DNA from: Gonapodya sp. JEL0774
Lineage: Eukaryota
Direction of reading: 5' to 3'
DNA length: 64,000 nt
NCBI GenBank assembly: GCA_027604505.1
Contig: JADIIX010000094.1
Span: 1 to 64,000 of the forward strand
Part shown: piece by piece, positions 1 through 64,000 of the stretch
How the letters are laid out: every line of letters begins with the position of its first letter
Numbering within the stretch: the first letter of the stretch is position 1
The notes under the pieces: model-generated
The model's input: the letters and a program-made list of their open reading frames with translations, nothing else
What the model was told of the DNA's origin: nothing
The model's database searches: none
Translations under genes and position numbers: made by a program

Positions 1-133
1 CCGTTGAGAAGGTCGACAAGGCTGCCGGCAAGACCACCAAGGTGCGTTGCTATTCTCTCCTATTTTTCCTGTCTCCATTTACTGATGTTAATTACTTATA
101 TAGGCCGCTGGCAAGGCTGCTGGAAAGAAATAA
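1..133 (+). CDS. TEF1: Translation elongation factor 1-alpha, 3' end (last two exons)
   Basis: Exon 1-41 reads VEKVDKAAGKTTK; GT-AG intron 42-103; exon 104-133 reads AAGKAAGKK*. This is the typical EF-1alpha basic tail. Confidence 0.85.
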
Positions 134-1009
134 GCGCAGCCCTCGTGCTTCTAATTTTCGTCTAATTACCATATGAGCAAGTCATTCATTCCGGGACACG
201 TAGACGTTTGGGACCCTGACGGTGGGGCTTCTACTATTGTAATTAGCTTCTCTGGAAAGTTTCCGAGCCTGTGAATAGAGTCGTTCCCTGAATCCATGGT
301 TTCATTGTGTTGATCCTGCGGTGGTGGTGCTCCATAGAGTAAAGCGTGATATGAGAGTTGAGGCCACCTGGTCATTGCAAGTGCCCTAGAATATGGAATG
401 TTGTATGTGTATATTCTTGTATTAGTAGTTATGAAGAACGACAAACACACAAGATCTTGGTTCGCCAGTTGTGTTTTTGCTTTGCAGGAGTTGGGGGTTG
501 CAGAAGCCTCCGTATGAGGACACTCTTACCACCATTTCCAAATACACTGGAACGATCTGTACCAAACTCAGGCCTGAGTCGCTGCTGCTTCCTGGAATCA
601 GAGCTCTTGCCAACAGCCCCCGGACAAAAAATCCTCGCTACCTCCGTGACTCCCTTTCTGCCCCTCTCTGTGGCCTCGATGTCCCCCCTCTTTGCCCTCA
701 TATTAGCTTTGCTCTCCATCACGCCGATTCAACCCTCTGATGCTGCTTCAGTATGTCTTTTTTCCCTCTCGGCATCGTCAGCGATAGCTTTCTTTCCCCG
801 TTCGTTGCTCCCCGTCTCATGTCTCATGTCGATGCACTTCAACCCATCAGACTGTGTTTGCTCAATGGATAACGAGCGACTGCTCTAGTGCGCCAACGTA
901 TTGGTCAGTTAAGGAGCTAAACGCTACAGAGACACCCACAAGCAGCTGTGTGGACTCCATTGGTGAGAACTGAGATTGTCCACCACATACTGTATCTGAA
1001 AACTCAACG

Positions 1010-2538
1010 ATGCGGCCAAGACAAAATTACGTGTGTCCCTTTCTCAAATATATCGACAGTTCCTGTCACAGGAAGCGGCAAGGTTCGTCGGATGTCCTTA
1101 TCTTGATTGCCCTTATTCGGGTTGGTCGAAACTTATGTGCTACAATGTTGTATTATCAGTTCGGATGCCTGAATAATCTAGACCTCACAGAAACTGTTCA
1201 GCTTTTCCCCACTCTGGACTACAACGTCAACCCCTACCTTACCGAAAATGATTCTGAGTTTTGTTCCCAAGGATTTCGTTCTCTCCGCATCTCAAGCTAT
1301 CTCACGACTCTCAGACTTTTTCAATGATTGCTCTCCTTCGAACATCATCGCACGGCTTGCGGTGTCTTCAAACGGCCAGTGCATTCCGCAATACACACTG
1401 AATGCCCAAGATGATGTGCGTGCGTCTCGAACTGCTCCATTGTCACTGAACCCTCACTCGCAGGCATCCACAGATTACAGGAGTAGAGTACTACCAAACC
1501 GCGTCCTGTGGGAAATTGAGCGCCTGTACCGACTCCATCTGCACGAAAGGTTGCAAAACTACCACACTCCGACTCGACTCATGCCAATCCGGCATTAAGT
1601 TCAGCTGCGTACCCAAGCCATCAAGTGGTGCTCCCATCGCTGCAATTGCAGGTGGTGTGGCTGGTGGCATTGCTGTCATTTGTATCATTGTCGGGGTGGT
1701 GTTTTACGTTCGCCGCAAGAACTCCAAGACGGATGCGGCTGCTGCGGGCTCCGATCACCAGCTATTCGCTAAATCACAGCAATTTGCTGCTGTTCCTCCA
1801 TCTATGCAATCCCAGCAGACCTACTACTCGCAACCTGGCTTTGAGTCATCTCAGTTCCGAACCACCCAAGGTTCAATTCAACCAAGTAACTTTTCTGGAA
1901 GCTCGCAATCTCTATCAGTGCAACATGGATCTCTGTCAGGTAGCTCCCAGACTCTTACTGCGTCGTCTAATCTGAGCAAGGAGCAGGTGAGAGACTGTGC
2001 CCAGGTGTGCGAAGTGCTGAATGACAACATATTTTTTAATGTAAAAAGCTGGACAATGTATGGAGGGGTACGCAAGGGAAGGTGATACAGCAATATATTC
2101 CTCAGAATGCGGATGAGGTGAGAGAATGTAATATCTCTCCCCTACATGTTGGACATTGACGCCAATGGTTCCAAACACAGCTTCTCTTGAGCGTGGGTGA
2201 TATAGTTATTGTAGGGGAAGCATTCTTGGATGGTTGGGCTACAGGTCGCAACAGCATGAACAATTCATCTGGGTGAGACATGGCATTACCAATCTCGCGG
2301 GGTTCCTTCTGATCTTGAACGAACTCAATGAAACCCCAGTTTGTTCCCACTCGTCTGTGTTGTACGTTTGGACGGCTCGCAGAGCCTATATACTGCATCA
2401 CAGCAAATTCAATCCATCCCCCCACGATCTATCGCATTCCCTCAATCGTCTCAACAATGGCCACAGGGTGGCCACTCACAGGCATTCTCCCAAATACCTC
2501 AAGGAGACGTTTCAGGACCACCGAATAGTTTCCGTTAG
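1010..2538 (+). CDS. Single-pass membrane protein with Cys-rich ectodomain and cytoplasmic SH3 domain (paralog 1); 5' end uncertain
   Basis: TM segment IAGGVAGGIAVICIIVGVVFYVRRK. Spliced SH3 reads GKVIQQYIPQNADE|LLLSVGDIVIVGEAFLDGWATGRN...G|LFPLVCVVRL. Stop at 2538. Confidence 0.75.
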
Positions 2539-2698
2539 AATTTGTGATGTCTGGGTTGATGATATTTTCGAATATATTATTATTGGGATAATCTAACAAA
2601 ATATTAATTAGTGCCCCACTGTCCAGCTCTGGAACTGTTCAATGCTTTGGCTATCATTACAGAGAAGGCATAGGAAACCTTCTCAGTACGAATCCATC

Positions 2699-4732
2699 AT
2701 GATGTCAATGAGACGAACTCTTACGTTATGGAGTGTGATTCTCCTATCCACGTCGTGGTTAGCCGACAGAACCTTCACACAGTCGGTGGGTGTATCGCCG
2801 AGCGATCTGCAGGGTTGAATCGGGAACTTATGAATCGTTTGCTGGCTCAGACGGTTGCTGTGACGTGGATTTCCTCAGACTGCTCTGGTTCGTCGGCAGA
2901 TGCTCGAGCTGCTCTGTTCACAAGAAGCTATTATGTTCAGCACCCTTTTCCTCAATTTGATTGTGGAAACAGGCCTTCCAACAACTTGGGATGTCACAGA
3001 GCTGGATGTTTCGCTGACGCCGACGAACTCTTGCCTTCCCACGCTTGAGAAGGTTAGTATTCCCTGCTGTTCTGTCCGAACCAGCGGGCCAATCCACTCT
3101 TGCCGACCCTGCCACGTTCGATTCTCCCAAGATTCCATGTATGGAAATCAGCAAAGCGTCGAATGGAACGAAACTTTCGGGCTCATTCAAGCTCGGTTGC
3201 CTCGCAAACCTTTACCTCAACGTCAACTCCTACCTCACATTTAGTACATCGAAATCCTACATGGTTGTTGACACATTCAACGATAACACTACATGCAATA
3301 GCTCGACGATTGTAGAGAGAACAGGTGGGTTAATGAAGCACATGCAGGAAGACACTCTACATAACTCGCGTTAACGTTTTCACTTGGTATAGGCTTTCTT
3401 GCCGACGAAACCTGTGTCCCTGTGTGGTCGGTGTCACCGAATGGGGAGCAATTGACGGGGGTGGAAGCTTTTTTGCAAACCGACTCTTTGTGCCAAACAC
3501 TAACAACATGCGAGGTAACATTAGATGGTCTTTCTTTTGAAGTGTCTCGCTTATCAAGCAATGACTCCGTAATTATAGGATTCCCTATGCTCCCGTAATT
3601 GTATAAAGCAGGGCACAATATCACCAGGCGAATGTCAAAATGGTACCTCGGTTCGATGCACGAAAGGATCCGAGGACATAGGAGCAGCATCTGTGACTAC
3701 AGCACCTGTGGTTACAGCAACGTCGCTTTCCAAATCGTCCGGAGCTTCGTCGTCAGACTCAAATTCGTCAGGGAGTAATGTTGGTGCCGGCGCGATTGTC
3801 GGCTACACTCTCGGTGGCGTTTCAATCATCCTGCTTGCTTTGGCGGGAATCATCTTTTGGCGCTGGAGGGCTCCAGCAAACCCCTCAGGCTACGAACCAC
3901 TTAGCTCGGGAGGCTCCTACTCGCATGCTATTTACCCGCAGTATCCTCAGCAGACACCCCCTTTCGCAGGGACTGTAAGCGTACCACTTCTGCGATCACA
4001 TGTGGAGAAAGATCTTTCAATAGAGGGAACAACTTATTCTTTTGTAGAATCACTCAAATTGACCAAAAAACAGGTATGATGCTCTCCTTATTTGCTCTGG
4101 ATAAGGTCCGTCTGACTCACCTACAGGATTTGAGTAGCTTGATGAAATTTGGAAGGGGGTCCGGGTGGTCACAGTACAACCTTACGCACCAGACAAGTAT
4201 GGAGATGAAATGATTCTCAATCAGGGCGACACAATCCTGGTCGGCGAAGCATTTACAGACGGGTTTGTAATCGTCTTTCTTATAACGTTTGGGTGATAGT
4301 ATTTTTTTGAAGCACATCTTTTTTGATCTCCATAGGTGGGCCACCGGCACGAACCTTATGACAGGAGTAAGATTAACGCATGTTTGAACGTTTCTTTTCA
4401 AGACGTTGATCGAATCACTCACAAAACATCATTAGTTCGTCGGCCTCTTTCCTCTTGTTTGCGTTGCCCGGGCTGATGGCTTTGACAAAGCCTCTGCGTT
4501 GTCCTTGCCTCTCCGCCCAATCCCATCCCGATCTACATTTTTTGATGATACGTCTCGGCTTGAAACCTCCAGGGGGATTAGTGACAACAGGACATCAGTA
4601 CAGGGCGTATACTCCTTGGCACTCTCAAATCAGACGCATGTGAATCCGTCAGGAACGTCGCCCTCTTCAGACACACAAACGTTGTGGTCAACCAATGCAA
4701 ATTTGGGCTCTCGGACGTCTGGCGCTCCATAA
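2699..4732 (+). CDS. Single-pass membrane protein with signal peptide, Cys-rich ectodomain and SH3 domain (paralog 2)
   Basis: Signal-like start MMSMRRTLTLWSVILLSTSW; TM segment IVGYTLGGVSIILLALAGIIFWRWR; SH3 VVTVQPYAPDKYGDEMILNQGDTILVGEAFTDG|WATGTN...GLFPLVCVAR. Confidence 0.78.
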
Positions 4733-4852
4733 ACGTAGTCAATCAACGTAGTATTTCAGCAAGACAAATTATTACTGTCGAACGAATATCAATGTGTAGT
4801 GACCCATGAAAGGCGTTCTCTTTCGTTCAAGGCTCGGATTAACGACAAGTGT

Positions 4853-7800
4853 TCAAATGTTCAATCTCTTTGTCGGGAGTATCACTTCAACTGACAGTGA
4901 ACGACGATGACCTCTCATCCTGCTCCCACCCTTCAAATGTAAACAAGTATTCCTCGCTTTCCAGCCAAGTGCGATCGCGGTATCTGCTGTGGTGCATTCG
5001 AAGCTCATATCGTCCACGGAATGTGCACTAACAAGGTATGGAGGTCCTGGATTTCCAGCAACTTCGATCCGCGGTACTTTTTTGACGAGAGTTTCGAACG
5101 GTGATGCTCCAGCTGCCATCAGACACAAATTTGAGTTTCTTCTTTAATCCGCATTTTTGTGCAATAAACACGAACCTTCGAGTTGTTCGGTAGGTTCGTG
5201 AGTACCAGCCGTCTGACGAGGAGTCTCCAACACGGTCAATGGAGTCTGTAACCCCTGTCTCGCACGCGAAGATTCTTTGGCTGTTATTTGGCTCGATTCC
5301 TAATACAGAGGAGCGGGAGATTAGCACTCCCGTCGCTGGCAGGGGCGGATCATTAACAATTGCACGCACCTGCACTTTCTGACCACCTGCGCATTCTTCC
5401 TCAAAGCTCCGACTAACATGAATCTCTGGGACAAACTCCGCCAATAGAGCGCCTTCATGTAGTTGAGTAGAATCACCTTTCGCAAACAGCGCTAGACAAT
5501 TTTCAATCGACATCTCCGACCAGTCACGAAGGCCTAGCACTTCCAAGGCAGGAGCGTGCTTGAAGACCTCACAAGGAATAGTTCCATTGGCAGGATTCAA
5601 TCTTGATAGGTCCGTGAGGGCCTCAATCGGAAAAGGGCATTGACAAACAGGGTTATCGCCAACAGTCTACCAGAGTGGCAATCCTTGACTGACCTGATGT
5701 TGGGACGCCGCAATAGCGCAATCAGACACAGTCAATCCAGGAATCATAGGATCTCCTCTTAAAATATCGGATCGTCCCGTTGGAGTTCCAGCTAAGTGGT
5801 TCTGATCGAAAGCTGCATCAACGACTCCTTTCGCCACTGTCGCGTATTTAAGGTCCTCATCCACAGAAATCAAAAGCCGGTCACTTTGAGATTTAATCGC
5901 AGATCCTTTCAGGAGATTGGATTCCGCCCCGTGGATGCTGAGATTTCCCGACATGTTGGATTGGGCATTTAGAAGGGGAATAATTTGGTTTCCTCGCAAA
6001 TGCAAGTCCTCTAGTTCTGTCAAAAGCGGCGCGGATATGTTGTGACTCCAAAGGACTTCAAGGGAATGCTGTATTTGCCGAATTACTCTAAGGAGCCTGT
6101 TAGATTCCGTTATAAGATGTTCAGTTTTGCGTTTGCAAACATTCAAAGCCTCGTCAATTGGCGGAACCAAATGTGTCAGATCAGGTGTTATTGCTCTAGC
6201 TTGGATCCCATCTACTTTGCTGGAGATATGCTTGACGGCTTTTTTCAGCGTTTTGAACCCCTTGTCTGACTTAAGATCTCTTAAACGGTGGATCATTCCG
6301 GGCTCAATTGTTGGCGATGGGTCTAACCTTTCACGCAATTTTTTAGATTTCATGTGTTCGATGTGGTCCACTGACTTTGGGGTGGGGTTAACGGGGCTGC
6401 ACGTTATGTTCCTTGGAGGACTTGAGTGGGAACCTCCCCAAAGAGGAAGGACACTAAGTTCATCGCAACTAACCAAAGTACCGAGCTTGGGCGCTTCCAC
6501 CTGGGGTTGTTCAGGTTGTTCAGGCGTACCGTGAAGCCACGGATGATTCTATGAAGCGGAAGGGGTAAATCATTCGACAGATCAATGAACCATTCTCGGT
6601 AGGGAAGGGAAAACACAGTCCCACCAAAAGGCTTGAGATATCATTCGTGATTGCATCGAAAAAGAGTAATCTCTTCGCAAGATCGAGAGCCGCAGTAAAG
6701 TTTCCAGATGAGGATATTGAAAGTAGTGGTTGATCGCCCGAATAAGGTCCACCCAACTCCTCGTCCAGTGGCGGATTCACTTCCAACATAGAAAGGAGTG
6801 ATTTTGCATCAGCGTAACTCATGGATGTGCCCGCTTTGATCCGCATTTGAATCAGGTGTTGGGGTGAAGAGAACTCTGCCCGTCTGCTGTCACGCACGCG
6901 AAAAAGGGAAATCATTCTCAGTAAGGCACACCTTTTTCAAAGGGTAGCAATGTTAGTGAAGCCAGAGAAAAGTGTAAAGACGAAAGAAGAACCGCACCCT
7001 ATGTTCCAGGTGTTTAATTCCTGCCAGTACTCAGGGCTCCATCCCTCCTCGTCGATCTTTTGCTCTTCTAGACCCAAAACTATTTGGATTCGCCCATTTC
7101 TATCGAGAAATATATCTTCCGTGTCGATAGGAGCGGGAATAATTCGTGAACTCGTCGCGTTCCAATTTGCAATAATTGGTGCAAAAGGTGAAGTTAATTC
7201 AGCCCTCGAGTGAATATTTTGAAATGCTGTAAGAACTTGTAGGAACATATTTGCTGCAGCACCGTATGTGAGGTTGTCCGTAAACGGGCTTGGGAATCTT
7301 GTGTTCCCCTGCGTTGCTTCGGGTTGTGGGAACTTCGCTGATGCGAGGACCTCCTGTAGACTGATCTCAAAATTAGTGTAAAGAAGGTAGAGATCACCAC
7401 CTATGATAACAATGGTTGAATCTAGTATCGATTGTCGATAAATGTTTTTGGCGTTAAAAACTTGCCGCTTCCATAAATGATCTCCTGAGGCAAAGCTGTA
7501 TCTTTGCATAACTTTGATTTGCCACTATCGGTTCGGCGATTGTGAATGACACTCAAGCGAACATTTGATAGCGCGAGTACCGAGAACTGGAGAAGGAATG
7601 CACTCTCTCTCACACGAATGGTGCCGAGAATGCACAGACTCTGGACTTACACCTTCGGACCGTGATATGTCATCGCCTTGCCAAATTCTGCGAAGTATGG
7701 CATGCTCTCCATTGTTCAGAATTTTAACATGGTGCGTCCTGAACCAGTAGAATATGCGGTGAAAAAGACTTCGTATCACGGCACACTTACTCACCTTTTG

Positions 7801-9330
7801 TTGAGCCTTGCAGAATCTAGGAGCTCAAATGATGGTCCTGCGCTATTACCTATCGGTGGTAGACGTTGTACGTGTGAAACCTGAGTGGCCTCAGTTCGAT
7901 GAATTATAAGAGCGGAAGATGCGGGTACTGCTAATTCGGCGTTCCGATCTGAGCAATTGTCTTGAAATTTCTTCTCAAACCCCACGCTTGAGCTCATTTC
8001 ATTCCCACTCCTCATCCGCACCCGAGTCTCTATTGAACAGATGCCCGACTCCTTCAAGAAAAAGTTCTCAGCGAATTTTCTCATGGTTGTCACAGACAGT
8101 GGCCGTACCAATGGGAGGCCAGTAGAGAGGATCGAGATACACGGTAGCTGTGGAGCTCCAGGTAATTGGGGTGGTGGGGGCAGGAACTGGATTCCCTTCG
8201 GTGGGGCAGGAAACGGCAGAGTCCAGGGGACCACATTGTCATCAGTCTGAGCAGACTTGTAAGGCTTCAAGCTCAGAGGCGACCGAGAAGTTGCTGGCGG
8301 CACCCCGTCCTCCTTTACAGTGAGCTGGGGGATTCTTCCTTGCTTCCCATGAGGCACTTGGTGGCCTGCCGCTCCTGAGCTCTCCGATAGACTGACAGTC
8401 ATCTCACTGCCTGATAGCTCTTGCTCTCTCTTGATAGTGGTGCCTTGTGAAATTATAGCGCGTGGAGGCTGCACATTGCACGTTGACCCAGATCAACAAC
8501 GGTCCCATGAACAGCTGTTTCAGATAAAGTGCTGGAGTATATTTGAGACTCACCAGATCAAAACTTATCCTAGGATCCTCGCGAAGTGAGTGCTTGCGGT
8601 CTCGAACCGAACAAGAGTTGGCATTTGTCATGTGCCCCACGTTGAAGTGTCCCGCGGTCTCACCAAACGCTCCATGTGAGAAAACGTTGTGATTCCCAGG
8701 TTCGGGGTGTGCCGAAGGCACGACTGCATCACTGCTGTGCAAGGTTTTCGTCTGCTCACTCCTTCCCCACAGATCATCATCCTCCTCAACACACCCCAGC
8801 AAAGTTGGCGTTTCAGTATCTTTACCGCAAGACTCATGTAAATGAGATGCATAGTACGCGTCGTAATCGAAGTCGAATTGAAGCAAGCTCTTGGAATTTC
8901 GGCTTGGTTCCTTGGTGTCCAAGAGCTCTTCTTCGAGCAACGAGAGGCCCATTCCCATAGAATCTTCTGCAAGAGCAACGCTTTCTGGATCGATTCCATT
9001 TTTATCCCATCGTGGGGGTCGAAATAACCGAGACTGCCCATTGAATAACGCAGCGTAGGCCTCCTTCACTCTCGGAGGGTCTCTGACCCGAAAACGTTTG
9101 ACCGATCCTGGATTGAATAAAGTTTCTTCGCGGGGTGTCTCCGCTGCCACCTTGCGTTTTTTTCCGAAGCTATCCCCCTTTTTCCTTCGAAAGGAAGTCC
9201 TTTTCCGCTCTGACGCACTGGGATCCACAGCACCGTCCTTAGCATTATAATGTTGGTGCTGAATATTCAAAGGACCGGAAGCTTCTTGTTGTGAAACGCC
9301 GAAGACGGTTTCTAAAACTTCCGACATCGC
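4853..9330 (-). CDS. Large multi-exon hypothetical protein (possibly more than one gene) with a degenerate kinase-like segment and a coiled-coil region
   Basis: A chain of long minus-strand ORFs separated by intron-sized gaps. 6937-7509 contains MFLQVLTAFQNIHSR...PIDTEDIFLDRNGRIQI...WSPE...TWNIG, which has kinase subdomain VI-IX spacing but no HRD or DFG. Confidence 0.45.
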
Positions 9331-9856
9331 CACAAAGGATCTCTGCCACAACAGCAGTCCGTAAAAGAAGAGAGATGGTTACACGATGAGATTGATTGAG
9401 AGCTAAGAGGCAAATCCGCGGTGCAGCGCAGGAGGGTAGCAGGTGGCTCATACGTCATCCTCACACATCGGCCTCTCGGGCAGTCTGAGGTCGAGATCCA
9501 GGACCGCAATAGTAAACTCACTTAGAGAGGGTAGCAAAGATGGTAGCAATCTCGGATTTGCGCCCTTTGTGAATTGGTGTTTGAGACTGAGGAGTAGTCA
9601 GTTCAATGTGGTCTAAAGGAGCACAGGCCATCCATAATCTTGAAAGTGGGCGATGACGATGATTCCTGAAAACTAGTTTCCTTCAAGCATCAGACTTATT
9701 GTGCTTGCCACGCAACAATTGGATTGTGGTGACACAGTGATAGAGGAATTCCTCAGGCTTTCCCCCCTCTAACTTCATCAATTTTGTAGATCAAATACAT
9801 AAAATAGGTGTACTTTATTCAACATGCATGCCGTTATGTAAAGGGTGAAACTCTTT

Positions 9857-11873
9857 CACTGTTGTGTACAAACTGTTGCCTTGATCCCCTTCGACGTCAA
9901 GAATGACATCAAAGCACCCAAGTCCTCCTGCACCAAAATCATCATGTGTTTATCACACGACCGTTTTCGACAAGCAGTGCTCCCAGCTCACCTCCCGGTA
10001 CAATGAGATCACCAGCATGATTTGCGTTGCTCCATCTGGCAACTCTGTTTTTGCACTCTCCGTTTTCCCAACCACCCTTTGTTTCTCTCGACTTTCTTTT
10101 ATCACGTTCATGCCATTTCCCGACGTCGATTGTTCCGCTTGTGGTGCAGATCGACAAGCGAAGTCCGCGGTCCGGGATTTCTCTACCGTGACAGGAAGGA
10201 AGATCTGTCGTTGTTTGTGCAATAAATCTCGCTTTGATTTCATTTTGCGTTCCCATCGTGCTTGCGCTCGTGCGTACTGGCCGGATACTAAAAACAGTCC
10301 GAAAGTCGTAGATACAAACGGGAACTCTTGTCTCGGGAAGGTACCCACTAAGTGAAAGAGGAAACGCCAAAATAAACAAGCTCAGAATCATACCCACGCC
10401 CACCAATGTCTTGCCAATGACACTGTGGGGTACGACGTCTGGTGGTGAAGCGTCGTGCGTGAGAACATCTGGCGAAATCATGTTTGACATGACGGACTCC
10501 ACGCACCTCCGAACCCGACTGTTGCCACAGTCACGACAACAAACCAAAAAGTCTCCGGAATACTTTGAAATCCAGTCCTCTGCCTGGTCTCTGTATAAAT
10601 CCATTGATTCAGGGACGGATCGAATACGGACACAGATTGCTCGCAGTAGAACAAGAGAGTGCTCTCAAACACGATCAGAATAGCATACGCGTAGAATAGT
10701 GCAAATATAGCTGTTCGTGATTGCCAAACGGCGTCTTCAAAGAGCAGGGTTGGTAGCGAGGAGAGAATATCATGAGCGCGTGAACTCACGAGTTAGCATG
10801 TAGATCTTCCCAGACTTATGCATCAACTTAAACAGTTGCAGAATTCGTGCTAGTCTCAACACTCTGAGGGCTCCCAGCATGCTCAGCCGAGTTGTGTCGG
10901 ACACAATATCCTTCACCTGAACAGCAGAAACAAGAAGCTCTATCCAGATGGGTAGTGTGGCAACGATATCAACCAAGATGACAGGATCTGCAAGTTCCTC
11001 CCAGTCCACCGTGCACATGAGCCCAAGAACTATTTCTGCAGTGAACGCAACGGCAACGATAATCTGCGTATCACTGCCTCCGATCAGATGATTCACGAAT
11101 GATTGGCGATTCCACATAGATGACTTGAGCACTTACATCAATAGCAAAAAAGACATACTGAGCTGTTCGATCGACCCACAGCTCTGGTATACTGGAGAGA
11201 CACTGTCAACAAAAAGCTCCTTCAATATATTCATGCTCGTATCAAAAAGCCTCGAAACACTTACCATCGATACTGTTGAGATCAAAATCACAGATGTAAA
11301 GAAAAAGTACCTCGCCCTCGCGGCTGGAGTGAACCTCGTTTTCATAATGACCCTCAACTTCTTTTTCCATGGGGGCCACCGATTAATCTTGCTCGCATGC
11401 CTCGACATTGTCTGCACCTCTATTTGGCTTGCAATGTCATCGTCGTCTTCAGCGTCCGTAAGGTCTGACCCGTTTCGTCTGCCGAGCTCTGTGGTGTGGT
11501 TTGAAGGCAACAGATACGACATATGGACGATAGCCTAGCGGTTTACTGTGATTGCTTTGGGGACAGACGTTTCGACTTTCGGTATCAATTTAATCGCAGG
11601 AAGTGTGAAAAGAGTGGGAAACTCCGAGGCAAGTTCCCCACTGCGAAGCTTTCAGGGCAGCCGATCACCGACTAAAACTACATGCGGTTTCACTCATGAA
11701 AGACCAGTGAAAGTAGAAATATGTTCGTGGATCGAATCATTGAATTCGTCTGACGAACGTAAAAATGAGCAATGCTTGGAAGGCCCAGAAGGCCACAAAG
11801 CATTTTGCGAAGACCGCCTCACAGAAGGTCAGCCCACAACTCACTCTTTAAATCGATGTCGATTCTTGCTCAT
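9857..11873 (-). CDS. Voltage-gated (6-TM, Kv-type) potassium channel subunit
   Basis: S3 ILVDIVATLPIWIE; S4 LRVLRLARILQLFKLMHK; pore FQSIPETFWFVVVTVATVGFG|DVVPHS (intron inside the Asp codon); S6 GVGMILSLFILAFPLSLI. Start codon approximate. Confidence 0.9.
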
Positions 11874-12262
11874 GTCGTCACATCCAGCTCAGAGCTTTCA
11901 ATCTCGAAACCCATCAAGTCTTTTCTTTCTTCTGCATCACGATTGAGCTTATGCCACGCGCTTCGTCTCCGCGCACTCGCAGGCACACAATTGGTGCGTT
12001 CACAAGCGACTACCGTGCTATCAATTTATACTGAGTAATCTCTTACCATTGAATTCCACCATACTTCTTGCAGCAGCTGCTCCCCGCTCTCCCACGCACT
12101 CGTACGCTCTTAGGTCGCTGCACTCTGTCGCACGTCGCAGCACAACCCGCTCGCTCGCGCGCATCCAGGCCATCCATCCCATCATCCCATTGCCATTGGG
12201 GAGCACTCACAGATACCCGCTGAGGCAATATGTGAGTTGCTGCTGTCCCTCCATTTTGTCAG

Positions 12263-13644
12263 CCAGTCCCTTTTGTAACTATCGTCTGCGGAACCCAGCA
12301 ACGCGCTGCAGCCGCTTCGGCTGCGGCACTAGCACCTCCTTCTCCTCCTCCTGCACACGCACCTGTAGCAGTACCCCGGTTCGGATTCGGACTCCCAGTC
12401 GTCCCAGCACCGGCAGTTCGTGCACCACGTCCGTTCAACGCATTTGCTGCTGGCAGGGCCGGCGGTGGCCGGATTGTGTCTGCTCCTGGTGACATTCATG
12501 TGGTGTTCCTCGTGGATATATCCGGATCAAGTGAGCGACAACAATTCTCAGTCCTTGTTCTTCTTGAAAGAAGTTCTTCTTGAATTTACTTTAAATCCCG
12601 CGCCTTCCCTTCCTCTGCAGTGAGTTCCCAAATCAACGGAGTGAAATCAATGATCTCTTTCTTTTCTCAAACACCGCGGCCTGGCCTTCACCTCCACCTC
12701 CACACGTTCACGGAATCTTACTCCGGCTGCTACGTAACTTCCTCTCCTACAAACCTCACCACTCCTCAGCTCGCACAATACGTCGACACAAAACTCAAAT
12801 TGAGTTGCCCACCGGATATGCCGGGCGTCAACGCCAGTGGCGGCGACGGGCCGGAAAATCACGCCGCTGGCATCGCGAGCCTCACGCAAAAGTTTTCAAA
12901 GCAGGATAATGTGGTGTGCTTCCTCATCACAGATGCTGAGCCACATTACAAGAGCAGGTCGGCATTCTCTCAGGAAGCCAAAAAAGAGAAGGAGTGGCTC
13001 ACAACAAACGGCTACCCCACAGACATTTTCAAGGTAAGCATCTTCTTGTTCCTTTTCCGTTACGTTTCGATTTCCGTTTGCGATCCATTAATTCTCCTCA
13101 ACCCACTCCGACGCAGCTCCTTCACCACGTAGTGTCTTCGCTCACTGTCACCTTCATTCCTATCCTGTACACCTCACCTGATCTGATTTGGTTCACACAA
13201 CTCGCCGGTCTCTCTTCGGGTCTCCTCCTTTTTCCCTCTTCCAACGACGCTTCTGCATTAGCTGATGCACTGCACGTGCTGCTGGGTGCATTGCAGGCTC
13301 GTGTGGGTGCGGGACGGGGACACGCTGGTGGACCGGAGTTGGACCACGCTAGTTTCTCACGGTTGGCCAAAGAGTTTCGAGTGGTGACGCCAATGGAAGG
13401 GGAATTCATGGTCATGGACGAGGACAAGGTTGAAGCTGGTAGTCGTGTTGGGGCGTTTGGATTTGGTGCTGTGGCAGCTCCGTCCGCAGCGGTTTTCGGA
13501 TTTGGTGGTGTCGCAGCACCCGCGGCAGGTCCGAGTTCAGCGGCACCACGGGTGGATTTGATCAGTCCAGAGATTTATACACGGAGGGAGGATGCAGGGA
13601 TTGCGGTGCCGGCGATGATTGAACGTGCAGTTGGAAGAAGATGA
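12263..13644 (+). CDS. von Willebrand factor A (vWA) domain protein; start unresolved
   Basis: Spliced MIDAS motif HVVFLVDISGS|MSSQING, then GGDGPENH and VCFLITDAEPH, as in vWA domains. Confidence 0.75.
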
Positions 13645-13925
13645 ATATCCGGTTTCTAATTTCTTTTCAAACACAATTAACACTGCAGAGCTTTCTTTAT
13701 TTGTTATTTAGTCTTTGGCTTTCTTTGCTTATTTCGCTTGAGCGTCCGATGTATCCATCAACTACATAAGACATAGACAGAGCAGAACAGGCTGGGACAC
13801 AATGGCCACTTTGGTGGCAATTCGTGGGGAGGGGGTTAATAATCGATGCTGCTTCTAGCATATGCCTGTGAATGCGATGATTCGCCAACGCCACAAAAAT
13901 TCATGCAACGTTGTGCCACTATGTA

Positions 13926-16802
13926 CTACGACTCTGACACATTCCACTTCCCTCCTACCCCTGCCGTTGCCCAAGCCTTGCCACTCTGCGCCTTCTGCCT
14001 CTTAAATACCACCGCGTCGTTTCTCTCCGTGGTGGGGTTCGCAGCTTTGGACGCCTTGGCTTTGGCCTCGGCCTCGGCGTGCTTGTGGATGGCGATGCGA
14101 CGGTCTTCAATTTTGCGCTCCTGTAGTGGGATTTGCAAAATACTGAGCATAAAGTGAAGGCAAAACGAGGATTGAACAGAGCTCACCTCTTCTTTCTTTT
14201 TCTCGATCCCAAACATCATCCTCTCGTACAACCTCTTATCCCGCTTGCTCATCATCGCTTTCCTCAACTCCACCTTGTCCTTCGCTTCTTCCTCCTTCTT
14301 CTTTTGCTCTTCTTCCTCTCTTTTCCTCTTTCCCGTTCGCCCACCGGAGGCAAGTTGCTTTGCTGCGGCGAGTTCGGAGGCAAAACCTGAAGAAGACATG
14401 CCCTGGGATTCAGCTTCAAGTTCGAGCGAGTGGAGGAAGGTGGGGTCTGAAAGATCTGCGAGGGTGTGCGGCCGGGAGAGAAGGGGAAGCTGAGCAGAGA
14501 GGGACAGAGGGAACAATGAACATCATCAGAAGAACACATCGAAGGCTCTGTAGCACTTACTTTGCTCGCCGATCTGCCCGCATTTGCTAGCGGTTTCTTC
14601 GCCTCTGCTCGTCCTGCTCGATTTGCGGTTGCTTTGCCGTTTGCGCCAGCCCGCTCCTTAGACGCTGCTGTCCTTTTCTTGGTGACAGTAGCCTCCACCT
14701 CACTGTCCGTATCGTCCTCCAAAACACCTTCCAATCTTCCTTCTTCATCCAAGTCCACTCCCAAATCACTTCCCTCAATATCTTCATCCACAACACCATC
14801 AGCCTCCTCTGTTTCATCACCCGCCTCCTCATCCTCTTCCTCAGCTTCCACCTTCCACTCCTCCCTTCCCTCAAACTCCACCCCCTTTGCAATGTCCTCC
14901 GCGCTCCGGCCCCACGGGCTCCTGTGGGGCGGAAGAACGCATCCTTCGTCCGCTCGGTATGGCCACTCGTCCAAAGCCTTGGTCGCGTTGACACTGTCAA
15001 ATACCCATTGTGGCTGCACGTACACCCGGTCAAAGAGCTTGTGTACGAGGGGACGGTCCGTTAGGTGATGAGTGATGGGTGGTACCTCGGTGCGGGAGTT
15101 AGCGTACGGATGGATAGAATAAGGGGAAGAGGGGTGATCTACTGTGATATACCGTGCACCGTGTGCGCGAAGAAGATACAGGAGAGCGGCGACGGGAGTT
15201 TCGCGGGAGACGAAGAGGTGGAAGGGGGTGAAGATACCGGGAGGGCTTAATACGGCGGACGTAGGCGTGGGAATCGGGGTGGAGGATTCTACATCGGCAA
15301 TTTCACCACCACGAGAACTAGTCATCGTTGTGGTAGAGGGGAGCGTGGCGAGTTTTGAATCAAGAGAGGCAACGCGGGCGGATAACGCATGGTCAACCTC
15401 CATTGCGTCTCCTTCCACCCCATTGTCGGACGCGTCGCCATGGACTGACTGTGCCCCTCCGTTTGTCCGTTCACCAATCTTCCTCACAACGTCCTCGCCC
15501 TCCCATTTTTCTTCGCTCACAATTGCCGCAGCGACCCATCTGACAGCCTCTGAGGAGGACTCTGTGCCATCCTTTGCTTCTCCTGTTCTTTCGCCACTCT
15601 TTGCGGTTGGTCTCTCGGATTCTTTGAAGTCAAGTGCTATGCGGGGAGGGTAAGAGAGGTTGGCGTCCGTGAAAAGCTTGTGGTTCACAAATCGAACCAA
15701 AGTGGTGTACAGTTGGAGGAATGTAAGCAGGATCCTGAGGTCCACGGTGGCGGGAATCTTTGAACGTAATGATGGCGAGATATATCACGTTATGCCCTGG
15801 TTAGCAAACATCACTCAGTGCTCACCCCAACGTTGAACTCGTGAGGCACAACCCAAACCACCTCCTGTTCCGCCCCACCAACATCCACACCATAGTACAC
15901 GCCTTTGATACTAACAAATGACCTCTTCAACAATCCTCGGCGTGCGGTGATGTACTGCCACTCAGCGCAAAGTCGGTGGCACATGGCAAGTGTCGCCGAA
16001 GGAATGGTAGTGAGAGAGGGGGTCTTACCAGCAGGGAGATTGAGAAAAGAATGCAGGAGGGTAAGGGCGTCGGGAAGGTCGTGGAGGGCGGAGGAAAATG
16101 TGGGATAGCTGGCAATAATGAATGGCGTGGGGTGATGGGGCCGCAATATGAGTGCGAAGTTGCTTTAGTCAGTTCCATGCATGCTAACAGCGGACGCACA
16201 ATGACTACTAGGATGTGAATCTTCTATCTGTCACGAATTCTGCCCTCACGCGCACATGTTCTCACATGGAACAGTCGCAGAGGCATCACAGGTCAAGGGA
16301 CCGTAAGAGCCGCAAGGAAAAAACTCACCGTTCTTTGATAATGTGCTCGATGCCAATTTCCTGCATCTTCCATTCTCTCTCCAGGTTAGCCATGACTGTG
16401 TCACTCTCCCCTTTCGCAGCTGCCTTCCTGATTTTCCTCAAGTAAATCTTGTTTCTCCTAAACTGCATCACCAGCGGCTCGTGAAGTAAGTATTGAATGT
16501 CCTTTGTATAGTAGTATGTTCTGGGAGCCGTTGAAGCTCCCATCTTCTTTAGTGCAGCCGTGGGAACAGCTCGAGGATACACCCCCTTGAGGATGCATAG
16601 CTTTCTGAAATCCGCTAGGGAAACTTGCAGCTTTTTGACAGCTCGGGTGCGAGAGATGAAGTTTGAAGCTGCTCCGCGATCTCCCTGTTCGATTCAGGGT
16701 AAGAGAGCGGGAAGAAGAACCAATGTGTATCGTATAGCTCACCGTGGCCAGCGTTCACGTACAGTCAATGGCTGCACATACCTTCTTCTTTGCTTTTCCC
16801 AT
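13926..16802 (-). CDS. NOP7: Pescadillo/Nop7 (PeBoW complex, 60S biogenesis)
   Basis: MGKAKKK start; ISRTRAVKKLQVSLADFRKLCILKGVYPR; YYYTKDIQYLLHEP; YPTFSSALHDLPDAL; BRCT ITHHLTDRP...YVQPQWVFDSVN; LPPHRSPW; MMSKRDKRLYERMMFG. Confidence 0.95.
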
Positions 16803-17734
16803 CGTGACTCAAGAGTGAAAGTTCTTGGGCGATTGCCGAACACGGGGTGGGCTTCCCACTTTACTGGTGTACACTCCAAAAAGAGAAAAACGCAACAACC
16901 ACCACCCAATAAATAGACACTCAACTTGTTTGAGAAAGTCATATGTGAGGCGCCTCTGACACAATCTAGCACGAAAGAATCACCATCACTATTAGAGGAC
17001 GCGGCTTTGGTTATCGAACGAAAGCACCCTCCCCCTAATCACCGCTCGGATAGTAAATTTGTGTCCGTATTTCATTTATCTGAGGAGTTGAAGAGTATGC
17101 ATGGATTTAGTCTCTGAGTGTTGTATTGCTCTGCCTGGACACATAACGAACTCACACCCACTGTTTGCAACATTTTCTACGGAGTATATACAATGAAACG
17201 AAGTAGAGCAGCCCCATCTCTTGAGTGCGTACCGTGACACGCCGTGCACATTATAGTCTAATAAGACTGCCCAACGAACTAATCAGTTAGCTATTATGTA
17301 GACCGTTGACAGTCGCAGTTCCCTCCGTCATCTGCGAAATCCACTCAAGACCCAAGCAACTCTTTGCCTTTGGCCCAGGCGAAGGTACGGTGTTGAAGCG
17401 ATGTTGTCATGAGGTCAGCCATATGACCGTCATGTGACTCCCAGTTTGGCAAAATTTCCGATTAGTGTTAGAAAAGTACTCAGCTTGATCATCCCGTCAC
17501 CAATGCATCTTCCGGTGTTTACTGCCAACCATGATGAGGAATATGGCGGGTGGATTGAGAAGCTATTGTATATTACCGTTCTTTTTGTAATTTCACAGGA
17601 GTGGGATTCTTTGATTATTCATTATTCGTGCCTTCCTCCCTCATTCTCAAAACCATTCTCATCCGCTCTGACAGCCGATAATCGTGGCACAAAGCCGAGT
17701 CTCGTTTTCGTCGCTGTGGGACAAGTCCCGTCAG

Positions 17735-20686
17735 ATGGTGCCCCGTGATGAGACTCGAAAGAAGAACGCCGTGAGCCAAACAGGAAGAATCAACACTCCA
17801 TCATCCTCCAGCCAAGTAATGTATATCTTCGTTCCAATAGACGAAAAGCTGTGATTCATGTCGCCGAATTCGTGTTCGGGTGAGTCTCTCCCGCAATAAA
17901 TCCGGGTAAGGCGGAGGTTTCAATCTTCGATCCAAATTGCATTATTCGATAGTGCTCGCAGCGGACATCCGCAGTCGGCTCACCATGCGAACGCTGTGCT
18001 CGATTTGGATTGGAATGCACCTTCGATCACGTACAGGGTAAAAGGTGAGTTGGCAACCTGCAAAGCGAGTAACGAGTATTCTAACTTCCATAACATCCAT
18101 ATACACATCGAAAGGGGCCCCAAAAAGGGGAGCGAATCATCAGTTAGCTCTCGTATAAGCAAGCTCGAGGAGATCGTCTCCTCTGCGGCCAATACACGGC
18201 AGGCGTGTGAGTGCTGTCGGATACTCAACCTGAAACTCTCATCCACTCGCTTGCTTAAATTCGAAGCCAACACCAGTGTCTCTTCATCTCCGTTTGCGTC
18301 ATGGCTTGGTGCAAATTCGATGCCAAGCACTGAGACAGGAAACATTGCCTCACCGTCACACGGTCCATACACCCCGACAGGAATCACCAACCAGCCTTCG
18401 CAGGAGTATTCGTCACATTCAAACAACCCGTACTCTTTCCCTATTATGTCCATTCCCCCGAAAACATTCAATTATAACTTTTCTGCGTCGGCATCGACAA
18501 CTACGTTTCGGACAGAAGACGGGATGCCTTTCCTTGAGGAGAGTTCTCCCTCACCCGGGTCTGAGATTGTTGGATACGAATCTGATTCTCGCCCGCTGCC
18601 CGTGGCGATAATTCACAAGTCCGGTACTGATGGACCATACTTTGGGAGTGGCTACGAAGACTTCGGTGTAGGAGATCGGAGTCAGCTGGACCCTCGAAGC
18701 GGCACGATTCAGCGGCCGGAAGCAGGCAAAGCTCACCCACAAAATCAAATCTTGAGCTTCTTTCTTGACTCGATGGATCCGAATGTGTTGCTGGGTCACT
18801 CCCAGAGAGACCCTTACCTAACACACACTCACCGAACATCCCACGAAGAGCTAGTACCCCCAGCGCCAATCTCTGTAGATCTCAGATATTTACCGACGGA
18901 GCTCCTACAGTATTTTCAACACACACTCTGCACACCCCCACCAGTTCTTGCAACTCCTTTCCGCCAACTCATACCGGCCATCACCAAGCAACAAATTCCC
19001 CCTCAGGTGCTTTACGCCATATTGATTTTATATTTCAAAACTATTGCGGGATACATACCGTGTATACATCCAGAGACTTTTTTGGTGAGTTTCATTCAGT
19101 GATCTCCTAATGTTTATCTTCGACTCATTGCATCGAAAGTCTCGAGTCCATACAGCACCGCCATTTCTTCTCTTCTCCATGTGCGCCCTTGTTGCATCAT
19201 TCTACAATGCCAACCAGCCATTTCCGACACCCTTCACCTCTGATTACTTTCATTCTGAGGCCCAGGCTTTAGTCCTCTCCATTCTGGACAGCCCACCGTG
19301 CATCGAATCCATATGGGGTCTCATTCACTTTTCGTTTGGGTTCATGATCGGTAGTACTATGGATGGGACTACAGCAGACCTGTACTTGGGTGCGGCGATT
19401 TCCATGGCAAAGGCACTGAGCATGGATATGTTGTCGATAACAGTATTATTGGAGTCAGGTTTGTCCGCCGTGCAAGCAGAGGAAAAGTTGCGGACATTGG
19501 AGACGATCTGGTCATTGGACAATTATTTTGCTTCCCGTTTACGCCGGTGAATTAGAAAGCTTGCCTGTTTCAGTACTGATTGCTGTGCTGAACTCACACC
19601 CACCTAGGACCTCAATATTCTCCTTGAACCCCGAATTAATTCCACGATCTGTTGTGAACAGCATCTGGAACCCGTTCTTGGGAACCCCGACAGAGTTTGA
19701 CTGGTCTCTCCATGAAATTGCATCTCTCTTGGGTAAAATTGGTAATATGGACAGCAAAGTAGCTCAGCTCAGTCGGACTGGCGGGGGAGGTGCCACCAGA
19801 ACGCCAGTCACTGCTGTCAAATCAGAAAGTGAAGTGCGGTTTGCAATTACCATCGCAAAGGAGAAGATTCGCAGAGACTTCGAGCATTTCAGGGATAGTG
19901 AGTGCATTATGCTATTGTACACTGCGCTTCTCGCTGACTCGATTTCGAAAGCGCACCCCGATGAGTTCCCCGCATTCCCTCCACTGCCAGATGGCGCGAA
20001 CGTTGTCCTTGCAAACGGGATGCTCGGGGTCGCTGAGACTGAGCACGGTTCCGCAAGAGAAACGAACGCTTCATTTTACGAATACGCTGGGCCGGGTATC
20101 TGTTCGCGTCTTGCATTTCACGCGAAAATGGGATCTGTGCTGCCGATTACAGACATTCATATGAGGGTCGATAATGCGCTGGAGGCTGTGCGACTTGTGT
20201 GAGTCGATGACATCATTGCTTTTCCCAACAGTTACACAGAAGGGCATCGCATATCTAATTCTTGCAATTTCTTTACTCCAGACATCGCTGTGTTGCAGTA
20301 TGCGCCCGCGTCAACTATGAGTGGGTTGATTTGGGTTTTCCACTCGTTTCTTACGCAACGTACTATTGCGCGTTGGAACTCCTGGATATGCACGTAACGT
20401 ACGATGCGGTGCCCAATTTCGATTCCAAAATGGAGCTTATCATTTACGCTCTCCAGGGGTGAGATATTTTGAGTCGCTGTTAACTTCGCCGCTCTGATGG
20501 TTACTCTAATCTGTTCGTGTCCACAGGTTCGGAAAGCGATGGAGTTGTTCCGCGAAGCTAGCGAATGCGCTCACTCAGAGCTTTGCAGCTTCTAAGGGGT
20601 GGAAGTCTGAAGGTCTCTTGAACAGCATCTTATTGAGGGTGGAGGCAAGAGCACGATCTCCCCTGTTCTCCAACACCATTCTGTGA
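17735..20686 (+). CDS. Zn(II)2Cys6 binuclear-cluster transcription factor with fungal middle-homology region (paralog A)
   Basis: Spliced TKSCDSCRRIRVR|CSQRTSAVGSPCERCARFGLECTF, plus YFKTIAGYIPCIHPETF, PPFLLFSMCAL and AISMAKALSM...EEKLRT. Confidence 0.88.
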
Positions 20687-21228
20687 TGATAATTGAACAT
20701 TCCGTGACTGAATTCCTAGCTCTGTGTGCATATACATACATTGTAACCGTCTGTTCTGCTCCTTAGAGTGCTGTGCTACCCTGCGTGTGCTGTTGCTGTA
20801 CTCGAAATACATTTAATCTGTCCCTGTGCAACACGGTTTTCAGCAGGTGGTCACATTGCATCTATGTCACGAATTTAATATCAAGTATGCAGTTGAGAAG
20901 GACTGCAGTGCGCAACGTACTTCCGTCGTGCATGGCGGCAACATTGTGTTTATGCACGGCAAAACGAAGAACAACGAAGAACAACTGGGCAAGTCAGTGA
21001 TGAAAGACATAAGCCTCATTGCATATTCACTTTTCCCGGTCCTACTATGCATGATCCAGATTACATATTATGTAGATCGAGTGGCAAGATGAGGTGTTTT
21101 GAAATTCCCCGAGTTCTGGATCCGGCTACATGATTGCCCGACAGTAATGAATGTAACTGATAAACTTGCAACATTGTCGAACACATATCGATCTTCCATT
21201 GACAAAGGAAGCGACTGAAACTCCCACG

Positions 21229-23486
21229 ATGGCTGACCTCTCGGTGAGCTCGATCGTATGGACGGCGTTTAAACCAAGTGAGTCGAACCCTGCTTCCCGT
21301 TGTTCTCTTTGTCGTTTACGAGCAATCCTTCCCCAAAAAAAACTCTCTTCAACCACGCCATGCGCACCGTTCTACGCAAACACTTAGTTCTGCGTTTGCT
21401 CGGTTCACTATGTAGGTATCAAATGTGCCTGAAACCAGAGTTGTTCTGCACACTGCATGATTACACAGTGTTCTCGAAGCAGCGCAATCGCTTTTGCTTG
21501 CTCGATTGCTTGGAAATCTCCTCACGGTATGTATTTCTTCCATTTTAGTACTTGGATTCTATCTTGCCCGGTCTGGCAAGCTCACCCCTTCAGGTTGCAA
21601 GCAGCTCGCTGCGGTGTGAGTATGTGGAGGTTGTGAATCTGCGCAACATTCATGTCGGTTCAAAACCACCGTGATTTTACAGATACATTTCAGTTCTCTT
21701 CCCCTCTCTTGCCTTCACCAAAACGTTGCTGGCCATAACTTCTTCGAATATCCGATTTCTCGCCCCCATCTCTGTCTTTGTTCTTGTGCATATTGCAATC
21801 GGATTTATTATTGGCTATATCGTCATGCGGTGAGTTCCCCTAATGCTTGATGATATCATACACTGTGGGGCACGGATTGTGGTTTGGGGCGTGTCTTTCG
21901 AAAAATCGTACCTGTTTTTCTGGAATATTACACTATACTTCCTTCCTTATGTTTATAAGTCCTTGAATCCATTTATTCTGATTGACTTCGCTGTTCAGAC
22001 TCTTCACCCGACCCAACTCCCGCCTCCGCTACACCATCCTCTCCGCCCTCGCTTTTGCAAACACTGGCGATATCCCAAACGCTCTTTCTCTTGCAATGGG
22101 CGATCACGCTCCATTCAAGCCTGGGGATGGGCAACTCGGTGTTGCATACGGCAGCTTGTACTTGCTCGTGTTCTCCATGTTTCTCTTTACATTGGGCAGA
22201 AGGCTCGTGGAAATGGACTGGCGGGATGCAAATGTGGAACACGAGGCAGTGGACGGATGGTCCCACCGCAAAGTTGAAGCTCAAGCCCGCGAGGAGCAAC
22301 CGAGTTCCACTCCTAATTCCTCCGGAAATCTCCTCCACCCAACATCCGCACCTCGTGTCGCATCTCGCGCACGCTCTCTGTCACTTCCCCGCCCCCGCCG
22401 AGGCTCGCTCGTGACGATGCCGGAGATCACAGTGGAGACACCAACACCTTTGGCGGAAGCGCTCGCCGGAACAAGCGAAAAGGTTGTTGATGCCAGTGGG
22501 CTAGGGCAACCACAATTACAGGGGTGGAAAGAAGCCGCACTAGGGGAGTTTTATGTGCGTATGTTTGGTCATTCAAGAGTGACGACGCGACCCCATATAT
22601 CTTAATCGTCTCCCCCATGACAGATCTTCATCCCGCGATTTTTTAGCCCTAATATTCTCTCTATCATTTTTGGTATCGTTTTCGCTGTAACCCCCGTCCG
22701 GGGATGGTTCCTCTACTCCCTGGGTTGCACTAGTTCCGGCTCGGCAACGATTTCAGGCACAGACTGCGGTCCGGAACCGCCATTAAATTGGCTTTTCGTG
22801 ATCATGGAATTTTGGGGAGGAGCTGCGCTGCCACTTGGTCTGCTGAACTTGGTGAGTTTCGTTCCGTGTTGTTGCCTGTCAGATATCAATTCTCACCTGC
22901 TCTGTGGAAACTTCCCCTTGGTTGCTCCCCCCTTTCTTCCGTTCTCTCTTTCTTGAAGGGCGCCGCTCTTGGACAAGTCCGCTTATCTACCAGCGTTCCT
23001 ACCTCGTCCGGGTCCCCCACCCTTCGCCAAAGGCTCTCGCTACCCTCCATCTCCCTGCCCCTTCCCTGGCAACTCCTCCTGTCAGTTGTAGTCGCCCGAT
23101 TGGTTATATCTCCCGCGGTGGGATACCCGCTCGTGCAACTTGCGAGTGCCATTGGAGCAGTGCCATGGGATGAGAGAATATTGAGATTCATATTGATGGT
23201 GGACGTGAGTTTGTCGAGGCTCCATCAATCCTGCAGCCTACGAAAGTCTGAGCGTCTCATATTTTCTGTTCGTTGCTCACCTGTCTTTCACTCTCCATCA
23301 CCACCCCGCGGACAAACCGTCTCGTAGTCTGCAGTGCCCACTGCCAACATGATTGTCGCCATGACGCAACTAGCGAGCCCTACAGGTGACGCTAGCCAGA
23401 TCGCATGCGTCTGCCTAGTGCAGTATGCAGTGTGCGGAGTCACCCTGACAGGTTGGCTGGTGGGTGGATTGTACTTGGTGAGCTGA
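21229..23486 (+). CDS. Auxin-efflux-carrier (AEC/PILS/ECM3-like) membrane transporter
   Basis: MADLSVSSIVWTAFKP; FANTGDIPNAL; GVAYGSLYL; FLGGAALPLGLLNLGAALG; VARLVISPAVG; SAVPTANMIVAMTQ; central hydrophilic loop. Confidence 0.85.
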
Positions 23487-24128
23487 TGTGGAAGGGATGG
23501 AAGTGGTTACAGGGGTAATGCCGGAATTGAGAACTATAGAATATAATATAGATTATGCATGTACATAAGTTTTGGTTGCGTGGCAACGCAACGACATAGG
23601 TATGTGATGACTTCAGATGCATGCACACTCGCGATTACATAAGGTGGCGTCACTGAGCCCGCAATCCAAAATTAGCATGCAAAAGTGAGCCAAGCACCGT
23701 TTGTAGGGAAGTTGAAGTGTGTTTAAATCTCCTTCGCAAGACCCACAGGGCGTGTCCTGCGGGGTACTAAGGAGTCACGCCCATGCTTGGCAGAAGATCA
23801 GAGTTTTTGACATTTGTCGCTCGACATAAAGCCAAACGTGGCCCAGGGTACGCCAACGCGGAGGCTGCCACCATTTATGTACCCGGACGTGGAGGCGACC
23901 CAGAATACCCCCGAATCCCTCCTCCATCGCCCACTCCCCTCTCACAAAAGATTTAAATTTGGTGAGAAGAAGACCGAAAGGGCAATCTGGTCCATAAATA
24001 CGGGGTGTGGTAATTAATTCTGGGCCAAGCACTCCCTCAAATAATTAACATGGACCACAGTCACACCACCACACCGACACACCCCAACACTCTCTCGACA
24101 TCCATCCATCCAACAGAAGACACTCGCT

Positions 24129-25507
<1,379 letters not shown>

Positions 25508-25936
25508 AGAACTGAAGGTCGGACGGTTGGATTGTGTGGGAGTGGGTGTTTGGGTTTGGTTGTAGTGCTGTCCAGTGTTGTAGCACCGTACGGTCAGGTG
25601 ATGGCAATTATCATGCACATATGAATGCTTTCTGGTGGACCGCTGATTCGGGTATGGGGCGGTAGACGTTTAGGTTCGCGCCGAAAACAGGTTTGAGTGC
25701 AGCAGTACTTGTGGTTGGCGACACAAATGTACAGGCTTGGTGGATTGCCCACTTGCAGGGTGAACGATACCATCCCCACTGCACACGCCCGCGTTTATCC
25801 ATCTTGGACTCTACGCGCCGAATCATCAACCGTTTTTGTTTCCGTGCCTCCCCGCTCTCGACTCCCATCGAAACATCTCCTCTCCCCCCCCGCGACGCTC
25901 ATCGCCCACCGCAACTTCTAAAACACCGTATTCACG

Positions 25937-28900
25937 ATGGCCGACCCCGCTCTTCAGCGGCAGAACCCGAACCGGGCGGCTATCAATGTGGCGTCCGATG
26001 TCGCGCAGGCAAAGTGGAGGTGGGTTGGTGGTGGCAGCGTGGTGCCGGTAGGGTGCGCCGGATCAAGACAATGCCAGCGGCCGCGTGGATGGGGGCAGGG
26101 ATGAATGGTACACCCGAGAGATACATTTATTTACTGCCGCGCGCCTTCTTTTCCCTTATGTGGTCCTTGTCGGACGCGTCGTTCACGACGTTGCTACCGT
26201 TCGACTCTGCCAATAAACCCCACCCGCGGGCAATCTGGAAATAGCGAGAAGCAGTGGGTCTGGGTCACAGATAAAGACGAAGGCTTTTTGTCAGGATGGA
26301 TCAAGGAGCAGAATGGCGACCAGATTGTGGTTCGTTTGAGCAACGAGACTGTGAGTGTCTGCTTTTGCGATGGGATGGACAGATGGATGAGGGGGAAGAC
26401 GCCTAGCTGTTGTTTGTGACGGTGGCCCTCCGTTGTGCGCTCGTTGCCTTGATTGGAAATCGAAATCGGCGTTTCGAGTTCATCGTGCCCCCAGTCGTTA
26501 TGTCTCTCCAATCTTTTACAATCTTGATTATAGGAGAAAACGGTCAACATCAATGACACGGAGAAAATGAACCCTCCAAAGTTCGACAAGGTGAGTTGGA
26601 TTCCACTCCCACTTTGTACAGACTCGGACGCGTTGTTTCACATGTTGCACCACAATTGTACTGAACTTGTATTGGTGAAAGGTTGAGGACATGGCGGACC
26701 TCACGCACCTAAACGAAGCCTCTGTTGTGCACAACCTTCGCCTGCGCTACAACTCCAATCTCATTTATGTTAGTATTTTCTCGCCATGGTGATTTTCCTT
26801 CTCTAGCAAACCAAAATGCTTCATCGCTCGTTTCAAATTACTTCATAGACTTACTCCGGCCTCTTCCTGGTGGCCGTGAACCCTTACCGCCGGCTCCCCA
26901 TCTACACGGACCAATATGTGCAAGCATATCGCGCCAAGCGCCGTGCAGAGGCCCCTCCACATGTGTACGCGCTTGCCGACGCAGCCTACTCGGATATGCT
27001 GGCGTCGAGGGAGAACCAGAGCATCCTCATCACGTAAGTTGGGTCCTTTGAACAATGTTTATCAGAAAGGAAGGGGGTGGTCGATGAGGCTGGGGTATAA
27101 TTGCAAGCCCTGTTCTGTCAAAGTGATTTCGTCGTTCCTCACACTAAATCTGCTTTAATCATCTCTGCCCTCTTGACGCCGCTTGTAGTGGTGAATCGGG
27201 CGCTGGGAAGACCGAAAACACAAAGAAGGTTATCCAGTATTTCGCCGCTACCGCGTTCGACAGATCTCGTGGTGCCAAAGGTGGCGTTCTCGAAGACCAG
27301 ATTCTGCAGGCCAACCCCATCCTCGAGGCGTTTGGTAATGCGCAAACAGTAAGAAACAACAACAGTTCACGATTTGTGAGTCTTGAGCACGGCCAGGGGA
27401 CGTCACCTATGAAGTTTGTTCAATCTTATTGTTCGTTTTTCTTTAAGGGTAAATTTATCCGCATCGAGTTCAACAGTGGTGGCACAATCGCTGGAGCCAA
27501 TTTGGAGCGGTACCTGCTCGAAAAGTCGAGGGTGACACACCGGTCTTCAAAGGAGCGCAGCTTTCACGTATTTTACCAGCTCATGAAGGGCGAGGATGAG
27601 GAACTAAAGCGTATGTGCTGACGTCATGACCGCAGTTGTGTCAGCGAGGGCCTGATATAACCGCAATTCGCTTTGTTAGAGCGTCTCCTGCTCACCGGTA
27701 CACTCAACGACTATCGTTTTATGAAGGCTTCAAACAAGAACATCGAGGATGTAGATGACGCCGTGGATTTCAAAAACTTAAGGGTATGTCATATGTCCTG
27801 AGTTTAATTCAAATATCGAATTGAACTCCTGTGATCAGGAATCCATGCGTGTCATGGGCTTTTCAGCTCAAGACCAATTCGAATTTTTCCGGACTCTTGC
27901 CATCATCCTTCACATCGGCAACATCCAACCTGTTGCCGACACGGACGATCAGGCTGTCCTGCACGATACTTCAGCTGCTGAAAAGGTGTGCCACCTCCTG
28001 GGCATCAACGTGGGCGACTTCGTCAAGGGACTTCTGAAACCAAAGATGAAGGCTGGGCGCGAGGTTGTACAACAAGCTCGTAACGTCTCGCAGGTACTCA
28101 GCAGTACTGAAGCGCTGGCGAAGGCCATGTACGAGAGGATGTTTGGCAAGTTGGTCGATAAAATCAATGAGGCAATGGACAAACCAAGCTCCAAGAACAC
28201 ATTCATTGGTGTTTTGGATATTGCTGGATTTGAAATATTCGAGGTGTGTTTGAGGACGCATGTTGCATTGTTAGAGGTGGAGTATTTATTTTTCTTGTGC
28301 TGGTTTTTTATGCAGAGAAACAGCTTCGAACAAATGTGCATCAACTACACCAACGAAAAGCTCCAGCAGTTCTTTAACCACCACATGTTCATTCTTGAGC
28401 AAGAGGAATATAGGCGTGAGGGCATTGACTGGAAGTTTATCGATTTCGGTCTTGACCTGCAGCCGACGATTGATTTAATCGAGAAGACTTCGGTAAGCAA
28501 GAGACCATCTGACTTTGCTTTATATCCTGCTCATCGACGCATTGCCTGCCCCCGCCATTTCGAATAGCCTATTGGCATTCTGTCATGCCTGGACGAAGAA
28601 TGCGTTATGCCGAGAGCTTCGGATAAAACTCTACTCGACAAACTCGTAAACCTCTGGAAGGGAAAGAGCACCAAGTTCGAAATGCCAAAGATTCCAGGCC
28701 AATCGTTCATACTACAACACTATGCCGGGAAAGTCGAATATAACGTCACCGATTGGCTTGATAAGAACAAGGACCCCCTGAACGACAACGTGACAAAGTT
28801 GATTGCTGAGTCACCGGAAGTTTTCGTTGCGAAACTCTTCTCTGATTACGTCGGAAAAGATGACGTCAATTCCAAGAAGGGGGTGACTTCCATTGTCAAG

Positions 28901-31900
28901 AAGGGCGTTTTCCGCACAGTTGGCCAGCGTCACAAGGAGCAACTAATGTCTCTGATGACACAGCTATACTCGACTCAACCTCACTTTGTCCGCTGCATCT
29001 TGCCCAACGAAGAAAAGAAAGCTGGCAAGTTCGAGACTTTGCTCGTCCTAGATCAGCTTCGGTGCAATGGCGTTCTTGAGGGTATTCGTATCTGCCGTGC
29101 CGGTTTCCCTAATCGGCTCGCGTTTGCCGATTTCCGCAAACGATACGAGGTCATTATGCCTGGTGTTATTCCAGCCGGATTTGTGGACGGGAAGCAAGCC
29201 GCAGAACAGCTAGTGGAAGCGCTAGCACTGGACAAGAACCAGTATCGAGTGGGAAACACAAAGGTCTTCTTTAGAGCGGGCGTGGTGAGTAAACATTAAT
29301 CATATTGCTCTCAGTTGTTTTGCACTCACCGCTTATTTCATCTACAGCTCGCTGACCTAGAAGAGCGTCGCGACCAGACCCTCGCCCGTATATTCACAAA
29401 AGTCCAGGCGATTTGGCGCGGATACATTGCACGAAAGAAGTTTAGGCGCATGGTTGAGAAGAGCCGTGCCATCAAGATTATCCAGAAGAACGCGCGTGTG
29501 TATGTAACACTTCGCGAGTGGGCGTGGTGGAGGCTCTACAGCAAGGTGAAGCCCCTGCTCAATGTTACAAGAGTAGATACTGAGCTTCAGAAGAAGGATG
29601 CTGAGCTGAAGGCACTTGAAGAACAGATGGCGAAAGAACGAGAGGAAAGAGCTCGTGTTGAAAAGCTCAGAGCACAACTTGAAATGGAGAAGAAGTCCGT
29701 CGATGAGCAACTTGCATCGCAGCGTGGGGCAGCCGCTGACCAAGCGGAGATTCTGCAGCGTACACAACTGAGGACAATCGAACTTGAAGAGTCGCTCGCG
29801 GACCTGAATGAGGAAGTTGAGAAACTGAACGGAAATATAGCGCAACTCTCAAAACAGAAGCATCAAACCGAGCAGGAGTTCCAGGCCCTTCAGCAGAGCA
29901 TGGCTGAGATGAAATCAGGGATCGAGAGACTAGAGAGGGACAAGCAGGCCAAAGATCAGCAAATTCAAAGCCTCCAGTCACAAGTCCAGATGGACACAGA
30001 GACAACCGAACGTTTGTCGAGAGACAAGGCTGCACTTGAAAGTCAACTCCTGGCTCTCAGGCAGTCTCTTGATGGAGCTGCAACGAAGGAAGGCGACCTT
30101 AGCAAAGCCAAAGCACAACTAACGTCTTCGATCGCCAGCTTGGAGGGACGGCTTCAGAAGGAGCAGGATGATCGCGCAGCTCTTGAAAAATTCAAGAATA
30201 TTTTGGACTCGGAGTTGAGGGACGCTCGAACGCAGTTAGATGATTTAAAGCGGCAGATTACTGACACCTCCAACAGTCTGACTCGCAAAGAGGCAGACCT
30301 GCGACTGCTAAGTGATAATCTGAACAAGGAAATGACGGAGAAGGAAGCTGCCGAGAAATCGAATAGGGAGCTCCAGGCAAAGCTTCAGGCGACTGAAGGC
30401 CAACTTGAAGACGAACTGCGGGAACGTGAGAAACTTGTCATTGCCAAGCGGAAGCTTGAGGGCGAGATGGAGAAAATGCAAGACATTATGCAACAAAAAG
30501 GTGATCAGGCTACCAAGACTGACGAAGTCCGCAAACTGCGGGAGCAAGAGCTTTCGGACACGAAGTCTCAGATCCAAACACTGCAAACGGAACTCGAGGA
30601 GACCCGACGACGACTGAACTCTCAAATTGAGAAACTAAAAGTGGAAATTGAAGGGGAGAAGGCGGAGACCACGAAATTGGCATCAGCAAAAGTTGCACTT
30701 GAGAAGCAGATCCGGGATGTAACTGCTCAGCTGGATAGTGCCGCGGAAGAGCGCGCTCGTCTGGACAAGAATCTACGTGTTTTACAAACTGAGCTCTCAG
30801 ATACCAAAGCGAAGTTGGAAGAATCATCCCAACAGTCTAGTGACTTCCAGAAAGCAAAGGAAAGTGCAGAACGCCAGGTCCAAGTCCTGCAAAGTCGGGT
30901 GGTGGAGCTTGAGGATGAGAAGGCCAAAGTCGAACGCGAAAGATTACTTTTCCAAAAGCAGACTTCCTCGGCCAAAGAAGAGGCTGAGGAAACTGAGCGC
31001 AAAATTGCTACTTTGGATGAAATGCGCAAGAGACTCCAAACGAATCTGACTGACCTCCAACAACAAGCAGACGAAGAAGAGAGGCAAAAGCTCGAGGTTC
31101 AGCGCCAGCTTGCAGCAAAGTCCCAGGAGCTCGAGTCTTTGAAGGCTCGTTACGACCAGGATGCTATCAAAAAAGGGCAGGAATGGGAAGATGCTCGCAA
31201 GAAGTTGGAACGTGACTTTGCGGAGTTACGTGAGAAGTATGCCAGTCTTGAGGCTACCAACTCTACACTCGACAAGACTCGAGGGCGGCTGACAGCTGAA
31301 GTCGAGGATCTCCGACACGAAATTGAGCGAGAACACAATGCAACCCGCCAAGCTGAGCGAGCGCAGAAATCGGCTGAATCGCAAGTGGCGCAAGTTTCCG
31401 CGAGCCTTGATGCAGAGCGGCGGAATAAGGAAGTGGCTGAGTCGACCGCCAGAACGCTCAAAACCAGTATGGAAAGCATTCAAAAGGAGTTGGCGGACAA
31501 GGTGCAGGCCATGTCGGCTTTGCAGCGTCAAAAAAATGACTTGGAAAATGAGCTTAAGAACTTGATTAACGAAGTCGGTGACGGTGGCAAGAACGTACAT
31601 GAGCTGGAGAAGGCTTGCCGCAGGTTCCAGTCTCAAGTAGAGGAACTAAGTGCACAGATCACTGATAACGGCATCACGATTCAAAAACTCGAGGACTCAA
31701 AGAAGGCTCTCGAGGTACAGTTTGCTGATTATCGTACTAAGGTGGAGAAAGATCTCGCCACTAAGGACCAACAACAAGAGGAGACCCGTCGCCTGCTCTT
31801 GAAAGAGATCAATAGCTTGGGCGATCAGCTCGATGAGGCGAATAATGCTAAAAACGAAATACTCAAACAGAAAAGGAAACTTGAGGCTGAGGTTGAAGAC

Positions 31901-34226
31901 AAAATCTCCCGTCAGAACAACCAGGCAAAGAGTGCCAGCGAAATAGAAAGGGCTAAAAAGCAACTCGAATCTTCTATTCGCGAGCTTCAAACTAAACTCG
32001 AGACTGAATCACGGGCGCGGGCGAACTACGAGGATCTTGCCAGGAGGCAGGAGCAGAAGGCTAACACCCTTCAAAGTGATTTGGAAACCCTGCAACTGCA
32101 GCTCGAAACCCAAGAACGAGAAAAGAAAAATCTACTGAAACGCATCGAGGAACTTCGTGCAGAACTAGAAGGCGGTGATGAATCCAAGGCGAGCCTCATT
32201 GAAACCCGCAAGCGCCTCGAGAAAGAGAAAGCCGCCCTCCTAGAGCAGTTGGAAGAAGAGCAGGAGCTCCGACACCAGCTCGAATCCAGAGGTCCTTCGT
32301 CTGGCGATATTGAAGAAGTTAAAAAGAGAATCAGCCAAGAGTACGAAGAACGGCTGGCGAAGCTGGAGGAGTCAAAACGCGCTCTTCTCGCCGCTCAGAG
32401 ACTCGCTCAACAGGAGCTCGACGACCGTCAGAGTGATATTCAGAACTTAGATCGGGCAAAAAAGCTTGTTCTGGATGAAGTGGACGACTTACGGGCGAGA
32501 TTAGAAGCTGAGACCCTGGCAAAGGCTGAGGAGGCAGCGGCCCGCCGGAAGCTTGCAAGCGACATGAAGGACATGACCGACAAACTAGCAACTGAAGTAT
32601 CCAAATCTATGGAGCTTGCTCAGTCAGTCGACTTTTACAAGGCTAAAGCAAACGACACATGGCAGAAGCTCGAGGTGTCCGAGCTTACCAAGATCAAGGC
32701 GGAGAAGGAGGCGACAGCTAACAAGATTCAAATCAAGGAGCTACAGGAATCACTGCAAGAGATCGCAAAAGATAAGGTTTTGCTTGAAGACCGTGCCCGT
32801 TCACTCGAAGTGCAAGTAATAGACCTGCAAGAAGTTGCTGAACAACGGGGTAGTGAGCTGGCGGACATCACCCTGATCAAACAAAAGCTCCAAAGCGAGC
32901 TTGACAATGCGCATCAGCGCACAAAACACGAAATGGAAGAACGCGATCAAGCGGTGGACAGTCTCCGCAAAAAATACCAGAAGGAGATGCAACAGCTGGC
33001 AGAGGAGCTTGATAACGAGAGAGCCGCATCCGTCGCGGTCAAAGAGCAGCGACGGCAGATTGAAGTGGAGAACGAGCGGATAAACTCACGATTGGAACAG
33101 GAGATGTCGTCTGCTTCAACTTGGAAGAAGGAAAAGGAGAAGCTTGAAGCTAAATTGACTGAACTCTCGGTTTTGTACACGGATTCCTTGCAGAGCGAGG
33201 ATGATCTTCAAAATCAACTTACAACTCTTCTATTGAGGGTACGTGATCTTCAAAATCACCTCGACGACGCGGAAGCAGCCAAAGTTGGTCTCGAAAAATC
33301 CAAGAAGACCCTCGAAGCTCGCTTAGAGGAGCTTGAAGAACAATTTCATGTCGCGAGTCGGAGGCGTGTGGACGTAGAGAAATCTCTCAACGCCCTCGAC
33401 AAGGAATTCACCACCATCCGCATGCAGGCCGATGAAGACAAGGACAGAGCTCTCAGCGCCAAGGAGAAGCTTTCTATGGCACAAAATGAACTGACTGCCA
33501 CTCAGGCGGAACTGTCCAAGGAGAAAGAAAGATCGCTAGAATTGGAGAAGCAAACAGTGAGTCCTTCTTTGCGGATCGAAACTTAGGGTGAATAATCAAC
33601 AAGTGACTAACCAGCGTCCGTTCTGCTATCAGGTTACTCTGAACAAGCAGGTCAAAGAGCTCAATGCCCGCGTTCTCGAAATGGAGTCAAGTGCTCTCAC
33701 TGACAATAGCCGGGGTTTCAACAAGTTGACCCTGCAATTACAATCCGTCACTCAGCAGCTTGACGGGTCGGAAAAAGACAAGGCAGCCTTGTCCCGCCAG
33801 GCTCGAGATGCAGAGCGGTTATTGAGAAATGTGCAGTTCCAGCTCGCAGAAAAGGAGCGATCAGAGGCCCGGTTGAAGGAGGATACAACAAAGCAGGAGG
33901 AAAAGTACAAAAAGCTTAAACAACAACACGAAGAGCTTGTAAGTAACCGTCTTGCAGGACCATGCATTATCTGTGGCTTTTCAGATTTGATGTGAATCCT
34001 TGTTCTAGGAATCTCTGGAGAGCACGCTTCAGATCGCGAAACGAAAGGCTGAACGGGATGCGCAAGAGTATAAGGAGAAGTCTATGCGGTGTGTTTCTGC
34101 TGAAAGCTCTGACCATTTTCAAAACCGAATGTCTCACGATGACCACGTTGGTTCATTAGTTACGAGAAGGAGCTCGAGCGCATGAAGGCACGGTCACCAA
34201 TGTCAGCGGGTGGGGCTGCATTCTGA
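25937..34226 (+). CDS. MYO1/myo2: Myosin II heavy chain
   Basis: [32 protein letters not shown]-loop, [42 protein letters not shown] motif and a long heptad coiled-coil tail. Confidence 0.98.
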
Positions 34227-34562
34227 GCCAGATCTGAAAGCTATCCTAATTGAGATGGGAGTACATTGCTCTTGTGAACAAGGCTCTTTGTGTTTTCGAA
34301 TCTTTTTAAAATAAAAATGTGTTCATGGCATTGCTCTCGCGTTGCGATGACGCATAGAATATGTGAAGCAAATCTTGAGGTGCTTTAAACTCATTTTCAT
34401 AAAGGCTGCTTGTTTACTGTGCGGAGGGGATAAAAATATATATGCAAGCTCTCCAATGCACTTGAACGAGTTACAGATAGGTCAGATCAAAATGTAGAAT
34501 GTGAGTTGTAACATGGGTCTGGTCGCAGACTATGTAGTTCATCCACACGTCACACGTGGTTC

Positions 34563-34951
34563 TCATCGAGATGTGGATAGTGTTGAGGACAAGGGTGAGG
34601 GGGAGGACGGAAAGGAGGTCGGAGGTGGTCCAGATATTGTCGACAAGTCAGGGGTGATGGGCAATTCACCATCAGGAGGGCCAGGAGGGCGAATGGGAAT
34701 GGACTGTATCAAACAGAGATTCAAAATGGTTAGGAACCTGAGCAGCGCCGCTGAAAGAGCCCCAAGAGCACAAAATGCTTTCGCGCAGGCCCACCATATC
34801 GGGCTTAATGATATTATGTGTGATGACGGAGCCTGTGAACATTCCTGATGTTGCGGGGACGGAGTTTCAATGAGTCATGGATCCGAGCCATCAAGTTGTT
34901 GAGAGAAGACTCACCTGCCAGGCAGGCAATGAATCCAAGAAATCGACCCAT
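34563..34951 (-). CDS. BRAWNIN/UQCC6 (C12orf73, DUF4516)-like mitochondrial microprotein, 75 aa
   Basis: Exons 34951-34915, 34844-34795 and 34703-34563 with GT-AG introns give MGRFLGFIACLAGMFTGSVITHNIIKPDMSIPIRPP..., matching the family pattern of a TM helix then M..G..V.H...[RK]PD[LM].IP. Confidence 0.7.
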
Positions 34952-35144
34952 TTGATACCAGTCACTGAGAGATGTCCTGCAGTATTGCTTCAGGCAGAGT
35001 GATAGCAGCTGGCCGCCAGCACCGTTCTCGACCAGATTGGACCTTCCCCTGGCCTGGTCCTGACTCAAAAATAACTCTATAACTCATTCAAAGGATTAAT
35101 ACTGACATCGACGCCCCCACATATTTTTCATTTAAAGGCTACAA

Positions 35145-35561
35145 ATGGCGCCAAGATTTCACAACATGGAGCTCTTCCGAGTGAGTTGGTGCCCCAATCT
35201 TCACCGGATAGCATACCACAGTTGCTTAACCGTCCGTCCGCACACACCCGGACTCAGTTCACGGTTTATGTGATGGTTCCCGTATTTGCGATGTGGTTTT
35301 ACAACATCCCGGAGACACAGGGTTGGTTTGACAAGCATGTGAGCCTGTTTCAATCATCTTCTTCCGCTTCAGTGATCGGCTTCCCTGACCAGTTACTCGT
35401 CCACATTCAATGACCGCGTGTTCTAAAAGACAAACAAGGAGAAAATTGTTCCTCGTATAGACTCGCTGAAGACGATACCCGTCCAATCGATGGATGAAAT
35501 TCGCAACAACATCGCCAAGAAGAAGGCCGAAGCGAAAGCGGCTTCAGAAAGTCGAAATTGA
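35145..35561 (+). CDS. PET100: PET100 cytochrome c oxidase assembly factor
   Basis: Exons 35145-35180, 35258-35338 and 35430-35561 give MAPRFHNMELFR|FTVYVMVPVFAMWFYNIPETQGWFDKH|...DEIRNNIAKKK. This shows the LE.F[RK]..Y..P..M..N PET100 signature. Confidence 0.8.
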
Positions 35562-37084
35562 CGAATGCGCTTCTTGTCAACTCCCGGTTGAGGACCGTTT
35601 ACGCCGAATTACGCCGAAAGAATCCAGGGGGCTCCCATTTGGATTTGCACACTGGAGCTCCATCTATCTTCAAGGCTGACCGCTCGTCCTACTGACGCAA
35701 ATTGATACAAATGATGCCACTCGATGGAGCGAGGGACTTTCAGTGAGCTTGCATTGTCTACCGGCTTCTGTTTTGGCTGTTGTTAGATGAGCATCATGTA
35801 TTTAGAAAGATTAATTGTACATATATCACCACTGTATTGGAAATTGAACGATACTCAAAAAATGCGTTAAGTTCCGCTCGCGACGAAGCGAGAGACAGTT
35901 CGATTTTGTCCCTTCTCCCACTCAGTGTCACAGTTTCTCACTACTGCACACTCACCACATTTCGATAATAGGCGTGTGTCTTCATCGCAGGTGACTGGCA
36001 CATGACTACATAACAAGAATCTGTTGGTGGTACGGTCGTTTCTTCCATACTTCGTGATTTGCAGAGCAGCAACGAAGGACAGAAACGTCAGAAGAGATCG
36101 CTGGTTTTCGCAAGTGATTTATAGGTAGACTCTAGACGGTTAGCGTGGCTCACTCCTAGTGTGAGTGCAAATCATCATTGGCTCACAAGCGAACGCATGT
36201 TCATGTGCTCAACGATCTCAATTTGAATGTGATATGGCGAAATTTCTTCAGTCAGTTGCTCTTTATCTCTATCGAGCCCACACTTGGAAACTAAACCCAG
36301 CAATGCAGATCCGTGCGCTCTTTGATCGCCGGTTTGTTAGATGAGAACCCTCTTTGTTGACACGCGTCGCAGGTGGTATTGTGGGTGTACAGCATTCTCA
36401 TGTGCTTCCCAGTATTTTCGTTATATTTCCGTGGCATGTCGCTTCAAAGTTGCAATTCCTTTCCAGAAAGCGCATTGTAGCAGTCCCCTATCGATGTTAC
36501 TGTTAGTTCCACAGAGAGAGTCATGTTATCCCCACCTCCAGCTATTTCTCAGTGGAAAGCCATCACTCTCAGGAGAATGAGGTGACCCAAAGTACGTTGG
36601 TTTCCACCCAGGACCGCCAAAGACACTGATCACTTGAAATACGTCATCCACCAAGCAACTCCCTGACCCTTCTCTCCAGCTTCTTTGTTCTTCGAGACAG
36701 CTTGAGTCACTGCGGTAATCCATACGTGGCCCAAACTGCTACTGAGACCTCTGTGGGTGGAGCGCCATTTGGGAGTCAGCGGGAGTAGTGAGAGGCAGAC
36801 TCAGGGTTTTGTAATCTCCACGAGCCTGTGTTAGTAGTCGCCCTTCCTTTAGATGAAGAAGGAAAGAGCCTTCCGCCTCAATTTAGAATGTTTGTTTACC
36901 GGGAACATTGCGGTTGTTCCTTGTCGCTGAGCCAATCGTTATATCGTAATTCAGGAACCTCACCTAGCTTCTGAGAACTATACATACCGAAAAGCGCTAC
37001 ACCATCCTCCTACCACTCAACTCAAAGCTAAGCCTTCACGGATTCCTCCAATCGCATCGAGATCGCACAGAGAAACCACCCGGA

Positions 37085-40064
37085 ATGGAATCGTCACCAA
37101 GCGACGAAAGTTCAAACCGCAAAAAGGCAGTGAGTTGCCCTCGAAATGGAGCGAAAGGAGTAGATGCATAGCGCCAACCTGCCCTACTCACACATTTGAT
37201 GTGGTGTGCAGACGAAAAGCTGCGATCCATGCAGGCGCAAGCGGATGAAAGTGAGTGATTGCAAGATACATATATTAGAGCTCCACTCCAACCTCGCCCC
37301 AAATTTGAACCGGGACTTCCTTGTAGTGCATACAACGAGGGTTTGTCGTCGGATCTGTGTGCCAACGTTGTCATGAAATGGGACTGGAGTGTACTTACAC
37401 TCATGTTCAAGGGAAGAGGTTCGTGCCATCTCAGTATATCGATCTCAAGAAACTCCAAACTGACTCTTTCATCGGCAGAGGACCGAGAAAAGGAACAGTT
37501 TCATCTGTGTACACCCGTCTCAACAAACTGGAGGGAATGCTTTCACTTGTCGCGGCGGCTGCGGTTGCTGGTGAGTGATACTCCGCGCCAGTGATATCGT
37601 GAGTGGACCCATATCCTTAAACACTTGCAATATCCATTTTTGAAGCTGGTGCGGATGTTACACATATTATTCCACCAGAAGACCCTACACCGGCGACCAG
37701 AAAGCGCACGGAGAAAGAGCCATCCAAGGGCCCTGTGCCCAGACATCCAGAACCTATCCCCAGTGCATCCGCCCCTTTTGATCACTCAAACACATCGCAC
37801 TCTTCCTCTCCCGAATCGAACCTTCCCTCTTTGGATGGACACTCGTCTCCTGACTCAAATCACGATGGAGAGATGGACGTGGACGTGGATTACACGCACG
37901 CAGCGTTGGGAATGATTCCATCCGGAGAAGCGTTATACAACCAGTCTTTCTTTGATAAGCTCACCTCGGACAGCCCCGGTAACTGGCTCCATGATCCGCA
38001 GTTGTTTCTTGCTCCCAACTCATTACGAAATGACCCTGAGGATAGCAGGAATAATGGTAATGGGCAACAACTAATAGCTACGGAAAATGGATCAGATTTG
38101 AAACGACTTCTGGATGCATTCTCAGCAGACTCTCAAGGGCACATGTCTATTTTCGGCGGACTCGATGTTCCAGGAACAAGTAATGTTTACGGCGCGCCTT
38201 GGAGCATAGATGATCTGCTAAACGCGGATATGGTCAATGCACTCTCACGATACTCGGAGCATATGTCGGCATTGTCTCCACCACCTGTATCACCACCGCC
38301 AATTCTCAAAGCACCACCTGAGGTCGCAAACATTAGGACAGCTTTTCCCACCCACATTTTGCATCCCATGCTGCTCCTTTATTTTCAAAATGTTGCGGCT
38401 TGGATACCGTGCATCCACGCAGGCACTTTTTTGGTGGGTTAATATGTTCTAGCTATCCCAAATTCCTTAGAAATGACCCGTTCATTCGCTGTAGGCACAA
38501 TCTCCTTCATACCATGTATCAAACCAGTTTCTCCTGAACACAATGTTTGCAATCACTGCCCCGTTTTACAACGCCACTCAGCAATTTCCAACGGAGTATT
38601 CGTTCGAATATTTCCATTCCAAGGCTTCGGCTATGGCGATGGAAGTTCTCGATGCGCCACCATCTATTGAATCCGTGTGGGGCCTTGCTCACTTTGCACT
38701 TGGCTTCATGGTGGGCACGAAGACGAGGGCTCAATCTGCCGACCACTTTCTTGGGGCAGCAATCGCTATGGCAAAAACACTCAGATTGGATGTGCAACCG
38801 AACTCAAGCAGCTCTCAGTGGTTGAGATTTGAGGAGCGGATCAGGACTCATGAGGTTTTGTGGCAGTTGGACAGATTTTTTGCATCGCTGTTTCGACGGT
38901 AAGTGGATGGGAGCACAAATCCAGACACTCTCTGACCGACGTGAAAGTAGATCACTATTGATACCTTCCAATGTCGATAACTCCGCAATGTTATCCCCAC
39001 ATCGATCTTGGTAAGCAAATTCGTGGTTCATCGTTTCCTCGGAACTTAGGTGGATTGCTCATGTCGCCACTGTAGGAATCCACATTACTTGGGCAGCAAA
39101 CAGGACTTTGATAAGTCCATGCATGAAATTGCCTCGTTATCAGGCATTGTTAGTGAGATGCGGGGGAGGGTGTCCAGGCCAATTCGCGGTGCGGGGAATC
39201 AGCCCTCAGGCAACCCAGAGAGCGAAGTACTTACCGCATTGGGTGCGGTGAAGGAGATGATTCGACGTGATTTTGAAGAGTACCGGAGTGGTGAGTGTTC
39301 ATGCAGGGCTCCCAACAAATGAGCTCAAAGTTATCTGTTAGATCATCCGCAACTATTCCCATTGCTCCGACCTTTACCAGAAGGACATTTGATCATCCTC
39401 AATAATGGGAAGATTGCGGTATCAGATCACAAAGCAGACAGACCGCGGGAAACAAACCTCTATTTCTATGACTACGCGGGACCTTCAATGTGTTCTCGTC
39501 TTGCTTTCCATTCATTATTCAGCCTAACCTTGCCGAGAAGCGAAACGAAAGCGAGGGAGCAAAACGCCATGGAGGCAATTCGATTGATGTTCGTATTGGA
39601 GGACGCTTTCGAATTTGACTGTCATCTCACCCTGAATTGCATTCGCCAAATTGATTGATGCAGAAGCTTCTGCGTTGAAGCTTGCACTCGCCTAAATTAC
39701 ACCTGGGTGGATTTTGGATTTCCACTAGCGGGTTACAGCGCGTATTCAGTGGCATGCGACCTTCTTGATATTCACTTTTCACACTGCGCAATACCCAACC
39801 TGGAAAGCAAGGTTCAAGTGGCTGTATCCGCCCTTGAAGGGTGCGTATGCAGAATTGTGCGGAAGCGTGAATTGGCACTTGCCTGACAACCTTATCTGTC
39901 TTCATAGTTTCGGCAAACGCTGGGGCTATTCTTTGAAGTTGGCCATTGCACTTTCGGAGACTTTGGCCGCCACCAAAAGTGGCTCTCTTCTCACCCTACA
40001 GGAAACCAACTTCGGCCGTGAACAGATCAGATCCATTCTGCGCCCAAATTCTACAGAAGCATAG
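37085..40064 (+). CDS. Zn(II)2Cys6 transcription factor (paralog B)
   Basis: TKSCDPCRRKRMK|CIQRGFVVGSVCQRCHEMGLECTYTHVQGKR, YFQNVAAWIPCIHAGTF and FYDYAGPSMCSRLAFH; colinear with paralog A. Confidence 0.88.
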
Positions 40065-40247
40065 CATTTTGGTATTCATGCTGCTTTACATTCAATTTCG
40101 CCTAGTTGCATGCTCGCGACATCCTTCGCATCATATATGTACATACAATTGCCATATTGGTGGATCATGAGTGTACTCTTGCATAACTCCTAACCACGCC
40201 TCTTCAAATACAAAACGACGATGTCCACTGTCTTGTAGTGCCTCTGC

Positions 40248-43200
40248 TCACCAGATTGACCATCGAAACTCGCTCTCTTCGAACTTGATTGTCCTCACTT
40301 CCTTGTTTACAATTGTCACCCCTTCCAGAGTCCCAATCTTTCCTCTCGTTTCCACCAGCCCTTCACCGAGTGCTTCCTGTCCGACCACCTCGACCTCAAA
40401 ATCTGACACCTCCTTAGCCAAAACATCCATAACCCTCCGTAACATGTCAGGAGGTATCCACCCTCCTCCGCCACTGGTCTCCCCCAACGCCACACTCCAA
40501 ACGGATGCGCCATCCCTTGTAGCCCGCCGACCGAGATCCTCTGTGCGCACGCGGTGGAGCGAGGCGTTGAGGAATGGGTGCGCGCAGGAAATGCGGGGGG
40601 TGCCAGCCGCCGCGCGGCGGTCCAGGTTGGGATCGCGCCAGGTGAGGAGAAAGTCAAACAGGGAGTGGACGGCTTGGTGGCCTGAAATGAGTAGGGAGGG
40701 CGTGGCCGGAGTACGGTTATTCCTGTGATGGAAAGGTAACCGGAATTCGTTGATCCGTCAACGTAAGCCACTCCACATCCACTCACCTCGGCTTGCGCTT
40801 TCCCATCACTCCCACAATCACCCCTTTATCAATGTCCCCCTCCACACCCAGATTGACAATTTCCTCGTCCTCTTCCCCATCAATATCCCACTTTCCCTTC
40901 TGCAATCCGTCGTCATCTACTTTACTCCCGTCCAATGCGGGAACACACTGGGTGTCTTCTTCGAGTTCGTTGGCGTCGAGGGGTCCAAGGGGGTGAAACG
41001 GGATACCTATCGACAGATGCCCGCGATTCGGTTCATCCCGCGCTAATTCACGACCGTCGATCATCGTGAAGAAAACCAGACTCACCTTCTCTCCTCATAG
41101 CTGCTCTTAAACCCCTCGAGCTCCTTCCGACAACCGCCTCCACTTCCAAACTCATCTCGGACTCTCCCTTCACTCTTTTCTCACCTTGCACCCACCCGCC
41201 CCGCACCACCACTCCAAACTCCCCATTGAGATAATAACATTCATCTGCCATACCGTGCCTCACACCGCCGACCGCAGACGACCACGCGTCCCTCCAGTCT
41301 CTCTCCATGGTGGTCCAATGTCGCAAAGCCGCAGATTCTTCGGGAGATAAGCCCGTGCTCGCCGGGCGCTCTGGATGTCGTGCGAGTGAGAAGGCACGTT
41401 GGAAGAGGGGAATCGAAGGGAATGGAAGCTGAGCTTGGTGGCGATAGTGGTGGAGAAGGGAGGGTATGGTTATAGAAGGAACTGCTGGTCCGTTGGGTTG
41501 GGCAGTATTGCTGGGGGTTGAGGACGCATCCAAACACGTCCCCGGCCCCACAGCCACTGCCCTCGTGTGTGACAAAATAGTCTCATACCCAGCCTTTGTC
41601 CCCCCAGACTGCGCAAATAAATGCGCAATGGGCCGAGATGACGATACAACCACCCGGGACACGAGGTGCGGGATCAGCGGCGCGGTGGGGGAGGATAAAT
41701 ACAGAGGCGCAGGAGGGACCGCCGAGAGTAGGTGTTGGGGGAATGGGGAGGCACTAGGTGAAGGAAGGGACTACGGGGCGGATAAACTTGTGTGAGAGCA
41801 GTTGGGAAGATAATAAGAAGACAGTAAAGAGGGCAACTCACGGCAGGGTTGTGCCGACGGAGGACGTCCACTAGGCTGCCCTTTGCCGGCTTCGGCACTT
41901 CCACCGTGCAAGCACTGTCCGGAAAATCTCTGGATGTTGCCTCTACCTCGACCTCTAGGTGCTCCATCCCCCACTCATCTGCTTCTTCAGTACCATCGGC
42001 AGCACTCTCTCCATCACTACCAGTCGCGTCATCATTACCACCCCCAGGCGAAGACCCTATAAATACAGGGCTACTCGGGGAGGCTGGCAAACCGGCCACC
42101 AAGGTTCTTCGCCGACCTACGGCGCGTGGTGTAGATACAATCGGAATGTGCGAGTGACGCGGTGGGTGGGAAGTTGTGCTTGTGGAGGTCGAGGAATCGG
42201 GTTGCGTAGAGAATGCCGTTCTGGATGCTGAAGGCACCGTCCCCACATCGGCGACCAATGCAGCCAATCTGCGTCCCAGAACATTCTCACTCTTTTGTTG
42301 GTCTTCGTTTGGACTCACAGATGTGCATTGCGTGGTAGCAACAGGTTCGGCTGTAGTAATTGACGATAACAGAGCGAACGGATCGCGGGAATGTGAAGGC
42401 GGACGGATAGGCGGTGGCTGCTGCGGACTGTAGTAGAATGGATTAGTGGGACGGCGGAGCGGGCGGGAGGTAAAAGAAGTGGAAGTCCCTGAGCGGTCCG
42501 GAGTGAAGGGAAGAGATGCGAGGGAATTTGCTGAGTGTCGGGGGACGAAGACTGCGGAGGAGGATGGATTAGTGGAAGCCGCAATTTTAGCCATGTTCGT
42601 CCGGGAGCTGAGTGTGGCAAAGGACTTTACTGGGGGATTGGAGTCGGACGCTGTGTTAGGGGAGGAACTGGAATATGAGGCGTTGCTGGCACCGGTCGCG
42701 CGTCGTAGTGAGGCCAGAACGCCGTGAAACGAAGTAACGCCGGATTTGAGTGGATCTTCGGTGACGTCGGTGCTGGAAAATGGGCGTTGCGCACCTGCGA
42801 GGGTGCTTGGGAGAGTTGTGGAGGTAGGGGGTGGGTGAAATACGGTCGGGACATGGGTGGAGGAGGAGGGCTAATGAACGAGTCGAGGAGTTGGGATGTG
42901 TTACATGGCTAATCTCGGCAATTCACTCCCTCGGTTCCGGGTTCTGTTTCAACTCTTCAATTGGGTCCACGGGTTCCCTTGTTCACCATCGTCAACACAC
43001 CTGCTCTGGTTGGTGTAAGACATTCTCCTTCCCCGTCCTTTGTGATGACGATTTTGCGGTAAAGGACTGAAACGAGGACCGCTTGAGGGAACCAGTGTGT
43101 ACAAAGTGGTCAGAAGAGCGGGTCGAAGAAGATTTGTCGCCGCCACCGAGTTTAAACGAAGGGAATGGCGATTTTGACACCCGGGATCCAGATGGAGGGA

Positions 43201-43579
43201 GAAAAGTCGTTTCAGCTGCAAATGGGGAGAAGGGGTCTTCTAGAGGAGGTTCGGTCTGGGAGTGCGATCGCCGGAGTGCGGAAAATGCAGCGGCAGAGGT
43301 GGTGGTAGATATGGATGAAGAGGATGAGGGTCGGTGTGACCTGACGGTGTTGCTGGGTGCATAAAGCGCCAGTCCGGCATCTTGCGAGTGGCTGCCACGG
43401 TCACCGGTTCTAGTGATTCCGCTCCGATCGTCCGAAACGTCATCAAGACTGGTCAAGTTTGCGGACGACATTGCGCGTCTCTTCCTCTGGAGCATTTTGA
43501 GCGACGCCAAGTCACGAGGTCGCTTCCTGGCACCCGAGGCGGGAACGAAGCTCGACACGGGATTCGGCTGACTCGACAT
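40248..43579 (-). CDS. DONSON: DONSON (downstream neighbor of SON) replisome assembly factor homolog
   Basis: Disordered N-terminus, then DWRDAWSSAVGGVRHG...CYYLNGEFGVVVR, AVVGRSSRGLRAAMRREG|IPFHPL, VHSLFDFLL, PRISCAHPFLNASL and GWIPP. Confidence 0.8.
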
Positions 43580-43849
43580 GTAAGGAAGTCGATCTTTTTA
43601 TCGCTGCAGCCGGTAGGTGGGAAACGTGAGGTCGTGGGCCGGTGGGAGAGTCTGGGAGATTAACGACACAACTTTAACCGTGCCATGAGCGGCAGGTTCT
43701 GGTTTCGGTACTCGGGTTTCTCCTCCCACCCCAGTTGTAGCTTTGAAGTAACTCGATATTTACATTGTAAAGTCTCTCAAATCGCTCTGTTGCCTAAACC
43801 TGGATTGGAAAGACAATTACAGTTGTGCAATGTAAAATACCCCCAAAAT

Positions 43850-44149
43850 CTAGTCAGAACTTTGTGCCTCAGAGCTACATCAGCCCAGACGAACCCTGAA
43901 CCAGGTCCCGACCTGGAGGTGGAAGGCCCAATGTAAACTCCTCCCCTTGCGAGGATAAAGACCGTGAATGACAGCGGGAATCTCAAACAATGAGACAAGT
44001 GGATGGTGAAAAGAACAAAGGAATTTCGAGGCTAGAGTTTGGATCAAAAAGTTTTTGAGACATCAGAGAGTTCACTCTCCACCAAAAATGTAACGGAATT
44101 AACACTCTCTGCTCTGTGCAAAAGTACACTCACAGATATGCAGAGGTGT
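43850..44149 (-). ncRNA. Candidate Fanzor omegaRNA scaffold (structured 3' region)
   Basis: Directly downstream of the Fanzor stop: long hairpin 44101-44150, hairpin 44066-44079, GCAA-tetraloop hairpin 43942-43955, and hairpin 43901-43916 nested in the 43872-43880/43931-43940 stem. Ends not defined. Confidence 0.55.
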
Positions 44150-47100
44150 TTAGCGGCGGAAGAGTCCAGGGCGAGTGATATCACTGGTTGCGTTGGCCTG
44201 AAAGAACAGGTAAAGGATGTTTCGGGCAGCATTCCTGTCTCTATTCCAAGTGATTCCACACTGAGCATTGCCGCAAGATCTGGAGAGAGGTCAAACAAAC
44301 AAAGTCAATTGCTGATGATGGTATCATAATTGCACACTTTGATGCCAAGATCACAAGAATAAACTCACCTGACTCCCCAGTGTCTTTGCTTTGTGCCTTC
44401 TTCCTTGGGGAAAAAGGTCTGGCATCTGGAGCATATACGAGAGGTACAAAACTCATCAATGAGCACAACTGTAATGCCACACATGGCGAAGAAGCGCTTA
44501 ATCATTTTATTTGGTGATGATTTATGGCCTCTGCTAGCCTATTAACCAAAGCATTCAAGCTCCGTGAGAACAAGTTAGTCTTCTATATGCTAATCATTGT
44601 AAACTCACATGGTTAAATTCAGCTGCACCCCAAGCAACAATGCATGTTGATGGGGCCCGTCCTCTAAGAAATTTTTGCACTAAAAGATGCAGTGCACGCT
44701 GTTGACCTGACTTTGATTTGAGTCGTAGACTGTAAAATGAGAGAGATCAGCAGGAGGAAGGAGAACATTGAATGCAGTGAGCATGGTGCTTATGCCAATG
44801 AATGAATCGGGGTGGAAGTAGGGGGGGAAGGAGGTTAAGGAGGTTGGAGGTGGGGAAACTTACCAGCGCCAGCGAGGTGACTCATAGAATTTGAGGATAT
44901 ATGTTAGCCATCGGAGACGGAACTCCAAGTCAAGAAGTAGGGCTGGATGGTCCACAGTCTTGTTTGTGTGCACCCTTGAGTTGAAGTTTCGGATCCGTGC
45001 ATTTGTACTCTGCCACTTTTCACGGTATTTCCTAGAGTGCAAAAGTAAAAAAAAAGTTGGGTAATGGGTATGGATCACAGAGATTTGTTGCCAGGATTTG
45101 CATGGTAGGGAGAGATGATGGGGTGCAGTGGATCAAAAGGACAGGAAACATCCACAATAATGGTCGTAGTTTCATAAAAGAGCCACAGTTTTATGAGGAA
45201 GTTGGCTTCATTTTGGATGCAATTCTCAGGCAGCACTCACTTTTGCCAATCAAATCCAGCACGATGGTAATACTCTTTTGTACTGAATCCCCGGTCATAA
45301 TCTGGATGATAATTGTTGAAATTACGTGGGTCGAGGGGTGGGCGAGGGATGCCAACCATGGGTACATCCACACACGCATGATATGTTGTGTGCACCCGAC
45401 CTGGGTCACAAGAAGCGACAAGCTTGCCCCGCAGATCCCTATCAGCAACATCCTTCTCAAGCCACTTTTCCAAATCTAATGGCTCCCCACTACTTGTTGG
45501 CTTCCTCATAGATATCCGAGTTCCAATGCCGTCGGTTCGGAAACTAGGTGATGTAATAAGCAAAAGAGCAATATCATTTGTGATGTGATAGTGAGTGAAT
45601 TAAGTGGGAACCATGCGAATCAAAGCAAATTGGAAGAAAATGCACCTACAACCAAATTTGTGGGTCTGTGCAACATTACTTTCAAATTTGGGAAAGTTGG
45701 TCACCAGCCGCCAAAAGTCCACCGCCTCGGCAGGAGACAGATCCTCAAGTCGGGGAAGTGGAAAGTTGCGGATGGCATTGCTCAGAGGTGCTGGTAAGTT
45801 TTGATGGTTCAGCATTGTCTTGGAAAGAGCAAAGAGCTCAAAGAGTCCTGCAGTGGAGAAAAGGACCATATTCATCTGTGTGGATCCATGTGGCGCCATT
45901 GAAAAGTGGCGGAAAAGGCCCTTCACATCCTGCTGAGAGTCTAAACCACTTTGAATGTGGTAAAGGAGTGGGACCCATTGGTGCCATTGCACCCTCCGCA
46001 TTGCAGGTTTCAAATCCCTATCATGACACATCTCCTTGATGTACCAGTAAACATCTTGCAGAATTTTGGTGACACTTTCACGTAGGGTATTGTGATTAAA
46101 TGCTTGTCGCTGCTCAGCCTTGTCAAGGTATGCAAGCATGGTGTTTGAGAGTGAGAAAGCATTCCCTGATAGTGAAATAAAACGAAGGACGTGTGAATTG
46201 TTTGTCAAATATCCATTGAGCACCCTTGAGAAACACCACTCACCCTTGTATAGCAATCCATAGATGTGCCCTGCAACACCCTGTGCTGTTCTCTTGCTGA
46301 AAGTAACTTTCTGTCTCCCATTCCCCCCATTCAAAGGCTGAAGCCCATTCCATATTCGCCGTTTCAGATCCTGTTTAATCCTATTAGGAATGTTCTCAGA
46401 GATCATTATCCGAAAGTTCACATCCATTTCATTTGCAACGGCAGCAAGGATTGCAGTCAAGCCTGTTTTTGTATGGATAATCAGGACAGTAAAAATGAAA
46501 AATGAAACCAATCAGATTAGATTTCATCATTGCATGGATAAACTTGGCAGGGAAAACTTACCTTCTGACCTTGCAAAAGGCTCAGCAGGGCGATATGGGT
46601 AGTAATGAAGCCGGGCATACAGGGATAATTGTGGGTTGTTGTTCACTGACTTTGGTGCCATGTGGTTCTCAGGCCTCCAGCTGACTGCCTGCAAGCACTG
46701 ACCCAGGAGGGTGACACCAAGCTGTGCAAATGTCATTTCAAGGCATTAAAAATGAGTGCATGATCATAAAAGTACCTCTTGTACTTCTCAATGAGGTTTC
46801 AAAACTCACAGGGACACTAAAAGTTGGTAAATCTCTCGCTGCATATGGGTAAGCAGGGCGGCCACGTCCCATCTTGAACTGAAATCGGACCCAATCCTGA
46901 AGTGGATTGAACCTCGCAGGATGAGCTGGTGCATTAACCAGTGGGCAGATAGGCACAGGGGGAGGTCTTTTGGGGAGCTGTGGCTCATCTGCAGCCACAA
47001 GTGCAGGTGCAGGTAGAACCTGTGCTGCAAGCCATGCCATGTACCATTGCTCATTCTGGGTGACAAACATATCCCATTCAGTGTCCTGGAGATCACTAGC

Positions 47101-47647
47101 TCTCTTGTATTCTTCACCAAGCTTGAAAGTGATGTAGTTGTTGTGAAGAAGGAAACTTTCACACCGAAGCCTGGTAACCTGATCAAAAAGACCAAGAGGA
47201 GAAATGGAGAAAGTGAGCAAGAGAGAGACAGAGCTTATAAATGTTTTTGAACTTACATTTGCCGAGACATAAGTGGCATCCCTTTCGATGTAATGATATG
47301 CATCCTTGAAGAACTTGCGGAAACCACAGGGAATTGTGAAGGCTGAACCCTGTGTGCCATCGGGGTACTGAACATTCGCCCTCATGTACATGTTTCGGCC
47401 AAACTCGTTGTCATCATTTAAACCTTTCCAGAGGTGTCACCACCAAACCAAAATTGAGTGAGACTCAACCTTTTTCGAGCTCAATAATTGGCTATTCCGT
47501 TGAAAACTCACCAGCTTGAGCAGCTGCAGCTGCTTCCTGAGGTATTTGTCCCTGCGGAGCGGGTGGGGGGGGGGCAATCTGCTGGGGTGGAGCCTGTCGT
47601 GGTGCCCCATGGCGTCTTCCTCTGCCTCCACGAGGTGGCATGTCCAT
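44150..47647 (-). CDS. Fanzor1 (eukaryotic TnpB/IS200-IS605 OrfB-like RNA-guided RuvC endonuclease), 11 exons, about 820 aa
   Basis: Exons 47647-47512, 47423-47257, 47178-46810, 46721-46562, 46462-46244, 46165-45646, 45543-45241, 45031-44864, 44729-44609, 44538-44369 and 44279-44150 total 2463 nt and are open throughout. Motifs: FSMAP, FRTDG, RuvC-I VASCDPG, STKEYY, IVAWGAAEF, RuvC-II VVLIDEFCTSRICSRC, CGNAQC, RuvC-III WNRDRNAARNI, and C-terminal RPGLFRR*. Confidence 0.93.
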
Positions 47648-47769
47648 TGGAGGTGGGTCAAAGAGGGATGGGGTACAAGCTGGGGGAAACAGAGAAGGTG
47701 TATGTGCAGGTAGTGGTGGATCTGAGGGCTGCGATGGTGTGATCGGCAGGTCAGAGTAAAAGAGAGAAT

Positions 47770-48500
47770 CTAAAAAAGCAGTAATGCAAGGCATTGTAAG
47801 CATTTACATATCACATTCTGTGTGGTACATAGATTCAAAGTGGTACAAATACCATCTAGCTCCAGAAATGGGTTGATGCATTCACTGCTTTCCCTGCGAT
47901 TTTTGTCTTCCAGGTAGTCTGTCCAGAACTGAGTTCTCCTTTTGCGCACCTAGATAGTAGCAACATAAGATGACTCTTTTTGAACCAGTGCAAAGTGTGA
48001 TATGCAAACACTAACCTTTCTCCGAGAAGATGATGCGGTGCGAGTAAAATTGCACAGAGGACCTTTGACATCTGCAACATGCCCCCACCAACCACATACA
48101 ATACACATAGGTGGTATTGGTGAGGTGGGTAGCTGCTGGCAGTACTTTTGCTTCTTGATGCATCGCTTCCTCATCTTTTGTCTGGTTCCCCGCTTTGCAG
48201 GTGGACCATCGGCAGATACAATAGGGAAGGAATACTCCATACCGAAGCTTTCAAAGTAGGCCCACAGCTCCTCCTTGCTCATTTTGTCCCTTTCAGCTTC
48301 TGAGACTTGTCTTGCTCTTTGCCTCAGTCGCTGTTGTTGTCGCCGCGCTGTGTTCGGTGACGGGGAAACTCTCTTTGTCCTGGCATTTCGCGCTGCCTTT
48401 TGAGCAGCTTTCACCCCCAGAACCTGATTGTGACTTGGGGGAGTTGATGCACTGCATACTGCACGTGGGGGTGGTTCACCCATTGTGAAAGATGACATCA
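47770..48500 (-). CDS. Small basic protein with a Zn-knuckle-like motif
   Basis: Arg/Lys-rich ORF containing CIVCGWWGHVADVKGPLC (CX2CX4HX8C), with a probable intron after SSRRK. Boundaries approximate. Confidence 0.45.
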
Positions 48501-49037
48501 CACAATGAGAAGTCACACTGGGAGGGACACGCTGCCCGAGCGTGGGAGGAGGCTGGCGCAAGTGTTGGCAATGGCCAGCCACCGCAAGCGTTGAAGATGG
48601 ATCAAGCAAGCGTCAGTCAATGGGCACCTCAATGAGCTTGAGTCAGGAGCTCCTGCAGCCCCACCGCCATGTGATAATTGTTTAATATACAACGAGCTCG
48701 AGAACCCCAAAAACATGTGATACTGACTATATGCCCAAAGTTTTGTTTGGTCGCTTTCAAGCATCTCTGTTTTTGAGGGTGGTGTTACATAGTATCACCA
48801 CACATACATTGATGCAGATTTTATGCCGAACTCTTTCGAACTCTAACACTGATTCTTCTGATATTTTTTGATTGTTTCACTTCACTGGCTGTACATTGAA
48901 ATCGCCTTGGAAAAGACCCAGAAAGTGGAGCTCATCATGGGAGCAAGTCGCCAGGCTGATAACTCATTCATTGACCCTTAGATCCTCCACACAGATTGCT
49001 ACATTGACAACCACGACTATGGCAACACGCGGGACTG

Positions 49038-49730
49038 GTGGACGGTAGTTCTGTGAGTACTGCCCCTCGCCAAAGCCTTCCCCCACTCCCCCCCACCCTA
49101 CAGGTGCCAGAATCAAAATCCACCATCAAACTCGTTGTATCAACCATGAAATCCAAAATGACTGGTCAAATCGCAGTTTGGATGGTAAAAGCGATGGGTG
49201 CATCGGTGTTGGAGTTGTGGAAGGCGCGGGATGGCAGAATTCTTGTGGTGTTGAGGGTGGCAAGAGAGTCGCAATCGTTGAAGGAATGGCAGGCGGTCCG
49301 AACGGATGGAAGCTCTGTATACAAATTTCTGAGGGACTTTTCGGCGAAATGGAAGGAGCATTCGGCGATGGGCGGGACGATGAGACCAAAATCCATCGTT
49401 GTAAAGTTCCTGGATTTCATCAACGACGAATCTAAAACGATATTCTCATACGACATATCGAATGAAATCAACGATATTGTAACAGCAATGACGAGTGACG
49501 AAACGTGGAAAGAAGCTCTCAAGCTCTGATGGAGCTTGGCGGATAATGCCATGACGAAACGCCCCCCCCAGCACCGAATCCTCGTCGTCCAGGACCTTTT
49601 CACTTGTTACAACTGCAATAGGAACGGTCACATGTTGCGCAAGTGTAAAGGGCCATGAGGAGCGTGCGGGACCGGTCTAGGGGAGGGAGTCCACAGTCCG
49701 TTTGGCGAAGAAAGAGAATGCGGCGGTTAA
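49038..49730 (+). pseudogene. Degenerate retrotransposon gag-like remnant with CCHC zinc knuckle
   Basis: ORF 49038-49529 continues in frame past a TGA into CYNCNRNGHMLRKC (49605-49646, CX2CX4HX4C), followed by a second TGA. No pol seen. Confidence 0.6.
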
Positions 49731-50040
49731 CACAGTAGCCGCGGCAAAGAAGAAAAACAATACAAAATATAAAGGGAATTGATGTGTGACGTTTAAGAAC
49801 AGTTCAAATGTACCTCAGGGAGATGTTTCAGAACACATGTCCAATAGCGAACCCTTCACCAATCACACATCAAATTAAACACATGTTATTGATAGAAAAA
49901 CATACTTATACGCCTTTCTACTCAGATCTATCTCAAAATGTCACACCCATGACCCACTCCTTCAAGCTCAACCCATAATCTCCCCGGACCCTGTCCATTG
50001 CCGCATCACTTGCACTCCTGCTTCCAGTGCATCAGCAAGA

Positions 50041-53000
50041 TTACTCACTTGAAGAAGGATAGTCTGAACTGTCTGTTGAAGTTTCATCAGTTGACTTGTT
50101 GCTGCTGCTGTCCCCACTTTCCTCATCCTCTTCATCAGTCTCTTCTTCCTCTCTCCTCTCCTCCTTGTCACGAAAATCTTTCCACCACTCACCACCTTGT
50201 CTCTGCAAGTCCTCGATTGTTAACCCTCCAAGTCCGTGTCCATGCACAACACAATTGTTGCAGGTTGGGGAACGGAAGTTCCATGTCACAATCATCCCTT
50301 GGCGGATGTGATCCCTCCATGCCTGCTTCACTGAGAGAGTCACAATGGCTACAAATCCTCCTTCAATTGAGCTCACAACCTTCTTGACTTGAATCTGTGC
50401 AGAGAATCACCAAGTTTGTTGCAATTGTGACAGATCAGTTTGTTTTCCACATTGTGCCAACTTCAAAACATACTGCCATGCACACTCACCTCACACATGG
50501 CATGATCTTCACATGATTGGCTGGCGAGACCAATTAACCCAAACGCAAGGGCGAATTCATATTGTGGTGTGGGGACACCCTGATCCTGGCATGTCCAGCT
50601 CATCCATCGGTGATGCTGACTAGGTACACAATCAACATCCTTCTCAATGAAGAAGACAGCGGGAGCTTGTGTCACTTCCCAATTGCTCCTAGCTATTGCA
50701 TCAATGTTGCCGATTCGCAATCTGCAGCGACTTCCACAGGGGTCATGGTTCATCTGTGCATCACCAAGCTGTCCATTGTCAAAAACATCCACCACTACCC
50801 TCCTCTGCAAGGCCCTCAACTCGACCTCCATATCCATCACTGTGACTTCCAAAGGCCTTGCGATGAATTGTAGCGATGCTTGTGGCCCGTAATGAGAGGC
50901 AAACTGAGCAACTGCCATGTAGTCCATACGACAGTGTTGTGTCACCTCTCCTGGAAAGCTGGCAGGATCAACTATCAGGTTCCACATGCCTGCCTGCTCC
51001 TGCATGTCCCTTTGCTCAAGTTCAAGGTATGGGTAGATGGGACTGGTTGTTCCACAGTCAGAGGCTCGCAGTTGATGATTAATCAAACCATCACTGAGAC
51101 GGCAAAGCACCGCTGCAATCACTGACACGCTTGGGCTAACCATGGTATACAGTTGGAAGAAACAAAGGTAAAGAATTAAATAGAAAGCGATTAAATTGCT
51201 GTGCTCTCAGTGTGGATTACTTAGTAAAAAGCACGCACTAGGAGCACTCACCGATTGTGCACAGCGAGAAACTGCTGATTCAGTTCCTCTCGGTATAGTT
51301 TGAAATCCTTCACATACAGGTTAAAGAGGGCCTTGATGTAATCATCCTCCACAAACCCTTGTCCACGGAACTCATCCCACAGTTTGTGGATAGAACCTTC
51401 AAAGTCAGCCCCAGAGCGGAATGTTGCGTTGGCTGTGGCGCAAACTGTAGCTCTAAAGTGTAGGAGGAGTAGGATCAACTTTTCGCAGTCTGGATCAGGT
51501 ATACGATTTTCCTGCCTGGTCGAATGGGAATGTGAGTGGGGATGAACCAGTGATAATTGCAAGGTTGAAGACTCCATCAATGCAGAAAATACAATGCTGC
51601 ACTCACCTGGCCAGAGAACGCACCCCTTCCAAAATATGGAACCATGCTTCCGCCAGATACGCTACATGCGATGACGACCTGCTGTAACGTTCAATCGAGA
51701 GTACTTCCTTGGGCCAGTTCTCCTCCACACGCACACCCGCTTTACCCTTTCCCCTAGCAGGTGCCATGACTGTCTCTGTAGCTACGACAGCGGCATCTGC
51801 AACAGGGGGGGCGTCCTTCCGAGGCGCGCACTGGGAAACATGGGTTGTGAGTGGTTGTCGCAGGGCGTTCTGTCGATGGTGAATTATGAGCACACACGAA
51901 TCATGAGAGGCTCGCTTCCATGATATGTTTTGAGACCCCAGTACCAGTTCTCACCTTTTCGCTGTTTGCACGTTTCATCTTCTTCCTCTTCCGCTTTGGA
52001 GTACTCTTCACCGTTCCAACAGCCGCAATGACACTTGCCGCTCCCTCTTGCGTGGTTGTCTTGGTGCTACTTCTCAGAACTCTCCTATTAGAAGCTTTCG
52101 ATGAACTCAATTCTGTATCCAATAGAGATGCAGATTGCTCTCACGTGGGTTCAGTTTCTGCAAGTGCTGCCACCAAGCCTGCACTGGGCTCAGTCCTTGA
52201 CTCTTGCGCGGGCGGTGCGAGGTGGGGGGACGGCGATCGTGGTAGAGTTTGATCGTGAAGGCCAGACTGCCCAAGTGCCGTTGGTGGTGGCTGTTTGCTG
52301 GAAGATGAAGTCTGCGTTGAAGTTGATGTAGGTGGTGCAAGGAACTTGACCGATGGTGGAGATTGAGGTTCAAGCACCTGATTACCCAGATCGGTCTCGG
52401 TCTCGGGTGCGGCAGCTACAGGAAATGGCTGGGCTGGTGTGGCCATTACGGTGGGAGTGTCCACATTGGCTGTTGTCTCCACAGGTTGAGCGTCCTTGCC
52501 TTTCGACCTTTCTTCTGTCGAGCAGTCCATGTTGTCAGAAGGGTTGGAAGCTTGTGTCTCATTTACCTTGTGCGCAAGGAAAAGAGATTCCAATGAGTTC
52601 AGTGTGACCAATGTGTGCACGAGTAGGAAACTCCTGACAGAAGTCACCTTTGGTGAAATAACTGGGTTCTCCTTCTGCACATTGCTGTTAATCAGCACCA
52701 CGGTGGTCCTCGCGTCCTGGAGCCGGGCTGCTTGTTCAGCATGAGCTTGAATCGCATTGCCGTCCTCGTCCGATATCACCATCGGATCAAATAGAGAATC
52801 GACGTCAATAGGTTGATGTGGCAGATCTTGCGGTGTCGAGATTGAGGGAGCTTTGGGAGCTCTTGGGGGTGCAGATGACAAACCACCTCCTTGAGACCGA
52901 CATGTTTTTGTGATTCGAGGCACTGCACTACCCAGCTTCCTCGTCTCTTCCACTATCTGCATCATTTCCACTTCCCTCTGCAAGACAGGTGCTGCATCCT

Positions 53001-53730
53001 CTGGGGTCAGATAACCATGCTTTGCGAGACGAATTAGCAATGGATCTCCACCCTTCGACACCACACGTGCCATTTTTGCAATGTCCCCCGACGTGTACAT
53101 TGGCTTCTTGAGAATAACATACGAGATGTACTTCAATCCAACCTGACACAACCTCTCCAGTGCTGTCACTTGCACACCGTAGATTATTGTTCCCTCTGTG
53201 GTTCCAGACAATGCTCCCCTCCAGACATTCTCCAGTATATTGGTGACAAGATTGCGCAGACCCTTTTCAGGCCGTGGGTCCTTCTGATTACCCTTGGAAA
53301 CAATCACCTTGGTACCGTCAAGATGACAGTCTCCCGGGAACAGCATCTTCCTCAGCAGATCGTACGTCCCTATAGATGTCCATGATTCTGTGCGATAGTC
53401 TTTGTTGATTCGCTTGTCATTGTATTTGAACGGTACGATCTTCAATGACGTATTCTTTGCGTTGTAGTTTGCCACCCAGGTGTCATATGTTTTGAAATCA
53501 ACGATATGTCTATCCTTCTGAGCTTGAAACGCCAATCCAGACAGGATCAGAAATTCCGTTGCAGCGTTGAAACTGAGGAGGTCATTGACAGCAACCATCA
53601 TGCTGTTCGCGTTTCGAAGACGTTGCTCTCTCGCCAACATGTACTGTTGGACTATTTCCGGTGCTAGGAGAAAAGAGCCAGGGAGGCTTTGATTGTTCGA
53701 TGGCAAACGGACGGACATCTTGTCGCTCAT
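50041..53730 (-). CDS. Large multi-exon hypothetical protein (about 1000 aa) with disordered linker, NLS, degenerate SET-like C-terminal region and acidic tail
   Basis: Minus-strand ORFs join by GT-AG introns (for example a short intron at about 52145-52087). NLS PKRKRKK. C-terminus GLIGLASQSCEDHAMCE|...RDHIRQGMIVTWNF...CNNC. Confidence 0.55.
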
Positions 53731-53932
53731 GCTATGACGAGGTGGGAGTTCAGATGGGAAATTAGGGCAACAACACTCGAGCAGGTGATCCCTCCTCATC
53801 GCCTCCACAACCCCCCTCCCCGATCCCTCCGCCCCATCAACACACAATCGGCAATTGAGATAGTATTACTGATAATTCAATGTTTATTGACATGAAGCTG
53901 TACAAAGTCTACGGTGCCACTGCCACCCACCC

Positions 53933-54988
53933 ATGGCAACCACATCCTGGGCAGAAGAGGTGAATGACACGGGACTTGAACCACTCTACAGGCTGGCTGG
54001 CCATCAAACCATCGCGGACCAGAACGGCTGAGTTACTGCTCCAAGTCCCCGCAAGAAAGATTGATCTCCATCTGATCTTTCGTTTTCTTTTTCATCCAAT
54101 TACATTGCTTTGTGATAGACGATCTTGCCAACTATGGGACTGTTGCAGCGTTCGTAAAGGAAGTATTGAAGGGCCCGTGGAAGACCAACCGGGAGCCTGC
54201 GAGGACGAAAATTGTCCGTGAACTTGCGCGGGCTTTGGATCTGAGTTCCTCTCGAGTCAACACGATCGATCGCGTAAGTTTGACTCAGCTTATATTCTCC
54301 AATCAAACCTTCTCTTATTTTGATGGATTCCGCATATGCATTTGATATATCCATTCACTCCTGCCTTGAATTTGTCTCTGTGTGCAACTTGACGGCTCTC
54401 CACGTTCATACCAGTGGCTATCCTACGAGGAACTAAGCGAGCGCTTCCCGGAGTAGGTGCTAACAGATGTGGTTCTTTTTTCGTACTTGAATTTTCCCCT
54501 AACATGGACTGTTCACATAACCATATCTACACCTTACCTGCAAGGTCCGCTGTGACAGGATCCAAAGTGAGTTTTAATCTTTGAATATTGGCACTCCTAA
54601 TAAATTCATTTTGCTGATCTACTTTGCTCATGCAGAATGCCGCTAACGTGTGGGCACCAAGAAAATACTTGCAATATGTGAGTTCATCATTCTTCAAGAG
54701 TGAGGTTATATGGTTTATTTTTTACAAATGCGGTGTTTTCCTTTGAAGACTACTGCTGGCATTTGCGGCAGGTTGCCACCGGAGCTTGAGCAAAAAGCAG
54801 TCGAACATTTCATGGTCGATCCATCTCAAAGCATCCAAGACTTTGCGATCTGGATCTTTAAAGAATTTGGTACATGGTACCAACTTCAAAGTGTTCATAA
54901 GTTGTTGAAAAAGTATGGAGCATCAACTGAGACGTTGAACGAAATATTAGAGGAGGCAGGAATAGAGAACGAATATACGTACTCATAA
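53933..54988 (+). CDS. IS630/Tc1-type helix-turn-helix DNA-binding protein without a DDE domain; 5' end uncertain
   Basis: Small in-phase exons (WLSYEELSERFPE|SAVTGSK|NAANVWAPRKYLQY) lead to GRLPPELEQKAVEHFMVDPSQSIQDFAIWIFKEFGTWYQLQSVHKLLKKYG, then a stop. Confidence 0.55.
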
Positions 54989-55211
54989 TATTACAAAGGT
55001 TTCTGACTTGGGGCATCTGCCGGTTGAGGGATAGCATGGGATTGCCCTCCCCTTATCCGGCTGGGTTTGTGCTCAGACACCGGTCCGGCCACGCTGCTGG
55101 GTCCGTTACTAGTTTGAAAGGCGGACCTGGCTCCTTGAGAGTTGTCTGCACGGGCGTGCCTTGATCTGGCTCTTGTGCCTTTAATTTGAATCTGTCACAA
55201 TCTCTAATTGA

Positions 55212-56745
55212 GATGGCTTTAGTAGGACGAATAATGCAGCTTCCGGTAAGTGAATGCGTTTGGCGTTTCCAATTCCTGAGTTCAAACTGTGGACCCCCGC
55301 GATCAGTTGTTGATCGCTACTTTCAACATTACTTCGTGGATGCCATTGGTACGATTCCATGTTGACACCACATACACCCTGTACTCACTACCATATCCAG
55401 ATACTTACCAGGAAGTTTGGGATTCATCGAACGGGACTGAACGATACGTTTACCTGACGCATTCTTGGCTCTTGTCCATGTATCTCGACGACTGTCCGAA
55501 ATATGCGCAATTTCGCTGCCCAACGGCAGAGGAAAAATTGAAGGTCGTGGAAGCCATACGGAGGTACAATTGCTTGCTCATTGCTCTTGGAAGGAATATG
55601 TGATTACGAGCCTCTTGATGCTCATCTCCACCTAGAGGGCAACTCACTTACCACGCCTACCCCTTCAACACTGAAATTGAGTATGGTAATGCGGATCTCG
55701 CCCGCTATGCCATTCAACTCACACACCACATTGATGACCTCGTCGCCAACTATCCCAACACCACTGGACCGAATTTGAACCGTCGCAAGACCGTAGTTTT
55801 GCAACGAGATGTACCAGGAATAACACAATCCGTCATACCGATCCTTGTATCGGAGGGCGTAAGGGCCATTTCGGTGAGTCTTGCGTTCCTTCCAGTTCCG
55901 TGGATCCTCTCCTTCAATTGCCTTAACGCGGTTGACGTGGCCTGGATTCAAAGTTCGGATGCAACGCCGCCTCCAGTCCCGTTGCCGTGCCGCACAATCG
56001 GCCTTTTATATGGCGAAATGATCAAACTGGCGATTCTATGCTCGCCTTGTACAATGATGGCAGTTACGGATGGGAGTTGGATCCAGTGAAACACTTGTTC
56101 TACGTCCCTCTACGTGAGGGCAGAAAGTCATGTCCATATGGAGCCATTTTTGCGTGGTGGGGTTGGGATAAGTAGGTGTATTGCATTCGACTTCTGATGG
56201 GATTTGTAAACTAATTCTCTCCTGGTATGTACTCCCTCCATCAGCGCTGGCCCTTTTCCCGTGTCTGATATCCGCAATTATTATGCCCAATTCAGACGGA
56301 CATACCCGAATGCAACTTTCATTGGCGCCACGCTGGAAGATGTTGCTGACGCCTTTACTTCCCCAGAGTGCCTTTCGCTCCTTGAAACTGTGGATGGTGA
56401 GATGGGTGACACATGGGTGAGTGAAAGGAGACAAGGCACTTAGTTCAACGTTGCTCCTGCCTTGTGCTATATTCCTCTAGATCTACGGAATGGGCTCGGA
56501 TCCTTATAAAACAGGAGCTTTGAGGGCACTAATGCGAGCTCGGGAACAATGTGGTACCGATCCGTTGTGTGAGACAGATCCGGGCAATGTGTCTGAAGGA
56601 AGGTCTTGGGGCAATTTTTCGAGGTGGTTGTTGAAAGGGGTGGAACACACATGGTGAGTAAACGAGGATTCGAAAATGCTTTGCTATGACAAAATCACTT
56701 CATTCCCCATCCTCGATTCCAAGGGGCGGGTCATACAATCATTAA
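55212..56745 (+). CDS. DUF5054/GH38-N-like glycoside hydrolase family protein, apparently truncated
   Basis: YVYLTHSWLLSMYLD, TYHAYPFN, LQRDVPGITQSVIPIL, WGWDN|AGP, EMGDTW|IYGMGSDPYK and LLKGVEHTW|G, then an early stop. Confidence 0.65.
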
Positions 56746-56772
56746 TAAAACACATTAAGGAAATTGGATATC

Positions 56773-56853
56773 GCGAGAGTGGTCGAGTGGTCAAGACGGA
56801 AGATTTAAGTCCTTCTCACGAAAGTGGCGTGGGTTCGAACCCCACCTCTCGCA
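56773..56853 (+). tRNA. tRNA-Leu(TAA), intronless, with long variable arm
   Basis: GCGAGAG/CTCTCGC acceptor stem; D arm GTCGAGTGGTCAAGAC; anticodon loop TT-TAA-GT; variable arm CACGAAAGTG; T arm GTGGGTTCGAACCCCAC; downstream T-run. Confidence 0.95.
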
Positions 56854-57766
56854 TCCCGGAAAGGGCTTTTGATTGTTTTTCGGACGTCAGCATTGGCTTG
56901 GCACTAGAGCAGTCACAATGTGGAATGACCCCAACGGAGCATCTCTAATGGAGTGACCATTTTTTTTAAAGCTGTGATAAGGGGAATAGTGTGATGTTCT
57001 TCACCGCTCTGCCACATCTCCGCAAATAAGAGACCTCGCAAAGACTCGTTTCCAAACAAACAATCACATCTCCTGCCACTGCTGCCAACCAATCATCAGC
57101 ATACAACTTGAAGGAATTCAAACATATAATGGCCTCTGAACACAACACACCCAGACGGACAACCGTCTGGTGCGGCAGAGCTGTACGAGTGTTAAAAAGA
57201 TACGTTTTTGATATTGGGTTGTCGTATCTTGCACTGTACCGGTCTCTGCACCTGGCACGTGCGTGCTGCCGAACCTGCCTAAGCCGAGAAAGGGGCGAAG
57301 ATGGAATGATGACCCGGTCACGTGACAAAGTCCAAGTGCGTGGAAACAGTAATGCAAACACTGCCAAGTGCCGGTGGGTCACGATCGTTTACTTGAATTC
57401 GAAAATGTCGCAAAGACAATCGAATTGTGTTTAGGAAGGCAATTGTATTGATTTGTTCCGTTGAGTTAGCTTGGAGCAACATCACGTAAGATATTCCAAA
57501 CTACATGTGATGACACGAAAAGGGATGTGAAAAGTTCTTGTGGGTGGAAATAATGCGAAGGGGATGGGGATGGATGGGGGATGGATGGGTTCCAGAAGTC
57601 CAGCAATTCTGAGGTCCACAAATCACGATGCAAATCTACGAGGGTCGGGGATTCACAAAGCAGGAACATGGGAGACAGATGGGAGATGGGGGAATAACCC
57701 AGAATGGGGTGGCGTACATCACTGGAGATGAAGGGTAGCGCGGTCGGTTGCGGTTCGGTAATCAAC

Positions 57767-60336
57767 TTATTGGTTGAACGTCCAACCACCCTAGAAACAA
57801 TTGGGGAGGAAGTTAGAAAAATGGGATGAACAGTAGTGGTGCAAAGGGAGCAGAAATACTAGGTGTAGTGCAGCTGCAACCCACCTGAGGTGCAGTTTGG
57901 CCGTCTGCAGAGAAGGCGAATGTCCCAGTTGTCTGATCCACCTCCGCCTCGATTCCAGTTTCCGTTTCTTCATCGCTGAAGTACTAGAAGAGATCACAAT
58001 GATGCAGGCGCACGGTAAAGGTGCAGCGACGGAAGGTCAGTGCATCCGCCAGGACTATTCTGGGCAACCCACATCTGAACGAACTAACCTTGTCAATAAT
58101 GGTATACGCCTTTTTGTAGATCTCCAAATTCTCGTGAACCTGCAAGTGATGAATTTTCTCCATCCCACCGCACTCTTCCACGTACAGCGCCATCTGATTC
58201 ACGTTCTGTGTCTGCTCTTTGTCTAGTTCGCCAACCTTAAGAATATTGTCCAACCCATCGCGCGCTACCTGAATTATTTTATTGTCACCAGAGACCAGAA
58301 GGTCACACAAGGGCTTGATGGCGCCTTGCTGAACAATGTACCGAATCTGCTCGGGCTTGGCCAAACCACCTGACGTGGCGTTGGAGACCGCCCAGCACGC
58401 CTCCTTCTTGGATTTGAAATCACCATGTTGGAGGATGTCCAGAAGGGGGGGAATGAGGTTCGCGTCGATCACGGCCTTCCATGCACAATGTGTTGGTCGC
58501 AAAAATTGGTGGAAGCAGCAAACAAATATCTCACCTGAATCTGTGTCGGGTTCCCCGCAGTAATATTCGAAATGGTCCAGCATGCCTCCTTCCTGATTCC
58601 GTCTTTCGGGCTTTGCATGAGTGCCGACAATGCCTGCAAGCTTCCACAATTAAGCATAACTTGGGTCTGGACATCATCTCCCGTGACAATGTTTCCGACC
58701 GAGCGAAGTGCTGGAGTCTGCACAGTATAGGACGGGTGACCAAGAAGGTCGACAAGGCGGCGGGAAACACCAGACTCAATGACCGCTTGAATTTTCTCGT
58801 TGGAGCCGTCTGAGAGGTATGAGATGGCCCAGCAAGAGTCGGTAAGGATTTCTTCGTCGTTGGCATAGATGAGCTTCGCGAGGACAAGCAGGGCCGGAGA
58901 AATCTAGGATGGAAATAAACAGCAACAACCAAATTTTTGAGTGGTCTGCGAGATTGCAGTGTGGACTATAATTATGTAAGAGTCCGTGGCTCTTTTTAGT
59001 CCAAATTCGGTTGGCCGATGATCCTCCTCGTTCATGAGAGAGGCGCCACTCAATTCATTGCTCCACCTACTGAAACCCATTACTAGAGTCCGTATGCTCA
59101 CCAATTGCCAGTCAGGAGGCGGGTTTTTGCCCCTGCATAGGTTGCTCAACGTCCAAGTAGCATTCCTCAACATGGAGAGCTTGCTCTGGCTCTCGTTCAA
59201 TATGTCCAACAAAGGCCTGAGCGCATTTTGCTGCAGTACTGCATCCCTGCACCGGGGTGAGTCACCAGCGATGTTACCCAAAGCCCAGACGGCCTGCTCG
59301 CGCACGTCGGGTACAGGAGAGCGCAGAAGCTCGATGAAGATTGGAACCGCGCCGGCTTCCATTACAACGAGCGTTTGTTGGGAGGAACCGGATGCAATGT
59401 TGGTGAGAGCCCAGGCAGCCTCGAACTGAGGAGGAAGGGAGGTGGATAAGGAAATTGTTAGATGAGACACAGTAGCGTGAAAATATTGGCAAACGAGGAC
59501 CTCCATCTCAGGGAATCTCAAAAACGACTTTGATGGGATCGCCACAAGGGTTTCAACAAAATGGTCTCGACATCCAAATCAGCGCAAAACGCTGAATAGA
59601 CAATACACGAATAGACAGAATGTAGCCGATCTCCATGGCAAAGACCTTAATCCACAATTTTTCCAAACCTCACCATCATATTGCCGCAGCAAGAAAGGCA
59701 AGAGCTTCATCGCCTCTTCTGCACGCTCATAACAGGACTCACCTGCAGCAATGAATTTGGGCTCCTCAAGAACTCCACAAACCTCGGAATCACTCCTGAA
59801 GCAATAACCTCCTCGATGGGCGGGTTGCGCTCCTTCGACAGAAGCTTGCGGAACTTGGCTGTGGCGGCGAGCTGGTCTTCAACGGAACCGGTGTTGACAG
59901 CGGCGACCAAAAGAGGTATCTGGTTGGAGGCCTGTCCGGAAATTGTGAGCGTACGTAAGAGGGTGATGATCACGAAGGACAGCGAGCCAGTTCCACTGAA
60001 GTACGAAGCCCAAGCGCTGTTCTAAGGACCGAGCTCGGAAACTGAGCTCAATCTTCAATATTGCTTGGCATACATTTTTGCAACCAATTTCGTCCACATT
60101 CATGCAATTTCACTCACTTGAACTGAATCCACCATCCCACCATCATCTTCTGACTCGTCCGTCGCGGATCCCGCCCACTGTGTCAGGTTCCTCCTCTTAG
60201 CCAAGCTTTCCTCTCTCTTCATCTTCCGAATCTCGACCGCGGCATCCTCCCTGCGGCGACGGAGCTGGTCAGCCTGTAAATCGCCGCGGTTTTTGTACTG
60301 AGCTTGACGATGCGCTAGGGAGCGGGGGGAGTCCAT
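57767..60336 (-). CDS. SRP1/KAP60: Importin subunit alpha (karyopherin alpha)
   Basis: IBB domain [93 protein letters not shown]. Confidence 0.97.
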
Positions 60337-61911
60337 GTCTGCTGGAGGTCGAGGATGTGAGGTGCGTGCAATTGGATGAAGGCGTGGCACGCAGACAACA
60401 TTTAAGGGGTGATGCGATGGCGGGAAGTAAAGTGGTTGAAGAATAAATCAGATTGATTTGATATGGAGTTCAGAGAAGGAGCGCAGGTGGCCGGAGAACG
60501 TGGTGGTAGACAATGGACGGATTGAAAAGACAAGTGACAAATTGATTGGTGATTGATTCGGAGAGGAGCAAGGGTCCGAAGGAGAAGAACCAACACGTGA
60601 GGTGAGAATACTTCTTACTTTAACAGCCCAAAAGGTAATAAACCAATGGCCAAGATGAGCCTTCTGCCGTATCCTCCACTGTTTCTTGCCTCTACACCAA
60701 GTTTGCTGATCCGAATCAATCGGGCACCAGACCGCAAGCAAACCTTCCACCGTCCTCATAAAAAAGTGCGATGAACTCCAGAAACATAAAGACACAAGCG
60801 TTCTCCTAGTCTCCGGCTCCTTCCCTTTCTCAAGCGTTCCACACCAGTCCGACCGCACTCGAGGACGGATCCTGGGGTACGAGGATAGGGACAAGCAGGA
60901 AAGAGGCAAGTGATTCGACAGGGGAGGGTCTTTGCACTCACCGCGGAGCATTCAGAGGGGGATTTGGGCGGAGCAAAGAGACGATTGGCGGACAGTGCCC
61001 CGTGCCATGGCCAGCAGACTGTCATTTTTCTTGTGGAAGAAACGTAGGAGAACTGTCAGCCAAGCTTCAGCACAATGAAGCACACTATCATCATCTTGTT
61101 TTGTTTCGCCTTCAGTCGCGGTCACGACGGTTAACCCAATGCTCAGACTTGAAGTTTTTGCTTCACCGCACAAAGAAACTTGTATTAATAACATCTAATG
61201 AAGGGTTTATCCAGTCATGAAGTTACGTCAGTCTGGGGAGCCACTCTTCCACAGTGTCGATTTGTCCCTTTGAGCAACAACCCCCACAACATGCATCCAA
61301 CAAGAGTGTTACACGAAGTGAATACATCAGACTGCGCACTGTAGTCTCTTGGAGACACGGGAATACGAGCCTGCAGGGTCAGGTTCGTGTGAAAGTTATG
61401 TGGATCTTCCCTTCCGTATTCTTTCGATAACACGAAGAACCAAACACCACTGAATGACTGGGCACAAGAAATCAGCCCACTGCCTAATTATAATTCAAAT
61501 CACTGGTTGAATTCACATACTTGTCGGTGGTCGCTCTGATTGGGGACGCTTGCCAAGCGTAGAACGAAGTACTATTGCGCCGGAGACGCCCAATGACCCA
61601 AAACACCGATAAATTCTCCAAGTGTCGAGCACGAGGTTTGCAGTGGCGGTTGATGAGAGATCTCGGGGCCCGGTGAGGTGCCGGGCTCAAAACAGATTCG
61701 CATCTATAACAAATAAATGGATTAAGTACACGTGCAGAAAACAGGACGGTCGGCTTACGTAGAAAATTTGATGTGATTACATGAACCGATTTGGGTTGAC
61801 TTGGAAATAAACGGTGTGGGCCGGGGATGATTCCGGCCAGGAAGGAGTAACACACTGATCAGACTGGTGCAGCATTTGGCACAGTTGGGCGTGCAGCATT
61901 CCGTGGAGTTG

Positions 61912-64000
<2,089 letters not shown>

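What the first reader, a model, noticed from the sequence alone, without database searches (positions are those of the whole stretch)
44150..47647. Intact, 10-intron Fanzor1 RNA-guided nuclease largely invisible to the ORF track
Seen: eleven exons joined by canonical GT-AG introns give an uninterrupted protein of about 820 aa. It carries the ordered TnpB/Fanzor1 motifs FSMAP, TDG, RuvC-I DPG, EYY, VAWGAA.F, RuvC-II IDEFCTS, a CxxC...CxxxxC zinc finger, RuvC-III WNRD.NAARNI and a terminal RP..F.R. The catalytic D-E-D residues are all present. The three exons carrying VAWG, RuvC-II and RuvC-III do not appear in the correct frame in the ORF track. Known: Fanzors are eukaryotic omegaRNA-guided DNA endonucleases derived from TnpB. 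Inference: this is a potentially active programmable nuclease, and its host-like intron density suggests long residence in this genome.
Basis: partly seen in the sequence, partly recalled or inferred. Interest (0 to 1): 0.96.

Follow-up and report, generated by a model that had tools for sequence, protein, structure and literature searches.

The report
Intact intron-rich Fanzor1 nuclease in chytrid
A chytrid-type fungal genome carries an unbroken gene, predicted to be spliced from 11 to 13 exons, for a Fanzor1 protein that keeps all its catalytic residues and likely cuts DNA under the direction of a guide RNA; it is a new, mis-annotated member of a known family, and neither its guide RNA nor its activity has been shown.

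Summary
Confirmed. Ten GT-AG introns on the minus strand give a stop-free 820-aa protein with every motif listed. Two more upstream introns extend the frame to 1,049 aa and 13 exons, adding basic clusters and a Cys/His motif. The public gene model P0001 (Gonapodya sp.) equals the first 854 aa, then stops inside an intron, losing RuvC-II, the zinc finger and RuvC-III. A G. prolifera relative (P0003, 42% identical) is gap-free across 9 of 10 core junctions and is already listed as Fanzor1 by Saito 2023. SpuFz1 is the top solved-structure hit (E 0.0011). The gene lies in a 5.4-kb CpG-poor block; CpG is lost at silent positions and in introns but kept in Arg codons (p 5e-8), pointing to long transposon-like mutational decay under purifying selection. 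No terminal repeats, transposase domain or near-identical copy were found; the omegaRNA is only two candidate hairpins; no RNA run was listed. Verdict: new member of Fanzor1, probably still functional; guide, TAM and cleavage untested.

The parts
48016..48483 (-).
   Evidence: identical to public model P0001; absent from relatives P0002/P0003
47853..47949 (-). Exon 2 of the extended model (aa 157-188), basic cluster across the exon 1/2 junction
47512..47769 (-).
47257..47423 (-). Exon 4 (aa 275-330); homology to relatives begins here
46810..47178 (-). Exon 5 (aa 331-453)
46562..46721 (-). Exon 6 (aa 454-506)
46244..46462 (-). Exon 7 (aa 507-579), inferred REC region
45646..46165 (-). Exon 8 (aa 580-752), FSMAP motif; followed by the one non-consensus donor (GTGCAT)
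45241..45543 (-). Exon 9 (aa 753-853): TDG (WED), RuvC-I DPG (D799), EYY; the public model ends just after this exon
44864..45031 (-). Exon 10 (aa 854-909), helical RuvC segment aligning with SpuFz1
44609..44729 (-). Exon 11 (aa 910-950), VAWGAA motif
44369..44538 (-). Exon 12 (aa 951-1006): RuvC-II E979 and first zinc pair C986/C989
   Evidence: Pfam PF07282 E 6.7e-6; NF040570 E 0.0014
44150..44279 (-). Exon 13 (aa 1007-1049): second zinc pair C1009/C1014, RuvC-III D1021, stop
   Evidence: Pfam PF07282 E 3.9e-4
44098..44152 (-). Hairpin beginning at the stop codon; omegaRNA candidate 1 (unproven)
   Evidence: z -2.6 in a fixed 80-nt window; -4.1 with hand-picked ends, similar on both strands
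43758..43918 (-). Two adjacent long hairpins near the edge of the CpG-poor block; omegaRNA candidate 2 (unproven)
   Evidence: z -3.6 in window 43920-43841; -2.9 on the gene strand against -0.6 on the other
43720..49170 (.). CpG-poor block enclosing the gene; approximate extent of the inferred element

Best explanation
This is an unbroken Fanzor1 gene, predicted to be spliced, that likely belongs to an old, low-copy, non-autonomous mobile element of a Gonapodya-type chytrid and likely still encodes an RNA-guided DNA nuclease. Shown from sequence: the open reading frame across 10 (probably 12) canonical introns, the Fanzor1 fingerprints, the D799-E979-D1021 triad and the four zinc ligands. Inferred from characterised Fanzor1 systems: the spliced mRNA is translated into an 820- or 1,049-aa protein whose basic N-terminal clusters would take it to the nucleus; the structured non-coding stretch between the stop codon (44150) and about 43720 would be processed into an omegaRNA whose last 14-20 nt come from the DNA flanking the element; the complex would cut TAM-adjacent DNA matching that guide, chiefly empty alleles of the insertion site, and repair from the occupied allele would preserve the element. 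Mobilisation, if any, would need a transposase encoded elsewhere. Inferred history: the gene has sat for a long time in CpG-mutating, transposon-like chromatin while selection kept the protein intact.
For: Stop-free splice product with ordered motifs. P0003 aligns at 42% over 809 columns, 59% (174 of 295) over exons 9-13, gap-free at 9 of 10 core junctions, and is listed FZ1 in the Saito 2023 supplement. SpuFz1 is the first PDB sequence hit for two profiles (E 0.034; E 0.0011). The Atlas features and model of P0003 match TNB-domain clusters (score 0.98, TM 0.71). CpG o/e is about 0.4 in the block against 0.88 and 0.83 in the host parts of the window; within the core CDS 45 of 231 first-position C are followed by G against 21 of 398 at second and third positions (p 5e-8), while the myosin control shows no such contrast (87 of 366 against 154 of 567, p 0.25); introns hold 8 CpG, o/e 0.18. 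Two further diverged copies (P0002, P0004) carry the same source name on other contigs. Hairpins follow the stop codon, as omegaRNAs do.
Against: No terminal inverted repeat above chance between 43560-44200 and 47600-57000 (best inverted score 12, shuffled median 13). No transposase catalytic domain in the neighbouring ORFs tested. No near-identical copy: P0001 is a single-member cluster and the sister copies are only about 50% identical, unlike the recently mobile Spu-1 family (about 82%). The hairpins are only modestly above background (5 of 258 random windows reach z -2.5, 1 of 258 reaches -3.5) and could not be tested for covariation. The only intron-containing Fanzor assayed in Jiang 2023 did not cleave. 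[quoted passage not shown]
Confidence: 0.55

Rival explanations
1. A domesticated Fanzor1: no longer part of a mobile element, kept by the host as a small gene family and loaded with guide RNAs made elsewhere, for example against transposons or giant viruses.
For: No element ends or transposase found; low copy number and about 50% divergence among the three same-source copies; a relative of similar gene span in a second species (3,489 bp for 845 aa, against 3,498 bp for 820 aa here); purifying-selection signature; a 229-aa N-terminal addition not seen in relatives.
Against: The CpG loss sets the gene apart from the host genes of the window (synonymous-position o/e 0.18-0.24 against 0.6-1.1); its upstream neighbours are orphan and gag-like sequences rather than conserved host genes; synteny could not be tested.
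Confidence: 0.2
2. The protein is intact and binds an RNA but cuts poorly or not at all, or this copy has lost a usable guide and is a recently stranded survivor.
For: CrFz1, the intron-containing Fanzor1 tested by Jiang 2023, formed an RNP without detectable cleavage; no clear right end or conserved scaffold was found here.
Against: All three catalytic residues and four zinc ligands are conserved with P0003; Arg codons, including 11 CGA codons one step from a stop, survive in the core.
Confidence: 0.2
3. The gene is not spliced as modelled (for example it ends after exon 9, as the public model has it) and is a pseudogene or a truncated, nuclease-less protein.
For: The public model P0001 stops in the 209-nt intron; one donor is the weak GTGCAT; no RNA evidence was obtained.
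Against: Exons 10-13 are 48-68% identical to P0003 and stay in frame across four consensus GTRAGT junctions; relatives map onto each of these exons by tblastn on the raw window.
Confidence: 0.05

Closest known systems
Gonapodya prolifera KXS17374.1 (P0003), listed as FZ1 in Saito et al. 2023 supplement (PMC10432273) and among Fanzor HMM hits in PMC10711439 supplement
   Same: 42% identity over 809 columns, same motif order, same C-terminus, catalytic and zinc residues conserved, similar gene span implying about 950 nt of introns.
   Different: P0003 has DPN instead of DPG and lacks the 229-aa N-terminal extension. I saw it only as table rows; no experiment on it was seen.
SpuFz1 of Spizellomyces punctatus (Spu-1 element; PDB 8GKH, 9CEU-9CEZ)
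   Same: Chytrid Fanzor1; TDG, RuvC helices, catalytic E (E541) and D (D606) align; non-coding structure directly after the stop codon.
   Different: SpuFz1 sits in a 2.1-kb single-ORF element with 30-nt inverted repeats, 19 full copies at about 82% identity and 134 ghost elements; here there are 10-12 introns, no detectable inverted repeats, few diverged copies and a longer protein (most Fz1 are 600-700 aa). Sequence similarity is remote (E about 1e-3 only by profile).
CrFz1 / CRe-1,2,3 of Chlamydomonas reinhardtii (Helitron2-associated Fanzor1)
   Same: Multi-exon Fanzor1 (five or ten exons, EST-supported; PMC3627910) with a small RNA from the 3' UTR.
   Different: CRe elements have recognisable Helitron2 ends and several conserved copies; none could be shown here. 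No direct sequence comparison was made. CrFz1 did not cleave in vitro.

Membership tests
TnpB/Fanzor superfamily | D-X(125,275)-[TS]-[TS]-X-X-C4 zinc finger-X(5,50)-RD motif (PMC3627910) | tested here: met
   Pattern matches the spliced model from D799 to D1021; definition read; Pfam PF07282 and NF040570 hits on exons 12-13.
Fanzor | DPG at RuvC-I | tested here: met
   DPG at 799 (570 in the 820-aa model); definition in PMC10711439.
Fanzor | Rearranged RuvC-II glutamate six residues before the zinc finger | tested here: met
   E979-x6-C986xxC989; aligns with SpuFz1 E541 through the profile of relatives.
Fanzor | RuvC-III aspartate after the zinc finger | tested here: met
   D1021 in WNRD, conserved in P0003 and P0004, aligned with SpuFz1 D606.
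Fanzor1 | TDG motif in the WED domain | tested here: met
   TDG at 756-758 (527 in the 820-aa model); D and G conserved in 3 of 3 relatives; definition.
Fanzor1 | Placement in the Fz1 clade by phylogeny | not tested
   No tree was built. Indirect: the 42%-identical relative P0003 is labelled FZ1 in the Saito 2023 tree table, and SpuFz1 is the best PDB hit.
Fanzor1 | REC-WED-RuvC-TNB fold like SpuFz1 | tested here: inconclusive
   AlphaFold models of P0003 and P0001 were of low confidence (pLDDT 45 and 42); fold searches gave nothing significant. The Atlas's own model of P0003 matches TNB-domain clusters at TM 0.71. The full spliced protein was not folded.
Fanzor1 (OMEGA system) | Conserved omegaRNA at the element's 3' end, bound by the protein | tested here: inconclusive
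   Two hairpin candidates; no Rfam match; no DNA of related loci for covariation.
Fanzor1 (OMEGA system) | Location in a transposable element with definable ends and TAM | tested here: inconclusive
   No inverted repeats above chance; CpG-poor block suggests an element of about 5.4 kb; some Fanzor elements lack TIRs; no second copy available to map ends.
Fanzor1 (OMEGA system) | RNA-guided, TAM-dependent dsDNA cleavage | not testable with these tools
   Needs RNP reconstitution and a TAM library.
Fanzor-like IS607 TnpB (pro-Fanzor) pattern | DPG-x(120-160)-E-x6-CxxC-x(12-18)-CxxC-x(4-8)-D (PMC10711439) | tested here: not met
   No match: D-to-E distance is 180 and the second pair is CxxxxC, in line with the larger Fz1 type rather than compact TnpB-like proteins.

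The most novel reading that the evidence does not exclude
A domesticated eukaryotic RNA-guided nuclease: an intron-rich Fanzor1 family fixed in Gonapodya for a long time, freed from its transposon, fitted with a new N-terminal Cys/His module and nuclear signals, and used by the host with guide RNAs made in trans as a programmable defence against transposons or viruses.
Probability: 0.12. Interest if true: 0.88.

Novelty: new member of a known kind. Interest (0 to 1): 0.45.

Why it matters
It adds a full-length, catalytically intact Fanzor1 that protein-based surveys miss because the public gene model stops before the nuclease core. Whether intron-rich Fanzors, the ones longest adapted to eukaryotes, still cut DNA is open: the single one assayed in Jiang 2023 did not. 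This gene, with a purifying-selection signature, a relative in a second species and a short, bounded 3' region in which to look for the guide, makes that question directly testable, and it is a candidate for testing whether a Fanzor has ever been domesticated by its host. As a genome-editing lead it is large (820-1,049 aa) and has no known guide or TAM.

Tried and rejected
No sequencing run was listed for 43600-49000: no RNA holder listed, which is no evidence either way. Scans for related loci found none in metagenome contigs or viral contigs. Single-sequence searches of solved structures with P0001 and P0003 found nothing meaningful; only profiles reached SpuFz1. Both AlphaFold jobs were too poor to use, and fold searches on the first gave only helical noise; the second was not searched. 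Inverted-repeat searches and Helitron- or CACTA-like end motifs downstream of the stop gave nothing convincing. Rfam found only the tRNA. A transposase role for the neighbours was considered and not supported: the HTH gene at 53934-54988 has a sub-threshold HTH_33 hit, no catalytic domain and host-like CpG. A premature stop in the upstream orphan gene at 52141 was considered and dropped, since a 59-nt GT-AG intron would remove it in frame (read). Counting GTRAG donors as a proxy for host intron density was too noisy (2.6 per kb here, 1.7-3.8 in ten other genes, with similar antisense counts). Earlier scan notes held nothing on this locus or protein.

Full report
Observation. The gene lies on the minus strand. 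Six-frame reading and a scan for splice signals gave ten GT-AG introns of 70-209 nt between ATG 47647 and TAA 44150. Joined, the eleven exons give 820 aa without a stop, with FSMAP, TDG, DPG, EYY, VAWGAA, IDEFCTS, CxxC, CxxxxC, WNRD-NAARNI and RPGLFRR in order. The two other frames of the same spliced sequence hold 21 and 51 stops. The last three exons sit in open frames of only 50, 57 and 46 codons, so an ORF track misses them.

The gene is probably longer. Two further introns (48015-47950, 47852-47770) keep the frame open to ATG 48483, giving 13 exons and 1,049 aa. The added 229 aa hold basic clusters, a C-x2-C-x4-H-x8-C motif and a proline-rich stretch; Pfam names none of it. A search with exon 7-8 returned P0001, a public model named 'hypothetical protein, Gonapodya sp.', which equals the first 854 of these residues letter for letter and then stops inside intron 45240-45032. 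It is a prediction on the same DNA, so it is not independent proof of splicing, but it explains why the gene is overlooked: without exons 10-13 it has no Pfam hit. For the extension itself the evidence is moderate: best start-codon context, only one open frame (0, 5, 7 stops), a CpG pattern like the core's but not significant (11 of 69 against 9 of 122, p 0.08), and absence from the relatives.

Independent support for the splice model. Homologue searches found few relatives: 3 proteins among 3,596 and among 5,024 candidates and 7 in the representative library. P0003 (G. prolifera, 845 aa) aligns at 42% over 809 columns and at 174 of 295 positions over exons 9-13; 9 of the 10 core junctions fall in gap-free aligned sequence, the tenth in an unalignable low-complexity stretch. 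P0002 and P0004, about 50% identical, carry the same source name as P0001 but lie on other contigs. P0002's model ends by running off at the position of our junction after residue 950, which suggests a shared intron (inference). P0003's gene spans 3,489 bp for 845 aa, close to 3,498 bp for 820 aa here, so the intron-rich layout likely predates this copy; its intron positions could not be read.

Family. Exons 12 and 13 hit Pfam Cas12f1-like TNB (E 6.7e-6, 3.9e-4) and NCBIfam guided_TnpB (E 0.0014 each, far below the whole-protein cut-off). The superfamily motif of Bao and Jurka (PMC3627910, passages) is met, as are the Fanzor fingerprints DPG and glutamate six residues before the zinc finger and the Fanzor1 TDG motif (PMC10711439, passages; tested). 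The compact pro-Fanzor pattern of that paper is not matched. Profiles of the relatives rank SpuFz1 first among solved structures (E 0.034 among 6 rows; E 0.0011 among 18 rows); the aligned E and D lie 65 residues apart in that chain, as E541 and D606 do (PMC10432273, passages), and correspond to E979 and D1021 here. P0003 is listed as FZ1 in the Saito 2023 supplement and among Fanzor hits in the PMC10711439 supplement. My own folds failed (pLDDT 45 and 42); the Atlas model of P0003 matches TNB-domain clusters at TM 0.71.

Context and history. The gene lies between a host-like gene starting near 43580 and a run of orphan sequences (see Noticed in passing). CpG observed/expected falls from 0.88 to about 0.4 between change points at 43,720 and 49,170; the loss is specific to CpG with a matching TpG/CpA gain, and AT-rich host tiles do not show it (0.95 in 64 tiles against 0.49 in 22). 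The lower boundary may partly reflect the CpG-rich promoter of the next gene. Inside the gene CpG is scarce in introns (0.18) and at silent codon positions (0.18-0.24) but not in Arg codons (0.95) (p 5e-8, myosin control p 0.25). The simplest reading is long exposure to CpG mutation, as in methylated transposons, with selection preserving the protein. Methylation is not shown: a review (PMC13297926, passages) says early-diverging fungi have almost no 5mC, while PMC10538959 (passages) lists G. prolifera among fungi with a CDCA7-type protein and says almost all such species have DNMT1. No inverted repeats above chance, no second copy in the window and no transposase domain were found.

Guide RNA. 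In SpuFz1 the scaffold fills the roughly 80 nt after the stop codon. Here a hairpin starts at the stop codon (44152-44098) and a strand-specific pair of long hairpins lies at 43918-43758. Against 258 random windows (5 at z -2.5 or lower, 1 at -3.5 or lower) they are modest, and the whole 561-nt region folds no better than chance (z -1.3). They are candidates only.

Mechanism. Shown: frame, motifs, triad, relatives, CpG pattern. Inferred from characterised Fz1 systems: nuclear import, processing of an omegaRNA from the 3' region, TAM- and guide-dependent cutting of empty sites, and repair that preserves the element (0.55). Rivals: domesticated host gene (0.2); intact but non-cutting or guide-less copy (0.2), for which CrFz1 is the precedent (PMC10530073, section on eukaryotic Fanzors); mis-spliced or truncated gene (0.05).

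Novelty. Intron-rich Fanzors are known (up to about 9.6 introns per kb, PMC10530073 passages; five to ten exons in CRe elements); this gene has about 4 per kb of CDS. No main text in the library holds both 'Fanzor' and 'Gonapodya'. The window's own protein, by locus-tag prefix or accession, was not found in the held supplements of three surveys (2, 9 and 1 files), though files not held, or tables keyed by assembly, may include it. A search for Fanzor with zinc-knuckle terms listed 12 of 256 papers, none mentioning Fanzor, and one for domestication listed 6 of 8 without a relevant title; both were seen as listings only. Verdict: a real, intact new member of Fanzor1, with an unusual N-terminal extension and a clear footprint of selection; interest 0.45.

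Noticed in passing
window 49140-49700 (+): Degenerate gag-like fragment with a CCHC zinc knuckle (Pfam PF00098 E 2.6e-5), an in-frame stop at 49527 and a likely frameshift; CpG-normal, wedged between two CpG-poor blocks, so possibly a later insertion.
   Followed up: partly
window about 49960-53730 (-): Multi-exon orphan gene or genes upstream of the Fanzor on the same strand; no Pfam or PHROG match, only weak Atlas leads under 0.9 to plant retrotransposon ORF1-like clusters; its 3' part (49800-51065) is as CpG-poor as the Fanzor and may be cargo of the same or another old element.
   Followed up: partly
window 53934-54988 (+): Small multi-exon gene ending in a winged-helix segment (HTH_33 E 4.7e-4, below cut-off) of the kind seen in IS630/Tc1 transposases (recalled), with no catalytic domain; the first apparent donor is not GT.
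   Followed up: partly
window 44133-44032 (-): A consensus GTGAGT donor 17 nt after the Fanzor stop codon with a plausible acceptor 102 nt on; if spliced, this 3' UTR intron would remove most of hairpin candidate 1.
   Followed up: no
window 56773-56853 (+): tRNA-Leu (TAA) gene.
   Followed up: no
proteins P0002 and P0004: Two more Fanzor1 copies with the same source name whose public models also lack part of the nuclease core (P0002 ends after VAWGAA; P0004 lacks the RuvC-II/zinc segment); may be annotation errors or real decay.
   Followed up: no
proteins P0005-P0009: Short unnamed metagenome fragments 40-49% identical to this clade, showing relatives in uncultured organisms.
   Followed up: no
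window 5000-9400 (-): Cluster of ORFs with no obvious identity (for example 5667-6548 and 8404-9378) beside a kinase-like fragment and a potassium-channel-like gene near 10000-11500; seen in the ORF list only.
   Followed up: no
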